A stretch of DNA of 64,000 nt from Actinomycetota bacterium (GTDB taxonomy: Bacteria; Actinomycetota; Coriobacteriia; Anaerosomatales; D1FN1-002): assembly GCA_037445995.1 (NCBI GenBank), contig JBBIJK010000003.1, forward strand, positions 15,460 through 79,459, in the 5' to 3' direction. This document shows positions 1 to 64,000 of the stretch, one piece after another. Within the stretch, counting starts at the first letter, position 1. Each line of letters starts with the position of its first letter. Position numbers and translations under genes: made by a program. The notes under the pieces are model-generated. The model made no database searches. It was given only the letters and a program-made list of their open reading frames with translations, and was not told where the DNA came from.

Positions 1-605
1 GCGGTGCATGGGGCAGCGGACCCGCCGGCGGGGATCGAAAGCATGTCGGCCACGGTGCCGTCGGCACCTAGCTCAATCGCCAGCACCCCGGGCTCGTCCG
101 AGGCCTCGAGCACGACGGCGCCGGCCCCGTCGCCGAACAGCACGCACGTCGTCCGGTCTGTGAAGTCGACGAACCTCGTCAATGTGTCGGCCCCGACGAC
201 GAGTATCGTCCTCGCGCGGCCGCTCTCGATCATGGCCGTGGCGGCCTGCAGCGCGTAGACGAAGCCGGTGCACGCGGCGTTGACGTCGTAAGCCGGGCAG
301 GTCAGCCCCAGCTTGGCCTGCGCGAGACAGGCCGCGGAGGGGAACAGCATGTCCGGGGTGGACGTCGCCACGATCAGCAGGTCGACGTCGTCGGGGGTGA
401 CACCCGCGTCGCCCAGGGCCGCCGCGCCGGCGGCCGCGGCCATATCCGAGGTGGCCTCCCCCTCCGCTACCCTGCGCCGCTCGCGGATTCCGGTCCGGGA
501 GAATATCCACTCGTCGGTGGTCTCGACCATGCCCTCAAGGTCCTCGTTCGCGAGGACGTCGGAGGGCAGGTAAGAGCCGACCCCGACTATGGTTGCTCGG
601 AACAC
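1..605 (-). CDS. fabH: 3-oxoacyl-ACP synthase III (FabH), N-terminal part only. The C-terminus lies beyond the left edge of the window.
   Basis: My own minus-strand translation from GTG at 605 reads VFRATIVGVGSYLPSDVLANEDLEGMVETTDEWIFSRTGIRERR... and continues to ...YDVNAACTGFVYAL, the active-site Cys context. GGAGG lies about 9 nt upstream. It is absent from the ORF track because the frame runs off the window. Confidence 0.85.
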   Translation of the reverse strand, partial: MFRATIVGVGSYLPSDVLANEDLEGMVETTDEWIFSRTGIRERRRVAEGEATSDMAAAAGAAALGDAGVTPDDVDLLIVATSTPDMLFPSAACLAQAKLGLTCPAYDVNAACTGFVYALQAATAMIESGRARTILVVGADTLTRFVDFTDRTTCVLFGDGAGAVVLEASDEPGVLAIELGADGTVADMLSIPAGGSAAPCT

Positions 606-699
606 GCCGATGTACCTCCACGCCGGCCGGGTGCATGGTTCGCGTAAGTCTACAGAATAGGGGACGCGACGCAAGCCCGCTCTGCCGTCGCGCGGCTGC

Positions 700-729
700 T
701 TGACACCTCTCGCGCCACCCGCGTACGCT
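700..729 (+). promoter_or_regulatory. Candidate sigma70-type promoter for mnmA
   Basis: TTGACA (700-705), 18 nt spacer, TACGCT (724-729), about 43 nt upstream of the mnmA ATG. Sequence pattern only. Confidence 0.3.
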
Positions 730-771
730 CCGCGCGCCCGCGACCCCCATTGCCGGACGGGAGGGGATCAC

Positions 772-1884
772 ATGGCTCGCGTCGCACTGGGCATGAGCGG
801 GGGCGTCGACTCGTCGGTCGCAGCCGTGACCCTCCTGGAGGCCGGCCACGACGTCGTGGGGGTGACGTTGCGGCTCGGCCTTGACGCGCTGCACGGACGC
901 TCATGCTGCGGCGAGGAGGAGGCGCTCCTCGCCAGGCATGTCTGCTCGCTACTTGGCATCCCGCACACGGTCGCGGACGTGTCGGAGCGCTTCGCGGCCG
1001 AGGTCGTCGCGCCCTTCGCCGACGCTTACGCGCGCGGCGAGACGCCGAACCCGTGCGTGACATGCAATGAGGTCCTCAAGTTCGCCAGCCTGCACGAGCG
1101 CGCGACGGCTCTCGGGTGCGAACACATCTCGACCGGGCACTACGCCCGCGTGGCGCGTATCTCCGATGGCGTCCTGACGGTGGCGCGGGCCCGAGACCCC
1201 GAGAAGGACCAGTCCTACTTCCTGTACCGCGTCCCGCCGCACGTCCTGGAACGCACCCTGTTCCCGTTGGGCGAGATGCTGAAGCCGGATGTCCGGGCCA
1301 AGGCGGAGGCGAACGGTCTGCCCACCGCCGGGCGGGCCGACAGCCAGGAGGTCTGCTTCACGGACGACCACGTCGCCCTCGTGACCCGGATGCGGCCCGA
1401 TGCCGGGATCCCGGGGCCGATCGTGTCGGTGACCGGCGAGGTGCTCGGTACGCACGTCGGCATCGCGGGGTTCACCGTAGGGCAGCGGCGAGGCCTCGGG
1501 ATCGGGGGCTCGGGGGAAGCGCTGCATGTCGTCGGGATCCGCGCAAAGGCCAACGAGGTCGTCGTCGGCGGACGCGAGGACCTCGCGATCACCGGCGTGC
1601 GCCTGCGCGACCACGTCTGGCGAAGCCGGCTACGCACCCTCAGAGCCGTCGCGCGGTGCCGGTACAGAGGGATGGACCACGCATGCGAGGCGACCCTGCA
1701 CGGCGATGGAGTGTCGGTCACGTTCGACGCGCCTGTCGAGCGCGTCGCCCCCGGGCAGTCCGTCGTGCTGTACCTCGATGGCACCGTGATCGCGGGCGGG
1801 ATCGCCGCCGCCGACCCCTCGCCGGGCGATCCTGGCTGGAGCAGCGATGGTCCGGCGTGCCGCGGGGTGAGTCAGTCAGGCTGA
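772..1884 (+). CDS. mnmA: tRNA 2-thiouridine(34) synthase MnmA
   Basis: N-terminal PP-loop MARVALGMSGGVDSSVAA and a CVTCN motif. The ATG at 772 (codon 25 of ORF 700..1884) is preceded by GGGAGGGG. Confidence 0.9.
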   Translation: MARVALGMSGGVDSSVAAVTLLEAGHDVVGVTLRLGLDALHGRSCCGEEEALLARHVCSLLGIPHTVADVSERFAAEVVAPFADAYARGETPNPCVTCNEVLKFASLHERATALGCEHISTGHYARVARISDGVLTVARARDPEKDQSYFLYRVPPHVLERTLFPLGEMLKPDVRAKAEANGLPTAGRADSQEVCFTDDHVALVTRMRPDAGIPGPIVSVTGEVLGTHVGIAGFTVGQRRGLGIGGSGEALHVVGIRAKANEVVVGGREDLAITGVRLRDHVWRSRLRTLRAVARCRYRGMDHACEATLHGDGVSVTFDAPVERVAPGQSVVLYLDGTVIAGGIAAADPSPGDPGWSSDGPACRGVSQSG

Positions 1885-2901
1885 CGGGAGGTCGTTCACC
1901 GACGCGCGGATCGCCTCGACCAGCCCGCCGCGCACCGCTCGCGCCGCCACCGCAAGACCCGCCGCGACAGCCTTGCCGCTGGAGCTGCCGTGGCCCTTGA
2001 TCAGGACGCCGTCGAGGCCGAGCAGGGGTGCGCCGCCTACCGCCTCGGGATCGAGATCCCGCTTAATGGCCGCGAAACGTGGGCGAAGCGCCGCCGCCGC
2101 GAGGCGAGCCAGCGGCGTTGCGGTGACCTCCTCGCGGATCCTCCCGAACAGGGCCGACGACAGGCCCTCCATGAGCTTGAGGACGACGTTGCCGGTGAAG
2201 CCGTCCGTGACGACGACGTCGGCCTCGCCGAACGCCACCGCACCGGCCTCGATATTGCCGGCGAACCCGGGCTGGTGTCGGCGGAGAAGCTCGTGGGCTT
2301 CGACGGCCAACTGGGAGCCCTTCGTCTCCTCCGACCCGATGTTGAGCAGCTTGACCTTCGGGGCCTCGACACCCGCAACCACGCGTGAGTAGGCCGCTCC
2401 CATCTGCGCGAACTGAAGCAGGTTCTCCGGCTTGCAGTCCGCGTTTGCGCCTGCGTCGAGAAGAACGAACGGCTCCCGCCTTGAGGGCATCACCGTGGCT
2501 ATGGCCGGCCTCGACACGCCCTCGATCCTCCCGATCACGAGAGTGCCCGCTGCCATGCACGCCCCGGTGTTGCCCGCCGAGAAGAAGCCGTCAGCCCTGC
2601 CCTCGCGCACAGCACGGCAGCCGACGACCATCGATGAATCACGCTTCGAACGGACGGCTTGCGCGGGATGCTCGCCCATCCCGATCACCTGGGACGCGTG
2701 GAGCGGCTCCACCCTGTCGTGAGCGGCTGCGAAGGGGTCCACGACTTCAGGCGGGCCCGAGAGGAGCACGTGAAGACCGGGGTCCGCGGCGAGCGCCGAG
2801 GCGACACCCTCGAGCACGGCACCGGGCGCGTGGTCCCCGCCCATCGCGTCGACCGCGATGGTCACGGGCGAGAGGCCGTCCACAGTCGGCAAGGCGGGCA
2901 C
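1876..2901 (-). CDS. plsX: Phosphate acyltransferase PlsX
   Basis: VTIAVDAMGGDHAP near the N-terminus. It is full length and lies directly downstream of rpmF, as in the conserved rpmF-plsX arrangement. Confidence 0.93.
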   Translation of the reverse strand: MPALPTVDGLSPVTIAVDAMGGDHAPGAVLEGVASALAADPGLHVLLSGPPEVVDPFAAAHDRVEPLHASQVIGMGEHPAQAVRSKRDSSMVVGCRAVREGRADGFFSAGNTGACMAAGTLVIGRIEGVSRPAIATVMPSRREPFVLLDAGANADCKPENLLQFAQMGAAYSRVVAGVEAPKVKLLNIGSEETKGSQLAVEAHELLRRHQPGFAGNIEAGAVAFGEADVVVTDGFTGNVVLKLMEGLSSALFGRIREEVTATPLARLAAAALRPRFAAIKRDLDPEAVGGAPLLGLDGVLIKGHGSSSGKAVAAGLAVAARAVRGGLVEAIRASVNDLPSA

Positions 2902-2913
2902 CGGGTCGGGGGG

Positions 2914-3090
2914 CTACTCGGTGTCCACGATCTCCTTGCCGTCGTAGTGACCGCACTCGGCGCAGACCCTGTGCGGGAGCTTCACCTGGTGGCACTGCGG
3001 GCAAAGCGAGCGCGCGGGCGCACCGACCTTGTGGTTCGCGCGGCGGGAGTCCCGGCTCGCTGCGGTGGTCTTCCTCTTCGGTACCGGCAT
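2914..3090 (-). CDS. rpmF: 50S ribosomal protein L32
   Basis: 58 aa, MPVPKRKTTAASRDSRR...CPQC...CAECG. The start is taken at the internal ATG of ORF 2914..3177. Confidence 0.93.
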   Translation of the reverse strand: MPVPKRKTTAASRDSRRANHKVGAPARSLCPQCHQVKLPHRVCAECGHYDGKEIVDTE

Positions 3091-3203
3091 GGTGAGCCTT
3101 CCGTCCGATCGGTCCTGTCGGGACCGCCATTCACCTTCTCTGCGCTCCAGCACGAGCGCGGTTGCGCATGATAGCACAGCCCGACCGCCGCGGTGTAGGC
3201 GGG

Positions 3204-3761
3204 TCAGTCGCTGCCGTTCCCGCCGTTTCCGCTACCGTTTCCGTCCTCGAGCAGTTCCCCGAGGGACGCGAACGGGTGATCGGGCGCCGGTTTCGAGCGG
3301 CACTCGCAGTCCACCTCGTTCAGGTCCGCGCCGCACTGAGGGCACAGCCCTTGGCAGGCGGGATCGTGGATGGCCGAGAAGGGCACCTCGATTGCGAGCG
3401 CCGCCTCGAGAAGCGGACCGACGTCGGCGATGTTCCCCTTCAGCAGCTGGTAGTCCTGCTCCTGGGGAAGGCCGTCCTCCTGGCCCGGCTGCACGAACAG
3501 GCCGTCGACCTCGCCTTCAAGCTCGAGGTCGAAGCCGCGAAGGCAACGCGAGCACTCGGCCGCGACGGTGGCGGTGACACGGCCGGACACCAATAGGCCC
3601 TCGCCGGCGTTCACGAGGCTCAGCTCGAAGACGGCCGGGGCCTCGAGCTCGAGGTCCGACCCTCCCACGGACAGGCAACGGAGGTCGAAGCGCCCGGTGA
3701 CCTCGAGCGACGCCCCGTGCTCGGACAGAACGCTGGAGACGTCGATACGGCGGTCGGGCAC
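3204..3761 (-). CDS. YceD/DUF177 family protein (large-subunit-associated, metal-binding)
   Basis: C-terminal Cys cluster CQGLCPQCGADLNEVDCEC. It occupies the conserved position immediately upstream of rpmF. Confidence 0.85.
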   Translation of the reverse strand: MPDRRIDVSSVLSEHGASLEVTGRFDLRCLSVGGSDLELEAPAVFELSLVNAGEGLLVSGRVTATVAAECSRCLRGFDLELEGEVDGLFVQPGQEDGLPQEQDYQLLKGNIADVGPLLEAALAIEVPFSAIHDPACQGLCPQCGADLNEVDCECRSKPAPDHPFASLGELLEDGNGSGNGGNGSD

Positions 3762-3779
3762 GACAGCGCTCCAGACGGC

Positions 3780-4238
3780 CTAAGGCCGCTGACCGACCTT
3801 GCCCTGCAGACGGTCCCGGCCGCGCTGCACGGCTGTCAGGAGCTTACCTAGGTTCACCTCGAGGTTGGCGAGCATCTCGTCGGCGTAATCCTCCGCCCCC
3901 AGCCTCACCTCGCGCTCCCGGGCCTTGGCGTCCTCGAGGATGTCAGCCGCCTGCTGTTCGGCCAGCTTGACGACCTCCTGTTCGGCGGCGATGGCGTGGG
4001 CGCGCTCGCGCGCCTCCTCCAGCACCCGGTTGGCCTCCTTCTCGGCCTCCTCGAGCATCTCCTGGCGCTCCTTGAGGACCCAACGGGCCTGCTTGATCTC
4101 GTCCGGGAACTGCGCCCGGATCTCATCGATGATCTCGAAGACCTTCTCAGGGTCGACCATCTTGGACGAGGAGAACGGGACGGTGCGTCCGCCGTCCACG
4201 ATCTCCTCGATGCGGTCGATGAGCGCCATGATGTCCAT
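3780..4238 (-). CDS. Coiled-coil protein of unknown function (charged E/A/R-rich helix)
   Basis: 152-aa ORF with high GC3, lying between coaD and yceD-like. There is a long heptad-like EEAEKEANRVLEEARERAHAIAAEQE stretch and no catalytic motif that I recognise. Confidence 0.6.
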   Translation of the reverse strand: MDIMALIDRIEEIVDGGRTVPFSSSKMVDPEKVFEIIDEIRAQFPDEIKQARWVLKERQEMLEEAEKEANRVLEEARERAHAIAAEQEVVKLAEQQAADILEDAKAREREVRLGAEDYADEMLANLEVNLGKLLTAVQRGRDRLQGKVGQRP

Positions 4239-4255
4239 CCGTCAGACCTCCGTGT

Positions 4256-4744
4256 TCAGGCGTGTCCAAGCCGTTGGGACAAGGCGTCCGCCACGGCATC
4301 AGGGACAAGGCCCCTTACGCTGCCGCCGTGCGCCGCGATCTCCTTGACCGCCGAAGAGCTCAGGTACATGTAGTCCGGCACCGCCATTATGAAGACGGTC
4401 TCCACCCTCTTGTCGAGCTGATAGTTCAGTTGCGCCATCTGGAACTCCCGCTCGAAGTCGGTGATCGCTCGGAGCCCCTTGATGATCACGGTCGCTCCGA
4501 CCTCGTGCGCGAGCTCGACCAAGAGGGTATCAAAAGGCTGCACGGAAACGTTAGGGAGATGCGAGCACGCGTCCCGGATGAAGCCGACGCGCTCGTCGGT
4601 CGTGAACAGCGGGCCGCCGCCCTTGTCGGGGCTGAGCGCCACGGCCACGACGACCTCGTCCACCATCGAGGCCGCTCGCTCGATGACGTCGAGATGCCCG
4701 GCCGTCACCGGATCGAACGTCCCTGGGCAGATCGCCCGCCTCAT
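4256..4744 (-). CDS. coaD: Phosphopantetheine adenylyltransferase
   Basis: MRRAICPGTFDPVTAGHLDVIERA (nucleotidyltransferase HxGH-type motif). The start at codon 30 of ORF 4256..4831 overlaps the rsmD stop as ATGA. Confidence 0.92.
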   Translation of the reverse strand: MRRAICPGTFDPVTAGHLDVIERAASMVDEVVVAVALSPDKGGGPLFTTDERVGFIRDACSHLPNVSVQPFDTLLVELAHEVGATVIIKGLRAITDFEREFQMAQLNYQLDKRVETVFIMAVPDYMYLSSSAVKEIAAHGGSVRGLVPDAVADALSQRLGHA

Positions 4745-5322
4745 CGATGCGCCCCTCCGCAAAACGTCGCCATGTGAACCGCGGTCGAACCGTAGGACCT
4801 GCTGGGCATCGGGTCGTACCCGTCCGGCCACTCGACCGCGGTGGCGGCGTCACTCTCCCACACCGCCAACGCGCCGGACCCCACGGCCCCGTACCCGGCC
4901 AAGTCCGCGAGGAGCGATGTCACCGCAGCCGGGTCTATCCTATAGGGAGGGTCGAGCAAGAGCAACGCGAACGGCGACCCCGGGATGGCGCCCTCGCGAG
5001 CCATCCGGAACGCGTCACCCACCGCTACGGTGCAGAGCGGGCCAGCATCGCACCGCTCGATGTTGTCCCGCAGCGCGTCGAGTGCCCGGCGTGACGTCTC
5101 GACGAAGGTCGCGGCGGCAAACCCGCGCGACAGGGCCTCAAGCCCAAGGGCGCCGGTGCCGGCGAAGGCGTCCAGGACCACGCCGTCGCGCAGCCGCTCG
5201 CCTCCGGAGGCGTCCACCCGCGAGAAGACAGCTTCCCGAACCCGGTCGGACGTGGGGCGCGTGACGGTGCCCTTCGGAGCACTCAGCCTGCGGCCCCGCC
5301 ATTCGCCGGCGACGATCCTCAT
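4741..5322 (-). CDS. rsmD: 16S rRNA (guanine966-N2)-methyltransferase RsmD
   Basis: MRIVAGEWRGRRL, the SAM motif LDAFAGTGALGLEALSRG, and DPPY. The start overlaps the recG stop (ATGA). Confidence 0.88.
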   Translation of the reverse strand: MRIVAGEWRGRRLSAPKGTVTRPTSDRVREAVFSRVDASGGERLRDGVVLDAFAGTGALGLEALSRGFAAATFVETSRRALDALRDNIERCDAGPLCTVAVGDAFRMAREGAIPGSPFALLLLDPPYRIDPAAVTSLLADLAGYGAVGSGALAVWESDAATAVEWPDGYDPMPSRSYGSTAVHMATFCGGAHR

Positions 5323-7415
5323 CCGGCGTTCACCTTGTCCCACGCCTTCCCGAACGCTCTTCTGACTGACTCAGCCAGCGGAGCATGAACCGGCGAGGTC
5401 ATTCCCGGGTCGGCGTCGACGATCGCGTCGCTGTCGGCACGGGCCTGCTCCAGCAGTTCGGCGTCGCCCGCGATGCTGGCGAGCCGCATCTGCGGAAGAC
5501 CATGTTGCCGCTCGCCCAGGACCTGACCCTCGCCACGCAACCTCAGGTCGAGCTCCGCGAGCATGAAACCGTCGTGCGTCGAGGCCACCGCCTCCAGCCT
5601 GGCTGTGGCCTCTGCGGTGCCCGAGCCGAAGAACAGCAGGAACTCGCCCGGATGCTCGCCCCTCCCGACCCTTCCCCTGAGCTGGTGCAGCTGCGCCAGG
5701 CCGAAGCGCTCGGCATCCTCCACGATCATCACCGTGGCGTTGGGCACATCAACACCCACCTCCACCACCGTCGTCGAGACCAGGATGTCGATCTCGCCCT
5801 TCGCGAAGCGTTCCATCACCTCCCCCTTCTCCGCAGGCCTCATGCGGCCGGTGAGGAGGCCTACCCGGTGCCCGGAGAACACCCTCGTCGCGAGACGTTG
5901 GGCTTCCGCCGTCGCCGCTCGGGCGTCGATGTGCCCCGATTCGTCCACCAACGCGCAGACGACGTACGCCTGACGGCCCTTCTTCACGGCGGCGGCTACC
6001 CGGCGGTATGCGGCGTCTCGACCCTTCCGGGGAACCATGCGCGTGACGACGCGCTCCGGTCCCGAGGCGCCGGTCGGCCGCTCGCGGAGGTACGAGGCGT
6101 CAAGGTCGCCGTACGCGGTGAGCGCCAGGCTCCTCGGAATCGGTGTCGCCGTCATGACGAGGAGGTCCGCGAAGCGACCTTTGGCGCGCAATCCCAGCCG
6201 CTGGTTGACCCCGAACCGGTGCTGCTCGTCGACGACGGCGACACTGAGGTCCGCGAAGCGCACGCCCTTCTCCAGGAGGGCATGCGTGCCGAAGGCCACC
6301 TGTGTAACCCCGCTCTCCAGCTCCTCGAGAAGCCCCTTTCGCTCGGCGCCGGTCGTCGAGCCGGTCAGGGTGCCCCACCTCATCCCGGCCGCCTCCAGCA
6401 CCGGGCCCAGCCGCCTCTCGTACTGCCTTGCGAGCACCTCGGTGGGGGCCAGCATCGCGGCCTGTCGGCCGCTGTCGACGGCGGCCGCCAGCGCGAAGGC
6501 CGCGACCGCGGTCTTGCCGGTCCCGACGTCGCCAAGGAGCATCCGGTTCATCGGCCGCTCGTCGGCCATGTCGCGCAGGATCTCGGCGAGGGCCGTCTCC
6601 TGCTCGGCGGAGAGAGCGAACGGGAGCGCCTCCCTCAAGGCCCTGGCATGCGGACCATCGATCACATGCGAGACACCGGTCACGCCCTCGGTCACCGACC
6701 TGCGCCGCGTCAGCATCCCGAGACGCACCGTCAGCAGCTCCTCGTACGCCAACCTCTGTCGGGCCCCGGCCAGCTCTCCCATCGACGCGGGGAAGTGTAT
6801 GGCGCGCAACGCGGCCGACAGGGGCATCAGACCCCGCTCGACCCTCAGGGCGGCTGGCAACGGGTCCGGGACGTCACCGAACCCGTCGAGCGCCTCCCTC
6901 ACCAGACGGCGCATCCAGTTGGCGCTCAGTCCGGCGGTCGCCGGATGCACCGGGAGGATGCGGCCCAGCGCCTGCGGCGAGCCCGAATCCCCAAGGCGCT
7001 CGACGAAGGGGCTTTTCATCTGCCTGATCCCGTACTCCAGCGAAACCCGTCCCGCGAGAGCGTACTGGTCTCCGGCTCGGAAGATCTGCTCTATGTGCGG
7101 CTGGTTGAACCAGACCCCCAGAAGAGTGCCCGTCCCGTCGATGATGGCGACCTCGGTGATGGTCAGCCGCGGTCGCGGTCTCTTGGTCTTGACCTCGAAC
7201 ACGGTTCCCACGGCTGTCGACTCGTCGCCTTGGCGAAGCCCCGCGATCGGAGTGATGGAGCTCAGATCCAGGTATCGGAACGGATAGTGGCGAAGGAGGT
7301 CCTCAACCGTCTCGACACCGATACGCCCCAGCGCGGCCGCACGCGCCGAATCGACGAGTCGCACCGATGTGACGGGGTCACCCCAGCCTGAGAGCGCGGT
7401 GTATCGATCGGTCAC
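5319..7415 (-). CDS. recG: ATP-dependent DNA helicase RecG
   Basis: 698 aa, helicase motifs GDVGTGKT and DEQHRFG, with an N-terminal wedge-type region. Confidence 0.93.
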   Translation of the reverse strand: MTDRYTALSGWGDPVTSVRLVDSARAAALGRIGVETVEDLLRHYPFRYLDLSSITPIAGLRQGDESTAVGTVFEVKTKRPRPRLTITEVAIIDGTGTLLGVWFNQPHIEQIFRAGDQYALAGRVSLEYGIRQMKSPFVERLGDSGSPQALGRILPVHPATAGLSANWMRRLVREALDGFGDVPDPLPAALRVERGLMPLSAALRAIHFPASMGELAGARQRLAYEELLTVRLGMLTRRRSVTEGVTGVSHVIDGPHARALREALPFALSAEQETALAEILRDMADERPMNRMLLGDVGTGKTAVAAFALAAAVDSGRQAAMLAPTEVLARQYERRLGPVLEAAGMRWGTLTGSTTGAERKGLLEELESGVTQVAFGTHALLEKGVRFADLSVAVVDEQHRFGVNQRLGLRAKGRFADLLVMTATPIPRSLALTAYGDLDASYLRERPTGASGPERVVTRMVPRKGRDAAYRRVAAAVKKGRQAYVVCALVDESGHIDARAATAEAQRLATRVFSGHRVGLLTGRMRPAEKGEVMERFAKGEIDILVSTTVVEVGVDVPNATVMIVEDAERFGLAQLHQLRGRVGRGEHPGEFLLFFGSGTAEATARLEAVASTHDGFMLAELDLRLRGEGQVLGERQHGLPQMRLASIAGDAELLEQARADSDAIVDADPGMTSPVHAPLAESVRRAFGKAWDKVNAG

Positions 7416-7438
7416 GGCGGTCCTGCGATGTCTGACCC

Positions 7439-8290
7439 TCAGCCGACGGGGTAGTACGCGACCCCTGCGGCTCGCGGGCCGCCATACGTCCCGATGACCG
7501 ACCCGACCAGCCCGACAGAGTCGAGCTCGTAGTCGGCTCCTGAGGCGTCTAGGGCGGCCCGCAAGTCCTCGGCCACCTCCGGAGATGCCGCATGCAGGAT
7601 CGCGAGCCTCACGCGGCCGGCGGCGCTGTCGTCGGCCACCTTCACGGCCAACTCATGGAAGGCGCGCTTGCGGCCCTTGGCCTTCTTGAAGGGCTCGATG
7701 GTGCCCTCGGCGTTGAAGGTCAGCACGGGCTTGATGTCCAGCAGCGACGCAGCCAGGCCCTGAGCCTTGCCTGCGCGCCCGCCTTTGACCAGGTAGTCGA
7801 GTGTGTCCAACACGAAGTAGAACCTCGTGGACGCAGCTACTTCCTCGGCGCGGCGAGCCACCGCCGCGGCGTCGAGCCCGGCGTCGCGGGCGGCGACCGC
7901 CGCCTTGACCACGAGGGCGGTGGCCTGGGTCACAAGCTTGGTGTCGACCACGTGAACGGGTACCGGCGAGGTCTCCGCGGCGATGGTCGCGGACTGGAAC
8001 GTGCCCGAAAGGGCCGAGGTCAGATGAATCGAGACGATCGCCTCGGCGCCGTCGGCCGCGAGCGCCTCGTACACGGCCGAGAACTCGGCTGGCGAGGGCT
8101 GAGAGGTCTTGGGCAAGACCGGCGAGCCAACGAGCCGCGCGTAGAAGTCCTGCGGCGCCATCTCGCGCCAGTCCAGTACGGTCTCCTCGCCGAACAAGAC
8201 CTTCAGCGGGACCATGACGACGTCGTTGGCGTCGTACCAGTCCAGCGACAGGTCTGCGGTGCTGTCACAAACGATCGCTACCTTGCTCAT
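7439..8290 (-). CDS. DegV family fatty-acid-binding protein (FakB-like)
   Basis: MSKVAIVCDSTADL N-terminus typical of DegV. It lies downstream of the DAK2-domain gene. Confidence 0.88.
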   Translation of the reverse strand: MSKVAIVCDSTADLSLDWYDANDVVMVPLKVLFGEETVLDWREMAPQDFYARLVGSPVLPKTSQPSPAEFSAVYEALAADGAEAIVSIHLTSALSGTFQSATIAAETSPVPVHVVDTKLVTQATALVVKAAVAARDAGLDAAAVARRAEEVAASTRFYFVLDTLDYLVKGGRAGKAQGLAASLLDIKPVLTFNAEGTIEPFKKAKGRKRAFHELAVKVADDSAAGRVRLAILHAASPEVAEDLRAALDASGADYELDSVGLVGSVIGTYGGPRAAGVAYYPVG

Positions 8291-8316
8291 CCCTTGTGCT
8301 CCCCTCAGAAGCCCCG

Positions 8317-9930
8317 TTACTCAGCGGACAGAAGAAGTGGATACAGCGGCTGCTCACCGCGGCCGGTCTCCACCTCGAGGTCGCCGCGCGCCTCCCTGAC
8401 GCGCTCAGCGATCTCCTCCAGCGTTTCATCGACCATCTCGGCGCCGGCCAGCAGGGTCAGTGTCTCTGCGCCGCCGTCGGCGACGATGAGCGCGAGACTG
8501 ACAGCCACTTCGACCAAGTCGTCCCCCACCACCTCGATCTCCCGGTCGGAGATGCCTATCACCTGCCCCTCACGGATCGGCCCGGCCTTGCCCGAGGCGT
8601 CCTTGACGGCGGTCGTCACCTCGCCGGTCCTCACACGTGAGGCGGCTTCCTGCATCGACCGGGCGATCTCCTCGAGATCCCCTTCGGAGTCGAACTCCAG
8701 CATCGCCGCGAACGACTGGGGGACCGAGGTCGTCGGCACGACGGCCACCCGCTTGTCGCATACGCTGTCGACCTGCTGAGCTGCCATGATGATGTTGCGG
8801 TTGTTGGGGAGGATGACGACGGCGTCCGCATCCACCTTCGAGCACGCTTCCACCAGCTCCTTGGTAGATGGGTTCATCGTCTGGCCGCCGCTCACCACGA
8901 CGTCCACGCCCAGACTCTCCAGGATCGCGCGGAGGCCCTCCCCTGCGGCGACGGCGACCACGCCGATGGGCTTGGCCGCCGGACGCTCGGCCTGGATGCC
9001 GGCGGTCCGCTCGGCTGTCTGCCGCCGCATGTTGTTGACGTGCACCTCCGAGACCTCACCCAAGCATGTCGCGAACTCCAAGACCGCTCCGGGCTGATCG
9101 GTGTGGACGTGTACCTTGAGCAGGTCTCCCGACCCGACGACGAGCTCCGATCCTCCCCTTGCCGCGACGGCCTCGTGGACGGCGTCGCGGTCGAGCGACT
9201 CTCCATGTATGAGGAATTCCGCGCAGTACAGGTACTCCTCGTCGTCCCAGTCATCGACGACCTCGACCGTCATGGACGAGGTGTCCACGGCGAGGGAGTC
9301 GGCTCGGTGCATGGACTCCCCCTCGAGGGAGGCCACGAGCCCCTCGACAAGGATCGCCAGCCCGTAGCCGCCGGCATCCACGACCCCGTTCTCCTTGAGG
9401 ACCGGAAGCAGGTCGGGGCCTCGGCGAACCGAGTCGTACGCGGCGTCCGCGACGCGCTCGAGCGCCGCGTCAAGAGCCAGCCCGAGGTCGAGGGCGACCT
9501 TGGCGGCCCCGGCACAGTCCTTCACAACCGTGAGCATCGTGCCCTCCACGGGCTTTCGCACAGCCTGGTACGCCACCGACTGAGCGTTCGCGAGCGCCGC
9601 GGCCAGAGCGGCGGTGTCGATCGCGTCCCCCTTGCCGAGCGTGTCACACATGCCTCGCAAGACCTGACTCAGGATCACGCCGGAGTTGCCGCGAGCCCCC
9701 ATGAGGGATCCGTGGGCGATCGCGCCGCACACCTCCCGCAGTCCCGCGTTAGCGGCCAGACCATCGAGCTCCGAGAGCAGCGCGTCCATCGTCAGCGACA
9801 TGTTGGTCCCCGTGTCCCCGTCGGGCACCGGGAAGACGTTGAGGCGGTCGACCTCGGCGACGCGCTCCTTGAGAGCCGACGCAGCGGCCCCGGCGAATTG
9901 CCTGGCTCGAGCGCCCGTGTCGCCGGTCAT
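8317..9930 (-). CDS. DAK2-domain protein YloV/FakA-like (putative fatty acid kinase subunit)
   Basis: N-terminal Dak2 motif FPVPDGDTGTNM. It is 537 aa with the asp23-yloV-degV gene order. Confidence 0.88.
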   Translation of the reverse strand: MTGDTGARARQFAGAAASALKERVAEVDRLNVFPVPDGDTGTNMSLTMDALLSELDGLAANAGLREVCGAIAHGSLMGARGNSGVILSQVLRGMCDTLGKGDAIDTAALAAALANAQSVAYQAVRKPVEGTMLTVVKDCAGAAKVALDLGLALDAALERVADAAYDSVRRGPDLLPVLKENGVVDAGGYGLAILVEGLVASLEGESMHRADSLAVDTSSMTVEVVDDWDDEEYLYCAEFLIHGESLDRDAVHEAVAARGGSELVVGSGDLLKVHVHTDQPGAVLEFATCLGEVSEVHVNNMRRQTAERTAGIQAERPAAKPIGVVAVAAGEGLRAILESLGVDVVVSGGQTMNPSTKELVEACSKVDADAVVILPNNRNIIMAAQQVDSVCDKRVAVVPTTSVPQSFAAMLEFDSEGDLEEIARSMQEAASRVRTGEVTTAVKDASGKAGPIREGQVIGISDREIEVVGDDLVEVAVSLALIVADGGAETLTLLAGAEMVDETLEEIAERVREARGDLEVETGRGEQPLYPLLLSAE

Positions 9931-9952
9931 CGCACGCCCCCAGCGGCTTGCG

Positions 9953-10300
9953 TCACTTGCGGACCCTTATCCCCTGGACGTGCACGTTGACGGCCTCCAC
10001 TGTGACATCCGCCATCGAACGGAGCACGTACTCCACCCTTGCGGTCAAGTTCTTCGAGACTTGCGAGATGTTGGTGCCGTGCTCGGCGACGACGTACAGG
10101 TCGATGGTGACCGAATCACCCGAGCCCCGGACCATCACACCTCGGCGGAGCCGGTCTCGGCTGAGGACCTGCGCCACGCCGTCCTTGAGCGAGGGGTTCG
10201 CCATGCCGGCCACGCCGTACACCTCCAGCGCGGCGTAGCCCGCCAGATCGGCGAGAACGTCGTTGGCTATATGGACCGTGCCGTCCACGTGTGAAGACAC
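9953..10300 (-). CDS. Asp23/Gls24 family envelope stress protein
   Basis: 115 aa, IANDVLADLAGYAALEVYGVAGM. GTG start with GGAGG upstream. Confidence 0.85.
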   Translation of the reverse strand: MSSHVDGTVHIANDVLADLAGYAALEVYGVAGMANPSLKDGVAQVLSRDRLRRGVMVRGSGDSVTIDLYVVAEHGTNISQVSKNLTARVEYVLRSMADVTVEAVNVHVQGIRVRK

Positions 10301-10352
10301 TGCGCCTCCAACCGTCGGCGGAAGACGTCGGGCAGTAACCCGGTGGGGTCAG

Positions 10353-10358
10353 ATTATA
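10353..10358 (-). promoter_or_regulatory. Candidate -10 box for the asp23 operon
   Basis: A perfect TATAAT on the minus strand about 53 nt upstream of the asp23 GTG. No convincing -35 was seen. Confidence 0.3.
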
Positions 10359-10383
10359 GCTGATGAGTCTCTGTTCCCGTTCC

Positions 10384-10412
10384 TTGTTCATGGGGCTCGG
10401 GCATGCTAGTAT
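10384..10412 (+). promoter_or_regulatory. Candidate sigma70-type promoter for rpmB
   Basis: TTGTTC, 17 nt spacer, TAGTAT, about 88 nt upstream of the rpmB ATG in a locally AT-richer stretch. Confidence 0.4.
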
Positions 10413-10499
10413 CACCGGGTTTCACGACCGGGTCATCCGACCCGACCAGGAACGGATCACGCGCCCGACGGCGCGATGGGCACGATGGGAGTGCGCGAG

Positions 10500-10688
10500 A
10501 TGTCCAAGGTATGCAGCGTGTGCGGCAAGCACCCCAGCGCGGGGCGCAACGTCAGCCACAGCCACAGGGTGACGAACCGCACCGTCTACCCGAACATCCA
10601 GCGCGTCACCGCTGTCGTCGACGGCGCGTCGAAGAAGGTCGATGTCTGCACGAAGTGCCTGAAGGCCGGGAAGGTCAAGCGCTCCTGA
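10500..10688 (+). CDS. rpmB: 50S ribosomal protein L28
   Basis: 62 aa, MSKVCSVCGKHPSAGRNVSHSHRVTNR. Confidence 0.93.
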   Translation: MSKVCSVCGKHPSAGRNVSHSHRVTNRTVYPNIQRVTAVVDGASKKVDVCTKCLKAGKVKRS

Positions 10689-10693
10689 TCGCC

Positions 10694-12484
10694 TCAGGCC
10701 TCGGCGCGCCGCTCTCCGTGCGCAAGGATCTCGACGAACGTGTCAACCACCGCAGGGTCGAACTGGGACCCTGATCGGTCAGCCATCTCCCGCAGCGCCT
10801 CGTCGCGCCCCTTGGCTCGCCTGTAGGGCCGGTCAGAGGTCATCGCCACATAGGCGTCGGCCACCGCGAGGATCCTCGCGCCGATGGGGATAGCCTCACC
10901 CGACAGCCCGCTCACGTACCCCCGGCCGTCGTAGCGCTCGTGATGGTGGTAGACGATCGGGACCACCGCGCTCAGCGCCGGGGCCTGCTTCAGTATCTCG
11001 GCGGCTAGCACCGGGTGCATGCTGAGCATCCCTCTCTCCACGGTCGAAAGATGCTGGCGCGCGGACACGACGTCGGTCGCCATGTCCATGCAGATGTCGT
11101 GCAGGAGGGCGGCCATCCGGACCGCCTCGGCCTCGTCTTCGGCCAGATGCAGCCGCTCTGCCAGCGCCGTGCTCAGAGCCACGATCCGATCGGTCGCCCC
11201 AGCCGCGAAAGGGTCCTTCGTCTCCAAAGCCAGGGCCAACGCGCGCACTGATGAGAAGTAAAGATCGCGCGTCGTCGACACGGCCCTGGCGTTCCTCACC
11301 GCGATGGCCGTCTGCCTCGCAAGGGTCTCCAACGCCGCCATGTGGTTGGCGCCGAATCGGTTGGGATGACTGCGGCTCCCGACGTTAAGGACACCAAGGA
11401 CCCCGCCCTCGTCGGAGATCGGGACCGTCAACGACGATCTGACCCCGTGTCGCCCCTTTCGCGCTGACCGTGCGGGAAGGTCCTCGACCAGCACCGGCTG
11501 ACCGGAAGCCAGCACCCACCCCGCTATGCCCTCACCCGATCCGACCGCGACGTTCGCGACCACCTCAGAGGGCAGGCCCCGGGCCGCCGCGATCCTCAGC
11601 GTCCCGGTGTCCTCGTCGAGCAGCATGACGCTGCCTGTGGCCGCCGCCGTCAGATGCATCGCCTTGTCCAGACAGGAGGAGATGACATCTTCGACCGAGA
11701 GCATCCTGGACAGGTCGCGTGCCATCTCCAGCAGGGTGCGTGAGGTCTCTCCCTCCTCGCGTGCGACATCTATCGCCAGCGCCGCCGCCAACATGGGCGC
11801 GACGGCGGCCGCGGCTGCGTCGAGGTCCGAAACGTCGGGCTCGGTGTCACACAGCACGTCCATGGCCGCCACACCAACGTGGGGCGGAGCCGCGACGGGA
11901 AGAGCGTAGCGCCACAGCGTGGTCGCCTCGCCATGCGAGGCGACGGTCGACACCGGAGAAAGCATGCGCACGCCGGTTCTGAAGACCTCGCCTAGGGCGT
12001 CACGCGGTCCGGGCTCCGAACGTCGGTCCGGAGACATCGGGCCGGCCGAGGCGAGGAGCCGGATGGTGCCGCCGGGACCGTCACGCAGCCACAGGTGCGC
12101 CGAAACCGCCCTGCAGGTGCTCGGGGCCTCCCCGAGCCACCGCGAGAGCCAGGACGCGGGGGTGGTGTCCAGCTCGACACGCGGACCCTCCGGGGCGCCG
12201 GCGATCGGTCCCTCCGCCGGACAGGGCGCCGTGTCCGGCTGGTCGACGTCGGACTGGACAGCCTCCATCTCGGGGGCGGGTTCGACGGGCCGGCCGGCGC
12301 CATCGGAAGGTGCCACCGGCGAGAAGAGCAACAGCACCGTGCTCGACACGGCCAGAGCCGTTCCGAACGCCGCCACCACGCCAGAACCCTCCAGCGCGGC
12401 GTACGCGACCAAGCCGGTCCCGGCCGCCGTCAGCGCCGTAAGCGCCCTCCGCCGCACCCGTGCACCTCCCCCGCACCTCGCCAT
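10694..12484 (-). CDS. Membrane-anchored GAF / HD-GYP domain protein (putative c-di-GMP phosphodiesterase-type signalling protein)
   Basis: It has an N-terminal hydrophobic segment and a GAF-like middle region (SVMLLDEDTGTLRIAAARG...). The C-terminal HD-GYP-type domain reads LLHDICM ... HHHERYDGRGYVSGL ... ILAVADAYVAMTSDRPYR. Confidence 0.8.
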   Translation of the reverse strand: MARCGGGARVRRRALTALTAAGTGLVAYAALEGSGVVAAFGTALAVSSTVLLLFSPVAPSDGAGRPVEPAPEMEAVQSDVDQPDTAPCPAEGPIAGAPEGPRVELDTTPASWLSRWLGEAPSTCRAVSAHLWLRDGPGGTIRLLASAGPMSPDRRSEPGPRDALGEVFRTGVRMLSPVSTVASHGEATTLWRYALPVAAPPHVGVAAMDVLCDTEPDVSDLDAAAAAVAPMLAAALAIDVAREEGETSRTLLEMARDLSRMLSVEDVISSCLDKAMHLTAAATGSVMLLDEDTGTLRIAAARGLPSEVVANVAVGSGEGIAGWVLASGQPVLVEDLPARSARKGRHGVRSSLTVPISDEGGVLGVLNVGSRSHPNRFGANHMAALETLARQTAIAVRNARAVSTTRDLYFSSVRALALALETKDPFAAGATDRIVALSTALAERLHLAEDEAEAVRMAALLHDICMDMATDVVSARQHLSTVERGMLSMHPVLAAEILKQAPALSAVVPIVYHHHERYDGRGYVSGLSGEAIPIGARILAVADAYVAMTSDRPYRRAKGRDEALREMADRSGSQFDPAVVDTFVEILAHGERRAEA

Positions 12485-12544
12485 CCAGGGCCAAGTATAT
12501 CCCCCCCGCCCGACCCTGGGGGGCGCTCCGCGAGACGCGAGCCC

Positions 12545-13186
12545 CTACCGTCGCGGCGCGAGCACTATCAGGTCGCCGCCCAGCACCTCGACCCATGGAG
12601 CGGACTCGGTGGCGACGTTGGACAGCCCCAGCGACGCCAGCGGCTCCAGTCTGGTCTCGCGCAACGGGTAGCGCAAACCCCGCGAGGACACCCCCGCAGC
12701 CCCGCCGGGCGAGAGCAGTGACACCACCGCTCCCACCCTGACCTCGATGGAGGAGGACCCTCGCACGTCGGCGGCGAGGGACCATGCTCTCCAGTCCGGC
12801 TCATGCGCCTCCACGCGCGGCGCCAGGCACCGCGACAGCGATCCAAAGGCGGCCAGCGTGTGGTCGGGCCTGCCACGGAACGCCGCGGTCACCACGATCT
12901 CGTCTGCGCCTCGCGACGTGGCGGTGGCCACAGCGAGATCGAGGTCGGAGGCGTCCTTGTCGCGGGGATGGACCTCAAGGGGCACCCCGGCGTCCTCCAG
13001 GAGTGCGCGAGCCTCGGGACCGCACGAGTCGAAGTCGCCCACCGCGACGTGGGGGACGTGACCGAGGGACAGACAGAAGGCGGCTCCAGCGTCAGCGCCC
13101 ACCACAAGGTCAGCGGAGTCCAGAAGGCCGGAGTAGAACGCGGCCTGTCCGGGCTCGGGCACCGCTCCGACGACGACGGCCCTCAT
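12545..13186 (-). CDS. thiN: Thiamine pyrophosphokinase
   Basis: MRAVVVG... with the VAVGDFDS motif. The start overlaps the thiT stop (ATGA). Confidence 0.8.
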   Translation of the reverse strand: MRAVVVGAVPEPGQAAFYSGLLDSADLVVGADAGAAFCLSLGHVPHVAVGDFDSCGPEARALLEDAGVPLEVHPRDKDASDLDLAVATATSRGADEIVVTAAFRGRPDHTLAAFGSLSRCLAPRVEAHEPDWRAWSLAADVRGSSSIEVRVGAVVSLLSPGGAAGVSSRGLRYPLRETRLEPLASLGLSNVATESAPWVEVLGGDLIVLAPRR

Positions 13187-13752
13187 CGGACCGTGCCAAC
13201 GGGCCTGACACGCTGCAATGCGGGGAGGAGGGCCACTGCCGCCGCCGCGCAAGCCAGCGCAGCAAGGGGCACGTAGGTGTTGTAGACGGCCGAGTAGATC
13301 CACACGTTCTGGCCCTCGGGCGCGTACTCCCCGAAGAACACGACCCCGGACACGACGTGCGACACGTATCTACCGGTCGCACCAAGCGCGATCCCGGCCG
13401 ACGCCACGCCCATCGCCACCGCCGCGCGCCCGGCCGATGCGGCTCGACGGTACGCCGGGGACGCCAGGCCGGCCAGCCCCAGTAGCGCGTAGGGCGCCGG
13501 GTAGTCCAGCACCAGTTGCACTGGGTGTACGACGTAGGGCTCGAGCAGCAGGCTGAGCATGCCGTAGACAGCTCCCGCCGCCAGACCCCAGGGCGCGCCT
13601 CGTCGCAGCGCGAACACCAAGAGCGGCAGCATCCCCAGCGAGACGCTGCCGCCCTGAGGCATCTCCCACAGCTTGAGCTGCCCGAGAACGGCGGCCAGCG
13701 CGACGGACAGTGCGGCTTCGACAAGGATGGTAGTGCGGTCATGCCTGCTCAT
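13183..13752 (-). CDS. thiT: Thiamine transporter ThiT (ECF S-component type)
   Basis: Polytopic protein. LLVFALRRGAPWGLAAGAVYGML and SHVVSGVVFFGEY resemble ThiT signature regions. It is preceded by a THI-box-like leader, and AGGAGG lies 8 nt before the ATG. Confidence 0.8.
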   Translation of the reverse strand: MSRHDRTTILVEAALSVALAAVLGQLKLWEMPQGGSVSLGMLPLLVFALRRGAPWGLAAGAVYGMLSLLLEPYVVHPVQLVLDYPAPYALLGLAGLASPAYRRAASAGRAAVAMGVASAGIALGATGRYVSHVVSGVVFFGEYAPEGQNVWIYSAVYNTYVPLAALACAAAAVALLPALQRVRPVGTVR

Positions 13753-13755
13753 GTG

Positions 13756-13890
13756 AGACCTCCTGGCTCCGAGTCCGTCGGGAGTCGAGCCAGGGGCCAG
13801 CCGTGGTTGCCGCCCCCGCATTACCGGGGGGGTCCTTCGGTCGCGGCACCGCCGCCTCTCAGCCGCCCATCGCGGCTCCCGATCCGGTAT
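13756..13890 (-). promoter_or_regulatory. Probable TPP (THI-box) riboswitch with an SD-sequestering expression platform
   Basis: The minus-strand RNA contains GGGAGCCGCGAUGGGCGGCUGAGAGG (CUGAGA core after an AGCCGC/GCGGCU hairpin) and CCCCCG-GUAAUG-CGGGGG-CG. Further downstream, CCUGGCUC...GAGCCAGG overlaps the SD. It sits directly upstream of thiT-thiN. Confidence 0.65.
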
Positions 13891-14023
13891 CCGATTGGGG
13901 CGGATGTTCCCACATAGGGTCAGGGCGCGCAACTGGGGTGAACTTCTCGCGCTCGCTCGTCGCGGCGGGTTGCGTCAGTCCTTGCGCTTATACTGTCACT
14001 TGCCCACTGAGAAGAGGTCGCCG

Positions 14024-16594
14024 ATGCCGGTAGCGAAGCGCCCGAGGCGCCTGATGCGTGTCGCCGCCGCGGCTGTCGGCTGCGCCTTGCTCGCCGCGAC
14101 CGCCAGCGCCGCGGCTGCTCCAAGGGCTGAGGAAGCGGAACGACGTTCGCGACAGGCGCACAGGCCCACCGGCCGGGTGGTGATGCGCTTCGAATCCTCA
14201 GCGTCGCCCGGAGTGCGATCGTCGGCGCTGGAACGAGCCGGCGTGGGCCGCCACCAGGTGTCGATGCGGGCCCGCGACCGAGCTGTGGTGGTCCCATCCG
14301 CCGGTGAAGACGCGATGGCCGCCGCAGCCCGGCTGGCCGCGCAACCAGGGGTGCGTTATGCGGCTCCCGAAGGCTCGGTCGGCATAGCCGGCGCTCTAGT
14401 GCCGCCAGACGACACGAGGTACGCGTCCCAATCCGCGTATCTCGGAGCACGGACCGCGAACCCTCACTCAATAGACCTCGAACCAGCATGGGACCGCGCC
14501 TTCAACGGCGCTTCGCACACCTTGGCCCCGTGGCGCCCGGGCGTCACGGTCGCGGTGATCGACACAGGGGTGAACGCCTCGTATCTCGAGGGAACCGGAG
14601 AGTACGTGCCCGTCTGGGACTACGTGGAGGGCGACCCCATCCCGGACGACGATCACTCTGCTGGCGGAGGACACTCTCACGGCACCCGGGTGGCCTCGAT
14701 CATACGCGCGCAGACGGCCAACCGGCTCCACGTGGCCAGCGTCCTGCACTCGTCACGCAACCAGGTCCTGATCTACAAGATCCTCGACGGCGCGGGGGAC
14801 GGCGACACGGATGACGCGCTCGACGCGATCATGGACGCCGCCGACCGTGGGGCCAAGGTCATCAACTGCTCCTTCGGCGAACCGCTGTTCGACGTCTACG
14901 GCGCCGAGGTGCCGGGTCTTCGCAGCGCGTACTCGGACGCCGTCCGATACGCGGCGGCGAGGGGCGCGATCGTCGTCGCGGCGGCCGGGAACAAGCGCAG
15001 CGTGTCCGATCCGCCGCCTACTTGGTGGGCGTTCGCTCCCGCTGCCATCCCCGAGGCCGTCTGCGTCGGCGCGATCGACCCCGGCACCGGGCAGCTCGCA
15101 CCCTTCTCCAACTACGGGCCCGACATGGAGGTCGACTTGGTCGCCGCCGGCATCGGCGTGTGGTCAGTCGACAAGTGGGGTCTGTCCAGCACCGTGTCGG
15201 GCACCTCGTTCGCCGCCCCGCTCGTGAGCGGTTCCCTGGCGTTCCTTTGGTCGCTGGCCTCAGACCTCCCCTCCTCCACGGTGCTGTCCTTCCTCACGCA
15301 GAGCGCGTCCAACCAGCCGTCCAGGGAGACCACCAGCGGGTGGGGGGTCCCGAGCGTCTGGAAGGCCTATCAGGCCATGATCGCCGGCGTCCCCGAGCAG
15401 GGACCCGTCGGCCTGACCCCGGCGTTGCCTGCCGGCCGGGCAGTGGGTCTGTCTTGGACCCCCGCAGCCGGGAAGAATGTCGTGTACGAGTTCGGGGAGG
15501 ACGGCGGTCCCATCTACCGGACAGAGGCGACCGGCGCCCAGCTCGTCCTCTCAGACGAGGGGACCCGGACGGTCTGGGTGCGGTCCTACGCGACGGACCG
15601 CTGGTCGCATCAGTCGACCGTCACCGCGACGGTCACGGTCGGTCACGACGGACTCGGCGCGTTGGCGGCCCGTCGTCTCGCCGGGGCCACGCGCTACCAG
15701 ACGGCCGTCGATGTGTCGCGCTCGCAGTTCCCCACCGGCGCGCCCGCGATCGTGATCGCCTCGGGGCGCGACTGGCCGGACGCCCTCGCGGCGGCCCCGT
15801 TGGCCGCGGCGGTGGGCGGTCCGCTGCTGCTGACCGACCGCTACTCGCTCACGATCGACACGCGGAACGAGATCTGGCGCCTTCGGCCCTCGCGGGTCCT
15901 CATGGTCGGGGGAACGTCCGCGCTGGACGCCGATGTGAGATCGCAGCTGGACTCCCTGAGCCCCACGGACACGGTGGTCAGGCTGGCTGGAGCGGACCGC
16001 TACGAGACCGCGGCCAGGATCGCCGAGCGGCTGGCCGTCGAGAAGGGCGGCGCGATACCCGGCCGACGAGCGCTCGTTTGCTCGGGCCAGAACTACCCCG
16101 ACGCGCTGTCCGGGGCTGCCGCGGCTGCGGTCGCGGGACAGCCGGTTCTGCTGACAAGGCCGCTGGCTCTGCCAGCCGCGACAGCCTCGGCGCTGTCCTC
16201 GCTCGGCATCACGTCCACGATCGTCCTCGGCGGTACCCGTGCGGTCGCGGACGTGGTGTTCGACGGCCTGCCCTCACCGCACAGGGTGCACGGGCCCACG
16301 CGCTACGACACCTCGAGGGCCATCGTCGATTGGGCGCGGACCTCGGGGCTTCTGGACCCCGGGGAGCTCGGGGTCTCCCGCGGCGACAGCTACCCCGACG
16401 CCCTCGCCGCGGGCGTGAGGATGGCTGGCGTGAGCGGACCGGTCCTGCTGGTCCCTCGTCAACCGAACGCGACCACAGACTCGTGGCTGAGGGCCGCGGG
16501 CCCGGCGGTCAGGCGCGTGTGGGTGTTCGGCGGGACCAGCGCGATCCCCATCTCGACCGAGAACAACGTGCGGCTCAGGCTGCGATCGCCATGA
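14024..16594 (+). CDS. Secreted subtilisin-like (S8) serine protease with three C-terminal CWB2 cell-wall-binding repeats
   Basis: Signal peptide MPVAKRPRRLMRVAAAAVGCALLAATASAAAAP. Catalytic triad contexts are VAVIDTGV, HSHGTRVAS and SGTSFAAPLVSG. There are three repeats of the type RLAGA(T/D)RY(Q/E)TA...PDAL...GPLLLT. Confidence 0.85.
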   Translation: MPVAKRPRRLMRVAAAAVGCALLAATASAAAAPRAEEAERRSRQAHRPTGRVVMRFESSASPGVRSSALERAGVGRHQVSMRARDRAVVVPSAGEDAMAAAARLAAQPGVRYAAPEGSVGIAGALVPPDDTRYASQSAYLGARTANPHSIDLEPAWDRAFNGASHTLAPWRPGVTVAVIDTGVNASYLEGTGEYVPVWDYVEGDPIPDDDHSAGGGHSHGTRVASIIRAQTANRLHVASVLHSSRNQVLIYKILDGAGDGDTDDALDAIMDAADRGAKVINCSFGEPLFDVYGAEVPGLRSAYSDAVRYAAARGAIVVAAAGNKRSVSDPPPTWWAFAPAAIPEAVCVGAIDPGTGQLAPFSNYGPDMEVDLVAAGIGVWSVDKWGLSSTVSGTSFAAPLVSGSLAFLWSLASDLPSSTVLSFLTQSASNQPSRETTSGWGVPSVWKAYQAMIAGVPEQGPVGLTPALPAGRAVGLSWTPAAGKNVVYEFGEDGGPIYRTEATGAQLVLSDEGTRTVWVRSYATDRWSHQSTVTATVTVGHDGLGALAARRLAGATRYQTAVDVSRSQFPTGAPAIVIASGRDWPDALAAAPLAAAVGGPLLLTDRYSLTIDTRNEIWRLRPSRVLMVGGTSALDADVRSQLDSLSPTDTVVRLAGADRYETAARIAERLAVEKGGAIPGRRALVCSGQNYPDALSGAAAAAVAGQPVLLTRPLALPAATASALSSLGITSTIVLGGTRAVADVVFDGLPSPHRVHGPTRYDTSRAIVDWARTSGLLDPGELGVSRGDSYPDALAAGVRMAGVSGPVLLVPRQPNATTDSWLRAAGPAVRRVWVFGGTSAIPISTENNVRLRLRSP

Positions 16595-16597
16595 TGC

Positions 16598-17959
16598 TCA
16601 GCGCGCGAGGGGCAGGGTGATCGCGAACTCCGTCCCCCACTCCCCAGACCGGACTCCCACCGCGCCGCCGTGCCGCTCCACTATCTCGCTCACGACGGCC
16701 AACCCGATCCCCGCCCCGCCGCTACCCCTGCCTCGAGCCCGGTCCGCTCGCCAGAAGCGGACGAAGACGTTGCCCAGGTCCTCAGGAGCGATCCCGATAC
16801 CGGAGTCCCTCACGGTAAGGACCGCCTGACCCGCGCCGGCCGCCAGCGACACCTCCACAGAGCCGCCAGCAGGCGTGTACCTCGCGGCGTTGGACAGGAG
16901 GTTTCCGATGGCCTGAGCGAGACGATCGCCATCGCCGTCGACCTCCACACCCCGCTCCACCGCTGAGCCGACCGTCAGCCCCGACGACTCCATCAGCGCG
17001 CCGTGGGCCTCTAGCGCAGCGGTAACCACCCCGCTCAGATCGACCCTCTCATGCCTGACAGCCGCAGCGCCGGTCTCCAGTCTGGACAGCTCGAGGATGC
17101 CATCAGCGAGCCTCGCGAGGCGGAGGGTCTCCTCCCTGACGACGCCGAGACGCTCGGGGTCGGCGGGCAGGACTCCGTCCTGCATGGCCTCGACCGTGGC
17201 CTGGATCGCCTGAAGCGGGGTTCGGATCTCGTGCGCGACGTCCGCTGTGAGGCGGCGCTCGAACTCCCTCTCGGCGGCGATCGAGACGGCCATCGACTCC
17301 AGAGTCGCCGCGAGCTCCTCGATGGGGCCCTCGCCGCTCAGTCCGGCTCGTGCAGACATGTCGCCCTCGCGGAACCTGGCGGCGACCGCCGTCACGCGCT
17401 CTATCGGCCGCACGAGGCCCCTGGCGAACAGGGCGCCGGCCACTGACGCCCCGATCACCGCCGCTATCGCCGCGACAAGAAGCCCCACCAGTGCGCCCCG
17501 GCGGAAAGCCACGTCCCGCTCGGTCAGGAACCCCCCCGGATACAGGGAGGTCACGTGGACCTCTCCGACCCGCAGGCCGCCCACGGTCACGGCAGCGGCC
17601 GCGACGGGAGACTCGCCCTCGTCGGTCAGCGGGCTGTCCGGGGGTATCCCGACGCTGCCGACGGAATCGCCGACGAGCGCCCCGCCCTGGTCGTAGAGGC
17701 GCACCCGGAAGCCGCTCATGGTCACGCCGAGATGGACGAGGTCCGCGTAGCGGACACCGTCCCACCCTCCGCTCCTGGCGTACACCCCGGCGAAGACCAC
17801 CGCCACCTCATCGGCGCGCGCCTGTATGTTCCTTCGCACGTAGTCCTCGAACTGCCTGTCCCAGACCGCGGTGAGCAGGACGGCCGAGAGAGCGGCGGTC
17901 AGCGCGGCGACGACCGCGAACGCGATCCCCAGCCGCAGCCCGAGGGAGCCGCGGCGCAC
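16598..17959 (-). CDS. Sensor histidine kinase (two TM segments, HAMP, HisKA, HATPase)
   Basis: H-box ADVAHEIRTPL, N-box LLSNAARYT, G-boxes DSGIGI and GGAGIGLAVV. The GTG start at codon 244 of ORF 16598..18688 overlaps the response-regulator stop by 1 nt. Confidence 0.85.
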   Translation of the reverse strand: MRRGSLGLRLGIAFAVVAALTAALSAVLLTAVWDRQFEDYVRRNIQARADEVAVVFAGVYARSGGWDGVRYADLVHLGVTMSGFRVRLYDQGGALVGDSVGSVGIPPDSPLTDEGESPVAAAAVTVGGLRVGEVHVTSLYPGGFLTERDVAFRRGALVGLLVAAIAAVIGASVAGALFARGLVRPIERVTAVAARFREGDMSARAGLSGEGPIEELAATLESMAVSIAAEREFERRLTADVAHEIRTPLQAIQATVEAMQDGVLPADPERLGVVREETLRLARLADGILELSRLETGAAAVRHERVDLSGVVTAALEAHGALMESSGLTVGSAVERGVEVDGDGDRLAQAIGNLLSNAARYTPAGGSVEVSLAAGAGQAVLTVRDSGIGIAPEDLGNVFVRFWRADRARGRGSGGAGIGLAVVSEIVERHGGAVGVRSGEWGTEFAITLPLAR

Positions 17960-18669
17960 TAGCCCTCCCCGGCCGCCGGGGCGTCGAAGCGGTACCCGAC
18001 CCCGAACACCGTGTGGATGAAGAGCGGCTCCCGCGGGTCGTCTCCCAGCTTTGCGCGGAGGTTCTTCACATGCGAGTCGATAGCCCGCTCGTAGCCCTCG
18101 AAGTCGTATCCCAGCACCTTCTCGACCAGCTCCATGCGTGAGTAGACCCTGCCTGGGTATCGCGAGAGGGTCACGAGGAGCTTGTACTCGCTGGCGGTGA
18201 GCTCGATCTCCTGGGCTCCCAGACGGACCCGGTGACCCGACAGGTCTATCGAGAGGGGTCCGTACTCGATCCTGGTCCGCTGAGGCTCGGTGTCGGAGTG
18301 CGCCCTGCGCAGCAGCGCGCGGACGCGCGCGACGAGCTCTCGCGGCGAAAAGGGCTTGACCAGGTAGTCGTCGGCGCCCATCTCGAGGCCGGCGACGCGC
18401 TCCTCCTCGGACCCCTTCGCCGTCAGCATGATGATGGGCACGTCTGACCGGTCGCGGATCCGCCGGCAGACCTCCTCGCCCGAAAGCCTCGGCAGCATCA
18501 GGTCGAGCACGACCAGATCGAACCGGCCTGATCCGAACGCGAGCAGCGCGCTCTCGCCGTCTGCGGCGGCGGTCACCCACAGACCGTCGCGTTCGAGATA
18601 CGCCTCGACGGCCTCGCGGATCGATCCCTCGTCCTCGACGAGAAGCACGCGGGGGACATCGTGTGGCAT
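17959..18669 (-). CDS. OmpR-family response regulator
   Basis: REC domain (VLLVEDE...DLVVLDLMLP...LTAK) followed by a winged-helix domain (...IHTVFGVGYRF). Confidence 0.9.
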   Translation of the reverse strand: MPHDVPRVLLVEDEGSIREAVEAYLERDGLWVTAAADGESALLAFGSGRFDLVVLDLMLPRLSGEEVCRRIRDRSDVPIIMLTAKGSEEERVAGLEMGADDYLVKPFSPRELVARVRALLRRAHSDTEPQRTRIEYGPLSIDLSGHRVRLGAQEIELTASEYKLLVTLSRYPGRVYSRMELVEKVLGYDFEGYERAIDSHVKNLRAKLGDDPREPLFIHTVFGVGYRFDAPAAGEG

Positions 18670-18743
18670 GCGACCTCCTTGGGGTCATCCTACCCCGCGG
18701 GGACGTCAGGAGAGGGGCCGCCGCTGTGGAGAAGTGATGTGGG

Positions 18744-19682
18744 TCAGAAACCTGTCATCCCGAACGCGACGATCCCGGAGACCTCCCCTCGGGCGTCGCG
18801 CGTGGGGAAGTCCAGCCACTCGACCTCCACAGTCTGACCCTCAGCGCCGGTCACACCGCCACGCGACCGCGCGGGGAGCCCCGATGCCACGATGCGGCCC
18901 ATCGCCGACCGGCGGCCAGCGCGGTCTTCCTCCGGAACGAAGCTGGCGAAGTAGTCCTCGCCGACGGCCGCGTCGGCCTCTCGCCCGAAGAGCCGCACGG
19001 CCCCGGGGCTCAGGTACGTGACCGACCCCGTCCTGTCGACGGCCACCACTACCGCGTCGGTGCTCGCGACCGCGCCTGCGAGACGGTCATGCGCCAATGT
19101 CATCGCGCCTCCGGAGGGCACCCCGGCCCTCGCGTCGAGCTGGCGGATGAGTTCTGTCTTGACCTCCAGCTCCTGAGAGAGCGTGCCCATGGTCCGGCGG
19201 AGCATCCGGTTGGCCTCCTGCAACTCGACGACCTTCTTCTCGAGTTTGCGCACCAGCCGCTCCCCGTACTCGGCCATGATGCGGTCGTCAGCCACGCGAG
19301 GTGGGCGATCCTCCGCGCCTTGGGCCACCGCCTCTGCAACAGCCTCCAACAGCAGTTCGGGCTCGATGGGCTTGAGCAGGAAGCGAGCCGCGCCGAGGTC
19401 CATCGCGAGCCGCGCGTCGGAGTCGTCTGTGTAGGAGGCGGTGAGGAAGACCACGGGGACCCCGGAGAGCGCCAGGTCGCGCTTCCACTCACGGACAAGC
19501 ATGTACCCGTCCATCTTCGGCATCAGGATGTCGGTGAGCAGCAGGTCGGGCGCCTGGGCGCGCGCCACCTCGAGCGCCTCGACGCCGTCCCGGGCCTCGA
19601 CCACGACGTGGTCCGAGGCGCGCAGTATCGTCGCTGCGAGGTAGCGCGAAGACTCGTCGTCGTCCACCACCAGCACCCTCAT
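18744..19682 (-). CDS. Response-regulator receiver domain protein with a coiled coil and a C-terminal PAS-like domain
   Basis: MRVLVVDDDESSRY...LLLTDILMPKMDG...FLLKP, then a coiled-coil linker, then a PAS-like region VVVAVDRTGSVTYLSPGAVRLFGREADAAVGEDY. Confidence 0.8.
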   Translation of the reverse strand: MRVLVVDDDESSRYLAATILRASDHVVVEARDGVEALEVARAQAPDLLLTDILMPKMDGYMLVREWKRDLALSGVPVVFLTASYTDDSDARLAMDLGAARFLLKPIEPELLLEAVAEAVAQGAEDRPPRVADDRIMAEYGERLVRKLEKKVVELQEANRMLRRTMGTLSQELEVKTELIRQLDARAGVPSGGAMTLAHDRLAGAVASTDAVVVAVDRTGSVTYLSPGAVRLFGREADAAVGEDYFASFVPEEDRAGRRSAMGRIVASGLPARSRGGVTGAEGQTVEVEWLDFPTRDARGEVSGIVAFGMTGF

Positions 19683-20101
19683 GCCGTCTCACCCCGCATG
19701 AACGACTCGACCTGCTCCACGAAACGGGAAGGGTCTATGGGCTTCGCGATGTATCCGCGGCATCCCGCGCGCAGGATGGCCTCGCGATCGCCCTTCATCG
19801 AGTAGGCCGTGAGCGCCACCACCGTCAGGCCGTCGCCATGCTCCGCCACCAGGGCCGCCGTCGCCTCGAACCCGTCCATCCTCGGCATCAGCATGTCCAT
19901 CAGCACCAGGTCGGGCAGCTGAAGCCGGGCGGCGCGTACCGCCTCCTCGCCGTCGAGCGCCGGAACGACCTCATACCCGGCGCGCTCCAGGAGAAAGCGG
20001 GCGAGGTACATGTTCTGAGGGTCGTCCTCCACGACCAAGATCCTGCGGCCCACAGCGCACCTCCGCTCCGGCCGGCCCCGGCTGCGTGACGCTACCATCA
20101 T
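19679..20101 (-). CDS. Single-domain CheY-like response regulator
   Basis: RILVVEDDPQNMYL...DLVLMDMLMPRMDG...ALTAYSMKGD...YIAKP. The stop overlaps the downstream REC-PAS start (ATGA). The exact start is uncertain and an internal GTG is possible. Confidence 0.8.
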   Translation of the reverse strand: MMVASRSRGRPERRCAVGRRILVVEDDPQNMYLARFLLERAGYEVVPALDGEEAVRAARLQLPDLVLMDMLMPRMDGFEATAALVAEHGDGLTVVALTAYSMKGDREAILRAGCRGYIAKPIDPSRFVEQVESFMRGETA

Positions 20102-20143
20102 AGAACCCCGGGGAAGTGATGGGAGTCGCCGGGCGACGAACGG

Positions 20144-21175
20144 TCAAGCTAGGCGAAGGCCACCCGGAGGCACCCGCGCGAGCAGGGAAAGCGCCGCCTC
20201 GCCCGCCTCGGTACGCCCCCGCGAGTCGCCCTCGATCGAACTGAGCGCCGCCGCCAGATCGGCTGGCAGCGCGTCGACAAGCTCGATCGCCTCGCCGCTG
20301 ATCGGGTGATCCAGCACGATGCGCCACGAGTGCAGGAACTGCCGCTCCAGCCCCAGCTCAGCCTTGGACCGCCTGCGGCCGTACACGGGGTCGCCGACGC
20401 AAGGGTGGTCGATGAAGTGCATGTGAAGGCGTATCTGGTGCGTCCGCCCGGTGTAGAGCTTGCACTCCACCAAGGAGTACCCGTCGTCGTTGCGTCCGGC
20501 CTCGAAACGCTCAAGCACGGTGAACGTGGTCACCGCCTGGCGCGCTGAAGGCGCATCCGAGACAGCCATCCGCAGCCGGTCCTTGGGATGCCGCGCGATC
20601 GGCGCGTCGATCAGGCCGGTGTCGGGCCCGATGGTGCCGTGGACGAGCGTGAGGTACCTGCGGTCCACCGAGCGCACCTTGATCTGGTCGCCCAGGACGG
20701 CCTGAGCCTGGTCGCTCTTGGCGACCATCATCAGACCCGAGGTGTCCTTGTCCAGGCGATGGACGATCCCGGGCCTGTCCTCTCCCGCCAGCGTCCCGAG
20801 CTCCTCGCTATGAGCGAGCAGCGCATGCACCAGGGTGCCGGTCCAGTGGCCGCGCGCGGGGTGCACCACCAGGCCCGCAGGCTTGCTGATGACCATCAGG
20901 TGCTCGTCCTCATAGCGCACATCCAGCGGAATGCGCTCCGGGACGAGATCCCCCACCCGCTCCGGGAGCGGAAGGTCCCACTCGACCCGCTCCCCTTCGC
21001 GGACGAGGTGATGTTTGGCCACCGTGCGCCCCTCGACCCTCACAAGACCCTTCTGGGCCAGATTGGCGGCGAACGTCCTGCTGGGCACGCCTTCCCGCCC
21101 CGCAAGCAACCGGTCGACCCGCTGACCGCACTCCTCGGCGGTGACCAGGTGCCAGCAAGCGTCGGTCCGGCTCAC
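20144..21175 (-). CDS. rluD: 23S rRNA pseudouridine synthase, RluA/RluD family
   Basis: S4-like N-terminus and the catalytic HRLDKDTSGLMMVAK. The GTG start overlaps the lspA stop (GTGA). Confidence 0.88.
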   Translation of the reverse strand: MSRTDACWHLVTAEECGQRVDRLLAGREGVPSRTFAANLAQKGLVRVEGRTVAKHHLVREGERVEWDLPLPERVGDLVPERIPLDVRYEDEHLMVISKPAGLVVHPARGHWTGTLVHALLAHSEELGTLAGEDRPGIVHRLDKDTSGLMMVAKSDQAQAVLGDQIKVRSVDRRYLTLVHGTIGPDTGLIDAPIARHPKDRLRMAVSDAPSARQAVTTFTVLERFEAGRNDDGYSLVECKLYTGRTHQIRLHMHFIDHPCVGDPVYGRRRSKAELGLERQFLHSWRIVLDHPISGEAIELVDALPADLAAALSSIEGDSRGRTEAGEAALSLLARVPPGGLRLA

Positions 21176-21684
21176 GGCAGGGCGTCCTGTTCGCCTGGCG
21201 CTTCGGCCCTGCCAAGAAGAACCGCCAGCACCACGATCCCGGTCCCGACGACGACGGCCGAGTCCGCCACGTTGAACACCGGGAACCACCCCAGGTCGAC
21301 GAAGTCCGTGACGCTACCCAGCACGACGCGGTCGTGCATGTTACCCAGCGACCCTCCCGAGATCGACCCGAGGGCCGCCACCGCCCACGGTGACAGGTCC
21401 ACCGACGACCGGACGTAGAGGAAGACGCCGACGAGGACCAGCGCCGCGACCCCGACGAACAGCCAGCGTCCCCCCTGGAGCATGCCGAAAGCCGCACCCT
21501 CGTTCTGGATGTGGGTAAGCCACAACGCGCCCGGAATCACCTGCACGGACTCGTATGGCTGCAGGAAGGCTCGGATGATCGCCTTGGTCAGCAGGTCGAC
21601 GGCCAGTACGCCCGCGGCGGCCAAGAAGACCGCGAGGCGCGCGCGGGCTACTGGGACTCCTCCCATTCCTTGCATCCCACGCAC
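21172..21684 (-). CDS. lspA: Lipoprotein signal peptidase II
   Basis: NEGAAFGML and FPVFNVADSAVVVG motifs. The start may be one of the internal Met codons. Confidence 0.88.
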   Translation of the reverse strand: MRGMQGMGGVPVARARLAVFLAAAGVLAVDLLTKAIIRAFLQPYESVQVIPGALWLTHIQNEGAAFGMLQGGRWLFVGVAALVLVGVFLYVRSSVDLSPWAVAALGSISGGSLGNMHDRVVLGSVTDFVDLGWFPVFNVADSAVVVGTGIVVLAVLLGRAEAPGEQDALP

Positions 21685-22013
21685 AGGTCAGCCGTCGGCA
21701 CTGCCTTCAAGCGCTCGATCGGAATCGGTGCCCGGCACCGGCGGCAGACACCGAAATCGGGCCCGTCGATCCTCTCGAGCGCCTTTTCTACCTGGACGAG
21801 GTGCTCGCGGGCGTTGCCCTCGAGCGTCATGTCCAGCTCGCGCGCGAAGGTCGCCGACCCCTGGTCCGCCATGTGGTCCCGGTAGTTGTTCTCGCCAGAG
21901 ACGTCCGAGAGGGTCTCCTGGCCGGCGCGCTCGAACTCCGTGATCTCCTCGAGCAGCCTCGCGCGTTCCTCGCCAAGGAATCCCTTGATCTGTGTGCGGG
22001 TGCGATCGTCCAT
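21648..22013 (-). CDS. DksA/TraR-family C4 zinc-finger protein
   Basis: C-terminal CRRCRAPIPIERLKAVPTADLCVGC (CxxC-17-CxxC) after a coiled-coil region. Confidence 0.8.
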   Translation of the reverse strand: MDDRTRTQIKGFLGEERARLLEEITEFERAGQETLSDVSGENNYRDHMADQGSATFARELDMTLEGNAREHLVQVEKALERIDGPDFGVCRRCRAPIPIERLKAVPTADLCVGCKEWEESQ

Positions 22014-22040
22014 CGGCCCGGCGCGCCTTTCGCGGTAATC

Positions 22041-22069
22041 CGAACGCCCGGCTTGTGGCCGGGCGTTCG
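22041..22069 (-). terminator. Strong hairpin downstream of ileS (candidate terminator or attenuator)
   Basis: A perfect 12-bp stem, CGAACGCCCGGC / GCCGGGCGTTCG, with a 5-nt loop, about 40 nt after the ileS stop. No clear U-tract follows. Confidence 0.45.
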
Positions 22070-22109
22070 CGTCATCGCCTCGATTGTAGCACTCGGGCCG
22101 AAAGGGCGC

Positions 22110-24908
22110 CTAGTCGAGCGCCCCAAGGACCGCCAGGCACCGCGGGCAGACATCCGCCCCCGCAAGGTCGCGGTGGTTCCAGCAGCGCGGGCACTTCTCG
22201 CCCTCCGCGGTCTCGACGGTGACGGCGAGCTGGTCGCCGCCGGACGCAGCGACCTTCACCGAAGACACGATCAGCATGTCCGCCAGCGGACCCTCGCCGC
22301 GCTGGCTGAGCACGGCTTCCACATCGGAGGGCGCGTCGATCCGGATGGCGGCCTCCTGGCTCTTCCCTATCCGCCCGGCTGCGCGGGCCTCCTCGAGCGC
22401 GCGGGTGACGGACTCGCGCACCTCCAGCACGACCGCGTACGCCGACCGCAGCTCGTCGGCCTCGGCAGCCGAGCACCCCGGAGGGTCGCCCAAGTCGGGC
22501 CAGCCGGCGAGTTGTACGCTCGGGGCGCCTCCGCGAAGCGCCTCGGGGACGGACTGCCAGACCTCCTCGGTCGTGAAGGTGAGCACCGGGGCCAGCAGGC
22601 GGGCCAGGTCCGCGAGGACGGTCGCGACGACCGTCTGGGCGCTCCTGCGAGACGGCGAGCCCGCCGCGTCGGAGTACAGCCGGTCCTTGAGGACGTCGAG
22701 GTAGAAGGCGGACAGGTCCGTCACGCAGTAGTTGAACACCGTGTGGTGGACGGCGTGGAACCTCCACTCGTCGTATGCCGCGGTGGCCTTGCGCACGACG
22801 TCGGAGAGCCTGACCAGGGCGAACCGGTCGATCTCGGGCATGTCGGCCCAGGCGACGGCCATGTCCGGCTCGAAGTCGTAGAGGTTCGAGAGCAAGAACC
22901 GGAACGTGTTCCGGATTCGGCGGTAGGCCTCGGAGGTCCTGTCCAGTATCTCGTCGGAGACGTTGACGTCCTGGCTGTAGTCGGCCGAGGCGACCCACAG
23001 CCTGATGATGTCGGCCCCCGACCTCTCCACCACGTCAAGCGGTGAGATCACGTTCCCAAGGGACTTGGACATCTTGCGGCCCTCGCCGTCCACGATGAAC
23101 CCGTGGGTAAGGACCGCCTCGTAGGGCGCCGCTCCGTAAGCGCCGACGGACGTCAGCAGGGCCGACTGGAACCAGCCCCTGTGCTGGTCTGAGCCCTCAA
23201 GGTACAGCTCGCAGGGACGGTGGAGCCCCTCCCTCGCCTCAAGGACGCTCGTGTGCGAGACGCCCGATTCGAACCACACGTCGACTATGTCGTCCTCAGG
23301 GAGTATCTCCGATGACCCGCAGCCCCCGCACGAGGTCCCGGCGGGAAGGTACTCCGCGGGCGCCTTCGTGAACCAGGCGTCCGCCCCTTCGGTCTCGAAC
23401 AGCGCGATCACGGCGTCGAACGTCCGGTCGTCAGCTACCGTCTCCCCGCAGACGGCGCACCTGAACACCGGTATCGGCACGCCCCATGCGCGCTGGCGCG
23501 AGATGCACCAGTCCGGCCGGTCGCCCACCATCGCCGATATCCGGTTGACCGACCACCCCGGTATCCACCTCACCTCGCCGATGGCTCCCAGCGCCTCGTC
23601 GCGAAGCGACGGCACACCGTCCGCCGCGCGGTCCATCGCCACGAACCACTGCTCCGTGGCGCGGAAGATCACCGGGCGCTTGCACCGCCAGCAGTGCGGA
23701 TAGCTGTGCGAGATCTGGCCGGCGGCCGCGAGCGTGCCCCTGTCGCGCAGGTACGCCACGATCTCGGGGTTGGCGTCCCAGACGGACTTCCCCTGGAACG
23801 GACCGCCGCCGGCGTCGAAGACGCCGTGGGAGTCCACCGGCATGGGCGCTGGAAGGCCGTGCTCCAGCCCCACGAGGTAGTCCTCCTCGCCGTGGCCCGG
23901 AGCGGTGTGGACCGCGCCGGTGCCGGTGGTGAGGTCGACATGGGCTCCAGCGACGACAACGCCTTCGAGGCCGTCGTGGACCGGGTGGGCGTATCGGGAG
24001 CCGACGAGGTCTGAGCCGGCGACGACAACATCAGCGCGCTCGCCCGTCCACCCGGCGACCTCCGCCACCCGGTCAGCGAGCTCACCGGCCACGAGCGCCC
24101 AAGCGCCCGAGTCCGTCCGCAACGCGACATACTCCGCGCCCTCCGAGACCGCGACCGCGGCGTTCGCCGGAAGCGTCCATGGCGTCGTCGTCCACACGAG
24201 GATGCCCACAGGGCCGTCGAGGGAAGCCAGGCCGGGTGGCCTCGACGTGAACTCGAACCTGACGTAGATGCTGCTGGACGTCTCGTCGGCGTACTCGATC
24301 TCGGCCTCGGCCAGCGCGGTCTGGCACCTCACGCACCAGTGGATCGGCTTGCGCCCCTTGTAGACCATGCCCTTGCGGTACATCTCCTTGAAGATGCGGA
24401 CGTTCCCCGCCTCGTACGAGGGGTCAAGGGTCAGGTAGGGGTGGTCGAACTCGCCGCGAACCCCCAGCCGCTTGAACTCCTCGGCCTGCACGCCCACGAA
24501 CCTCATGGCGTACTCCCTGCACCGAGCACGCAGTTCCGCCTGCGAGATGGTGCGCATGCGCTCAGGGCCGAGCTCCTTCTCGACCTGGTGCTCGATCGGC
24601 TGGCCGTGACAGTCCCAGCCGGGCACGTAGGGCGCGAAGTACCCTCGCATGGACTTGTACTTGACCACGAGGTCTTTGAGCACCTTGTTGAAGGCAGTGC
24701 CCATGTGGATGTGGCCGTTGGCGTAGGGCGGGCCGTCGTGGAGGATGAACACCGGCCCTGCGCGGTTGGCCTCGAGCGACCTGCGGTAGACGTCGATCTC
24801 GTCCCAGAACGCGAGCCACTCAGGCTCGCGCTGAGCGAGGCCCGCCTTCATCGGGAACTCCGTGCGAGGCAGGTTCATCGTGCTCTTGAAGTCAGGTTTG
24901 CCGCTCAT
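22110..24908 (-). CDS. ileS: Isoleucyl-tRNA synthetase
   Basis: 932 aa, HIGH-type PYANGHIHMGTAF, KMSKS as KMSKSLGN, and a C-terminal zinc finger CPRCWNH...CPRC. Confidence 0.95.
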   Translation of the reverse strand: MSGKPDFKSTMNLPRTEFPMKAGLAQREPEWLAFWDEIDVYRRSLEANRAGPVFILHDGPPYANGHIHMGTAFNKVLKDLVVKYKSMRGYFAPYVPGWDCHGQPIEHQVEKELGPERMRTISQAELRARCREYAMRFVGVQAEEFKRLGVRGEFDHPYLTLDPSYEAGNVRIFKEMYRKGMVYKGRKPIHWCVRCQTALAEAEIEYADETSSSIYVRFEFTSRPPGLASLDGPVGILVWTTTPWTLPANAAVAVSEGAEYVALRTDSGAWALVAGELADRVAEVAGWTGERADVVVAGSDLVGSRYAHPVHDGLEGVVVAGAHVDLTTGTGAVHTAPGHGEEDYLVGLEHGLPAPMPVDSHGVFDAGGGPFQGKSVWDANPEIVAYLRDRGTLAAAGQISHSYPHCWRCKRPVIFRATEQWFVAMDRAADGVPSLRDEALGAIGEVRWIPGWSVNRISAMVGDRPDWCISRQRAWGVPIPVFRCAVCGETVADDRTFDAVIALFETEGADAWFTKAPAEYLPAGTSCGGCGSSEILPEDDIVDVWFESGVSHTSVLEAREGLHRPCELYLEGSDQHRGWFQSALLTSVGAYGAAPYEAVLTHGFIVDGEGRKMSKSLGNVISPLDVVERSGADIIRLWVASADYSQDVNVSDEILDRTSEAYRRIRNTFRFLLSNLYDFEPDMAVAWADMPEIDRFALVRLSDVVRKATAAYDEWRFHAVHHTVFNYCVTDLSAFYLDVLKDRLYSDAAGSPSRRSAQTVVATVLADLARLLAPVLTFTTEEVWQSVPEALRGGAPSVQLAGWPDLGDPPGCSAAEADELRSAYAVVLEVRESVTRALEEARAAGRIGKSQEAAIRIDAPSDVEAVLSQRGEGPLADMLIVSSVKVAASGGDQLAVTVETAEGEKCPRCWNHRDLAGADVCPRCLAVLGALD

Positions 24909-24995
24909 CGTCCGAACCTCTCACGCAGCACGGGACGGTACCCCCCGGCGCGCTCGCCGACGGATCCCGTCCGAGGCCGCACAGCCCGCGGGCGT

Positions 24996-25715
24996 CTAGT
25001 CGATCTCCTCAATGTCGAGGTCGTCGTCCCGCTCCCCGGCGGCGCCGAAGTCCGGCAGCGCGAACTCCCTGGGCTCGTCCAGCTCGGTGTCGGGCTCGAT
25101 CTCAGGCGAGACCACCTCGCCCAGTTGCACGCCCGTGACGAAGCCCGATGCGGGCGGCTCGGCAGCCGGCTCCGCGTCCGGAGCGCCGGCGGGCGGCTCC
25201 TCGGGCACCACGTCGGCCGAACCGACGACACCCTCGTCCGTCTCCCCGGTCATCAGGCGAACGTCCTCTGGAATCCGCACCTCGGCCAGGGTGGCGAGGT
25301 ACTTCTCGAGGAGGTTGCGGAAGGTAGTGCGAAACTCGCCTTCGGCCTCCTTGATGCGCGCGAGCTCGGTGCCCACGGACTGCTTCTGGGTCAGGGCGTT
25401 GTGGATGATCTCCTTGGATTTGAGGTCCGCGTCACGACGGATGTCAGCCGCTTCCTGCTTGGCCTTCTCCACCATCTGGTCGGCGGAGGCCTGCGCGGCG
25501 ATCATCGCGTTTCGCAGCGTCTGCTCCATGTCCTGATACCCGCGAACCCGCTCGCGAGCCTCTTCGAGCTTCTCGGAAAGGTCGATGTTCTCCTTGAAGA
25601 GGCGCTCGAACTGGTCGGCCACCTCGTCAAGGAAGTCGTCGACCTCCTGGACGTTATAGCCCTTGACCGAGTGCCGGAACTCCTTGTGGTGTATGTCCAG
25701 CGGGGTGAGCTTCAT
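24996..25715 (-). CDS. divIVA: Cell-division/polar-growth protein DivIVA
   Basis: MKLTPLDIHHKEFRHSVKGYNVQEVDDFLDEV N-terminal DivIVA domain, followed by coiled coils and an acidic tail. Confidence 0.9.
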   Translation of the reverse strand: MKLTPLDIHHKEFRHSVKGYNVQEVDDFLDEVADQFERLFKENIDLSEKLEEARERVRGYQDMEQTLRNAMIAAQASADQMVEKAKQEAADIRRDADLKSKEIIHNALTQKQSVGTELARIKEAEGEFRTTFRNLLEKYLATLAEVRIPEDVRLMTGETDEGVVGSADVVPEEPPAGAPDAEPAAEPPASGFVTGVQLGEVVSPEIEPDTELDEPREFALPDFGAAGERDDDLDIEEID

Positions 25716-25738
25716 GACCTCACGATCCTTTCGCGGCC

Positions 25739-26005
25739 CTACAAGCCCATACCGGCGAGCAGCCGCACGAGCCAGTTCCCCACGAAGTTAAGCACAATGA
25801 GCGCCACCATCGGAGAGAAATCGATACCGGCCGTAGAGGGCATCACTCGCCGGAACACGCCGATGAATGGCTCACACACCAAGCCAAGGCCGTGGTAGAT
25901 CTCCCACAGGACGCCAGAAGGCCTGAACCACGACATGATCACGTACACGAACACCACCGTGCTGTACACCTGGATGAAGCCGTTCAGGACGCCGGAGAAG
26001 CTCAC
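25739..26005 (-). CDS. YggT family membrane protein
   Basis: 88 aa with two TM segments, in the conserved position upstream of divIVA. Confidence 0.85.
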   Translation of the reverse strand: MSFSGVLNGFIQVYSTVVFVYVIMSWFRPSGVLWEIYHGLGLVCEPFIGVFRRVMPSTAGIDFSPMVALIVLNFVGNWLVRLLAGMGL

Positions 26006-26823
26006 TCAGCACCCAACTCCTCAGCTCGGGCCACGGCCGATCGCACCGCGCGACCTATGGCTCCCTCCATGTCGTCCCCCCGCATCGATCCCAGGGCGGC
26101 GACCGTCGTGCCGCCGGGGCTGGACACCCCGGCTATCAGTTCGCCGGGGCTGACACCCGAGGCCAGCAGCTCAGCTGTCCCTCGCATGGTGCGAACGGCG
26201 AGCTCCAGGGCCACTGCCCGCTCCAACCCCTCGCGCTCGCCGGCGGCGGCCAGAGCGTCGACGAACAGCGCGAAGTACGCCGGTCCCGAGCCCGAGATCG
26301 CCGTCGCCGCGTTCTGGTCCGCCTCCGGGATGACCAGCGCGTGACCCACCGCCTCGAAGAGCGCGCGGACCTCCTCGCACTGTTCAGCGGAGGCCGAGCT
26401 CCCGCCGCTGACCACGCTCATGCCCGCGCGGACCATCGAGGGCGTGTTCGGCATCACCCTGACCACGCGGGCCCCGGGAGCAAGGGCCGCCTCCAGCCTC
26501 GACGTCGTCACACCTGCGGCGATGGAGACCACCACCGAGTCCTCCGGGACGCAGGGGGCAAGGTGAGCGACGATCTCGTCTATGACCTGCGGCTTGACCG
26601 CCAGTATCACGAGCGAGGCCCCCTGGACCGCGTCCCGGCCGTCATCGACGCAACGGACGCCCCATGCGCGCGCCAGAGCGTCGCGCCGATCCGCGTCCGG
26701 TTCGGCGACGACCACGTCCGGCGCGCGGACGGCGCCGGCGTCGAGAAGGCCCGCGCAGATGGCCTCGCCCATCCTGCCGCCGCCGATGATGGCGAGGGTT
26801 CCCGGAGTCACTGACCCTATCAC
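26002..26823 (-). CDS. proC: Pyrroline-5-carboxylate reductase
   Basis: LAIIGGGRMGEAI Rossmann N-terminus and the C-terminal SPGGTT motif. It has 4-nt overlaps with both sepF and yggT. Confidence 0.9.
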   Translation of the reverse strand: MIGSVTPGTLAIIGGGRMGEAICAGLLDAGAVRAPDVVVAEPDADRRDALARAWGVRCVDDGRDAVQGASLVILAVKPQVIDEIVAHLAPCVPEDSVVVSIAAGVTTSRLEAALAPGARVVRVMPNTPSMVRAGMSVVSGGSSASAEQCEEVRALFEAVGHALVIPEADQNAATAISGSGPAYFALFVDALAAAGEREGLERAVALELAVRTMRGTAELLASGVSPGELIAGVSSPGGTTVAALGSMRGDDMEGAIGRAVRSAVARAEELGAE

Positions 26824-27347
26824 CCGTCGAACTTGAACAGCCCGGTGTCCTGAAGCCTTCTGCGATCCTCGGCCGAGACGCTGACGTTGGGCGGGGTCAA
26901 CAGGAACACCTTGTCCGAGACCTTCTGCAAGCCCCCGTTAAGGCCGTACGTCAGGCCCGACGCGAAGTCGATCAACCTCTTGGACAGGTCGGGGTCGGTC
27001 ATCGTCAGGTCCATGATCACCGGCGTCCCGGCCTTGAACCGATCACCTACCGTCTGCGCCTCGCCGTAAGCCTTCGGCTTGGCGATGTGCATGTTGACCT
27101 GCCTGGACGCGCCGGCCGGCTCGTCAACCGAAGGGATGCCCCGCGGCACGGCGTCTCGAGCCCTGTCCAGATCCGGCTCGCGGGACAGCCTGCGAACCGA
27201 CATGGACTCCGCGTAGGGCGTGCGGTAAAGACGCTCGCGAGACTCGGTCTCGTCGTAGCTGGAGCCGCCCTCTTCGTCGTCGTCCTCGTACTCGTCGTAC
27301 TCGGATGACAGACCTAGCCCGGCCTTTATGCGCTCCCACATGCTCAC
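26820..27347 (-). CDS. sepF: Cell division protein SepF
   Basis: The N-terminal (V)SMWERIKAGLGL is a membrane-targeting helix type, followed by the C-terminal core VIMDLTMTDPDLSKRLIDFASG. I chose the GTG start at 27347 because GGAGG lies 7 nt upstream. Confidence 0.88.
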   Translation of the reverse strand: MSMWERIKAGLGLSSEYDEYEDDDEEGGSSYDETESRERLYRTPYAESMSVRRLSREPDLDRARDAVPRGIPSVDEPAGASRQVNMHIAKPKAYGEAQTVGDRFKAGTPVIMDLTMTDPDLSKRLIDFASGLTYGLNGGLQKVSDKVFLLTPPNVSVSAEDRRRLQDTGLFKFDG

Positions 27348-27375
27348 GTCGATACCTCCAGCGATGCGCCGACCG

Positions 27376-28053
27376 CTACCGGCCGAAGATGGCCCTTCCG
27401 ACACGCAGGATCGTCGCGCCCTCCTCGACAGCGACCTCGAAGTCGTTGGTCATGCCCATCGACAACTCGGTCATCTCAACGCCATTCAACCGCAACGAAG
27501 CCAGCCGCGCAAAGAGCGCGGCCAAGTCGCTGAACACCCAGCGTACCTCTTCGGGTCTTGCGAACGGGGCCATCGTCATCAATCCGGTGACCCTGATGCC
27601 CGGCATGACCGACGCGGCGCGAAGAGCGTCCTCGACCTCGTCGGGCGGGAAGCCGTGCTTGGCCGCCTCGCCCGCCACATCCACCTGCAGCAAGACGTCC
27701 TGGACGATCTCCAGGCGCTGCGCGCGCGAGTCGACCGCGGCCAGCAGCCGCTCCGAGTCGATGGAGTGGATAAGACCCGCCTTGCCCACGACGTCCTTGA
27801 CCTTGTTGGTCTGGAGCGTCCCGATGAAGTGCCACCGCAGCTCCGGGAAGAGGCCGTGTTTGGACGCGAGCTCCTGTGCGCGGTTCTCGCCAAAGTCGGT
27901 CAAGCCACAGGCGACGGCGTCACGCACTTCGCGCGGGCCGACGTTCTTGGCCACGGCGACCAAGCAAATCTCATCAGCGTCGCGTCCGGCGACGTCGGCG
28001 GCGTCTGCCACCCTGCGGAGCACCGACCGATACCGCTCGGCTATGGCCCCCAC
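27376..28053 (-). CDS. YggS/YlmE family PLP-binding protein
   Basis: VAVAKNVGPREV, FGENRAQE and HFIGTLQTNK motifs. The GTG start is at codon 140 of ORF 27376..28470, 2 nt after the phoU TAA. Confidence 0.88.
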   Translation of the reverse strand: MGAIAERYRSVLRRVADAADVAGRDADEICLVAVAKNVGPREVRDAVACGLTDFGENRAQELASKHGLFPELRWHFIGTLQTNKVKDVVGKAGLIHSIDSERLLAAVDSRAQRLEIVQDVLLQVDVAGEAAKHGFPPDEVEDALRAASVMPGIRVTGLMTMAPFARPEEVRWVFSDLAALFARLASLRLNGVEMTELSMGMTNDFEVAVEEGATILRVGRAIFGR

Positions 28054-28055
28054 GT

Positions 28056-28709
28056 TTACCCCTCGTCCGTAGACGAGATGTGACCCGTCATCAGGTAGAC
28101 GACGCGCTCTCCGATGTCCACGGAGTTGTCGGCGATGCGCTCCAGGTGCCTCGAGCAAAGCACCAGCATTGAGGCCACCTCCACGTCCTCCTCCTCGTGG
28201 ACGCGCGCCATCTCGCGGAAGAACTGCTTGTGGAGATGGTCGATGGGCTCGTCCATCTCGGGGAGACGCCTGGCCAGCTCCAGGTCGCCAGACTCGAGCG
28301 CTTCCATCGAGGCCGCGAGCACGCGGACGACCAGGTTGCCCTGCGCCTGCAGCAGGTCGTACAGGGTCTGCGGCGCCCGACGACCCGACGAGCGACGCAC
28401 CACCTTGGCGATGTTGACAGAGAGGTCGCCCATCCGTTCGAGGTGCACGAGGATGTGGTTGAGCGACCAAAGCAACCGCAGGTCTCGCGCCACGGGGTGC
28501 TGTGTCGCGATGACCTCGATGATCCGCTCCTCGGCGCCTATGCAGCGGAGATCGACCGAGTCGTCACTGGCGATCACGGAGGCGGCCGCCTCCGCGTCAC
28601 CTTCGATCACCGAGCTCACGGCCAAGCGAACCTGCGCCACAACCTGCTCCGCGATCGCGATCACCTCGCGCTTGAGCGCGTCCAACTCAAGCTGGAAAAC
28701 CTCACGCAT
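28056..28709 (-). CDS. phoU: PhoU-family phosphate signalling accessory protein
   Basis: MREVFQLELDALKREV..., two PhoU repeats (DDSVDLRCIGAEERIIEVIATQHPVARDLR and ...HLERIADNSVDIGERVVY). GGAGG lies 5 nt before the ATG. Confidence 0.85.
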   Translation of the reverse strand: MREVFQLELDALKREVIAIAEQVVAQVRLAVSSVIEGDAEAAASVIASDDSVDLRCIGAEERIIEVIATQHPVARDLRLLWSLNHILVHLERMGDLSVNIAKVVRRSSGRRAPQTLYDLLQAQGNLVVRVLAASMEALESGDLELARRLPEMDEPIDHLHKQFFREMARVHEEEDVEVASMLVLCSRHLERIADNSVDIGERVVYLMTGHISSTDEG

Positions 28710-29025
28710 CGGATCCTCCGTCCGGTACACCCGCCGTCCTCATGATACACCCCGAGGTGCGGCAACCCCTAACCGAAGCGAACTGCGTCGAGCGGTTTGC
28801 AGACGATCTCGTCCGGTTCGGGCTTGGCCTTCATGCCACGGAGGCGGGAACAGCAGGCGGCGTTGTGGTATGCGGGCATCGGGAACGGGCTCGCTGCTGA
28901 AGGGCGATGCCTGAGGCCATGTAGATCTGCACTTTAGACTGAGGGCTCCGGCGAGGAGAACCGCGATGCACAACGGGCGGCCCCCAACGCCGTTGTTGGC
29001 GAGTCTGCCAGCCACCTACTTAAAC

Positions 29026-29904
29026 CTATACGTGAACCTGACTGTTGTGACCGGCACCACCGGGGTCGTTGTCGAGAAGGGCCGCCACGGCAGCGTGTCG
29101 GCCCGTCCTTCCCTCCGCCCTGTAGGAGTAGAACCTGTCGGTGGCCTCAGCGGTGCACACGCCGACATCCGTCACTCGGTCGGGCCTCAGGCCGCACTCC
29201 AGGAGCGACTCACGCACCGCCGATGACAGGTCGACAGTGAAACGGGGCGGGCGGGCGGCGGGACCGCTCGGCGGGAACCCAGGTTGCGAGGGGAATCTGT
29301 CAGCCACTTCGGGCCCCACCTCGTAGTGGCAGGCCCGTATGTGCGGGCCTATGTAGGCTCGAAGCCCTTCCGGAGGTCCGTCCGACGCATCGACGGTCGC
29401 AGCCACCCCCGCAGCCACGATCCCGTCGGCCGCACCCCGCCAGCCAGCGTGAACGACGCACACCGCCCGAGTAGGCCCGGTCGCCACCAACACCAACGGC
29501 ACGCAGTCGGCGTACAGGAGCATGAGTGGCGCGCCGCTGACAGTGGTGAACAACGCGTCGGCGCCGGGGATCGGCGGGGGCCCTGACGCGGCCATCGCTC
29601 CCGCGCCCACATCCCGCTCGTTGACACGCGCCACCCGGATGCCGTGAACCTGCTCCGCCGTCGTGAGCGACGCGCGGAGCCCGTCCATGTCAAGCGCGCG
29701 GCACAGCCTGTCGCGATTGACGTCGACCGACCCCGGGTCGTCGGTGACGTGCGCCGCGAGGTTCAGCGACGTGAACGGAGGATGACTGACGCCCCCCTGC
29801 CTCTCGCTGAAGGCGACGAGGATGCCCGAGTCGATCAGCAGCCGCTCGTCGGTCAGGAAGCCCACACCCTCCCTGACGCGGCGGACAATGCGGGGGCCTC
29901 GCAC
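29026..29904 (-). CDS. pgeF: PgeF/YfiH (DUF152, YlmD-type) purine-nucleoside/peptidoglycan-editing family protein
   Basis: SERQGGVSHPPFTSLNL and CVVHAGWRG motifs. It is in the conserved position downstream of ftsZ. Confidence 0.85.
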   Translation of the reverse strand: MRGPRIVRRVREGVGFLTDERLLIDSGILVAFSERQGGVSHPPFTSLNLAAHVTDDPGSVDVNRDRLCRALDMDGLRASLTTAEQVHGIRVARVNERDVGAGAMAASGPPPIPGADALFTTVSGAPLMLLYADCVPLVLVATGPTRAVCVVHAGWRGAADGIVAAGVAATVDASDGPPEGLRAYIGPHIRACHYEVGPEVADRFPSQPGFPPSGPAARPPRFTVDLSSAVRESLLECGLRPDRVTDVGVCTAEATDRFYSYRAEGRTGRHAAVAALLDNDPGGAGHNSQVHV

Positions 29905-29999
29905 CGTGACGCGCTCCTTCCTCGGATGACACCGGCACGACCTTGGTACAAACTAACACGTGAGCACACGCTCGATCGCGCATGGGAGGGGGTGGGACG

Positions 30000-30464
30000 A
30001 TGAAGCGATCGATACGGTATTCGCTCGTCACTGCTCTGGCTGTAGCTGCCGGGACGGCGGCAGGCCCTGCGTTCGCCCAGCCCGCAGAGGACGCCGCCGG
30101 AGCGGCGATCGGCATCGGGATCATCGCGTGCTGGGGTTGTGCCGCGGTGGTCGCGCTGGCGGCTTTCGTGTGGTGGGTGTTCATGGTGATAGACGTCATC
30201 AAGCGCCAGGAGTGGGAGTTCCCCGGATCGACCGGGAGCAGCAAGACCATGTGGCTGCTGATCCTCCTCCTCGGCGGGCTGATCTTCGGCCTGTTCGCGG
30301 TCGTCGCGGCGGTCTACTACTTCGTGATCTACAGGAAGGGGCCGAAGGCCGGAACCACCGGCGCTCAGGGCGGCGGGTTCGCGCCGGCGCCTCCTGCTCC
30401 ACCGGCTCCTATGGCGCCTCCTGCTCCACCGGCTCCTATGGCGCCTCCTGAGGACGCCGACTAG
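30000..30464 (+). CDS. Membrane protein with a PLD-N-terminal-like (PLDc_N-type) two-helix domain and a Pro/Ala-rich repeat tail
   Basis: Signal-like N-terminus MKRSIRYSLVTALAVAAGTAAGPAFA, then WWVFMVIDVIKRQEWEF...KTMWLLILLLGGLIFGLFAVVAAVYYFVIYRKG. The tail is PAPPAPPAPMAPPAPPAPMAPPEDAD. Confidence 0.6.
   Translation: MKRSIRYSLVTALAVAAGTAAGPAFAQPAEDAAGAAIGIGIIACWGCAAVVALAAFVWWVFMVIDVIKRQEWEFPGSTGSSKTMWLLILLLGGLIFGLFAVVAAVYYFVIYRKGPKAGTTGAQGGGFAPAPPAPPAPMAPPAPPAPMAPPEDAD
30387..30450 (+). repeat. Perfect 27-bp tandem duplication (2.4 copies) inside the CDS
   Basis: GCGCCTCCTGCTCCACCGGCTCCTATG appears twice and is followed by GCGCCTCCTG. It encodes APPAPPAPM units. Confidence 0.9.
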
Positions 30465-30489
30465 CGCCCTCCGGGTGGCACGAACGTCC

Positions 30490-30525
30490 GAAGACCCGGC
30501 TCACATCACAGTGAGCCGGGTCTTC
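30490..30525 (+). terminator. Candidate terminator hairpin after the PLDc_N-like gene
   Basis: A perfect 15-bp stem, GAAGACCCGGCTCAC / GTGAGCCGGGTCTTC, with a 6-nt loop, 26 nt after the stop. Confidence 0.55.
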
Positions 30526-30541
30526 TGCTCGTGCGAGATGC

Positions 30542-30586
30542 CGGTCGGGCTGCGACGAGGTCCCCGCCGTCGTCGCAGCCCGACCG
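30542..30586 (-). terminator. Candidate terminator hairpin after ftsZ
   Basis: A perfect 17-bp stem, CGGTCGGGCTGCGACGA / TCGTCGCAGCCCGACCG, with an 11-nt loop, about 19 nt after the ftsZ stop. Confidence 0.55.
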
Positions 30587-30604
30587 ATAGAGAAACCCTG
30601 ATCG

Positions 30605-31681
30605 CTACGAGCGCCGCTTCAGAAACGCCGGGATGTCCAGCTCGTCCTCCGAGATCGGCTCGAAGACGGCCGTCGGGCTGCCCAGCCCCTCCTGCTCGGC
30701 GCCGAACGGTATCGCCTCCTGGCGGCGACGTGAGCCGTCGAAGCCGGTCGCGATCACCGTGACCCTGATCTGGTCCATCATCGAATCGTCGATGACAGCG
30801 CCGAAGATGATATTGGCATCCGGCGACGCTGCAGCGGCCACAGTCTCAGCCGCCTCGTTGACCTCGAACAGCCCCAGGTCGGATCCGCCAGCTATCGAGA
30901 GCAGCACGCCCGAAGCCCCCTGGATGGAGGACTCGAGCAGCGGGCTGGATATCGCGGCCTTAGCGGCGTCGTGAGCGCGGTTGTCTCCGGCGGCCAGACC
31001 GATCCCCATGAGCGCGCTCCCGGCGTCCTGCATGATCGTGCGCACGTCGGCGAAGTCCAGGTTGATCAGACCCGGGACCGTTATGAGGTCGGTAATCCCC
31101 TGAACACCCTGCCGCAGGATGTCGTCGGCGATCCTGAACGCGTCGAGGATCGACGTCTTCTTCTCGGCCACCTGCAGCAGTCGGTCGTTGGGGATGACGA
31201 TGAGCGTGTCCACGTACTCGCGCAGTTTCTTGATGCCCTCCTCGGCCTGCTGCGCGCGCTTGCGACCTTCGAACGCGAAGGGCCGTGTGACCACCGCCAC
31301 CGTCAACGCACCGATCTCCTCCTTGGCGATCTGCGCGATGACCGGAGCCGCTCCGGTGCCGGTGCCGCCGCCCTCACCGCCTGTGATGAAGACCATGTCC
31401 GCGCCCTGAAGCGCCTCCTTGATCTCCCCGCGGTTCTCCTCCGCGGCCTGGAACCCGACGTCGGGGTCGGCCCCGGCACCGAGGCCCTTGGTGAGATTCA
31501 CCCCGATGTGGACCTTGTAGTCGGCGTCTGACATCAGCAGCGCCTGCGCGTCGGTGTTCACCGCGATGAACTCGACGCCCTTGACGCTCGCCTCCACCAT
31601 GCGATTGACCGCATTCGTGCCGCCGCCGCCGATACCTACGACTTTGATGACGGCTAGGTAGTTCGCCCCGGTCTCGAGCAT
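30605..31681 (-). CDS. ftsZ: Cell division protein FtsZ
   Basis: [18 protein letters not shown] and the tubulin signature [14 protein letters not shown]. The conserved C-terminal peptide [12 protein letters not shown] is present. Confidence 0.97.
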
Positions 31682-31798
31682 CTCGTCCTCCCGCTCGGAC
31701 GGTCCGGGCGTGCAGTCTCAACCTGCACTCTAGGGTTATCCCCCACCCGAACACTCAATCTTCCCGTAAACCCTATACGACGCGTGGTCGTTATGCAA

Positions 31799-31819
31799 TA
31801 CGCGCGCGTATGCGCGCAT
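31799..31819 (-). terminator. GC hairpin / alternating pyrimidine-purine tract between the L,D-transpeptidase gene and ftsZ
   Basis: TACGCGCGCGTATGCGCGCAT. On the minus strand it folds as an 8-bp stem (AUGCGCGC / GCGCGCGU) with loop AUAC, followed by UUGCAUAA, about 43 nt after the upstream stop. Confidence 0.35.
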
Positions 31820-31861
31820 CGGTGGATGCATCTTGGCGGCTCCCCCTCCCGTCGTCGGACC

Positions 31862-32824
31862 CTACTGCCGGGTCTGGACCATCGTGCCTAGTGGCACCTG
31901 CGGGAAGAGCTCGAGCACGTCCCGGTTGTACATGCGGATGCACCCCGCGGACACGCGCGTTCCGATCGCCCATGGCTGGCTGGTGCCGTGGATGGCATAA
32001 GCCGTGTACGAGAAGCCGCGCGAGGTCTGTGCGAACAGCCGCATTTTGCGGGGCCCGTAAACGCTTGATGGGTCAGTGTGGTATTTCGCCAGGATCCTCC
32101 AGTTGCGCTCCGGGGTGGAGGCGCCGACCCTCCCATGGGCGATCGGATAGGCCTTGACCAACTCCCCGTCGCGGATCCAGTAGAGCCGGAAGTCGGACTT
32201 GTCGACGATGATGCACGTCGGCCATGGATAGTCCAAGCGCTTGACCGCGAAGGTGTACTCCGCCGTGGCAAGCGGGTTGGCGGCGATCAGCTTGAAAGTG
32301 CTGGTACCTTTGGGGAGACTCACTTGGGCCATGCGGACCACCCGGCCGTCGGTCACCGCGACCGTCCGCAGCGACACCCCGTTCACAATCAGGGTGAGCG
32401 ATGTCGTCTGGGGTCCCGGCTTCACCTCCACGGCCGTCTTCGCAGCGGCGTAGCCGCCGGCGGGCCTAACGAGGGTCGGCTTCCCCGGAACCCCCCACAC
32501 GGTGACCGTCGACGCGGCCGAGTAGACGATGCCGCCCGCGTGCCTCACCGCCGCGTGAAGCGGGATCTCGCCCGCTCCAGCCTCGACGCCAGTGAACGCG
32601 ACGACGGAGCCAGGGGTAGCGAGCCGCGACGCGACCACCCTGCCTCCGGCGAGCACGCACACCGTCCCGGTCGGGTCCGAAGCCTCGAGGGTCACGGTGA
32701 CGTCGACGGACTTGAAGGAGGACAGCGGCGCCTGCAAGGTCAGAGCGAACGCGGTGGCCGGGACGGCGAAGAGCGTCGTCAGCGCAATGACCGCGATAGT
32801 CGCCGCGCAGCGCCTGACACCCAT
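31862..32824 (-). CDS. L,D-transpeptidase (YkuD domain) with signal peptide and N-terminal beta-rich region
   Basis: C-terminal catalytic context YAIHGTSQPWAIGTRVSAGCIRM. Signal peptide MGVRRCAATIAVIALTTLFAVPATAFA. The ATG at 32824 is preceded by AAGGAGGG with a 7-nt spacer. Confidence 0.85.
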   Translation of the reverse strand: MGVRRCAATIAVIALTTLFAVPATAFALTLQAPLSSFKSVDVTVTLEASDPTGTVCVLAGGRVVASRLATPGSVVAFTGVEAGAGEIPLHAAVRHAGGIVYSAASTVTVWGVPGKPTLVRPAGGYAAAKTAVEVKPGPQTTSLTLIVNGVSLRTVAVTDGRVVRMAQVSLPKGTSTFKLIAANPLATAEYTFAVKRLDYPWPTCIIVDKSDFRLYWIRDGELVKAYPIAHGRVGASTPERNWRILAKYHTDPSSVYGPRKMRLFAQTSRGFSYTAYAIHGTSQPWAIGTRVSAGCIRMYNRDVLELFPQVPLGTMVQTRQ

Positions 32825-32840
32825 CCGCGCACCCTCCTTT

Positions 32841-33755
32841 CTATCTGTCATCCAGGCCTCGCCAGGTGGGCCTCTGTACCGACCTGACGTTGATGTAGAC
32901 CACGCGGCCAGCCTGCTCCTGCAGGATACGCCGTATCAGAACGTCCTTGGTAGCGATGTCCTCGGCCGCACCGACGAACACCTCGACGTCGTCGACCGTG
33001 TACAGGGCGGTCTTCTCGACCGTGGGGGCGGACACGGCCCTCACGCGGTCGCGCAACTCGGTCGAGAGCCCCTCCATCACCGCCAACGCGTTGAACAGCG
33101 CAGCCGAGGAGGCCACCACCCCCGCCGACACGGTCAGGCCCTCGACGTCCCTGATAACAGGGAGATTCGCGGTGTCCTCGATCGTCCTCTCACCCATCAC
33201 AAAGCCGCCGCGATCCATGACCCAGAGGGTCTCGTGGCCGTCATCGAGAATCGCGGCAGGGACGCGCTCCGAGACCCGTATCACGAGGCCGTCCGGGAGG
33301 TCTCGCCTCACGCTGGCGTCGAGCACCCATGGATGAGACTCGACACGCTCCTCCACGGCTCGGCCCGGGAAGCGGATCAGCGTGGCGTCCGCGGGAACGT
33401 CAGCCCACTCGACGACCTCCTCGGCCTTCAGGCGGGCCACACCCTCCACCTCGACCCTCACTACAGGAAGCAGATCGGAGCGACCCAGCGCCACCAGCCC
33501 GGTCGCCACCGCCGCGACGAGCAGCGCCGCACCGCCGACCCGCACCCTCGCTCGGAGCCGGGCCGCGCGCGCTTTGCGCTCCCGATCCAACCGCTTCGCC
33601 TCGGCCGCGCCAGTCCGCTTGCGGTCCGAGGCGACTTCGGGACGCGGGACGCTCCCGCTGGCTCGCTCGCCGTGGCTCCTCGCGCCGATCTGGACCTGCC
33701 TCCGGCTAGGCGAACGTCCCGAGGAACCTGATCTCCGTCTTGAGTTCGACGCCAT
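32841..33755 (-). CDS. ftsQ: Cell division protein FtsQ/DivIB (POTRA)
   Basis: Basic N-terminal tail, one TM (GGAALLVAAVATGLVAL), then a POTRA-like region VVRVEVEGVARLKAEEVVEWADV. The exact start is uncertain. Confidence 0.8.
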   Translation of the reverse strand: MASNSRRRSGSSGRSPSRRQVQIGARSHGERASGSVPRPEVASDRKRTGAAEAKRLDRERKARAARLRARVRVGGAALLVAAVATGLVALGRSDLLPVVRVEVEGVARLKAEEVVEWADVPADATLIRFPGRAVEERVESHPWVLDASVRRDLPDGLVIRVSERVPAAILDDGHETLWVMDRGGFVMGERTIEDTANLPVIRDVEGLTVSAGVVASSAALFNALAVMEGLSTELRDRVRAVSAPTVEKTALYTVDDVEVFVGAAEDIATKDVLIRRILQEQAGRVVYINVRSVQRPTWRGLDDR

Positions 33756-34620
33756 ACTCTTCCTTCACTGTGTCGCGTGCGACGTGCATCAGCTCGAGCA
33801 CGTCCCGCGCGGTGGCTCCACCCTCGTTGACGATGAAGTTCGCGTGGACCTCCGAGATCGCCGCGCCGCCGACGCGTCGGCCCTTCAGCCCGCACGACTC
33901 TATCAGCCGTCCCGCCGAGCCCCCGGCCGGGTTCACGAACACGCTGCCCGCGGAGGGCACGCCCAACGGCTGGGTCGTCTTCCTTCGCCGGAACGACTCG
34001 TCCATGCGGCGCCGGATCTCCGCGCTGTCGCCGGGAAAGACGCATATCTCCACCTCGACGACGATTCCCCTGTCACCCAGGTGGCCGCTTGATCGGTAGC
34101 CCCAGGCGACCTCAGAACCCCTGAGGCGGACCAGCCCCTCGCCCGGCACCAGCAGCGTGACCGAACCCACCGAAGCGCCGATCCACTCGTCACGAGCGCC
34201 CGCGTTCATCGTCACGGCGCCGCCGAGGGTGCCCGGGATGCCGACAGCGCACTCCAACCCGCTCAGACCGCGCGAGTAGGCCTCCCGGACCACTCCCGCG
34301 AGGTTGCACCCCGCGCCGGCCTCGATACGGTCGTGCTGGACGTCCCGGCGGCGGAACTCGCGTCCCAGGACGATCACGGCGCCCTCGTACCCCGAATCCG
34401 ACACAAGAAGGTTCGTGCCCCTGCCGAAGACGGTCCACGGCACCTCCTCCTCCGACAGCGTCTCGACCACCATCGAGAGGTCGCGGAGGGTGTCGCAGAC
34501 CACATGCAGCGACGCCGGGCCGCCTATCCGGAACGAGGTGTGGCGCGCGAGCGGTTCACCGGTCCGGAGCGCGCCGGCGATCCCGCGCTCGATCCTCTCG
34601 GCAGCCGCGCTCACCGACAT
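33706..34620 (-). CDS. murB: UDP-N-acetylenolpyruvoylglucosamine reductase
   Basis: LARHTSFRIGGPA and GRGTNLLVSD FAD-binding motifs. Confidence 0.92.
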   Translation of the reverse strand: MSVSAAAERIERGIAGALRTGEPLARHTSFRIGGPASLHVVCDTLRDLSMVVETLSEEEVPWTVFGRGTNLLVSDSGYEGAVIVLGREFRRRDVQHDRIEAGAGCNLAGVVREAYSRGLSGLECAVGIPGTLGGAVTMNAGARDEWIGASVGSVTLLVPGEGLVRLRGSEVAWGYRSSGHLGDRGIVVEVEICVFPGDSAEIRRRMDESFRRRKTTQPLGVPSAGSVFVNPAGGSAGRLIESCGLKGRRVGGAAISEVHANFIVNEGGATARDVLELMHVARDTVKEEYGVELKTEIRFLGTFA

Positions 34621-36005
34621 CGCCGACGACCCTCCATGCCCTCGGTCAGGGCGCGCACGATCTCGGGACCCAACGTTGTCACGTCCCCCGCGCCCATGGT
34701 CATCACGAGGTCTCCCGGCCGTACCCTGTCAGCCACGTAACGGGCCACATCCGGCCGGTGGGGAAAGTACGCGACATTCGAGCGGGGCGCCGCGTCGAGA
34801 AGGGCGTCGAGCACCGTCCTGCCAGAGACGCCAGGGATCGGGGTCTCCCCCGCGCTGTAGACGTCCATCAGCACGACGCTGTCCGCATCGCCGAACGCCT
34901 CACCGAAACCGCGAGCGAGCGCCGCTGTCCGGGAGTAGCGATGCGGCTGGAAGACGGCCCACACGCGCTCGTGCCCGGCGGACCTCGCGCCCGCCAGTGT
35001 CGCCTTGAGCTCGGTGGGATGATGCGCGTAGTCGTCCACCACCAGGACGCCCGCCGCCTCGCCGACACGCTCGAACCTGCGCCGCACCCCCGTGAAGCCC
35101 TCCAGCGCCGCTGCCGCCTTGCCCACGTCAGCGCCCAGCGCCCATACGGCGGCGAGTGCCCCGGCAGCGTTCGAGACGTTGTGCAGCCCGGGCACCACAA
35201 GCTTCAGCCGCACCGTGCGACCGTCGGGGAACGAGACCGCGGCCGCGTGCCCGCGCCCCGCCGCCCGGACGTCGTGAAGGCGGACGTCAGCCGAGGCGGA
35301 TGCCCCGTACCGCAACACGCGAGCAGTAGCGGACCCTGCCAGTTCCGCCGCTCCCGGATCGTCCTCGCAAAGGACCACCCAACCTTGCGGGTCGGTCCTC
35401 CCGACGAAGCTGCGGAACACCTCCTGGATCTCCTCAAGACCCGAGTAGTGGTCCAGATGATCCTCTTCGACGTTTGTCACCAGTGCCAGGTGGGGCGCCA
35501 GGTGCAGGAAGGATCCGTCGGACTCGTCGGCCTCGACGACGCAGTGAGGGCCCGCGCCACACCTCGCGTTGGCCCTCATCTCGTTGAGCTCGCCGCCGAT
35601 CAGGAAGGTGGGATCCGCGCCGGCCCCCGCCAGCGAGCACGCGAGCATCGAGCTGGTCGTCGTCTTGCCGTGGGTGCCCGCGACCGCGACCGTCAGGCCG
35701 TCCGCCGCCACCTCCGCGAGCATCCGGGCCCGCTGCCACACGGGGATCCCCCGCCTGATAGCGGCGGCCAGCTCAGGGTTGGAGCGCGGTATCGCGGAGG
35801 AGACGACGACTACCTCCGGGTCACCCAGGTTCTCCTCGCAGTGTCCTATGGCGACGGGGACGCCCGCCTCTGAAAGGGCGCTCGAGTACCGCGACTCCTT
35901 GAGGTCGGACCCGGTCACGGAGACGCCACGGTCGTGCAGCACCCTGGCGATGCCGCTCATGCCCGCGCCGCCCACACCGATGAAGTGCGCGTAGACCCGG
36001 CTCAA
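34611..36005 (-). CDS. murC: UDP-N-acetylmuramate--L-alanine ligase
   Basis: HFIGVGGAGMSGIA and AVAGTHGKTTTS. Confidence 0.93.
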   Translation of the reverse strand: MSRVYAHFIGVGGAGMSGIARVLHDRGVSVTGSDLKESRYSSALSEAGVPVAIGHCEENLGDPEVVVVSSAIPRSNPELAAAIRRGIPVWQRARMLAEVAADGLTVAVAGTHGKTTTSSMLACSLAGAGADPTFLIGGELNEMRANARCGAGPHCVVEADESDGSFLHLAPHLALVTNVEEDHLDHYSGLEEIQEVFRSFVGRTDPQGWVVLCEDDPGAAELAGSATARVLRYGASASADVRLHDVRAAGRGHAAAVSFPDGRTVRLKLVVPGLHNVSNAAGALAAVWALGADVGKAAAALEGFTGVRRRFERVGEAAGVLVVDDYAHHPTELKATLAGARSAGHERVWAVFQPHRYSRTAALARGFGEAFGDADSVVLMDVYSAGETPIPGVSGRTVLDALLDAAPRSNVAYFPHRPDVARYVADRVRPGDLVMTMGAGDVTTLGPEIVRALTEGMEGRRRCR

Positions 36006-37126
36006 CGCGCGCTCCCGGCATACCGCGCCGATTCTACGGCCAGCCTCGCGAAAGCGGCGGCGGCATGCGGGCGCCCAAGCGTCGCGGATGCGCGGGCCAT
36101 CCGCGAGCGTTCAGCTCCGTCCTTGAGCAGACTCAACAGAGTCCTCACGTATCCCTCTCCGTCCAAATCCGCATCCTCCACGACCACCGCCGCGCCCGCA
36201 TCGGCGACCGAGCGGGCGTTAAGTGACTGATGGTCGTCGGTGGCGAACGGGTAGGGCACCAGCACTGCGGCCCGCCCCACTACCGTGATCTCGGCTATGG
36301 AGGTGGCGCCGGCGCGCGCGACCACGAGGTCTGCTCCGGCCAGCGCGTCGCCCATCCGATCGACGTAGTCAACGACATGGTACCGCGCCGGGTCCCATCC
36401 GGGCACAGAGGACAGCTCCTGCCTCAGGTTCTCCGCCTCGGTCCGGCCGGCCACGTGGAGGACGCGCAGCCCGTCGACGCCCATGAGCGCGTCGTGCGCG
36501 CGCACCGTGGCCTGATTGATGTGCCGAGCGCCGCGGCTGCCCCCGAACACCAGCAGCGTCGGCTGGTCGGCTTGCGCGCCGAACATGGCCCGGCCCGCAT
36601 CACGGGACGCTGAAAGAACCGAGGGACGGACGGGGTTGCCCGTGAGCGTCGCGCGCTCGGGTCGTCGGAGGAGGCCCCTTGAGCTCTCGAAGGCGATCGA
36701 GACAGCCGTCGCCCACCGGGACAGCACCCTGTTCGCCAGTCCGGGCACGGCGTTCTGCTCGGCTATCACCAGCGGGGTGCGGGTCAGCGCCGCGGCCACG
36801 CCGAAGGGTATCGAGACGTATCCGCCGAACGCCGCCACGACGTCGGGCCGCCTTCTCGCCAGCGCCGCCAGCGCGTCCGCCGTCGCAACGGCCATCACGC
36901 AGGCGGCGACCAGGATGGTCCACGGGCGGGAACGGTCCCAGCCGTAGGAGCGGATCGCCAAGAACTCGATGCCCGCCTCGCGTGCGAGACGGGCCTCCAT
37001 GCCCTGGGGCGTCCCGGCGAATATCAGCTCATGCCCGGCTGCGGACAGTTCGTCCGCCACCGCCAGCGCGGGGTAGACGTGACCCGCCGTCCCCCCGCCC
37101 GTCAGCAACACCTTCACCGCGTCCAC
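36002..37126 (-). CDS. murG: Lipid II synthase MurG (UDP-GlcNAc transferase)
   Basis: VLLTGGGTAGHVYPALAV G-loop. Confidence 0.92.
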   Translation of the reverse strand: MDAVKVLLTGGGTAGHVYPALAVADELSAAGHELIFAGTPQGMEARLAREAGIEFLAIRSYGWDRSRPWTILVAACVMAVATADALAALARRRPDVVAAFGGYVSIPFGVAAALTRTPLVIAEQNAVPGLANRVLSRWATAVSIAFESSRGLLRRPERATLTGNPVRPSVLSASRDAGRAMFGAQADQPTLLVFGGSRGARHINQATVRAHDALMGVDGLRVLHVAGRTEAENLRQELSSVPGWDPARYHVVDYVDRMGDALAGADLVVARAGATSIAEITVVGRAAVLVPYPFATDDHQSLNARSVADAGAAVVVEDADLDGEGYVRTLLSLLKDGAERSRMARASATLGRPHAAAAFARLAVESARYAGSAR

Positions 37127-38270
37127 CCCCCTTCGCCAAGAGCGCTCCGCGCGCCGACACGCCGCGGAGACGCGTCCCGCGGCCGACGGACGCGATGACC
37201 CCGACGCAGGCCAGAGTGAGCGTGAGCGAGGAGCCGCCGAAGCTGACGAACGGAAGGGGCACTCCTGTGAGGGGCATCAGCTTTGTGACCGCCATCATGT
37301 TCACCAGCGCCTGAGCGACTATCACGCCGGTGAGGCCGGCCGCCGCGATTCGCCCGAAGTGGTCTTTGGAGGAGGCCGCTATACGGAAACCCGCGTAGGT
37401 GAAGGCAGCGAAACCGGCGAGCACTCCCAGGGTCCCCAGAAGGCCTAGTTCCTCGCCGACGATGGCGTAGATGAAGTCGGTGTGCGCCGCAGGGAGGTAG
37501 AAGAACTTCTGCCTGGACAGGCCGAGACCGACGCCCGTAACCCCGCCGTCCCCGAACGCAAGCAGGCCCTGGATCAGCTGATAACCGCTCCTTTGAGGAT
37601 CGGCCCACGGGTCGAGGAAGGAGAAGAACCGGGCTGCCCGATACGGTTCCGCGAACATCCCGAGGAGCGCCAGTCCGACCCCCGACACCCCGATGCCGAC
37701 TAGCTGCCCGCCGGGCAGTCCGGCGACCACGAGGACGAGGTAGAGCGGGATCGCGATCGTCATGGCGGTCCCCATGTCACCCTGCAGCAGCACGAGGCCC
37801 AAGACCGGAACGGTGGCCAGCAGCAGCGAACGAACCGTCTTGCGCTCCGAAAGCCTGCCGGCGAGTCTGTCAGCCAGGACGCTCGCGAAGACGAGCACGC
37901 ACGCCAGCTTCGCATACTCCGAGGGCTGGATCCTCTGACCTCCGATACTGAGCCAGCTCTTGGCACCGTTGACCGTGATCCCCCAGATCTGCACCGACAC
38001 CAGCGCTGCGACCGACAGGCCCCAGAGCCCCCAGGCCATCCGCTTGAGACGGCGGTAGTCGAACCAGTCCAGCCCCACCAGGAGGAGCACTCCGATCGCG
38101 AGCCCCACAGCCTGCCGCTTCAGGCTGAAGGCGCTGTCCCCCAGCTTGACGTAGTCGGGCACCGACGATGCCGAGTAGATCATCACCAGGCCAAGGGCCG
38201 TCAGCGACGCAGCGGCCACCAGCAGGGTCACCCTTGCGCGAGGTCCCGCCACCAGGTCCGCGACCTTCAT
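37029..38270 (-). CDS. ftsW: SEDS-family peptidoglycan polymerase FtsW
   Basis: Polytopic SEDS pattern (…GAKSWLSIGGQRIQPSEYAKL…, …PLPFVSFGGSS…). The ATG at 38270 overlaps the murD stop (ATGA). The 3' end overlaps murG by 98 nt. Confidence 0.9.
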   Translation of the reverse strand: MKVADLVAGPRARVTLLVAAASLTALGLVMIYSASSVPDYVKLGDSAFSLKRQAVGLAIGVLLLVGLDWFDYRRLKRMAWGLWGLSVAALVSVQIWGITVNGAKSWLSIGGQRIQPSEYAKLACVLVFASVLADRLAGRLSERKTVRSLLLATVPVLGLVLLQGDMGTAMTIAIPLYLVLVVAGLPGGQLVGIGVSGVGLALLGMFAEPYRAARFFSFLDPWADPQRSGYQLIQGLLAFGDGGVTGVGLGLSRQKFFYLPAAHTDFIYAIVGEELGLLGTLGVLAGFAAFTYAGFRIAASSKDHFGRIAAAGLTGVIVAQALVNMMAVTKLMPLTGVPLPFVSFGGSSLTLTLACVGVIASVGRGTRLRGVSARGALLAKGGGRGEGVADGRGDGGSRLPRAGGGGRTVRSRA

Positions 38271-39655
38271 GAGGCCCCACCGCGCATCGCCCGCACGCAT
38301 TCCTTGAAGACCCGGCCTCTATGCTCGTAACTCGTGAACTCATCGAACGACGCACAGGCCGGGGAGAGCACGACAGCGTCACCGGAGCGCGCTTCCACCG
38401 AGGCCCTCTCCACTGCTTCGGCCAGACCTGCGACGAGCACAGGAGTCAGCCGGGTCCCGAGGAACGCTGCCCGGATCTCCTCGCGCGCCTCACCGAAAGC
38501 GACGACCGCGCTGCAGGCGTCCGCAGCGACTGCTGCCAGCGGCCCGAAATCGTTGCCCTTGTTCCGGCCCCCAAGGAGCAGCACGAGGCCCGCGCCCTCG
38601 AACGCCTCGATCGCTTTGAACGTCGCGTCCGGGTTCGTCGCCTTGGAGTCGTTGAAGTACTCCACGCCGCCCACCACCCCGACCGGCTCAAGCCGGTGCT
38701 CGATCGGAGCGAAAGTCCTCAGGCCCTCGGCGATCTCGGCGTCCGGCACCCCGACCGCGTGGGCCGCCAGGGCGGCGGCCAGAGCGTTGGAGACGTTATG
38801 GGCGCCCCTGACCTGCAACTCCCCGATTTCGAGAAGCCGCCGAGCCACGCCTCCGGCGCACAGAGCGAGCGCCCCGTCGGCTATGCCGGCGCCGTCGCGC
38901 GGAAGCGCATGGCGGCTCACTCGCAAGACCCGGGCGCCGCTCTCGGCGACACGTGTCGCATACGGGGCGGACCCCGCGTCGTCGACGTCGATCACTGCGA
39001 CATCCTCGGGCCCAAGGTTGGCGAAGATGCGCGCCTTGTCCGACGCGTACGCCTCGAACGACCCGTGCCAGTCGATGTGGTCTTCCGTGATGTTGAGGAG
39101 GACCGCAACACGCGGCCTGAAGGTTGAGGTGAGGGCCAGCTGGAAGGAGGAGACTTCGGCGACCATCATCGTCGCGGGTCCGGCCGCGACCGCGACGTCG
39201 ATCGCCGGGGGCCCGATGTTGCCGGCCACCTCGACCGGCCTGCCAGCCTCGGTCAGGAGGTGCCCGATGAGACTTGTGGTGGTCGTCTTCCCGTTCGTCC
39301 CCGTCACCGCCACCCAAGCGGACTCGGACACCCGATAAGCCAGCTCCATCTCGGAGATGATCTCCGCACCCGTGCGCCGGGCGGATGACATCAGCGGGCT
39401 CGAAGGCGGGATCCCCGGACTCGCGACGACCATGTCCGCGCGGGGTGCGTCCGAGACGCCGAGGCTCACCTCGGCACCCAACTCGCGCAAAGCGGCGGCG
39501 CGAGCGCTCTGCACGGGACCCTCATGCTCGTCGACGACCGACACCCTGACCGCTTCTCCCGCGCGTGCCTGACCCAGAAGGTAGCGCGCCACAGCGTCGC
39601 CCGAGGAGCCCAGTCCGAGGACGAGCACGTGCCCTGTCGGCGATTCCGGGCTCAT
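38267..39655 (-). CDS. murD: UDP-N-acetylmuramoylalanine--D-glutamate ligase
   Basis: HVLVLGLGSSGDA and VTGTNGKTTTT. The ATG at 39655 overlaps the mraY stop (ATGA). The upstream 225 codons of the track ORF lie over mraY and are rejected. Confidence 0.92.
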   Translation of the reverse strand: MSPESPTGHVLVLGLGSSGDAVARYLLGQARAGEAVRVSVVDEHEGPVQSARAAALRELGAEVSLGVSDAPRADMVVASPGIPPSSPLMSSARRTGAEIISEMELAYRVSESAWVAVTGTNGKTTTTSLIGHLLTEAGRPVEVAGNIGPPAIDVAVAAGPATMMVAEVSSFQLALTSTFRPRVAVLLNITEDHIDWHGSFEAYASDKARIFANLGPEDVAVIDVDDAGSAPYATRVAESGARVLRVSRHALPRDGAGIADGALALCAGGVARRLLEIGELQVRGAHNVSNALAAALAAHAVGVPDAEIAEGLRTFAPIEHRLEPVGVVGGVEYFNDSKATNPDATFKAIEAFEGAGLVLLLGGRNKGNDFGPLAAVAADACSAVVAFGEAREEIRAAFLGTRLTPVLVAGLAEAVERASVEARSGDAVVLSPACASFDEFTSYEHRGRVFKECVRAMRGGAS

Positions 39656-40692
39656 CGCGGCGCCGTCGTGAAGTGAAGGGCGAACCCCGCGCCTGCCAGT
39701 ATCCCGGTCGCTATCCAGAACCGCACCATCACCTTGGTCTCCGACCAGCCGAGCATCTCGAAGTGATGGTGGATGGGGGCCATCCGGAAGATCCGTCTGC
39801 CCGTCAGCTTGAACGACGCTACCTGCAGCATCACGGACATACCCTCGACCACGTAGATGCCGCCTATGAGCACCAGCAGTATCTCGGTCTTGGTCAGGAC
39901 CGCGAGCGCCGCGATCGCCGCCCCGAGACCCAACGAGCCCGTGTCGCCCATGAAGATGTCCGCGGGGTGGCTGTTGTACCACAGGAATCCCACGCACGAG
40001 CCGGCCACCGCGGAAGCCACGATCGCCAGCTCGAGATGGTCCTGAGCGAAGCTGATACCCGCATACGCCATCATGACGATCATGACGGTGCCGGCGGCCA
40101 GCCCGTCCAGCCCGTCGGTGAGGTTGACTGTGTTGGAGGTGCCGGTGACCATCACCACAACCAGCGCGAGGTAGAGCCAGGGGACGGTCAGGGACACGGC
40201 CCCAAGGTCTATCACGCTTGAGAGCACTCCCAGATCCAGCGCCCCCAGGAGCGGCACGGCGACGCGAGGCGTGAGGCCGACCCAGTTCACGGCCGCCAGA
40301 CAGAACGCGACCGATATGAGGGCCTGCCACAGTATCTTCGCCCGCGGGGTCAGGCCCAGCGAGCGCTCGTTGGCCACCTTGGCGTAGTCATCGATGAAGC
40401 CCAGAAGACCGCAGCCCGCCATGACGAGCAAAGCGACCACGCTCGCGCGGTCGAATCTCCCCATGAGGACGAACGCGCCCAGGACCACACCGATAATGAG
40501 CACCCCGCCCATCGTGGGCGTGCCCTGCTTGACGAGGTGGCCTTGCGGCCCATCGGCCCTGACCTGCTGACCGATGTTGCGAAATCGCAGGATACGTATC
40601 CATAGCGGGAACAGGATGCCCGCCGCCACGAGTGCGACGACCGCAGTCAGGAAGACCTGGTAGGTGGGGTATGTCGCCAGCAGACTAAACAC
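39652..40692 (-). CDS. mraY: Phospho-N-acetylmuramoyl-pentapeptide transferase
   Basis: GFIDDYAKV, NTVNLTDGLDGLA and MGDTGSLGLG motifs. Confidence 0.95.
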   Translation of the reverse strand: MFSLLATYPTYQVFLTAVVALVAAGILFPLWIRILRFRNIGQQVRADGPQGHLVKQGTPTMGGVLIIGVVLGAFVLMGRFDRASVVALLVMAGCGLLGFIDDYAKVANERSLGLTPRAKILWQALISVAFCLAAVNWVGLTPRVAVPLLGALDLGVLSSVIDLGAVSLTVPWLYLALVVVMVTGTSNTVNLTDGLDGLAAGTVMIVMMAYAGISFAQDHLELAIVASAVAGSCVGFLWYNSHPADIFMGDTGSLGLGAAIAALAVLTKTEILLVLIGGIYVVEGMSVMLQVASFKLTGRRIFRMAPIHHHFEMLGWSETKVMVRFWIATGILAGAGFALHFTTAPR

Positions 40693-42097
40693 GCCGATCC
40701 ACTATCCCTTCGACCACTCGCTCTAGGCCGACTACGCGCGAAGCCTTGACCAAGACGAGATCGCCGGGCCCCAGGACATCGTCCAGGACCTCGATGGCCG
40801 CCTCGACGTCGCCGCATGGACGCACACGCGCGGGATCCATGCCCTCCACCCGGGCCCCGTCGGCCACCCTGTCTCCCGGCTCCCCGATGGTGACCAGCAC
40901 ATCCACGCCCAGGCGTGCCACCCGCTGGCCGATCTCGAAGTGAGCCAGGTCCGTCATGGACCCGAGCTCCGCCATGCCGCCGAGCACCGCGACGCGACGG
41001 CCGGCGGTCGCGGTGTCCGCCAGCGTCTGGAGCGCCGCCCGCATCGAGACGGGGTTGGCGTTGTAGGCGTCGTTGATCAGGGTGAGGCCCGACGCGACCT
41101 CCACCACCTGCATCCTCATCCCGGTCAAACGCATCTCGAAGAGCGCCGGCGCCAGATCCGCGGGTGCTACCCCCAGCCGAAGCGCGACCGCGGCTGCGGC
41201 CAGCGCGTTGTACACGTTGTGCCTGCCAGGGACGGGGACCGACAGCCTGGCCTCGCCCTCCGAGCACACCAAGATGAACGAGGGCGTGCCGTCCGCCCCC
41301 ACGACCACGTCCCGAGCGGAGACATCGCAGCCCTCTGAGAACCCGTAGCGCACGATCTCGGCGCTGGCCCGGTCAGCCAGCGCGCGACTGGGGACGTCAT
41401 CGCCGTTGAGATACACGACGCCGTTGGCCGGAATCGCTTCGACCAGCTCCCCCTTCGCGGCCGCGATCGCCTCGACGGAGCCCATCACCTCGATGTGGCT
41501 CACGCCGACGTTCGTCACCAGCCCGTGCCCCGGGCGCGCGATGTCGGCGAGCTCGGCAATCTGACCGGGTCCCCGCATCGCCATCTCGAGCACGACAGCG
41601 TCGGTCACCGGGGCGGCCTCAAGGAGCGTCAGCGGGACTCCCAGCTCGTTGTTACGGTTGCCCGACGTGGCCGCGACGCTCCCCAGCGGTGTCAGGCATC
41701 CGGCGAGCATGTCCTTGGTGGTCGTCTTGCCCGTGGAGCCGGTGATGCCCACGACGGGGCATTCAAGGCGCGCCCGATGATGGCGCGCGAGAGACTGGAC
41801 GGCCGACAACGGGTCGGGCACGAGCACCACAGAAGCGCCCGGGTCACCCGCGGCCGCGATGGCGGCGCGGACGCCCTCGTCGTACCGGCTTACCAGCACG
41901 ACCCTCGCGCCGTTGGCCACCGCGTCGGTGAGGAACGCATGGCCGTCCCAGCGCTCACCGACAAACGCCACGAACACGCAACCTGGGTGTACTTCACGCG
42001 AGTCCGTGCACAGCCCCATCGCGGCGGCCCCGGGGTCGCCGTCGACCAGCCGCCCCCCCGTGACCTCCGCCATAGTCCTCGCGTCAGAAAGCAGCAT
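40685..42097 (-). CDS. murF: UDP-MurNAc-tripeptide--D-Ala-D-Ala ligase
   Basis: GITGSTGKTTTK. I chose the ATG at 42097 because GGGGAG lies 5 nt upstream. It is 2 nt after the murE stop. Confidence 0.9.
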   Translation of the reverse strand: MLLSDARTMAEVTGGRLVDGDPGAAAMGLCTDSREVHPGCVFVAFVGERWDGHAFLTDAVANGARVVLVSRYDEGVRAAIAAAGDPGASVVLVPDPLSAVQSLARHHRARLECPVVGITGSTGKTTTKDMLAGCLTPLGSVAATSGNRNNELGVPLTLLEAAPVTDAVVLEMAMRGPGQIAELADIARPGHGLVTNVGVSHIEVMGSVEAIAAAKGELVEAIPANGVVYLNGDDVPSRALADRASAEIVRYGFSEGCDVSARDVVVGADGTPSFILVCSEGEARLSVPVPGRHNVYNALAAAAVALRLGVAPADLAPALFEMRLTGMRMQVVEVASGLTLINDAYNANPVSMRAALQTLADTATAGRRVAVLGGMAELGSMTDLAHFEIGQRVARLGVDVLVTIGEPGDRVADGARVEGMDPARVRPCGDVEAAIEVLDDVLGPGDLVLVKASRVVGLERVVEGIVDRRV

Positions 42098-42099
42098 CG

Positions 42100-43605
42100 T
42101 CACTCCCCGAACCCGCACGCCGCGAGAGCCTCGCGTGCCACCTCGCGGTCGTCAAAGCGCACCTTGCGGTCCGCGAACTCCTGTTGGTCCTCATGCCCCT
42201 TGCCCGCGACCAGGACCGTGTCACCGGCCCGCGCCATGGCGACGGCCTCCTGGATGGCGCGGCGGCGGTCCACCTCCGTGATGTAGGCGGCCCCCGTGCC
42301 ACGCAGGCCGTCCTCGACCTGCAAGATGATGCCCACGGGGTCCTCGCTTCGAGGGTTGTCGCTGGTCAACACCGCCACGTCCGAGAACCGACCGGCCGCG
42401 CGGCCCATGAGCGGACGCTTGTCCGGATCACGGTCGCCACCGCATCCGAACACTGTGAGAACCCTGCCTGGCGTGACCCGCCGGACCGCCTCCAGCGCCT
42501 TCTCGAGCCCTTCGGGTGTGTGAGCGTAGTCGACCAGCACCGTGAAGGGCTGTCCAGCGTCTATACGCTCCAGACGGCCGGGCACCTGGGGCGCTGCCTC
42601 CAGACCGTTGACGACGGCGTCCAGCGGGAGCCCGAGCGCGATACCGCAGCCCGCGGCCACGAGGGCGTTCGAGACGTTGAATCGGGCCGGCAGGGGCAGC
42701 TCGACCCTGGCTTCTCCCTGTGGAGCCCTGATGGTGAATGCGGACCCGGTCGGACCGCATTCCACGTCGAGTGCCCGCAGATCGGCGCCGTCACGCTCGC
42801 CCACCGTCAGGCACCCGTCCACCTCGGCGGCGATCGCGGCCCCGTACGGACCGTCGACGTCGACCACCCTGCGACCCACCGGCATGTCGGTGAAGAGGCG
42901 CTTCTTGACGGCGAAGTACTCCTCCATGGTGTGGTGGTAGTCGAGGTGGTCCTGCGAGAGATTCGTGAACGCGGCCACGGCGAACCTGATCCCGTCCACC
43001 CGGTGCAGGTCTATCGCGTGGCTCGAGACCTCGACGCTCGCCCCGCGACAGCCCGCCTCCAGCATCCTCGCGAACAGCGCCTGCAGGTCGGCCGATTCGG
43101 GTGTGGTCCGGCCAGCCGGGACCCGGGCGTCTCCCACCCTGGTCTCCACCGTCCCGACCAGCCCCGTGCCCCAGCCGGACGCGCGCATGATCGAATCGAC
43201 GAGATATGTGGTCGTTGTCTTGCCGTTCGTGCCCGTGACTCCCACGACCTCGATCCGGGACGTGGGGTGACCCCAGAACGCGGACGAGGCCAGGGCGAGC
43301 GCGACCCGCGTGTCTCCGACTATCGCCTGCGGCGCGGACACGCTGAGCTGGCGCTGGACCACCAGCGCCGCCGCGCCCCGCGCCACTGCGTCGGCGGCGA
43401 AGTCGTGGCCGTCGTGAGCGAAACCCGGCACGCAGAAGAAGACGTCGCCGGGGCGCACCTTGTCGGAGCGGTAGGCGACGCCCGTCAGCGATGCGGGCGG
43501 CTCCCCGACCATCGAGACGGGGATGCCCGCGAGCGATTCAAGGAGTGTGAGTCCGTCCACGGGCTCGTTCATCAGGGGTCCGCCCGATTCTACCACTGCG
43601 GCCAC
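42100..43605 (-). CDS. murE: UDP-MurNAc-L-Ala-D-Glu--2,6-diaminopimelate (or L-Lys) ligase
   Basis: GVTGTNGKTTT and the C-terminal DNPR motif in LTSDNPRSEDP. Confidence 0.93.
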   Translation of the reverse strand: MAAVVESGGPLMNEPVDGLTLLESLAGIPVSMVGEPPASLTGVAYRSDKVRPGDVFFCVPGFAHDGHDFAADAVARGAAALVVQRQLSVSAPQAIVGDTRVALALASSAFWGHPTSRIEVVGVTGTNGKTTTTYLVDSIMRASGWGTGLVGTVETRVGDARVPAGRTTPESADLQALFARMLEAGCRGASVEVSSHAIDLHRVDGIRFAVAAFTNLSQDHLDYHHTMEEYFAVKKRLFTDMPVGRRVVDVDGPYGAAIAAEVDGCLTVGERDGADLRALDVECGPTGSAFTIRAPQGEARVELPLPARFNVSNALVAAGCGIALGLPLDAVVNGLEAAPQVPGRLERIDAGQPFTVLVDYAHTPEGLEKALEAVRRVTPGRVLTVFGCGGDRDPDKRPLMGRAAGRFSDVAVLTSDNPRSEDPVGIILQVEDGLRGTGAAYITEVDRRRAIQEAVAMARAGDTVLVAGKGHEDQQEFADRKVRFDDREVAREALAACGFGE

Positions 43606-43606
43606 C

Positions 43607-45361
43607 TCACGGCGCGGCCGCCGCGGCCGGGGCGGACGTCTCGGTCGACGGACGCGATGCGGGCGGCACCTTCATGTGCGCCACGGAGAACGCGGCCACC
43701 TCGCGGAACACCGGAGCGGCAACGACCCCGCCGTATATCGCGCCACGCGGGTCGTCGACCGTCACGACTATGACGAACCTCGGGTCGCGCGCGGGCAGGT
43801 ACCCCGCGAACGAGGCTATGTACCCGCCCCCTTTGTAGCCCTTCCCGTCCGCTCGCGGCTTCTGCGCGGTCCCGGTCTTGCCCGCCACTTCGTACCCGGG
43901 AACGGCGGCGGTCTGGCCGGTCCCATCGGTCACCGCGAGTCGCAACCCCTCTCCCACCTGAGCGCACACGTCGGGCTCGAGCACGCGCTGACGCGGCCGT
44001 GCCGGGACCGCCTCGGGGTCGTCAGGGACCTCGAGCAGGACGTGCGGGGTCACCAGCTCGCCGCCGTTGGCGATCACGGACATGGCTCTGGCAAGCTGCA
44101 AGGTGGTCACCGAGACCCCCTGCCCGAACGGGATGTTGGCGATGGAGGACGCGGACCAGCGCCGCGGCGGAGGGATGTAGCCGATCGACTCGCCGGGCAT
44201 GTCCACCCCGGTCGACTGGGCGAACCCGAAACCGAGGAAGCTGTCGTACAGGCGGTCCTTCCCGAGCGCCTGCCCCATCATCACCGAGCCCACGTTGGAG
44301 GAGTTCGCAAGGATCTCCGAGGCGGTCCATGTCACCGCGCCTCTGGGATGCGACTCCTTGATCACCCTGCCGCCGACCTTGATCGTCGGGGGAAGCGCAT
44401 ACGGTCGCGACGGCTCCGACAGACCGTGCGAGAACGCCGCGGCCGCCGTGAACACCTTCATCGTCGAACCAGGCTCGAAGGCGTCGGTCACGGGACGGTT
44501 CCTGTAGTCCTTCGGGTCCGCTTTCCCAAAGGCGTTGGGATCGAACCCCGGCACCGAGGCCATCGCGAGGATCTCGCCGTTCCTCGGGTCCATGACCACC
44601 ACCGAACCGCTCTTCGCCCCCCACCTCTCGACGGCGGCCGCGAGCTCCACCTGGGCGAGGTACTGGATGTCCTTGTCGATGGTGAGCACGATGTCGCTGC
44701 CCTCGACCGGCTCCTCGGAGACCTGGACACCGCCCGGGATCGGCCGGCCCGCGGGGTCGCGCTCGGCCAGGAGCCTTCCCGGCTGGCCGGCCAGCAGGGC
44801 GTCATGCTCCTTCTCGAGCCCTGTCAGGCCCGCGTCGTCGACGCCGACGAACCCGAGGACCTGGCAGGCGAGCTCGCCCGAAGGGTAGGTCCTGCGGAAG
44901 TCGTCCATGAAGCCGACCCCGGCCAGCTTGAGATCCTTGAGCGCGGCCGCGCGGCCCGCGTCCACCTTGCGGCCCAGGTACACGAAGCCCGCGTCCTTCG
45001 TCAACTTCGCCTCGTACTGGGCGGGGTCGCCACCGAGCGCGCCTGCGATCGCCTCAGCGGCCCCCGCCGGGTCCTCGACGAAGTGGGGATTGGCGTAGAT
45101 CGTCTTGGCCTCGCTTGTGACCGCGAGCGGCTGACCCTCGCGGTCGTAAATGTCGCCTCGCTTGGGAGACAGCTCGATGTCACGAAGTCGCTGGTCTTGG
45201 GCGAGGCCCGCGTACGCCGGGGCCGCGAGCGTCTGGAGCCAGACGACGCGCACAGCCACTACGACGAGGCCGAGCAGGAGGAGCGCCAGAACGGATGCCG
45301 ACCGGTCCACGCTCTTGGCGCGAGGCTCGCGGACCGGCATCCGGTTCTCCCTTCCTTCCAC
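43607..45361 (-). CDS. ftsI: Class B penicillin-binding protein (FtsI-type transpeptidase)
   Basis: N-terminal TM segment plus SxxK (GSTMKVF), SxN (NSSN) and KTG (AGKTGTA). Confidence 0.9.
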   Translation of the reverse strand: MEGRENRMPVREPRAKSVDRSASVLALLLLGLVVVAVRVVWLQTLAAPAYAGLAQDQRLRDIELSPKRGDIYDREGQPLAVTSEAKTIYANPHFVEDPAGAAEAIAGALGGDPAQYEAKLTKDAGFVYLGRKVDAGRAAALKDLKLAGVGFMDDFRRTYPSGELACQVLGFVGVDDAGLTGLEKEHDALLAGQPGRLLAERDPAGRPIPGGVQVSEEPVEGSDIVLTIDKDIQYLAQVELAAAVERWGAKSGSVVVMDPRNGEILAMASVPGFDPNAFGKADPKDYRNRPVTDAFEPGSTMKVFTAAAAFSHGLSEPSRPYALPPTIKVGGRVIKESHPRGAVTWTASEILANSSNVGSVMMGQALGKDRLYDSFLGFGFAQSTGVDMPGESIGYIPPPRRWSASSIANIPFGQGVSVTTLQLARAMSVIANGGELVTPHVLLEVPDDPEAVPARPRQRVLEPDVCAQVGEGLRLAVTDGTGQTAAVPGYEVAGKTGTAQKPRADGKGYKGGGYIASFAGYLPARDPRFVIVVTVDDPRGAIYGGVVAAPVFREVAAFSVAHMKVPPASRPSTETSAPAAAAAP

Positions 45362-45364
45362 CGC

Positions 45365-45844
45365 CTACCGGGCCGCGGACAGGCCGACGCCACCCACGAG
45401 CAGGACGCGCGCCTGAGCGGCGGCCGCCTTGGCCAGCGCCTCGAGAATGGCCGCGCCGGGACCGTCAGCGGACGCCTCGACAGCGGCCGGATCCGTAGCG
45501 AGCTCGTCAGCGAGTATGAACCGGACCTCCTCGGGCTCGGCCATGCTCATCGCCTCACCGGCGATGACCTGCAGCCTCGACGGGGTCGACAGGGCGCTGC
45601 GATCGATCTCGAGCCGGTCGGTGATCTGCCGCTCGCTCTTTATCTCCTTGGCCAGACGTCCCGCGTCCAGGCACGCCTCCGCTGCGTCGACGGCGATTGC
45701 CACGCGCCCAAGTCCGACCGCCGTCAGCCCGATCACAAGCACCATGAGCGATGCGAGGGGCGAGCCACGGCGCGCGGACCTTGGGCGTCCGCCACGGCGA
45801 GCTGGCCGCCCGGTGACTCTACGCTTGCGTGTGACGCTTGCCAT
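45365..45844 (-). CDS. FtsL-like bitopic membrane protein
   Basis: Basic N-terminus, a single TM (LASLMVLVIGLTAVGLG), then a short helical ectodomain. It is in the conserved slot between rsmH and ftsI. The assignment is positional. Confidence 0.55.
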   Translation of the reverse strand: MASVTRKRRVTGRPARRGGRPRSARRGSPLASLMVLVIGLTAVGLGRVAIAVDAAEACLDAGRLAKEIKSERQITDRLEIDRSALSTPSRLQVIAGEAMSMAEPEEVRFILADELATDPAAVEASADGPGAAILEALAKAAAAQARVLLVGGVGLSAAR

Positions 45845-45882
45845 CTCGCCCCTCCTCTCTCCTCATCGTCTTGTCCTGCCTT

Positions 45883-46824
45883 TCACAGCTTCTCGGCCAC
45901 GCGCAGCTTCGCGCTGCGCGCGCGCTGGTTGGCCGCCACCTCCTCGACCGTCGGGACGATCGGCCTCCGGGTGACGACCCGGACCACCGGCACACGACCG
46001 CAACCACATCCGGGCAGGTCGGGCGGGCACTCGCAACCCGCGGACAGATCGTTGAAAACCCGCTTGACCAGCCGGTCCTCGAGCGAGTGGTAGCTGATCA
46101 CGGCGACCCTGCCACGTGGAGCCAGCCATCGCACGGCGGAGCGCAGGCCTCGCTCGAGCACCTCCAACTCGCGGTTCACCTCGATGCGCAGCGCCTGGAA
46201 CGTCCGTCGGGCGGGGTGAGGTCCCCCCCTCCTCGCCGACGCGGGGACCGCGTCCTTGACGATGCCCACCAGCTCCCCGGTCGTCTCGACGGGTCGGCGG
46301 GCGCGCGCGGCTACGATGAATGCTGCGATGCGCGCGGCCCACCGCTCCTCGCCGTACTCGCGGATGACGCGAGCGAGTTCATGCTCCTCGTAGCCGTTGA
46401 CGACGTCGTAGGCACTGAGGCGACCTGGCTCCGGGTCCATCCGCATGTCCAGCGGCGCGTCGTCCTGGAACGAGAAACCCCTGGATGCGAGGTCGAGCTG
46501 CGGGGACGACACGCCGAGGTCGAAGAGGAAGGCGTCGGCGTAGGGGATGTCGGCTTCAGCGAGAAGCCGGTCCAGTTCGCCGAAGTTGCCGTGAAGGAAG
46601 ATGGCATGCCGGCCGAGGCGTGCTACGTCTGCTGCTGCTTCGAGTGCTGCTCTGTCCTGGTCGATGCCCACGAGTATCCCCGCAGGCTGTATCGATTCCT
46701 GAAGACGGATCGCGTGACCTGCCCCGCCCAAGGTGCAGTCGATCACGATCGAGCCGGGGTGCAGGGATAGGTGCTGCGTGACCTCGGCCGGCAAAACTGG
46801 AGTGTGCCGGTATTCCATTGTCAA
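45883..46824 (-). CDS. rsmH: 16S rRNA (cytosine1402-N4)-methyltransferase RsmH (MraW)
   Basis: HTPVLPAEV and DCTLGGAGHA. Confidence 0.93.
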   Translation of the reverse strand: MTMEYRHTPVLPAEVTQHLSLHPGSIVIDCTLGGAGHAIRLQESIQPAGILVGIDQDRAALEAAADVARLGRHAIFLHGNFGELDRLLAEADIPYADAFLFDLGVSSPQLDLASRGFSFQDDAPLDMRMDPEPGRLSAYDVVNGYEEHELARVIREYGEERWAARIAAFIVAARARRPVETTGELVGIVKDAVPASARRGGPHPARRTFQALRIEVNRELEVLERGLRSAVRWLAPRGRVAVISYHSLEDRLVKRVFNDLSAGCECPPDLPGCGCGRVPVVRVVTRRPIVPTVEEVAANQRARSAKLRVAEKL

Positions 46825-47289
46825 TCAGCGCACCGGGGCGGGCTTCTCCCCCGGTCCCGACAGGCCGATGGCGGAAAGCGCCTCGGCATCGTCCTCGATG
46901 TTCGCGGTGGCCTCGTGGTTGTACGCCGCCCACCGCGCCGAATCCCATAGCTCCACGCGGTTGCCGTTGCCGACCACCGCCACCTCCCTGACCAGCCCGG
47001 CGTGGTCCCTCATCACCTGAGGCAGGGTGATCCTGCCGGCGCTGTCGACGTCGGTCTCCACGGCGTTGGTCGTGAAGAAGCGCCGGATCCTGCGCTGCTT
47101 GGGATCGAAGTCCGATCCCTCAAGCAGCTGATCGACGAACTCCCGGTAAGTCTCCTTGGGGTACACGTAGAGACACTCCTCGAGGCCCTTGGCGACGACC
47201 AGCTTCTCGCCGGCCACGGAGCGGAATCTCGAAGGCAGCGAGACGCGGCCCTTGGCGTCGAGGTTGTGCTTGTGTTCGCCGAGGAACAT
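46825..47289 (-). CDS. mraZ: Transcriptional regulator MraZ
   Basis: MFLGEHKHNLDAKGRVSLPSRFR and a second half with DSAGRITLPQVMR (two SpoVT/AbrB-like halves). Confidence 0.92.
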   Translation of the reverse strand: MFLGEHKHNLDAKGRVSLPSRFRSVAGEKLVVAKGLEECLYVYPKETYREFVDQLLEGSDFDPKQRRIRRFFTTNAVETDVDSAGRITLPQVMRDHAGLVREVAVVGNGNRVELWDSARWAAYNHEATANIEDDAEALSAIGLSGPGEKPAPVR

Positions 47290-47348
47290 CTCTGTGGCTC
47301 CCCCACCGTCGTGGGCCTCGGGGACGCCCTTCGCCCCCACCGAGGCAC

Positions 47349-47377
47349 AGACTATGACACTTCATCCCACTTTGCAA
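47349..47377 (-). promoter_or_regulatory. Candidate mraZ/dcw promoter
   Basis: The minus strand reads TTGCAA, 17 nt spacer, TAGTCT, about 60 nt upstream of the mraZ ATG. The spacer contains GTGGGATG. Confidence 0.4.
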
Positions 47378-47413
47378 CCCCTCGATGGGAATCGACGACA
47401 CTAACATCCCACT
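47356..47413 (-). promoter_or_regulatory. Repeated GTGGGATG-type boxes (candidate MraZ operator)
   Basis: The minus strand carries AGTGGGATGAAGTGTC (47356-47371) and AGTGGGATGTTAGTGTC (47397-47413). An inverted GATGGGAA lies at about 47384, so the three GGGA cores sit 21 bp apart. Confidence 0.45.
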
Positions 47414-47550
47414 GTGACACCCAAGAGCCGCTCATGCTCATGCCGATGAGGGCGCGCGAGCGCGACGGTGTGAACCGTTCGCCCCCCTCGCTCGTCCTAC
47501 AGTCGACAGTGTCTCGCCCGTTGACAGCGGAACATGGAGCGTGAGTGAAG

Positions 47551-47579
47551 TTGCCCGTGCGGCGGCCCACCGCTAGAAT
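47551..47579 (+). promoter_or_regulatory. Candidate sigma70-type promoter for the small ORF / DUF4349 unit
   Basis: TTGCCC, 17 nt spacer, TAGAAT, about 44 nt upstream of the ATG at 47623. Confidence 0.4.
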
Positions 47580-47622
47580 CACTGATGACGACAGGACCGT
47601 TCAGCGGAGGTGACCTGCCCGA

Positions 47623-47757
47623 ATGACACCGAACATCGCGTCACCACTCTTCAACACGCTGCTCGCAGCCTTCTTCGTCGTGGTGGTCTTGGGGGCCGCG
47701 CTTGGCGCCTACGCGGCGATCGTCCTCAAGCGACGCGAGGGCGACAAGACCGAATAG
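47623..47757 (+). CDS. Candidate 44-aa single-TM small protein
   Basis: My own translation: MTPNIASPLFNTLLAAFFVVVVLGAALGAYAAIVLKRREGDKTE. GGAGG lies about 10 nt upstream and GC3 is high. It is below the ORF-track size cut-off. Confidence 0.3.
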   Translation: MTPNIASPLFNTLLAAFFVVVVLGAALGAYAAIVLKRREGDKTE

Positions 47758-47865
47758 CGCTCCGCTCCGCGCATCGCACGGCGAGACGCCCTCCTGCACG
47801 TTCGTGCCGCGAGGGCGTCGGCGTCCGGGGCCCGCTCGCCCCGGGCATGGAGAAAGGGGTCGGCC

Positions 47866-48858
47866 ATGGGCACGCGCAGAGTCATCCTCCGATGGGCCGC
47901 GATCGTGGCGCTGGCATCCGGCTCACTGGGCCTTGCGGGCTGCGGCCTTCTCGCGCCTGCGGAGACCGCCACCGACATGGCGATCGACCGGTACTCGGCT
48001 CCCTACGGCACCCCTGAGGACCTCGCCGCAGGGCAAGCCAGCAAGGATCTCGCGCTCGTCGAACCGCCTGCGCCCTCCGGGGGCGGCCGCGACGTCGTCT
48101 CGATCCCAGGGGAGGTCAGCCTCGTCATCCTGAGCCAGAGCCTGCGAATGGAGGTCGCGTCGGTCCGGGAAGCGGTGGAATCGATCCGCAAGATCACCGC
48201 GGAGCACAAGGGCACCGTGACCGCGATGCAGGTCAGCACCGACAACGAGATGCCCATCTACAGGCAGGATGGCTCCGGCGCCTACGACGGCAGCCCGCTC
48301 GCCGGCTTCATGACCGTGCGGGTGCCCAACGCGTCCCTGCCCGCGTTCGTCGAAGCGGCCTCCGCGCTGGGCACGGTCCTGCGCCGCTCGCAGGACTCGC
48401 AGGACGTCACCCAGGAGCATGTCGACCTCGCAGCGCGGCTCGACAACCTTCGGGCGGCAGAGAAGCGCCTCCGCGAGTTCTTCGACTCCGCCAAGAAGGT
48501 CTCCGAGATGCTGGAGATCGAGCGCGAGCTGGCCCGGGTCCGTGGCGAGATCGAGTCCCTCGACGCCCAGAAGAAGTTCCTGGAGCGCCAGGCCGCGATG
48601 GCTACCGTCACCTTCGAGCTCGTGGAGCCCAAGCCGATCGTGCGGCCCGCCGGGGAGAACTGGGGCGTCGCCGAGGCCTTCACGGGCGCGATCAGGGCTT
48701 TCGTCAACACGGCGAACACGCTGATCGTCCTGCTGGGCCCGGTCGCGGCGGTAGCGTTGTTCGTGGCGCTTCCCGCCTGGCTCGTCGCGAGGTGGCTGCT
48801 TCGCAGGAGGTCCGCACGGTCGGCGCGGGCCTCAGAGTCCGCCGACGAAGAGGCCTGA
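47866..48858 (+). CDS. DUF4349-like lipoprotein with a C-terminal TM anchor
   Basis: Lipobox SLGLAGC, a central coiled coil (RLDNLRAAEKRLREFF...ELARVRGEIESLDAQKKFLE) and C-terminal TM helices. GGAGAAAGGGG lies before the ATG. Confidence 0.75.
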   Translation: MGTRRVILRWAAIVALASGSLGLAGCGLLAPAETATDMAIDRYSAPYGTPEDLAAGQASKDLALVEPPAPSGGGRDVVSIPGEVSLVILSQSLRMEVASVREAVESIRKITAEHKGTVTAMQVSTDNEMPIYRQDGSGAYDGSPLAGFMTVRVPNASLPAFVEAASALGTVLRRSQDSQDVTQEHVDLAARLDNLRAAEKRLREFFDSAKKVSEMLEIERELARVRGEIESLDAQKKFLERQAAMATVTFELVEPKPIVRPAGENWGVAEAFTGAIRAFVNTANTLIVLLGPVAAVALFVALPAWLVARWLLRRRSARSARASESADEEA

Positions 48859-48895
48859 GGCAGACCGGCTCCGCGGGACGAACGACGAGGGGGTC

Positions 48896-49183
48896 TCAGG
48901 ACCCGGACCGGTGTCTGCGGCGCCGCTTGGCTCGCCAGGCGGCCGCCGCCGACCCGCCAGCCAGATGCACCGCGAACATCGCTCCGCCCGCAGCTGCGGG
49001 CAACATCAGCAGGTCGGTTCCGGGGTCGATCGATTCGAGACCGGGCGCGCCAGCGCCTCCGACCACGGTCAGCCACGATCCAAGAGCGACACCCGCGGCC
49101 ACCCCGACCCCCCAGGTCGCGGCCCGGAACAGTGCGCCGGACCAAGAGAAGCCGTCCCGGGGCTCGGGGCCTGACACGCTCAT
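48896..49183 (-). CDS. Candidate 95-aa two-TM membrane protein translationally coupled to xerD
   Basis: MSVSGPEPRDGFSWSGALFRAATWGVGVAAGVALGSWLTVVGG...LLMLPAAAGGAMFAVHLAGG...KRRRRHRSGS. The ATG overlaps the xerD TGA (ATGA). This is the C-terminal part of track ORF 48896..49660. Confidence 0.4.
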   Translation of the reverse strand: MSVSGPEPRDGFSWSGALFRAATWGVGVAAGVALGSWLTVVGGAGAPGLESIDPGTDLLMLPAAAGGAMFAVHLAGGSAAAAWRAKRRRRHRSGS

Positions 49184-50085
49184 CTCAGCCCGGCTCTGGG
49201 ATGCGTGGACAGGTACTCCTCGCGCATGTGGCGAAGGTCGACATGGGTGTAGACCTGCGTGGTGGAGATGTCGGAGTGCCCAAGCAGTTCCTGCAGCGCT
49301 CGCAGATCGGCTCCTCCCTGCAGCATGTGGGTGGCGTACGAGTGCCGGAGGACGTGCGGGTGCAGCTCCTCCAGACCGACACGGCTTCCCCACCTCCGGA
49401 CCAGCGCGTGGACGCTCTGCCTTGTGAGACGGCCGCCCCTCCGGTTCAGGAACACCGCTCCGGGGTCCTGCCGCAACGCCGCCCTGGCGCGCAGGGCGGG
49501 ACGACCTTGGGACAGGTACGCCCTGAGCGCCCGCTCGGCGGCCGCGCCCGTAGGGACGACCCTCTCCTTGCCACCCTTCCCGACCACCCGCATCAGGCTG
49601 TCCTCTAGGTCGAGGTCGGCGAGGTCGAGTGAGGTCAACTCGCTGACCCTCAAACCGCATCCGTACAGCACTTCGAGTATCGCGACGTCGCGTCGAGCTG
49701 TCGGCCCCTCGCCGAAAGACTGCGAGAAAAGACGGTCGGCCTCCGCGACGCTGATGACGTGCGGCAACCTCAACGGCACTTTGGGAGAAGCGAGCGAAGC
49801 CGCCGGGTGGCGCTCCGCCACGCCCTCGCGCACGAGGAACCTGTGAAACGACCTGATCGCGGCGACCTTGCGCTCGACGGTGCTCGCCGCCAGACCGCGC
49901 GACCGCAAGCTGGCGACGAACCCTGCGAGATGGTCGCGGTCGACCGCGGCCCAGCCGGTGACGCCGGTCGATTCCAGGTGGTCCGCATAGGCTCTGAGGT
50001 CGCGCCGGTAAGCCTCGACTGTGTTGACGGAGGCGCCCCTCTCGACAGCCAGGTGGCCCAGAAACTCATCGATGCGACCTCGCAT
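49180..50085 (-). CDS. xerD: Tyrosine recombinase XerD-type (chromosome dimer resolution)
   Basis: 301 aa, MRGRIDEFLGHLAVERGASVNTVEAYRRDL. Catalytic contexts are GLRVSEL, LRHSYATHML and GHSDISTTQVYTHV. Confidence 0.9.
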   Translation of the reverse strand: MRGRIDEFLGHLAVERGASVNTVEAYRRDLRAYADHLESTGVTGWAAVDRDHLAGFVASLRSRGLAASTVERKVAAIRSFHRFLVREGVAERHPAASLASPKVPLRLPHVISVAEADRLFSQSFGEGPTARRDVAILEVLYGCGLRVSELTSLDLADLDLEDSLMRVVGKGGKERVVPTGAAAERALRAYLSQGRPALRARAALRQDPGAVFLNRRGGRLTRQSVHALVRRWGSRVGLEELHPHVLRHSYATHMLQGGADLRALQELLGHSDISTTQVYTHVDLRHMREEYLSTHPRAGLR

Positions 50086-50111
50086 CGCGCCTCCCAGGCG
50101 CCGCGAGCCGG

Positions 50112-51224
50112 CTACAGAAGCTCCGACAGCGGCGTGTACTCCATCCCATGAGCCTCGGCGACGGGCGCGTACGTCACCTTCCCGTCGAGGACGTTGACGC
50201 CCTTGGCCAGTGCGGGGTCGTCGAGGACGGCCTGCCTCCAGCCCTTGTCCGCGATCGCGAGCGCGTAGCGGAAGGTGGCGTTCGTGAGAGCGTAGGTGGA
50301 GGTGTTGGGCACCGCGCCTGGCATGTTGGCGACTCCGTAGTGGACGACCCCGTCGATGACGAATGTGGGCTCGCTGTGGGTGGTCGGCCGCGTGGTCTCG
50401 ATGCAGCCTCCCTGGTCGACCGAGACGTCTACGACCACCGAGCCCTTCTTCATGCCCGGGAGCATGTCCCTGGTGACCAACCACGGCGCCTTCGCACCGG
50501 CCAGCAGCACCGCTCCGATGACGAGGTCCGCGTCGTAGACGGCGCGCTCGATGTTCAGCCGGTTGGAGAAGAGCGTCCTCATCCGATTGCCCCACAGCTC
50601 GTCGATGTAGCGAAGTCTCTCGAGGCTCACGTCCAGCACGGTGACGTTGGCCCCCATCCCCACCGCGATGTAGGCGGCGTTCATCCCTACCACGCCCGCG
50701 CCCAGCACGGCCACGTTGGCCGGAAGCACACCGGGCACGCCGCCCATCAGCATCCCTCGACCGCCCATCGGCTTGAGCAGGAACTCCGCGCCGACCTGGG
50801 TGGCCATGCGGCCCGCTACCTCCGACATCGGGGCGAGGAGCGGCAAGGAGCGGTCCGGCAGCTCGACCGTCTCGTACGCGATGCACACGGCCCCGGAACC
50901 CACGAGACCTTCGGTCTGCGGAAGATCGGGGGCGAGGTGCAGGTAGGTGAAGAGGATCTGCCCCGGGCGCATCATGGCGATCTCGGCCGCTTGCGGCTCC
51001 TTGACCTTGACCACCATCTCGGCGCGACCCCATATCTCCGCCGCGCTCTCGGCGATCGTCGCGCCCGCGGCTACGTACTCGTCGTCCTCGATCGAGGAAC
51101 CGGCTCCCGCCCCGCGCTCGACGAGGACCTCGTGCCCCCTCTCCACGAATTCGCGTGCTCCCCCTGGGGTCATGCCGACACGGTACTCACTGTTCTTGAT
51201 CTCCATGGGTACGCCGATGATCAT
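50112..51224 (-). CDS. ald: L-alanine dehydrogenase
   Basis: [20 protein letters not shown] and the NAD-binding motif [14 protein letters not shown]. The start overlaps the upstream stop (ATGA). Confidence 0.92.
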
Positions 51225-52339
51225 CGCTGCTCCTCCGTATAGGCGCCGCCGTCCCCGCAATGCGGGAGGTCAGAGAGAACCTCGCCGGCAGCCCGCCCCG
51301 CAGCGGCCGCGGCGAGGAAGAAACCGGGGTCCTCGTCCATGCCTCGTCCCATGGTACGCGGTTCTAGCCCCCTCGTGTCGAGCTCGCCGGGGGACACCTC
51401 TACGCGACGGCACTCATGGCGCCCGGCGATGCCCGCGGCATCCAGCGCACGGGCGACCTGTTCGGCTTCGTCGGCGCCCAGCGGCGGAACGGCCACAAGG
51501 CAGCCTGGGACGGCGACCCGGCCCAGGGCGGTCAGCGAGTGGTGGCTCACTCCGCGGTGACGCTCCCGGCCCTCGGCGAAGGAGACCCGCAGGACCGCTA
51601 TCGGCAAGCCCCTCAGGCAGGCGACCGCGTTCAGGGCCTCCCCCTGCGCGACTCCTCCGTGGCCGAACGGGGTGGCGGTCCCTGCGAGTCCAGGGCCTCC
51701 CGCGACCACCGCGACGTCCGCTCCGGCGACATGCCTGGCCGCCAGCAACCCGGAGTGCAGCGTCACAGCCTCGATCTCGCCGCCGAAGGCCTGACCGCAG
51801 CTGACGGTCGCGTCGATCAGCCCCGCGCGCCTGGCGTCCCGGACCGCGTCCGACAGAGCCAGCGGAAGAGCGGCATGATCGGTCATCACGTACGCGATGC
51901 GGGCCTTGGGGGCTGCCGTCCGCACCCCCGCCGCGACCGGGACCATCTGGCTGTGAAGACCGCAGCACACCACCGGCATCCCGCCGAGGTCCGAGACGAC
52001 GGCCATCACGTCCTCATGCCCGCTCCCCGCCTCCTCGACGCAGAGCACGTCCAACTGCAGCGGGGTGTACCGGGCCTTGATGACGTGACCGCCCGAGGGG
52101 CGATCGTGCCCTCCCGCCCCCTCCGATCGCGCCACCACGAAGTGCAGCCCGCCGGTCCCCAGGCCCAGATCGACCGCCGTCGTGTTGACCAGCACCCGGT
52201 CGCCGGGCGCGCACGCACCGGTCAGGCGCGGGTAGCAACCGGCCTCGCCTGTGGCTCCGTCATCGAAGCGCACGGTCAGGCGATGTAAGCCCTCGTCGTG
52301 GCCGCGGACGGAGGTGACCTCACACCACACCGACCTCAT
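51221..52339 (-). CDS. Uncharacterised protein, DUF3866-like
   Basis: 372 aa, [29 protein letters not shown] and later [16 protein letters not shown]. The family assignment is from memory of DUF3866-type sequences and has not been searched. Confidence 0.65.
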
Positions 52340-52340
52340 C

Positions 52341-53453
52341 TCACACGACCGCCATGCGCACGATGTTGCAGGTCACCTGGGCGAGCCGCTCGAGCTCGTC
52401 GACCGCGATGCTCTCCTCCGTGCCATGCACCGCCGTCATGCCGGATGCGAGCACGATCGTCGGCACTCCCAAGGCGGCGATGATGTTGCCGTCGCTGCCT
52501 CCGCCCGTGGAGAAGGTGCGAGACTCGACGCCGGCCGCCTCACACGCGGCGATAGCGATGCGCACGACCTCGTCCTCGGGGTCCAGCCGGAACCCCGCGT
52601 ACTCGCGGGCCCAGGCGACCTCGACGCTTCCGCCGCCGGCCGCCGCGGCCCGGTCGAGCGCGGCCCCGATGGCGACCCGCACCTCCTCGACACGCGAGTT
52701 GTCGAGCGAGCGGCACTCTCCAGTGATCTTGGCGGAGGCGGCGACCACGTTGGTGGCCACACCCCCCTCGATGGTGCCGATGTTGGATGTGGTCGCGTCG
52801 TCGAGGCGCCCCATGGGCATCGCCGCGATCGCCCGCGCGGCCATGCCTATGGCCGAAGCCCCGGCCTCGGGCTCCACGCCCGCATGCGCAGCCCGGCCGC
52901 GGAAGGTCGCCTCGAAGGTGTAGTGCGTGGGGGACCCGATGACGATGCCCCCCACCGGGCCGCCGGCGTCCAGGACCACCGCGAGGTCGCCGCGCACGTC
53001 GGATGACTCCAGCGCCTTGGCGCCGCGAAGCCCGACCTCCTCCTGCACGGTCAGCAGCACGCGGACCCCGGCGTACGGGCCCGGTTCCTCCCTCAACCGC
53101 CGCACGGCCTCTACGATCGCGGCTATCCCGGCCTTGTCGTCGGCCCCGAGGACCGTCTGGCCAGCCGAGCGCACGCGCCCGTCTTGCACGAGGGGCTCGA
53201 CGCCCTCGCAGGGCTGCACGCAGTCCATGTGCGCCGAGAGGATGACGCACCGCCCGGAACCCGACCCGGGCATCTCGGCGACGAGGTTGCCTGTGTCCGA
53301 GCCTGTCGCGGCCGCGGATGAGTCGTAGCGCACATCCATCCCAAGATCGGCGAGGAGCCCTGCGCACCGGCGCGCCAGCGCGCCCTCGCGCCCCGACGGG
53401 CTGTCGATCCGCACCATCTCCAGGAAGGTGTCCAGAAGCCTCTGGGTGCTCAT
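52341..53453 (-). CDS. M20-family metallopeptidase (peptidase T / tripeptidase-like)
   Basis: FLEMVRIDSPSGRE, SAHMDCV, LGADDKAGIAAIVEA, QEEVGLRGA and GGSDGN motifs. Confidence 0.85.
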   Translation of the reverse strand: MSTQRLLDTFLEMVRIDSPSGREGALARRCAGLLADLGMDVRYDSSAAATGSDTGNLVAEMPGSGSGRCVILSAHMDCVQPCEGVEPLVQDGRVRSAGQTVLGADDKAGIAAIVEAVRRLREEPGPYAGVRVLLTVQEEVGLRGAKALESSDVRGDLAVVLDAGGPVGGIVIGSPTHYTFEATFRGRAAHAGVEPEAGASAIGMAARAIAAMPMGRLDDATTSNIGTIEGGVATNVVAASAKITGECRSLDNSRVEEVRVAIGAALDRAAAAGGGSVEVAWAREYAGFRLDPEDEVVRIAIAACEAAGVESRTFSTGGGSDGNIIAALGVPTIVLASGMTAVHGTEESIAVDELERLAQVTCNIVRMAVV

Positions 53454-53471
53454 GCGTAAGCCTCGCGGCGG

Positions 53472-55085
53472 CTAGCCGGAGCGACCGCGTCTGCGCGCGA
53501 CGGCGGCACCGACGAAGTCGCGGAACAGCGGCGCGGGCCTTGTCGGCCTGCTCTTGAACTCCGGATGGCCCTGGTTGCCCACGAACCACGGATGCGAGGG
53601 AAGCTCGACCATCTCCACCAAGCGGCCGTCCGGAGAGGCGCCCGACACCACGAGGCCGGCGTCGACCAGGGCCTCCCGGTAGTTGTTGTTCACCTCGTAG
53701 CGGTGCCGATGCCTCTCCTCTATGGTGGCTTGGCCGTAGGCGTCCCAACCCTTCGTCCCCTCGACGACGGCGCAGGGATACGAGCCGAGCCTCATCGTCC
53801 CGCCCATCTCCTCGCTGCCGTCGTGGAGCGGCATCAGGTCGATGACCGGGTGGGGCGTGTCGGGGTCGAACTCGCTCGAGTTGGCGCCCTCCAGTCCGGC
53901 GACGTGTCGCGCGAACTCGCAGACCGCCACCTGCATGCCCAGGCAGATGCCGAGGTACGGGACACCGTTCTCGCGGGCGAACCGGGCCGCCCGGATCTTG
54001 CCTTCGATACCGCGCACGCCGAACCCGCCGGGGACCAGGATCCCGTCCATCCCGGAGAGCGCCTGCTCGACCTCCTCGGGGGTCAGCGCCTCGGCGTCGA
54101 CCCAGTGGACGTTGACCTTGTGGTCGTGGTGGATACCGGCGTGGTCGAGGGCCTCGTTCACGGAAAGGTACGCGTCGGGCAGTTGGACGTACTTACCCAC
54201 GAGCGCGATCTCCACCGTGTCGGCCAGGGACGCGGAGTGAGCGACGAACCTCTCCCACTCCTCCATGTCCACGGGGCCGCACTCGAGCTTCAGGCGTTCG
54301 ATGACCATCTCGTCCAGCCCCTGCTCGCGAAGCCTGAGCGGCACCTCGTAGATCGAGCGCGCGTCCTGTGCGGACACGACAGCCTTGGGGTCCACGTCGC
54401 AAAACAGGCCGATCTTGCGGCGGATGCCGGCGTCTATGGGCCTGTCCGAACGGCATACGATGAAATCCGGCTGGATGCCGATGCTCCGCAGCTCCTTGAC
54501 CGAGTGCTGGGTCGGCTTGGTCTTCAGCTCCTCAGAGGCGGCGATCCACGGCACGAGCGTCACGTGGATGTAGCAGACCGCGTCGTGGCCGACGTCCTTG
54601 CGGATCTGGCGGATCGTCTCAAGGAACGGCAGAGACTCGATGTCTCCGACGGTACCGCCGACCTCCGTGATGACCACGTCGGGGGCGCCGTCCTCGGCCA
54701 GTCGGCGGATCCGCTCCTTGATCTCGTTGGTGACGTGAGGGATGACCTGCACAGTCGCTCCGAGGAAATCGCCGCGGCGTTCGCGCGTGACTATGGAGTG
54801 GTAGATGGACCCGGCGGTCACGTTGCAGTCGCGGGTCAGGGACTCGTCGATGAAGCGCTCGTAGTGACCCAGGTCCAGGTCGGTCTCCCCGCCGTCGTCG
54901 GTGACGAACACCTCGCCGTGCTGGAAGGGTGACATCGTTCCGGGGTCGACGTTGAGGTAGGGGTCAAGCTTCTGGATCTTGACCTTGAGCCCGCGGGCCT
55001 TGAGCAGACGGCCGAGAGACGCTGCGGTGATCCCCTTGCCGAGCGAGCTGACGACCCCACCCGTCACGAAGATGTGCTTGGCCAT
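53472..55085 (-). CDS. pyrG: CTP synthase
   Basis: [18 protein letters not shown] and the GATase motif YLGICLGMQ. Confidence 0.96.
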
Positions 55086-55128
55086 CTGTGCGCCCACGCC
55101 TCCTGTCCCTTGGTCGGTCCCTGTCGCA

Positions 55129-56094
55129 TCATACCTTTACCTCGGCGTCGTGAGGGACGCCCGCCGAGTCGATGGCGCGAAGCAGGCGGTTGCGCTCGAT
55201 CAGCGCGCTGAACGACACGCGCTCGGCAGCCAGGTTCATCGCGACGACGAGGGCAGCGAAGACCGCGAGCCAGAGCAGCGGGAGGGACAGCGCGACGAAG
55301 TAGCCGGCCAGCGCGCCCGCCGCGTTGGCCCCCGCGTCGCCCAGCATGGCTCGGCGCCTCGCGTCCAGCCCCCAGGACGCCGCCGCGGGGCCGACGAGGA
55401 TCAGGGCCAGCGACAGCGCCGCGACCACGGCCGTCGCCGGTGACGGCCACGCCTGCCGGGGGTCCAACGCCAGAGCGACGCATGCGAGCGCCGACAGCGC
55501 CACATACCCCTTCAGCGCTCTGCACGGCCTCAGGTCGAGCAGGTTGACGAGGTTCGCGGCGCCAGCCGTGGACGCAGCCGCCAGCGACCATGTCAGTGTC
55601 ACGGCGAGCGCTCCGGTCCCGTTGTCGAACGCCAGCGAGGACGTCTGGACGACGGCCAGGGCGACAAGGCCCGCAAGCTTCAAGGTGCCGGTGGTGAGCT
55701 CCCCCCGGGCCAGCGCGCCGAGGTGCCCTCGCAGGCCGCGCGAACCCGTGTCGCCGAAGGCGTCGTCCAGCAGCCCCAGGGCGAACGCGCCCACGACGAG
55801 GAAGAGCGGTGACGCGAAGACCGGCGCGACGGCGGCCGCGAGCAGCGGTCCGACAAGCGGGTCGTCCGCCGCCATGGCCGCCTCCGTCGTACCCCACACG
55901 GCAGCGAGGGTCGCGATGCACACAGCCCACGTCATCCACGCCACACCCAGCGCCCTGACCACGGGCTCGCCACGCCAGTTGGGGACGGTCAGGCCGCGTG
56001 AGGCAAGAGCGCGCACGAGCGCGCCGGCGACCAACCATGGGACGAGCCACGAGGCGGCCGCCTCCAGCGCGAGCCAGACCGCTGCGATCGTCAC
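55129..56094 (-). CDS. Divergent MraY/WecA-superfamily (GT4-type polyprenyl-phosphate sugar-phosphate transferase-like) membrane protein
   Basis: [10 protein letters not shown] and [14 protein letters not shown] resemble superfamily motifs, but the NxxNxxDGxDGL loop reads [14 protein letters not shown]. The GTG at 56094 overlaps the upstream stop (GTGA). The N-terminal 357 codons of track ORF 55129..57165 are rejected. Confidence 0.6.
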
Positions 56095-57233
56095 CCCTCG
56101 CCCACCTCGCCTCCGCCGCTGGCCGCCACCAGCACCGCGCACGCCGCGAACAGCGCGAACAGCGCGGGGATAACCAGCCCCGAGTCCTCCACCAGGAGGG
56201 CCACGGGCATCGCCCACAGCAGACCGTCCAGAGCGGGCCGAAGCTCCGGCCGGAAGCGGAAGGCTCGCCGCATCGTGGGACCCGGCCTCATCCTCGCACG
56301 CAACAGCAGCGCGATGCCCGCGATGGGCACGAGCGACAACGGGGAGTATGTCAGGATGCTCCAGGAGGTCGCGAACCGCCCTGTGAGCGTGGCGGCGACA
56401 GACCCGGCGTCGCCCGAGGCGAGCGCGGCGAAGAACACCCCGATGTGGGTGGGCTCGGCCGAGCGCGAGTCCAGCCAGCCCAGGAGCGCGGCGAGGACCG
56501 TCGCCACGGCTGCGCTCCCCAAGGCGACAGCCCACCCGACGCGCAGACCCGACCGGCGCGTGAGGTAGACGCCGAGCCCCACGCCCCCCCACACCAGGGC
56601 GCCGAGGTTGGCCCCGAGTCCGGGCCAGGCGGCGATGAGAAGCGCGGCGGCTATCGCGATCCCGGCGACGGGCGCGCGCGAACGGCCAGCTCCTCCGCTG
56701 GCCGTCAGCGCGACACCGAGGAGCGCCCAAGCGAACGCGGCGGCCGCCGTCTCGTTGCCAAGACCGTACAGACGCATCCCCGCTGAGGGGTCGTATCCGA
56801 GCAGCGTGCGGGGGAACAGCGCGGCGCTCCACGGGAGTGCGAGCATCACGCCGGTCGCTGCGGCCCCCATCAGCAGCCCCATGACCCTCGCAGCCCGGTC
56901 TGGCCCGCCCCGGGTGGTGACCCACAGCACGACCGACCCCGCGACGATCGCCACCGTCGCGGCGGACACCGCTGCGGGCTCCGCGCCGAAGGGCACCAGA
57001 GCGGCCGGTGCCATCACGCCGAGAGGGATGCAGGCCAACGCGCGCGACAACTTGGGCGCCGACGGTCCGCGACCCGCGACAGCGAGCCACGCGGCGACGG
57101 CCACGGCGATGCCGCACGCGACCGTGAGCCCCATGAAGAACGGCCACCGGACCCGGGCCACCCACTCGGCCGGATCTGAAGCGAGCGCCGAGGCGGCGGA
57201 CAGACCCATGATCGTTGCCTCGACCGAGGACAT
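56091..57233 (-). CDS. Polytopic membrane protein of unknown function
   Basis: About 380 aa, A/G/L-rich, with at least 9 hydrophobic segments by eye. It contains MRLYGLGNETAAAAF and no motif that I recognise. It is coupled to the downstream MraY-like gene. Confidence 0.55.
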   Translation of the reverse strand: MSSVEATIMGLSAASALASDPAEWVARVRWPFFMGLTVACGIAVAVAAWLAVAGRGPSAPKLSRALACIPLGVMAPAALVPFGAEPAAVSAATVAIVAGSVVLWVTTRGGPDRAARVMGLLMGAAATGVMLALPWSAALFPRTLLGYDPSAGMRLYGLGNETAAAAFAWALLGVALTASGGAGRSRAPVAGIAIAAALLIAAWPGLGANLGALVWGGVGLGVYLTRRSGLRVGWAVALGSAAVATVLAALLGWLDSRSAEPTHIGVFFAALASGDAGSVAATLTGRFATSWSILTYSPLSLVPIAGIALLLRARMRPGPTMRRAFRFRPELRPALDGLLWAMPVALLVEDSGLVIPALFALFAACAVLVAASGGGEVGEG

Positions 57234-57401
57234 ATGCCAGTCTCCTGCGTGCGCGTCGGCGTGTCGCTGGCGGGGAACCGGCGCGGATGGCGGTCTCACG
57301 ACCGCGGCGAGCAGCGCCCGTGCGCAGTATATCGCAGGGCGGGCAGGCGGCTGACGTCGCGCCCGGGAACGCGCCGCCCTCGGCTACAATCGGTGCCGGC
57401 A

Positions 57402-59069
57402 GTGAAGCCCGCGATCCGGGGGTGCAGCATCAGCGGTCCATCCATCGCCCGCTCCACGGCCACGATGTCGATAGCCACGGCCCTGTCGCGCGTCACGGGC
57501 TTCATCCGCATGTGGGCGACCGCCTACGCGCTGGGTGCGACGGTGATGGCCAGCGCCTTCGGTGTGGCGAACAACGTCCCGAACATGATCTACGAGCTGG
57601 TCGCGGGCGGCATAATCTCGTCGCTGTTCATCCCGACCCTCATGGAGGTCAGGACGCGCGAGGGCGAGCAGGCCGCGTTCCTCTTCGCCAGCAGGCTGTT
57701 CAACCTCGCCGTCGTCACCCTGGGTGTGATCGCCGTCTTGGGCGCGGTGTGGCCCGGGCCGTTCATCTGGACGCAGACGTTCAGGTTGTCCGCAGGGGAT
57801 GCCGCCGGGGTACGGCCCTTGGCCGAGGCGTTCTTCGCGTTCTTCGCCGTGAAAGTGGTCCTCTACGGAGCTGGATCGGTCATCTCGGGTCTTCTCAGCT
57901 CCGAGCGCAAGTACCTGTGGGTGGCGCTGGGCCCGGTCTTCAACAACCTCGTCGCGATCGCCGCGCTCTACGCGTACACGGCGCTGTGGCAGCGCGACGA
58001 GCGGCTCGCGTTCACGGTGCTGGCGCTCGGGACGACTCTGGGTGTCGCGGTCATGTACGCGGTCCAGATCCCGTCTCTGGTCCGAAGCGGGTTCCGCTAC
58101 TCCTTCGGCTTCTCGCTGAGAGACCCGGGCATACGCCGGATGGCGAAGCTGGCGATCCCGACGATCGTGTACGTCGCGACGAACATGGCGGCCGTCTCCT
58201 TCCGCAACTCGTCGGCGTTCGCCGTCTCCCCCGAGGGTCCGGCGCAACTCATGTACGCGTGGACGTTCTACCAACTCCCCTACGGGATACTCGCCGTCTC
58301 GCTGACCACGGCCCTGTTCACCGAGCTGTCAGACGCCGCCGGACGCGCCGATTGGGACGCGTTCAGGCGCGACGTGTCAAGGGGGATGCGAAGCACCGCG
58401 GTACTCATCTTGCCGATGGCCGCGATGCTGGTCGCGCTGGCCACGCCACTCGTGGGCCTGTACCAGGTGGGGCGCTTCGACGCCGGGTCGGTCGCACCCG
58501 TGGCCTCCGCGTTGCGTTGGTGGGGGCTGACGCTTGTCTTCTTCGCGACCACCATGTTCCTTCTGCGCACGTTCTACTCGCTCAAGGACACGCGGACCCC
58601 CATGGCGGTGAACTTGGTCCTCACCACCGTGCAGATCGGCCTGTACACGGTGCTGAGCACCGGTCTTGGGAGCTGGGCGGGGCTCGGGCTGGACGGGCTG
58701 CCGATCGCGGACGCGGTGTTCTTCGCTCTGTCGGCGCTGGTGCTGACTGTGCTCCTGAAAAGACGGGTCGGTGACTGGGGGTTCGGCGGCGTGACCCTGA
58801 CGTACGGCAAGACGCTCATCGCGTCTGCTGCCGGCGGGCTGGTGGCCTGGGCTGTCGCCGGCGCCCTCACAGGCGCGGCCGCGGGACCGGCTGGCTCCCT
58901 GCTGCAGACTGCTGCCGGAGGCACCGCGGGTCTCGCGGTCGCCTACGCGCTGTCGGCCGCGATGCGTGTCCCGGAGTTGGACTCGATGCGGCGGCTGGTC
59001 GCAGCGAGGTTCGGGTCCCGTCGCCTGCCCGCGGTGCCCGATCTACCGGCGGAGGACCCGGATGAGTGA
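57402..59069 (+). CDS. murJ: MurJ/MviN-family lipid-linked-glycan flippase
   Basis: SIATALSRVTGFIRMWATAYALGATVMASAFGVANNVPNMIYELVAGG is a typical MurJ N-terminus. The start is uncertain: GTG 57402 or ATG 57465. Confidence 0.85.
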   Translation: MKPAIRGCSISGPSIARSTATMSIATALSRVTGFIRMWATAYALGATVMASAFGVANNVPNMIYELVAGGIISSLFIPTLMEVRTREGEQAAFLFASRLFNLAVVTLGVIAVLGAVWPGPFIWTQTFRLSAGDAAGVRPLAEAFFAFFAVKVVLYGAGSVISGLLSSERKYLWVALGPVFNNLVAIAALYAYTALWQRDERLAFTVLALGTTLGVAVMYAVQIPSLVRSGFRYSFGFSLRDPGIRRMAKLAIPTIVYVATNMAAVSFRNSSAFAVSPEGPAQLMYAWTFYQLPYGILAVSLTTALFTELSDAAGRADWDAFRRDVSRGMRSTAVLILPMAAMLVALATPLVGLYQVGRFDAGSVAPVASALRWWGLTLVFFATTMFLLRTFYSLKDTRTPMAVNLVLTTVQIGLYTVLSTGLGSWAGLGLDGLPIADAVFFALSALVLTVLLKRRVGDWGFGGVTLTYGKTLIASAAGGLVAWAVAGALTGAAAGPAGSLLQTAAGGTAGLAVAYALSAAMRVPELDSMRRLVAARFGSRRLPAVPDLPAEDPDE

Positions 59070-59748
59070 CCCCGGGGTCACTGTGCTGATCCCGGCGCGA
59101 AACGAGTCGGACCGGATAGCGCAGACGATCGCCGCGTGCCGGGAGATCCCCGGGGTGCGGACGGTCATCGTCAGCGACGACGCCTCCGTCGACGACACCG
59201 CGCGCGCGGCCGCCGAAGCCGGCGCCACCGTCGTGTCGCTCGAGCGAAGAAGCGGCAAAGGTCAGGCACTGAACGCGGCGCTGGCGGTCGCGAAGGACCA
59301 ATACGACGTCCTGCTGCTGCTCGATGCCGACATCGGCGTCAGCGCCATCCACGCCCGCGACCTGGTGTCGGCCGTGCGCGCCGCCACGGCGGACCTGGCC
59401 GTCGCGGTCCTCCCTCCGCCACCCGGCCGCGGAGGCCTCGGGACCGTGGTGGGTCTGGCCCGGTGGGCGATACACCGCATGACCGGCTTCCGGCCAAGGG
59501 CGCCGCTCTCCGGTCAGCGCGCCCTTTCCTCAGCGGCTGTCGAGCGCCTCACCCCGTTCGAACGCGGGTACGGCGTGGAGGTCGCCATGACAGTGCGCGC
59601 CCTGCGCGCTGGGTTGCGGGTCGTGGAGGTCGACGTCCCCATGTCGCACAGGTACACCGCCCGCGACCTGCCCGGTTTCGGGCATCGCGGTAAGCAGCTG
59701 CTGCATGTGGCCGTGACGCTCGCCCGCCTCCTGCTGGAGAGACGCTAG
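59062..59748 (+). CDS. Family 2 glycosyltransferase
   Basis: VTVLIPARNESDRI, VSDDASVDDT and LLLDADIG. The start overlaps the murJ 3' end by 8 nt. Confidence 0.8.
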   Translation: MSDPGVTVLIPARNESDRIAQTIAACREIPGVRTVIVSDDASVDDTARAAAEAGATVVSLERRSGKGQALNAALAVAKDQYDVLLLLDADIGVSAIHARDLVSAVRAATADLAVAVLPPPPGRGGLGTVVGLARWAIHRMTGFRPRAPLSGQRALSSAAVERLTPFERGYGVEVAMTVRALRAGLRVVEVDVPMSHRYTARDLPGFGHRGKQLLHVAVTLARLLLERR

Positions 59749-60611
59749 CGTCGGATCTCCGGGAAGCGGGCGGAGGCTCCCTCGCCGACTCCGAAGTAGC
59801 CCGTCACGCCGCGCGCGAGGATCCAGACCACGGACAGCGCCCCCTCGGGCCGGTCCGCGTGGTCCACTCCTGACAGCCCCGCGGCCACCAGGGCGTCTAC
59901 AGCCCCGGTCTCCTGCCCGGTGACCTCAGCCCCGAGCACGGGGAGACCCGCCTCCGCGGCCGCCCTGGCGATCGCCAGGGCGAAGGGCTCGGTCGTGACT
60001 TCCTCGGACGCGACGACCACGATGCCGCTGACAGCCGCCCCTTCCGTCAACGCGCGGGCGCCGATCCCCCCCGCGGCGTCCAGGGCTCGTGTCAGCGGCA
60101 TGACGCCGGTCCCCTCCCACTCGGCCACCAGCGCGACGGCCACGCGCTCCGGCAGCGCACCCACGGTCGAGGGAACCGAACCGGACGTCGCGCTCCGGAG
60201 CGCCGGGGCGATCGCATCCCGGACCGCGCCGTCGTCGAGCGCGGCACCGGGCTTCCGGATGGTGACCAACACCGGCGTTCCGCCCGCGGCGCTCACGGCC
60301 GCCTGGACAGCGGCTGCGGCATCGGTGCGGCCCGTGGCGGCGACCACCGCCACCGTCCGGCCCTCCAGCTCTCCGGCCACCACGTAGTCGATGGTCTGCC
60401 TCGCAAGGGTGCGAGCCGACTCCGCCTCGTCGCGCAGTCCAGCGTTCGCGTCGGAGAGCTGGGCGAACTCCCCTCTGAGGCTCTCCACGAGCGTGCGCTT
60501 CTGCGCGTCGAGCACGCCGCGCTCCACGACGACGGTCCCGAGCACCAGGCCCACGGCCAGCGCCAGGAAGACAGACACCAGCGAGGCGATGTGGTATCGC
60601 AGGTTGTACAA
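59745..60611 (-). CDS. steB: SteB / MctB-family (so-called copper transporter family) bitopic protein
   Basis: (L)YNLRYHIASLVSVFLALAVGLVLG N-terminus typical of the family. I chose the TTG at 60611 because GGGAGGG lies 8 nt upstream. The track ORF extends to 60644. Confidence 0.7.
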   Translation of the reverse strand: MYNLRYHIASLVSVFLALAVGLVLGTVVVERGVLDAQKRTLVESLRGEFAQLSDANAGLRDEAESARTLARQTIDYVVAGELEGRTVAVVAATGRTDAAAAVQAAVSAAGGTPVLVTIRKPGAALDDGAVRDAIAPALRSATSGSVPSTVGALPERVAVALVAEWEGTGVMPLTRALDAAGGIGARALTEGAAVSGIVVVASEEVTTEPFALAIARAAAEAGLPVLGAEVTGQETGAVDALVAAGLSGVDHADRPEGALSVVWILARGVTGYFGVGEGASARFPEIRR

Positions 60612-60628
60612 GCCGCCAGCCCTCCCGC

Positions 60629-61750
60629 TTAGACGCCCACCCACGCCCGCAAGCGTAGCAGCACGAGCCCCAGCATCGCACGGACGTCGTTGGAGATGAA
60701 CACGATCACCGCGAACACGGCCAGCGCCGCGAGCACGATCAGCACGAGGTCACGCGGGCCGGGCGACGAGCGGTAAAGCTTGTTCACTCCCTTGGCGTCC
60801 ACCAGCCGCTGTCCCACCTTGAGCCTGACAAGGAACGTCGAGGCCATGCCCTTGCGGTTCTTGTCCATCATCTCATGCAGGTTGACGTGAGTCCCGACCG
60901 CGACGATCAGATCCGCGCCGGACTCGTACGCCAACAGCAGAGCGAGGTCCTCGCTGGTCCCCGCCGACGCCCACGATCCGCCGTCCAGGCCCAGCGCGTC
61001 CAACCGCTCCCTGCCCGGGCACCGGCCGTCCGGGTACGCGTGGACGATGAGTTCGGCTCCGCTCCGAAGCGCTTCGTCCGAGACGGAGTCCATGTCGCCG
61101 ATGATGACGTCCGGGGCGAATCCTGCCTCCAGCAAAGCGTCCGCTCCGCCGTCCACTCCGATCAGGACCGGGCGGACCTCCCTGACATAGGGCACGAGCG
61201 CCCGCAGGTCCTCGCGATAGTCGTGGCCGCGCACGACGACCAGGACGTGCCTGCCCGCGATATGCACGCGGGTGACCGGCACGTCGGCTCCTTCGGTCAG
61301 AAGGGACTTCTCCCTTTCGAGAAACTCGATGGTGTTGCGCGCGAACGCGTCCAGGCTCTCCCCCACGCCCTCGCGAGCCTGCTCCATGGCTGACTCGATG
61401 CTCTCGACGGTCAGCACCTGACCGGTGGCGACACGCTCCCGGCCGAGCCAGACGACGCCGGCGTCCACCACGACCTCGTCGCCGTCGCGCAGCCGTTCGA
61501 AGACCGCCGGACCCGCCGCGTCAACGAGCCTCACCCCCGCTCTGGCCAGGATCAACGCCCCGAGCGCCGGATACGCCCCGCTGAGCGAGCTCGCGGCGTT
61601 GACGACGACTTCGACGCCGGATGCGACCAGCGCCTCGGCGGTCACGCGGTCGATGTCCTCGTGGTCGATGACGGCGACGTCGTCGGCCCCGAGCCTCCTG
61701 ACCAGGTCCTTGGTACGTCTGCCGAGGCGAGCCGTGCCCTGATACCTCAT
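60629..61750 (-). CDS. steA: Putative cytokinetic-ring-associated protein SteA
   Basis: GTARLGRRTKDLVRRLGADDVAVIDHEDIDRVTAEALV...VVNAASSLSGAYP, with a C-terminal TM segment. It shows the conserved recN-steA-steB-...-pyrG neighbourhood of Actinobacteria. Confidence 0.8.
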   Translation of the reverse strand: MRYQGTARLGRRTKDLVRRLGADDVAVIDHEDIDRVTAEALVASGVEVVVNAASSLSGAYPALGALILARAGVRLVDAAGPAVFERLRDGDEVVVDAGVVWLGRERVATGQVLTVESIESAMEQAREGVGESLDAFARNTIEFLEREKSLLTEGADVPVTRVHIAGRHVLVVVRGHDYREDLRALVPYVREVRPVLIGVDGGADALLEAGFAPDVIIGDMDSVSDEALRSGAELIVHAYPDGRCPGRERLDALGLDGGSWASAGTSEDLALLLAYESGADLIVAVGTHVNLHEMMDKNRKGMASTFLVRLKVGQRLVDAKGVNKLYRSSPGPRDLVLIVLAALAVFAVIVFISNDVRAMLGLVLLRLRAWVGV

Positions 61751-63375
61751 CGCCCGCTCGCTCTCTGTGCGCCGTCCAGCAACTCCCGGGCGTGGACCAT
61801 CACGGCCTCGGAGTCCCCGCCCGACAGCATCCTGGCTATCTCGGACACCCGCTCGAGCCCCTCCACCGCCCGCACCGTCGTGAACGAGCGGCCGTCGCGC
61901 TGCTCCTTGGCGACGACAAGCTGGCGGTCGGCGTACGCGGCGACCTGCGCGAGGTGCGTGACCACGAGGACCTGCCGCTGCCCGGCCAGTGCCGCGAGCC
62001 TCCTCCCCACCGCGTGGGCCGTCGCTCCGCCGATACCTGCGTCGACCTCGTCAAAGACCAGCACCCCAGGCCCGCCGTCCCGGCCCAGCACGCCCTTGAG
62101 CGCCAGCATCACGCGCGAGACCTCGCCTCCCGACGCGATCTTGGCCAGCGGTCTGGGCGCCTCGCCCTCGCTGCCGCTGAACAGGAATTCGACCCCGCCT
62201 GGACCCTCCGGCCCCCACCTGTCCGGTGAGGGGTCCTCGAACAGGACGTCGAAGCGGGCCGCGGGCATGCCGAGGTCGGCGGCGGCGAGGGCCAGGTCCT
62301 CGAAGAAGCCGGGAACCGCCGTTCGCCTCCGCTCGATCAGCGCCCGCCCGCACCTGTCAAGTTCCGCTTTGGCCGTGCCTACGGCCCGCGCCGCCTCCTC
62401 AGGACCTGAGGCGTCTCCACTGAGTGAGCTCACGAGAGCGGCCGCCTCCGCCCTTCTCGCGATCACCTCCGACAGGGTGGGTCCGTACGCCCGCTTGAGG
62501 CGGTACAGGGCGTCCAGACGCGTCTCGGCCGCGTCGAGGTCCCCGGGATCGCAGTGCGCTGCCTCCGCCCGGGCCGCGACCTCTCTGGCCAGCTCCGAGA
62601 GCACGGCCGAGGACTCCGAGACCCTGTCGGCGAGTTCGTCGAGGGCGGGGTCGAGCGCGCGGGCACGCGACAGCGACGCGGCAGCCTCGGCCACCCCGTC
62701 CTCGGCCCCATGGTCTCCACGGAGAAGGTCCCGGGCATGCGACAGGATCTCGGCGAGCCGGTCGGCGTTGCGCATCGCGGGAAGACGTCGCTCCAGGACC
62801 TCGTCCTCGGCCTCGGCGGGAGCCACCGCGTCGATGTCGGCGACGATCCGCTTGGCCTCCTCCAGATGACGCCGCGCCTCCTCCGCGTCTCCGGCGAGCG
62901 CCTCGGCGCGAACCAGCGCCTCGCGATACGCGGCGTAGGCGACCGCGTACTCCCGGCGCTCGGACTCCGCTTTGGCGTACCGGTCCAGGTGGAGCGCGTG
63001 ACCCGAGGGAAACAGGAGCGACTGGTGCTCATGCTGGCCGTGGAGGTCGACCAGCGGACCCAGCGCCTGCTCGAGGGCGCCTACGGTGACCATCTCGTCC
63101 CCCAGGACGCAGCGGGACCTCCCCTGCGCGCTCACCCGGCGTTTGGCGATCAGGTCCGGCCCGTCCGTCGAGAAGCGCCCCTCGACCACGGCTTCGGCTG
63201 CTCCCGCTCTCACGAGGCCGGCGTCCGCCCGCTCGCCCACAAGGAGCTGCAGCGCCTCCACCAGAGCCGTCTTCCCGGCGCCTGTCTCGCCGGTCAGGGC
63301 GGTCATGCCAGGACCGAACTCGAGCCACACGTCCTCGATCAGCGCGAGGTCCCTGACGTGCAGCTCCTCCAGCAC
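61747..63375 (-). CDS. recN: DNA repair protein RecN
   Basis: VLEELHVRDLALIEDVWLEFGPGMTALTGETGAGKT. The GTG at 63375 lies 1 nt after the nadK TGA. Confidence 0.92.
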   Translation of the reverse strand: MLEELHVRDLALIEDVWLEFGPGMTALTGETGAGKTALVEALQLLVGERADAGLVRAGAAEAVVEGRFSTDGPDLIAKRRVSAQGRSRCVLGDEMVTVGALEQALGPLVDLHGQHEHQSLLFPSGHALHLDRYAKAESERREYAVAYAAYREALVRAEALAGDAEEARRHLEEAKRIVADIDAVAPAEAEDEVLERRLPAMRNADRLAEILSHARDLLRGDHGAEDGVAEAAASLSRARALDPALDELADRVSESSAVLSELAREVAARAEAAHCDPGDLDAAETRLDALYRLKRAYGPTLSEVIARRAEAAALVSSLSGDASGPEEAARAVGTAKAELDRCGRALIERRRTAVPGFFEDLALAAADLGMPAARFDVLFEDPSPDRWGPEGPGGVEFLFSGSEGEAPRPLAKIASGGEVSRVMLALKGVLGRDGGPGVLVFDEVDAGIGGATAHAVGRRLAALAGQRQVLVVTHLAQVAAYADRQLVVAKEQRDGRSFTTVRAVEGLERVSEIARMLSGGDSEAVMVHARELLDGAQRASGR

Positions 63376-63376
63376 G

Positions 63377-64000
63377 TCAGCTACCGAGGAACTCGTCGCG
63401 GTACGCCTCGAAGAAGCCCCGCGCATCGTGCCGGACCAGGAGGACATCCGAGGCATGCCGCGTCACGGACAGAGAACGCACGGGGCCCTCCGGACAAGCG
63501 AACGGCTCTCCGTCGACCATCAGGACGCCGTCTGACCTCGCGGGATCGGTGAACGCCACCTCCACAAGGTCGCTCGGGCCGGCCAGCAGCGGGCGCGTCC
63601 CTACCGCGTGCGCCGCGACGGGCAGCACCAGCACCGCCCGCACGTCCGGCGAGACGACCGGGCCGCCGGCGGACAGCGCGTAGGCCGTGGAGCCGGTCGG
63701 GGTCGCAACGACGACGCCGTCGCAACGGTATCTGCCCACCTCGGCCCCGTTGAGCGCCACCGCGACGGCGACCGACCGGGCGCCCCCGCCGCGGCCCAGG
63801 AAGACCTCGTTGAGGGCGCGGCGCGACACCCTTGGGCCGGAGTCAGGCTGGGCCTCCACCCGCAGCGTCATGCGCCTCTCGATCCGCGCCTCGCCCGCGA
63901 GGGCCGACTCCAGCGCGTCGAACATGTCGTCCTCGGTGGCTCCGGACATGAAGCCCAGGTTGCCCAGGTGCACCCCGAGCACGGGGACCTCCGCGTCCTC
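63377..64000 (-). CDS. nadK: NAD kinase, C-terminal part. The N-terminus lies beyond the right edge of the window.
   Basis: NEVFLGRG and DGVVVATPTGSTAYALSAGGP. The frame is open to the window end. Confidence 0.88.
   Translation of the reverse strand, partial: EDAEVPVLGVHLGNLGFMSGATEDDMFDALESALAGEARIERRMTLRVEAQPDSGPRVSRRALNEVFLGRGGGARSVAVAVALNGAEVGRYRCDGVVVATPTGSTAYALSAGGPVVSPDVRAVLVLPVAAHAVGTRPLLAGPSDLVEVAFTDPARSDGVLMVDGEPFACPEGPVRSLSVTRHASDVLLVRHDARGFFEAYRDEFLGS

Follow-up and report, generated by a model that had tools for sequence, protein, structure and literature searches.

The cell-wall hydrolase RipA is activated by a septal complex of SteA and SteB, whose genes (steAB) are conserved in Actinobacteria and, in Clostridia, lie downstream of spo0A (PMC12977500). 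The SteAB papers found by our literature search make no mention of GT2, GT4, M20 or DUF3866. In C. difficile, a SteA-SteB-GT2-GT4-DUF3866 cluster has been reported to be essential on rich medium, in work whose CRISPRi did not target gene 1057 itself, and knock-down of the cluster leads to division and shape phenotypes. We take the M. tuberculosis block to read steA-mctB-pyrG-Nudix-xerD, without a GT2, GT4 or DUF3866 gene, on a mycobacterial backbone that presumably runs from Rv1696 (recN) to Rv1701 (xerD).

Against this background, we analyzed a 64,000-nucleotide stretch of DNA from an Actinomycetota bacterium (the window), in which all five families (SteA, SteB/MctB, GT2, GT4 and DUF3866) were found, although not as a contiguous, co-directional run of five genes. 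The SteA homologue (60629-61750, minus strand), with TPK_catalytic and SteA-like_C domains (PF04263 and PF12555), is 45-49% identical to Firmicute SteA and is flanked by the SteB/MctB homologue (59745-60644, minus strand; PF11382, E 1.4e-27) and by RecN (61747-63456, minus strand; SMC_N), which marks the start of the conserved recN...xerD block; an NAD kinase C-terminal domain (63377-63982) lies upstream of RecN. The orthologue of the SteA-cluster GT2 glycosyltransferase (59077-59748, plus strand; PF00535, E 2e-17) is inverted behind the gene for a MurJ-family lipid-linked-glycan flippase (57234-59069, plus strand; PF03023, E 2e-76), itself divergent from the chain that carries DUF3866, and the run is further interrupted by a membrane protein gene, pyrG and M20.

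In the Firmicute loci L081 and L082, the order SteA-MctB-GT2-GT4-DUF3866(-Nudix-x-XerD) matches C. difficile CDR20291_1053-1057; in Firmicutes, DUF3866 occupies the same place downstream of spo0A as clostridial steAB. The window GT2 is 36-38% identical to the GT2 proteins of these two loci. The window GT4-like protein, a membrane glycosyl-phosphate transferase of the MraY/WecA type (PF00953-like; 56094-55129, minus strand, GTG start at 56094), shares 26-27% identity with the GT4 of L082 and L081 (E 6e-21 and 7e-14); those genes have PF00953 matches, and it has no Pfam match of its own. The DUF3866 chain of the window sits in an ancient Gram-positive recN-steA-steB...xerD block.

The eight-gene chain and its M20 and DUF3866 proteins

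The chain consists of eight co-directional genes on the minus strand, encoding a membrane protein, the GT4-like protein, PyrG, M20, DUF3866, Ald, XerD and a small membrane ORF. The first, a previously unannotated polytopic membrane protein of ~380 aa with no assigned family (57233-56091), accounts for a strong AT skew and joins the GT4-like gene through a GTGA overlap; 31 nt separate the end of the latter from pyrG (CTP synthase, 55097-53472; TIGR00337 835 bits, NF003792 860 bits). An 18-nt junction, with GAGG preceding the M20 ATG, leads to the PepT-like M20 metallohydrolase (370 aa, 53453-52341; Peptidase_M20 and M20_dimer), and a single nucleotide lies between M20 and the DUF3866 gene (372 aa, 52339-51221). 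The DUF3866 stop and the ald start form an ATGA overlap with a Shine-Dalgarno sequence, GGAGGAG, 6 nt upstream; L-alanine dehydrogenase (370 aa, 51224-50112) begins at ATG 51224 rather than at the upstream TTG 51260, scores 520 bits with TIGR00518 against an equivalog cutoff of 391.85, and contains both AlaDh_PNT domains (PF05222 and PF01262). After 26 nt follows an XerC/XerD-family tyrosine recombinase of the xerD type (50085-49180; NF001399 335 bits), whose XerD score (326.6 bits; cutoff 329.6) places it just below the XerD and XerC equivalog cutoffs, and a second ATGA overlap connects its stop to the start of the final small membrane ORF (95 aa, 49183-48896), which has no Pfam match. The gene beyond is convergent (DUF4349, 47866-48858, plus strand), and a scan of the chain found no terminator-like site within it.

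M20, DUF3866 and ald are three intact genes whose spacing agrees with that given in a preliminary description of this DNA, as do the flanking 18-nt and 26-nt gaps; the chain described there, from pyrG to the small ORF, proved to be the last six of the eight genes. The gene order recurs in 80 related species genomes and is thus not due to chance.

The middle gene, previously described as DUF3866-like and as a member of a family with no assigned function, bears out both statements. It matches PF12982 over profile positions 2-318 of 318 with 384.1 bits (E 6.7e-115; gathering threshold 25 bits), contains the motif quoted earlier, [17 protein letters not shown], and matched no second Pfam or NCBIfam family in profile searches. 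A PDB sequence search with DUF3866 gave no match, and no characterized homologue was found using Pfam, NCBIfam, PDB sequence and profile searches, Foldseek or the literature. The family, for which there is no solved structure, comprises 1555 representative clusters at 50% identity, with more than 7000 clusters retrieved at 90% identity, and ranges over Clostridia, Coriobacteriia, Micrococcales, Armatimonadota-like bacteria and others. Residues scored as invariant over 64 sequences from Coriobacteriia, Clostridia and Micrococcales are kept in the window protein, namely K88, R90, Y91, P93, Q95, H129, S130, D154 and G186, together with G187, G215, G217, R251, R258, R260, H261, S265 and H266.

The M20 protein covers positions 1-360 of the 361 in TIGR01883 with 339.6 bits (cutoff 274.25). 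It shares the catalytic and dimerization domains and all metal and catalytic residues of the peptidase T/TIGR01883 hydrolases (B. subtilis YqjE type), but falls far below the cutoffs of the true PepT models (123 bits versus 255). Residues H75, D77, D105, E138, E139, D162 and H343, which we take to be the di-metal ligands and catalytic Asp/Glu of PepT (clan MH), are invariant in 23 orthologues adjoining DUF3866. TIGR01883 is a model of the type 'hypoth_equivalog', and we found no member with a demonstrated substrate; an ArgE/DapE-like deacylase role is equally compatible with the window M20.

Gene neighborhoods of DUF3866

We counted neighbors in a close set of 80 Coriobacteriia-like species genomes and in a diverse set of loci (L081-L166), with genes in metagenomic loci predicted by a simple in-house caller and tblastn-based counts running lower. 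Among close genomes, the gene directly upstream of DUF3866 is M20 in 61/74 and pyrG in 12/74, while the gene directly downstream is ald in 58/77 and xerD in 11/77; xerD is close to DUF3866 in 76 of the 80. Across the diverse loci, M20 is directly upstream in 25/78 by HMM labeling, or in 17/68 under stricter tblastn criteria, mostly with gaps of -4 to +6 nt, and the two genes adjoin in 9 of 18 deep DUF3866 clusters (~50% identity). All 23 M20 partners tested belong to TIGR01883. These data support an association between M20 and DUF3866 that is recurrent and phylogenetically deep.

The downstream side differs between the two sets. YffH/AdpP/NudE-type Nudix proteins, NDP-sugar/ADP-ribose pyrophosphatases (TIGR00052), are the most frequent immediate downstream partner elsewhere (39/73 diverse loci and 13/18 deep clusters; NudE model matches in 39/39 and TIGR00052 YffH/AdpP matches in 38/39), in keeping with an earlier remark that NUDIX usually fills this interval, yet a Nudix gene is absent from the 64-kb window and from the loci of all 80 close relatives. 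Adjacency of ald and DUF3866 is confined to the window's own clade, one of 18. Upstream, a GT4 gene directly precedes DUF3866 in 21/78 diverse loci, and SteA lies at most six genes away in 23/82. The evolutionarily stable unit is TIGR01883 M20, DUF3866 and YffH/AdpP-type Nudix, not M20, DUF3866 and ald, and it usually ends a SteA-SteB-GT2-GT4 envelope cluster. In the window lineage, pyrG has been inserted before M20-DUF3866, and ald stands in the slot from which Nudix is missing. Of the associations suggested by the preliminary description, the one with M20 held up, and the one with ald did not extend beyond this clade.

These counts bear directly on the proposal that the three genes form a catabolic unit for peptides and alanine (or D/L-amino acids), in which M20 frees alanine from small peptides, DUF3866 performs an intermediate step such as racemization or epimerization, and Ald deaminates L-alanine to pyruvate. 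The tight window junctions (1 nt and ATGA), the recurrent M20-DUF3866 pair and the presence of ald after DUF3866 in most close genomes speak for it. However, only two of the 86 diverse loci (L114 and L147) have ald in the vicinity of DUF3866, and in both it adjoins xerD, with Nudix and further genes standing between it and DUF3866; the DUF3866-ald gap in relatives is mostly 16-190 nt, leaving the genes uncoupled and making the ATGA overlap of the window atypical; and elsewhere DUF3866 is most commonly partnered by Nudix, glycosyltransferases and enzymes of amino-sugar metabolism rather than by genes of amino-acid catabolism. Essentiality of the C. difficile orthologue on rich medium, as reported, would also be unexpected for a catabolic accessory gene. 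With a clade-limited ald link and a context of envelope and amino-sugar or nucleotide-sugar genes (Nudix, SteA-SteB-GT2-GT4, SIS, NagA, aminotransferase), the role in alanine or peptide catabolism suggested earlier is unlikely, and we regard the full three-step scheme as quite improbable.

A different question is whether the neighbors share any function, given that much of the adjacency in Firmicutes and Coriobacteriia could reflect inherited backbone synteny (recN...xerD) rather than operon logic. Taken to its end, this would mean that unrelated M20, DUF3866, ald and Nudix genes are packed into a housekeeping super-block (nadK-recN-steAB...pyrG...xerD) and that the short junctions result from genome compaction. 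The same backbone is found in Firmicutes and Coriobacteriia and presumably in mycobacteria, pyrG and xerD share the chain despite being plainly unrelated in function, and there are lineages that dispense with M20, with ald or with Nudix. Locus L168 contains only pyrG-DUF3866-xerD. The solitary DUF3866 of Micrococcales fits as well: it is monocistronic, divergent from pafBC and adjoining hisG, and M20, Nudix and glycosyltransferase genes are all missing from its vicinity. Against this, the M20-DUF3866(-Nudix) module is not tied to the backbone, being present also in high-GC loci, Armatimonadota-like and others, that lack SteA, pyrG and xerD, where its start and stop codons often overlap; the M20 partner always belongs to the same orthologous subfamily; and a DUF3866-Nudix fusion protein exists (P0177). 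We therefore consider a complete lack of shared function unlikely.

Further neighbors point toward amino-sugar metabolism, although they are drawn from only ~10 loci. A double-SIS protein resembling GlmS isomerase/NagB-II is encoded upstream of M20 in six loci and, in one locus, immediately before DUF3866, and locus L111 has the order SIS-M20-DUF3866-Nudix-NagA (NagA TIGR00221, 332 bits). In L112 and L113, the order is PseC/DegT-like aminotransferase, GFO/IDH/MocA oxidoreductase, DUF3866 and Nudix, the oxidoreductase of L112 being UDP-GlcNAc 3-dehydrogenase-like. DUF3866 is also fused to DUF952 in at least 13 clusters; DUF952 is Tpt1-like and a member of the ADP-ribosyltransferase clan (PMC8120803, PMC7955679).

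Fold and proposed role of DUF3866

The AF2 model of the window protein is confident (pLDDT 89, pTM 0.89) and has a beta-barrel (OB/eIF1A-like) at the N terminus and an alpha/beta domain at the C terminus. Two Foldseek searches against the PDB gave no match at E <1e-3. The nearest structural neighbors of the C-terminal domain are SIMIBI-class P-loop NTPases (MipZ, ParA/ParF, Ffh/FtsY, MeaB, BioD and the CTP synthase N-domain; best E 2.4e-3), in alignments of ~250-290 columns that have a probability of 0.8-0.99, E values of only 2e-3 to 6e-2 and an rmsd of 7-20 Å, with a TM of ~0.3 query-normalized and up to 0.51 target-normalized. DUF3866 differs from these NTPases in having the additional OB-like N-terminal barrel and no sequence-profile similarity to them. 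The Walker A motif GxxxxGK[S/T] is absent after the first strand of the Rossmann/SIMIBI-like domain; the strand-loop-helix there reads VVCCGLHSQ in the window and xxLHSxL in the family consensus and lacks both a Gly-rich loop and a Lys.

Such neighbors raise the alternative that DUF3866, rather than being a metabolic enzyme, is a degenerate ParA/MinD/MipZ-like protein without a P-loop, a partner of SteAB and XerD in dividing the cell or segregating the chromosome. MipZ, ParF and ParA are the best structural neighbors, with probabilities of up to 0.99 and target-normalized TM values of up to 0.51, DUF3866 is constantly near xerD and septal SteAB genes (xerD is close in 76 of the 80 close genomes, DUF3866 overlaps xerD in L168, and L154 has a 2-nt gap between the two), and the C. 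difficile knock-down phenotypes concern division and shape. Yet none of the structural matches reaches E <1e-3, xxLHSxL stands where Walker A would be, the ~30 invariant polar residues with their clustered His, Arg, Asp and Glu resemble an active site, DUF3866 is fused to the enzyme domains Nudix and DUF952, and many loci pair it with sugar-metabolic genes without division genes nearby. A division or segregation role of this kind appears highly improbable to us.

Weak Foldseek matches to muconate-lactonizing and dipeptide-epimerase enzymes could be cited for the catabolic scheme above, but their probability is at most 0.25 at a TM of ~0.2. The enolase-superfamily fold (capping domain plus TIM barrel) was rejected for DUF3866 on the same matches (probability 0.13-0.25, rmsd ~20 Å).

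The strands of the Rossmann/SIMIBI-like domain carry the invariant Lys, Arg, His, Asp and Glu at their C-terminal ends, where we infer that these residues bind a phosphorylated or nucleotide-linked substrate. Based on guilt by association, we tentatively favor, at somewhat less than an even chance, a reading in which DUF3866 is a nucleotide/phospho amino-sugar enzyme of envelope precursor metabolism and ald a lineage-specific addition. Against this reading stand the solitary DUF3866 of Micrococcales, the reduced locus L168, the lack of Nudix in the window and in all 80 close genomes, and the backbone synteny discussed above. DUF3866 would, on this reading, be a soluble cytoplasmic enzyme. Its most probable substrate would be an NDP-amino-sugar or (N-acyl)amino-sugar phosphate, supplying, or recovered from, a polyprenyl-phosphate-linked envelope glycan that the neighboring GT4, GT2 and MurJ genes would make. 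From that intermediate or the following one, the coupled M20 would cleave off an acyl or aminoacyl group, and Nudix, where present, would split the nucleotide-sugar. Ald in the window clade may be merely co-expressed, or may serve in the disposal or supply of L-alanine.

A more far-reaching version, which we consider rather unlikely, is that DUF3866, with its OB-like barrel and P-loop-less SIMIBI-like domain, founds a new enzyme family catalyzing an essential, unrecognized nucleotide/phospho amino-sugar step, together with TIGR01883 M20 and YffH-type Nudix, in a widely conserved Gram-positive SteA-SteB-GT2-GT4-MurJ envelope-glycoconjugate pathway. If true, such a pathway would tie precursor supply to SteAB-controlled cell separation. 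The family itself merits experiments, and the map of its partners (M20, Nudix, SteAB-GT2-GT4 and, in other phyla, amino-sugar enzymes) provides testable hypotheses for a blank protein.

Comparison with the C. difficile and mycobacterial loci

The locus in the window is unremarkable, a copy of a conserved locus with slight rearrangements, and its DUF3866 belongs to a known but uncharacterized family, so that membership by itself is uninformative about mechanism. The window protein is the same size (~360 aa) as C. difficile CDR20291_1057 (PF12982), and proteins of that type share with it the motifs NTTA..LGTGG, KLRYTPLQ, LHS, YxMTD, GQAFGG..E, GPGxxGT and RxSFAD.R.RH.G.SHH. Compared with the C. 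difficile cluster, the window has pyrG and M20 between GT4 and DUF3866, and whereas Nudix follows DUF3866 in most Firmicutes, ald holds that place here. SteAB has so far been studied only in Mycobacteriales, and gene neighborhood suggests glycosyltransferase and DUF3866 partners for it in other Gram-positives. The window orthologues of SteA-SteB (Rv1697-Rv1698/MctB), which act in mycobacterial cell separation, lie 8 kb upstream within the same recN...pyrG...xerD block.

The gene chain around DUF3866

The preliminary description had placed pyrG, an M20 peptidase gene, a DUF3866-like gene, ald and xerD in one co-directional chain, and its coordinates and junctions proved correct, with all of these genes on the reverse strand. 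pyrG (55097-53472) is separated by 18 nt from the gene for a 370-aa M20 hydrolase (53453-52341; Peptidase_M20 and M20_dimer domains), which scores 339.6 bits against the 'PepT-like' M20 model TIGR01883 (cutoff 274). After a single nucleotide follows the gene for a 372-aa protein (52339-51221) that matches PF12982 (DUF3866) over the full length of the model with E = 6.7e-115 and contains the 17-letter motif previously quoted for it, confirming its assignment to this family. An ATGA overlap leads into the alanine dehydrogenase gene ald (51224-50112; 520 bits against TIGR00518, cutoff 392), and a 26-nt gap separates the latter from xerD, encoding a XerC/D-type recombinase (50085-49180), whose stop codon forms an ATGA overlap with a 95-aa membrane ORF without family assignment (49183-48896, reverse strand). 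Shine-Dalgarno-like sequences precede the M20 (GAGG) and ald (GGAGGAG) starts.

The chain is longer than had been described, extending upstream to a GT4-like gene (56094-55129), whose stop lies 31 nt ahead of pyrG, and to the gene for a polytopic membrane protein of ~380 aa (57233-56091; no Pfam match), translationally coupled to the GT4-like gene by a GTGA overlap; both are on the reverse strand. No terminator-like site was detected within the 8.3-kb chain from this membrane protein to the 95-aa ORF, in a promoter/terminator scan that was itself uninformative, returning no promoter-like sites and terminators at chance level. The ~380-aa membrane protein gene (56091-57233) is divergent from a MurJ–GT2 gene pair, and its presence explains why AT skew is strongly positive between 55500 and 57000; in relatives, rough gene calls place an ORF of ~700-750 aa at its position. 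The protein could be an enzyme of GT-C or ligase-like type that works in one envelope pathway with GT4, GT2 and MurJ.

Downstream of the chain, and convergent with it, lies a DUF4349 lipoprotein gene (47866-48858, forward strand), beyond which the dcw cluster begins on the reverse strand with mraZ (46825-47340) and rsmH/mraW (45883-46824); the whole window is thus rich in division and envelope genes.

DUF3866 neighbourhoods in close and distant relatives

To profile the neighbourhood, we scanned one genome per GTDB species and obtained 80 Coriobacteriia-like loci (52-66% identity); the search patterns derived from a shallow alignment and therefore retrieved only close relatives. Diverse loci came from nine exact-protein look-ups and from metagenomes scanned with a more varied alignment, which yielded 80 further loci with 39-88% identity to an Armatimonadota member. 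Counts for the close loci were determined by coverage-filtered tblastn with the window proteins, the simple gene caller failing on many high-GC loci. Neighbours in the diverse set (the 80 metagenome loci plus L081-L084) were called with our own script and labelled with HMMs; the first iterated labelling over-called Nudix (181) and Ald (125), and key neighbours were verified with NCBIfam and Pfam models and recounted by coverage-filtered tblastn. As background for comparison we took the order of Rv1696-Rv1701 in M. tuberculosis, yqjE and nudF of B. subtilis, and PepT residue numbers.

Among the close relatives, 74 loci could be assessed for the gene immediately preceding DUF3866, which is M20 in 61 and pyrG, with M20 absent, in 12; ald lies directly downstream in 58 of 77 and xerD, without ald, in 11; xerD is present in 76 of the 80. 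Gaps between M20 and DUF3866 are mostly -4 to +6 nt and those between DUF3866 and ald mostly 16-190 nt, making the DUF3866/ald overlap of the window unusual for its clade.

By HMM labels, the gene immediately upstream of DUF3866 in the diverse set was M20 in 25 and GT4 in 21 of 78 loci, and in 39 of 73 the next gene downstream was a co-directional Nudix. Within six genes of DUF3866 (n = 82), SteA occurred in 23 loci, xerD in 19, and pyrG and ald in 2 each. The stricter tblastn count over L081-L166 gave adjacent M20 in 17/68, any M20 in 26/86, any Nudix in 49/86 and ald in 2/86. All 23 M20 neighbours tested belong to TIGR01883, and the 39 Nudix neighbours without exception belong to the NDP-sugar/ADP-ribose type (NudE model, 39; YffH/AdpP model TIGR00052, 38). 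Neither the 64 kb of the window nor the stretches up to 6 kb from DUF3866 in the 80 close loci contained a YffH/AdpP-type Nudix gene; in these genomes, ald occupies the slot held by Nudix in other lineages.

When 161 DUF3866 sequences were grouped into 18 clusters at ~50% identity, M20 adjacency recurred in 9 and Nudix adjacency in 13, whereas ald adjacency was limited to the window's own cluster. Of the link to peptidase and ald genes proposed earlier, the peptidase half recurs and the ald half does not extend beyond the window's own cluster. The associated model, in which M20, DUF3866 and Ald form a unit for peptide or alanine (or D/L-amino-acid) catabolism, retains some plausibility for the window's clade alone, where ald is the usual downstream neighbour, and is improbable overall. 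Separately, three DUF3866 clades (L114, L147 and the close relatives L002-L080) have ald as the gene just before xerD, with Nudix and other genes between DUF3866 and ald in L114 and L147; the conserved adjacency of ald may be with xerD, not DUF3866.

The recurrence of M20 next to DUF3866 could also reflect pure synteny, i.e. inherited gene order without shared function. Against this, approximately 10 M20-bearing DUF3866 loci lack the SteA cluster, and in several of them start and stop codons overlap; this favours a functional M20–DUF3866 module over mere conservation of gene order, and we consider pure synteny rather unlikely. Counter-examples to these and the sugar-related partnerships described below are locus L168, which has pyrG–DUF3866–xerD alone, and, wholly unlike the rest of the family, the Micrococcales (Cellulomonas, Serinibacter, Litorihabitans; L083, L165, L166), in which DUF3866 is monocistronic, divergent from the pafB–pafC (WYL) regulator pair and flanked by hisG, without M20, Nudix or glycosyltransferase-type partners.

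The other recurrent neighbours, judged from their sequence families, hint at amino-sugar or nucleotide-sugar chemistry. The clearest pointers are two compact, operon-like arrays: SIS (GlmS/NagB-II-like)–M20–DUF3866–Nudix–NagA in L111 (774-5788; NagA by TIGR00221, 332 bits, cutoff 226), and a PseC/DegT-like sugar aminotransferase followed by a GFO/IDH/MocA oxidoreductase, DUF3866 and Nudix in L112 (4052-8032), the latter arrangement being shared with L113 and the L112 oxidoreductase resembling UDP-GlcNAc 3-dehydrogenase. A double-SIS protein of ~346 aa that most resembles NagB-II and the isomerase domain of GlmS is encoded ahead of M20 in six loci, and in one its gene immediately precedes DUF3866; xylose-isomerase-like TIM-barrel genes lie near DUF3866 in Armatimonadota-like loci.

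Family, fold and conserved residues of DUF3866

A phmmer search against 1.84 billion representatives returned 1555 DUF3866 clusters at 50% identity, describing an essentially single-domain protein of ~360 aa. Exceptions are a 548-aa DUF3866–Nudix fusion (P0177; L167 584-2230) and DUF3866–DUF952 fusions in a small Micrococcales group (Litorihabitans, Serinibacter, Miniimonas and related sequences; at least 13 clusters; L083 9001-10530). DUF952 belongs to the ADP-ribosyltransferase clan, with a fold like that of Tpt1 (PMC8120803, PMC7955679).

The family had been described as lacking an assigned function and, consistent with this, PDB, Pfam, NCBIfam and Foldseek searches revealed no characterised relative. 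phmmer found no PDB sequence match, and a profile of 50 diverse members gave only a spurious 24-residue PDB match (E = 3.5); no second Pfam family recurred in these 50 members at E up to 10, and no NCBIfam model matched the protein. Two AlphaFold2 models were built (pLDDT 85.5 and 89.3), the better one from an alignment of 64 sequences from three phyla (pTM 0.89). In the modelled fold, an alpha/beta domain built from repeating strand-helix units comes after an N-terminal beta-barrel of ~75 residues.

Foldseek, a check suggested for this protein in the preliminary description, yielded no match with E < 1e-3 for either model among 350,542 PDB chains. Below this threshold of significance, the barrel is nearest to eIF1A/OB-type barrels (target-normalised TM 0.5-0.6), and the alpha/beta domain to SIMIBI-class NTPases, namely MipZ, ParF, ParA, Ffh/FtsY, MeaB, the CTP-synthase N-domain and BioD (E 2e-3 to 6e-2, probability up to 0.99, target-normalised TM ≤ 0.51). 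This resemblance would be expected of a P-loop-less ParA/MipZ-like division factor. However, the Walker A position reads xxLHSxL in DUF3866, without the Gly-rich loop or Lys, placing the protein outside the SIMIBI NTPase class, and we regard such a role as improbable. A muconate-lactonising or dipeptide-epimerase identity reached a Foldseek probability of at most 0.25 and was taken as noise; kinship with LOG/SLOG proteins, for which the GPGxxGT motif resembles 'PGGxGTxxE', was unsupported, with no LOG/SLOG structure in the top 50 Foldseek matches.

Invariant residues include K88, R90, Y91, Q95, H129, S130, D154, R251, R258, R260, H261, S265 and H266, mostly of basic or metal-binding types. Their placement after strands in the model resembles an active site, suggesting that DUF3866 may act on a negatively charged substrate, for example a phosphate or a nucleotide.

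Relation to the SteA–SteB–GT2–GT4 cluster

In Firmicutes, exact-protein look-ups place DUF3866 at the end of a co-directional SteA (TPK_catalytic and SteA-like_C)–MctB/SteB–GT2–Glycos_transf_4–DUF3866 cluster; in Tepidibacter, recN, spoIVB and spo0A precede this cluster, and genes for Nudix, a membrane protein of 205 aa and XerD come after DUF3866. C. difficile CDR20291_1053-1057 has the same arrangement and is reported as essential. Cells in which this cluster was knocked down were short and swollen and formed chains; the targeted genes did not include 1057 (PMC12157513). The peptidoglycan hydrolase RipA of Mycobacteriales is activated at the septum by a complex of SteA and SteB, and steAB is located downstream of spo0A in Clostridia (PMC12977500).

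The analysis establishes the genes, how closely they are packed, the DUF3866 assignment and the repeated pairing with M20. Taken together, these contexts lead us to propose, tentatively, that DUF3866 is an envelope-glycan-linked enzyme working with an M20 deacylase or peptidase and a Nudix nucleotide-sugar hydrolase. The intermediate handled by DUF3866 would be phosphorylated or nucleotide-linked, probably an amino sugar, and tied to GT4, GT2, MurJ and SteAB; M20 would deacylate or cleave a related intermediate; and Nudix, where present, would hydrolyse a nucleotide sugar.

The literature searched contained no description of a family-wide M20–DUF3866–Nudix module, of its attachment to the SteAB–GT2–GT4 cluster or of DUF3866's missing structural relatives, and queries with PF12982 and the C. 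difficile locus tags found an essential-gene paper alone; the family, more than the window, is for these reasons a worthwhile experimental target.

Every component of the SteA cluster is present in the window, which is therefore a rearranged copy of the conserved block: recN (61747-63456), SteA (60629-61750; 45-49% identity to Firmicute SteA), MctB/SteB (59745-60644), GT2 (59077-59748, forward strand) and, just upstream of pyrG, the GT4-like gene. GT2 begins 8 nt after the gene for a MurJ-family flippase (pair at 57234-59748, forward strand). Compared with the Firmicute order, MurJ–GT2 lies on the strand opposite to SteA/SteB and GT4, a local inversion, and pyrG and M20 stand between GT4 and DUF3866. 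Both the family and the cluster are known but uncharacterised, and the window carries an ordinary representative with local rearrangements.
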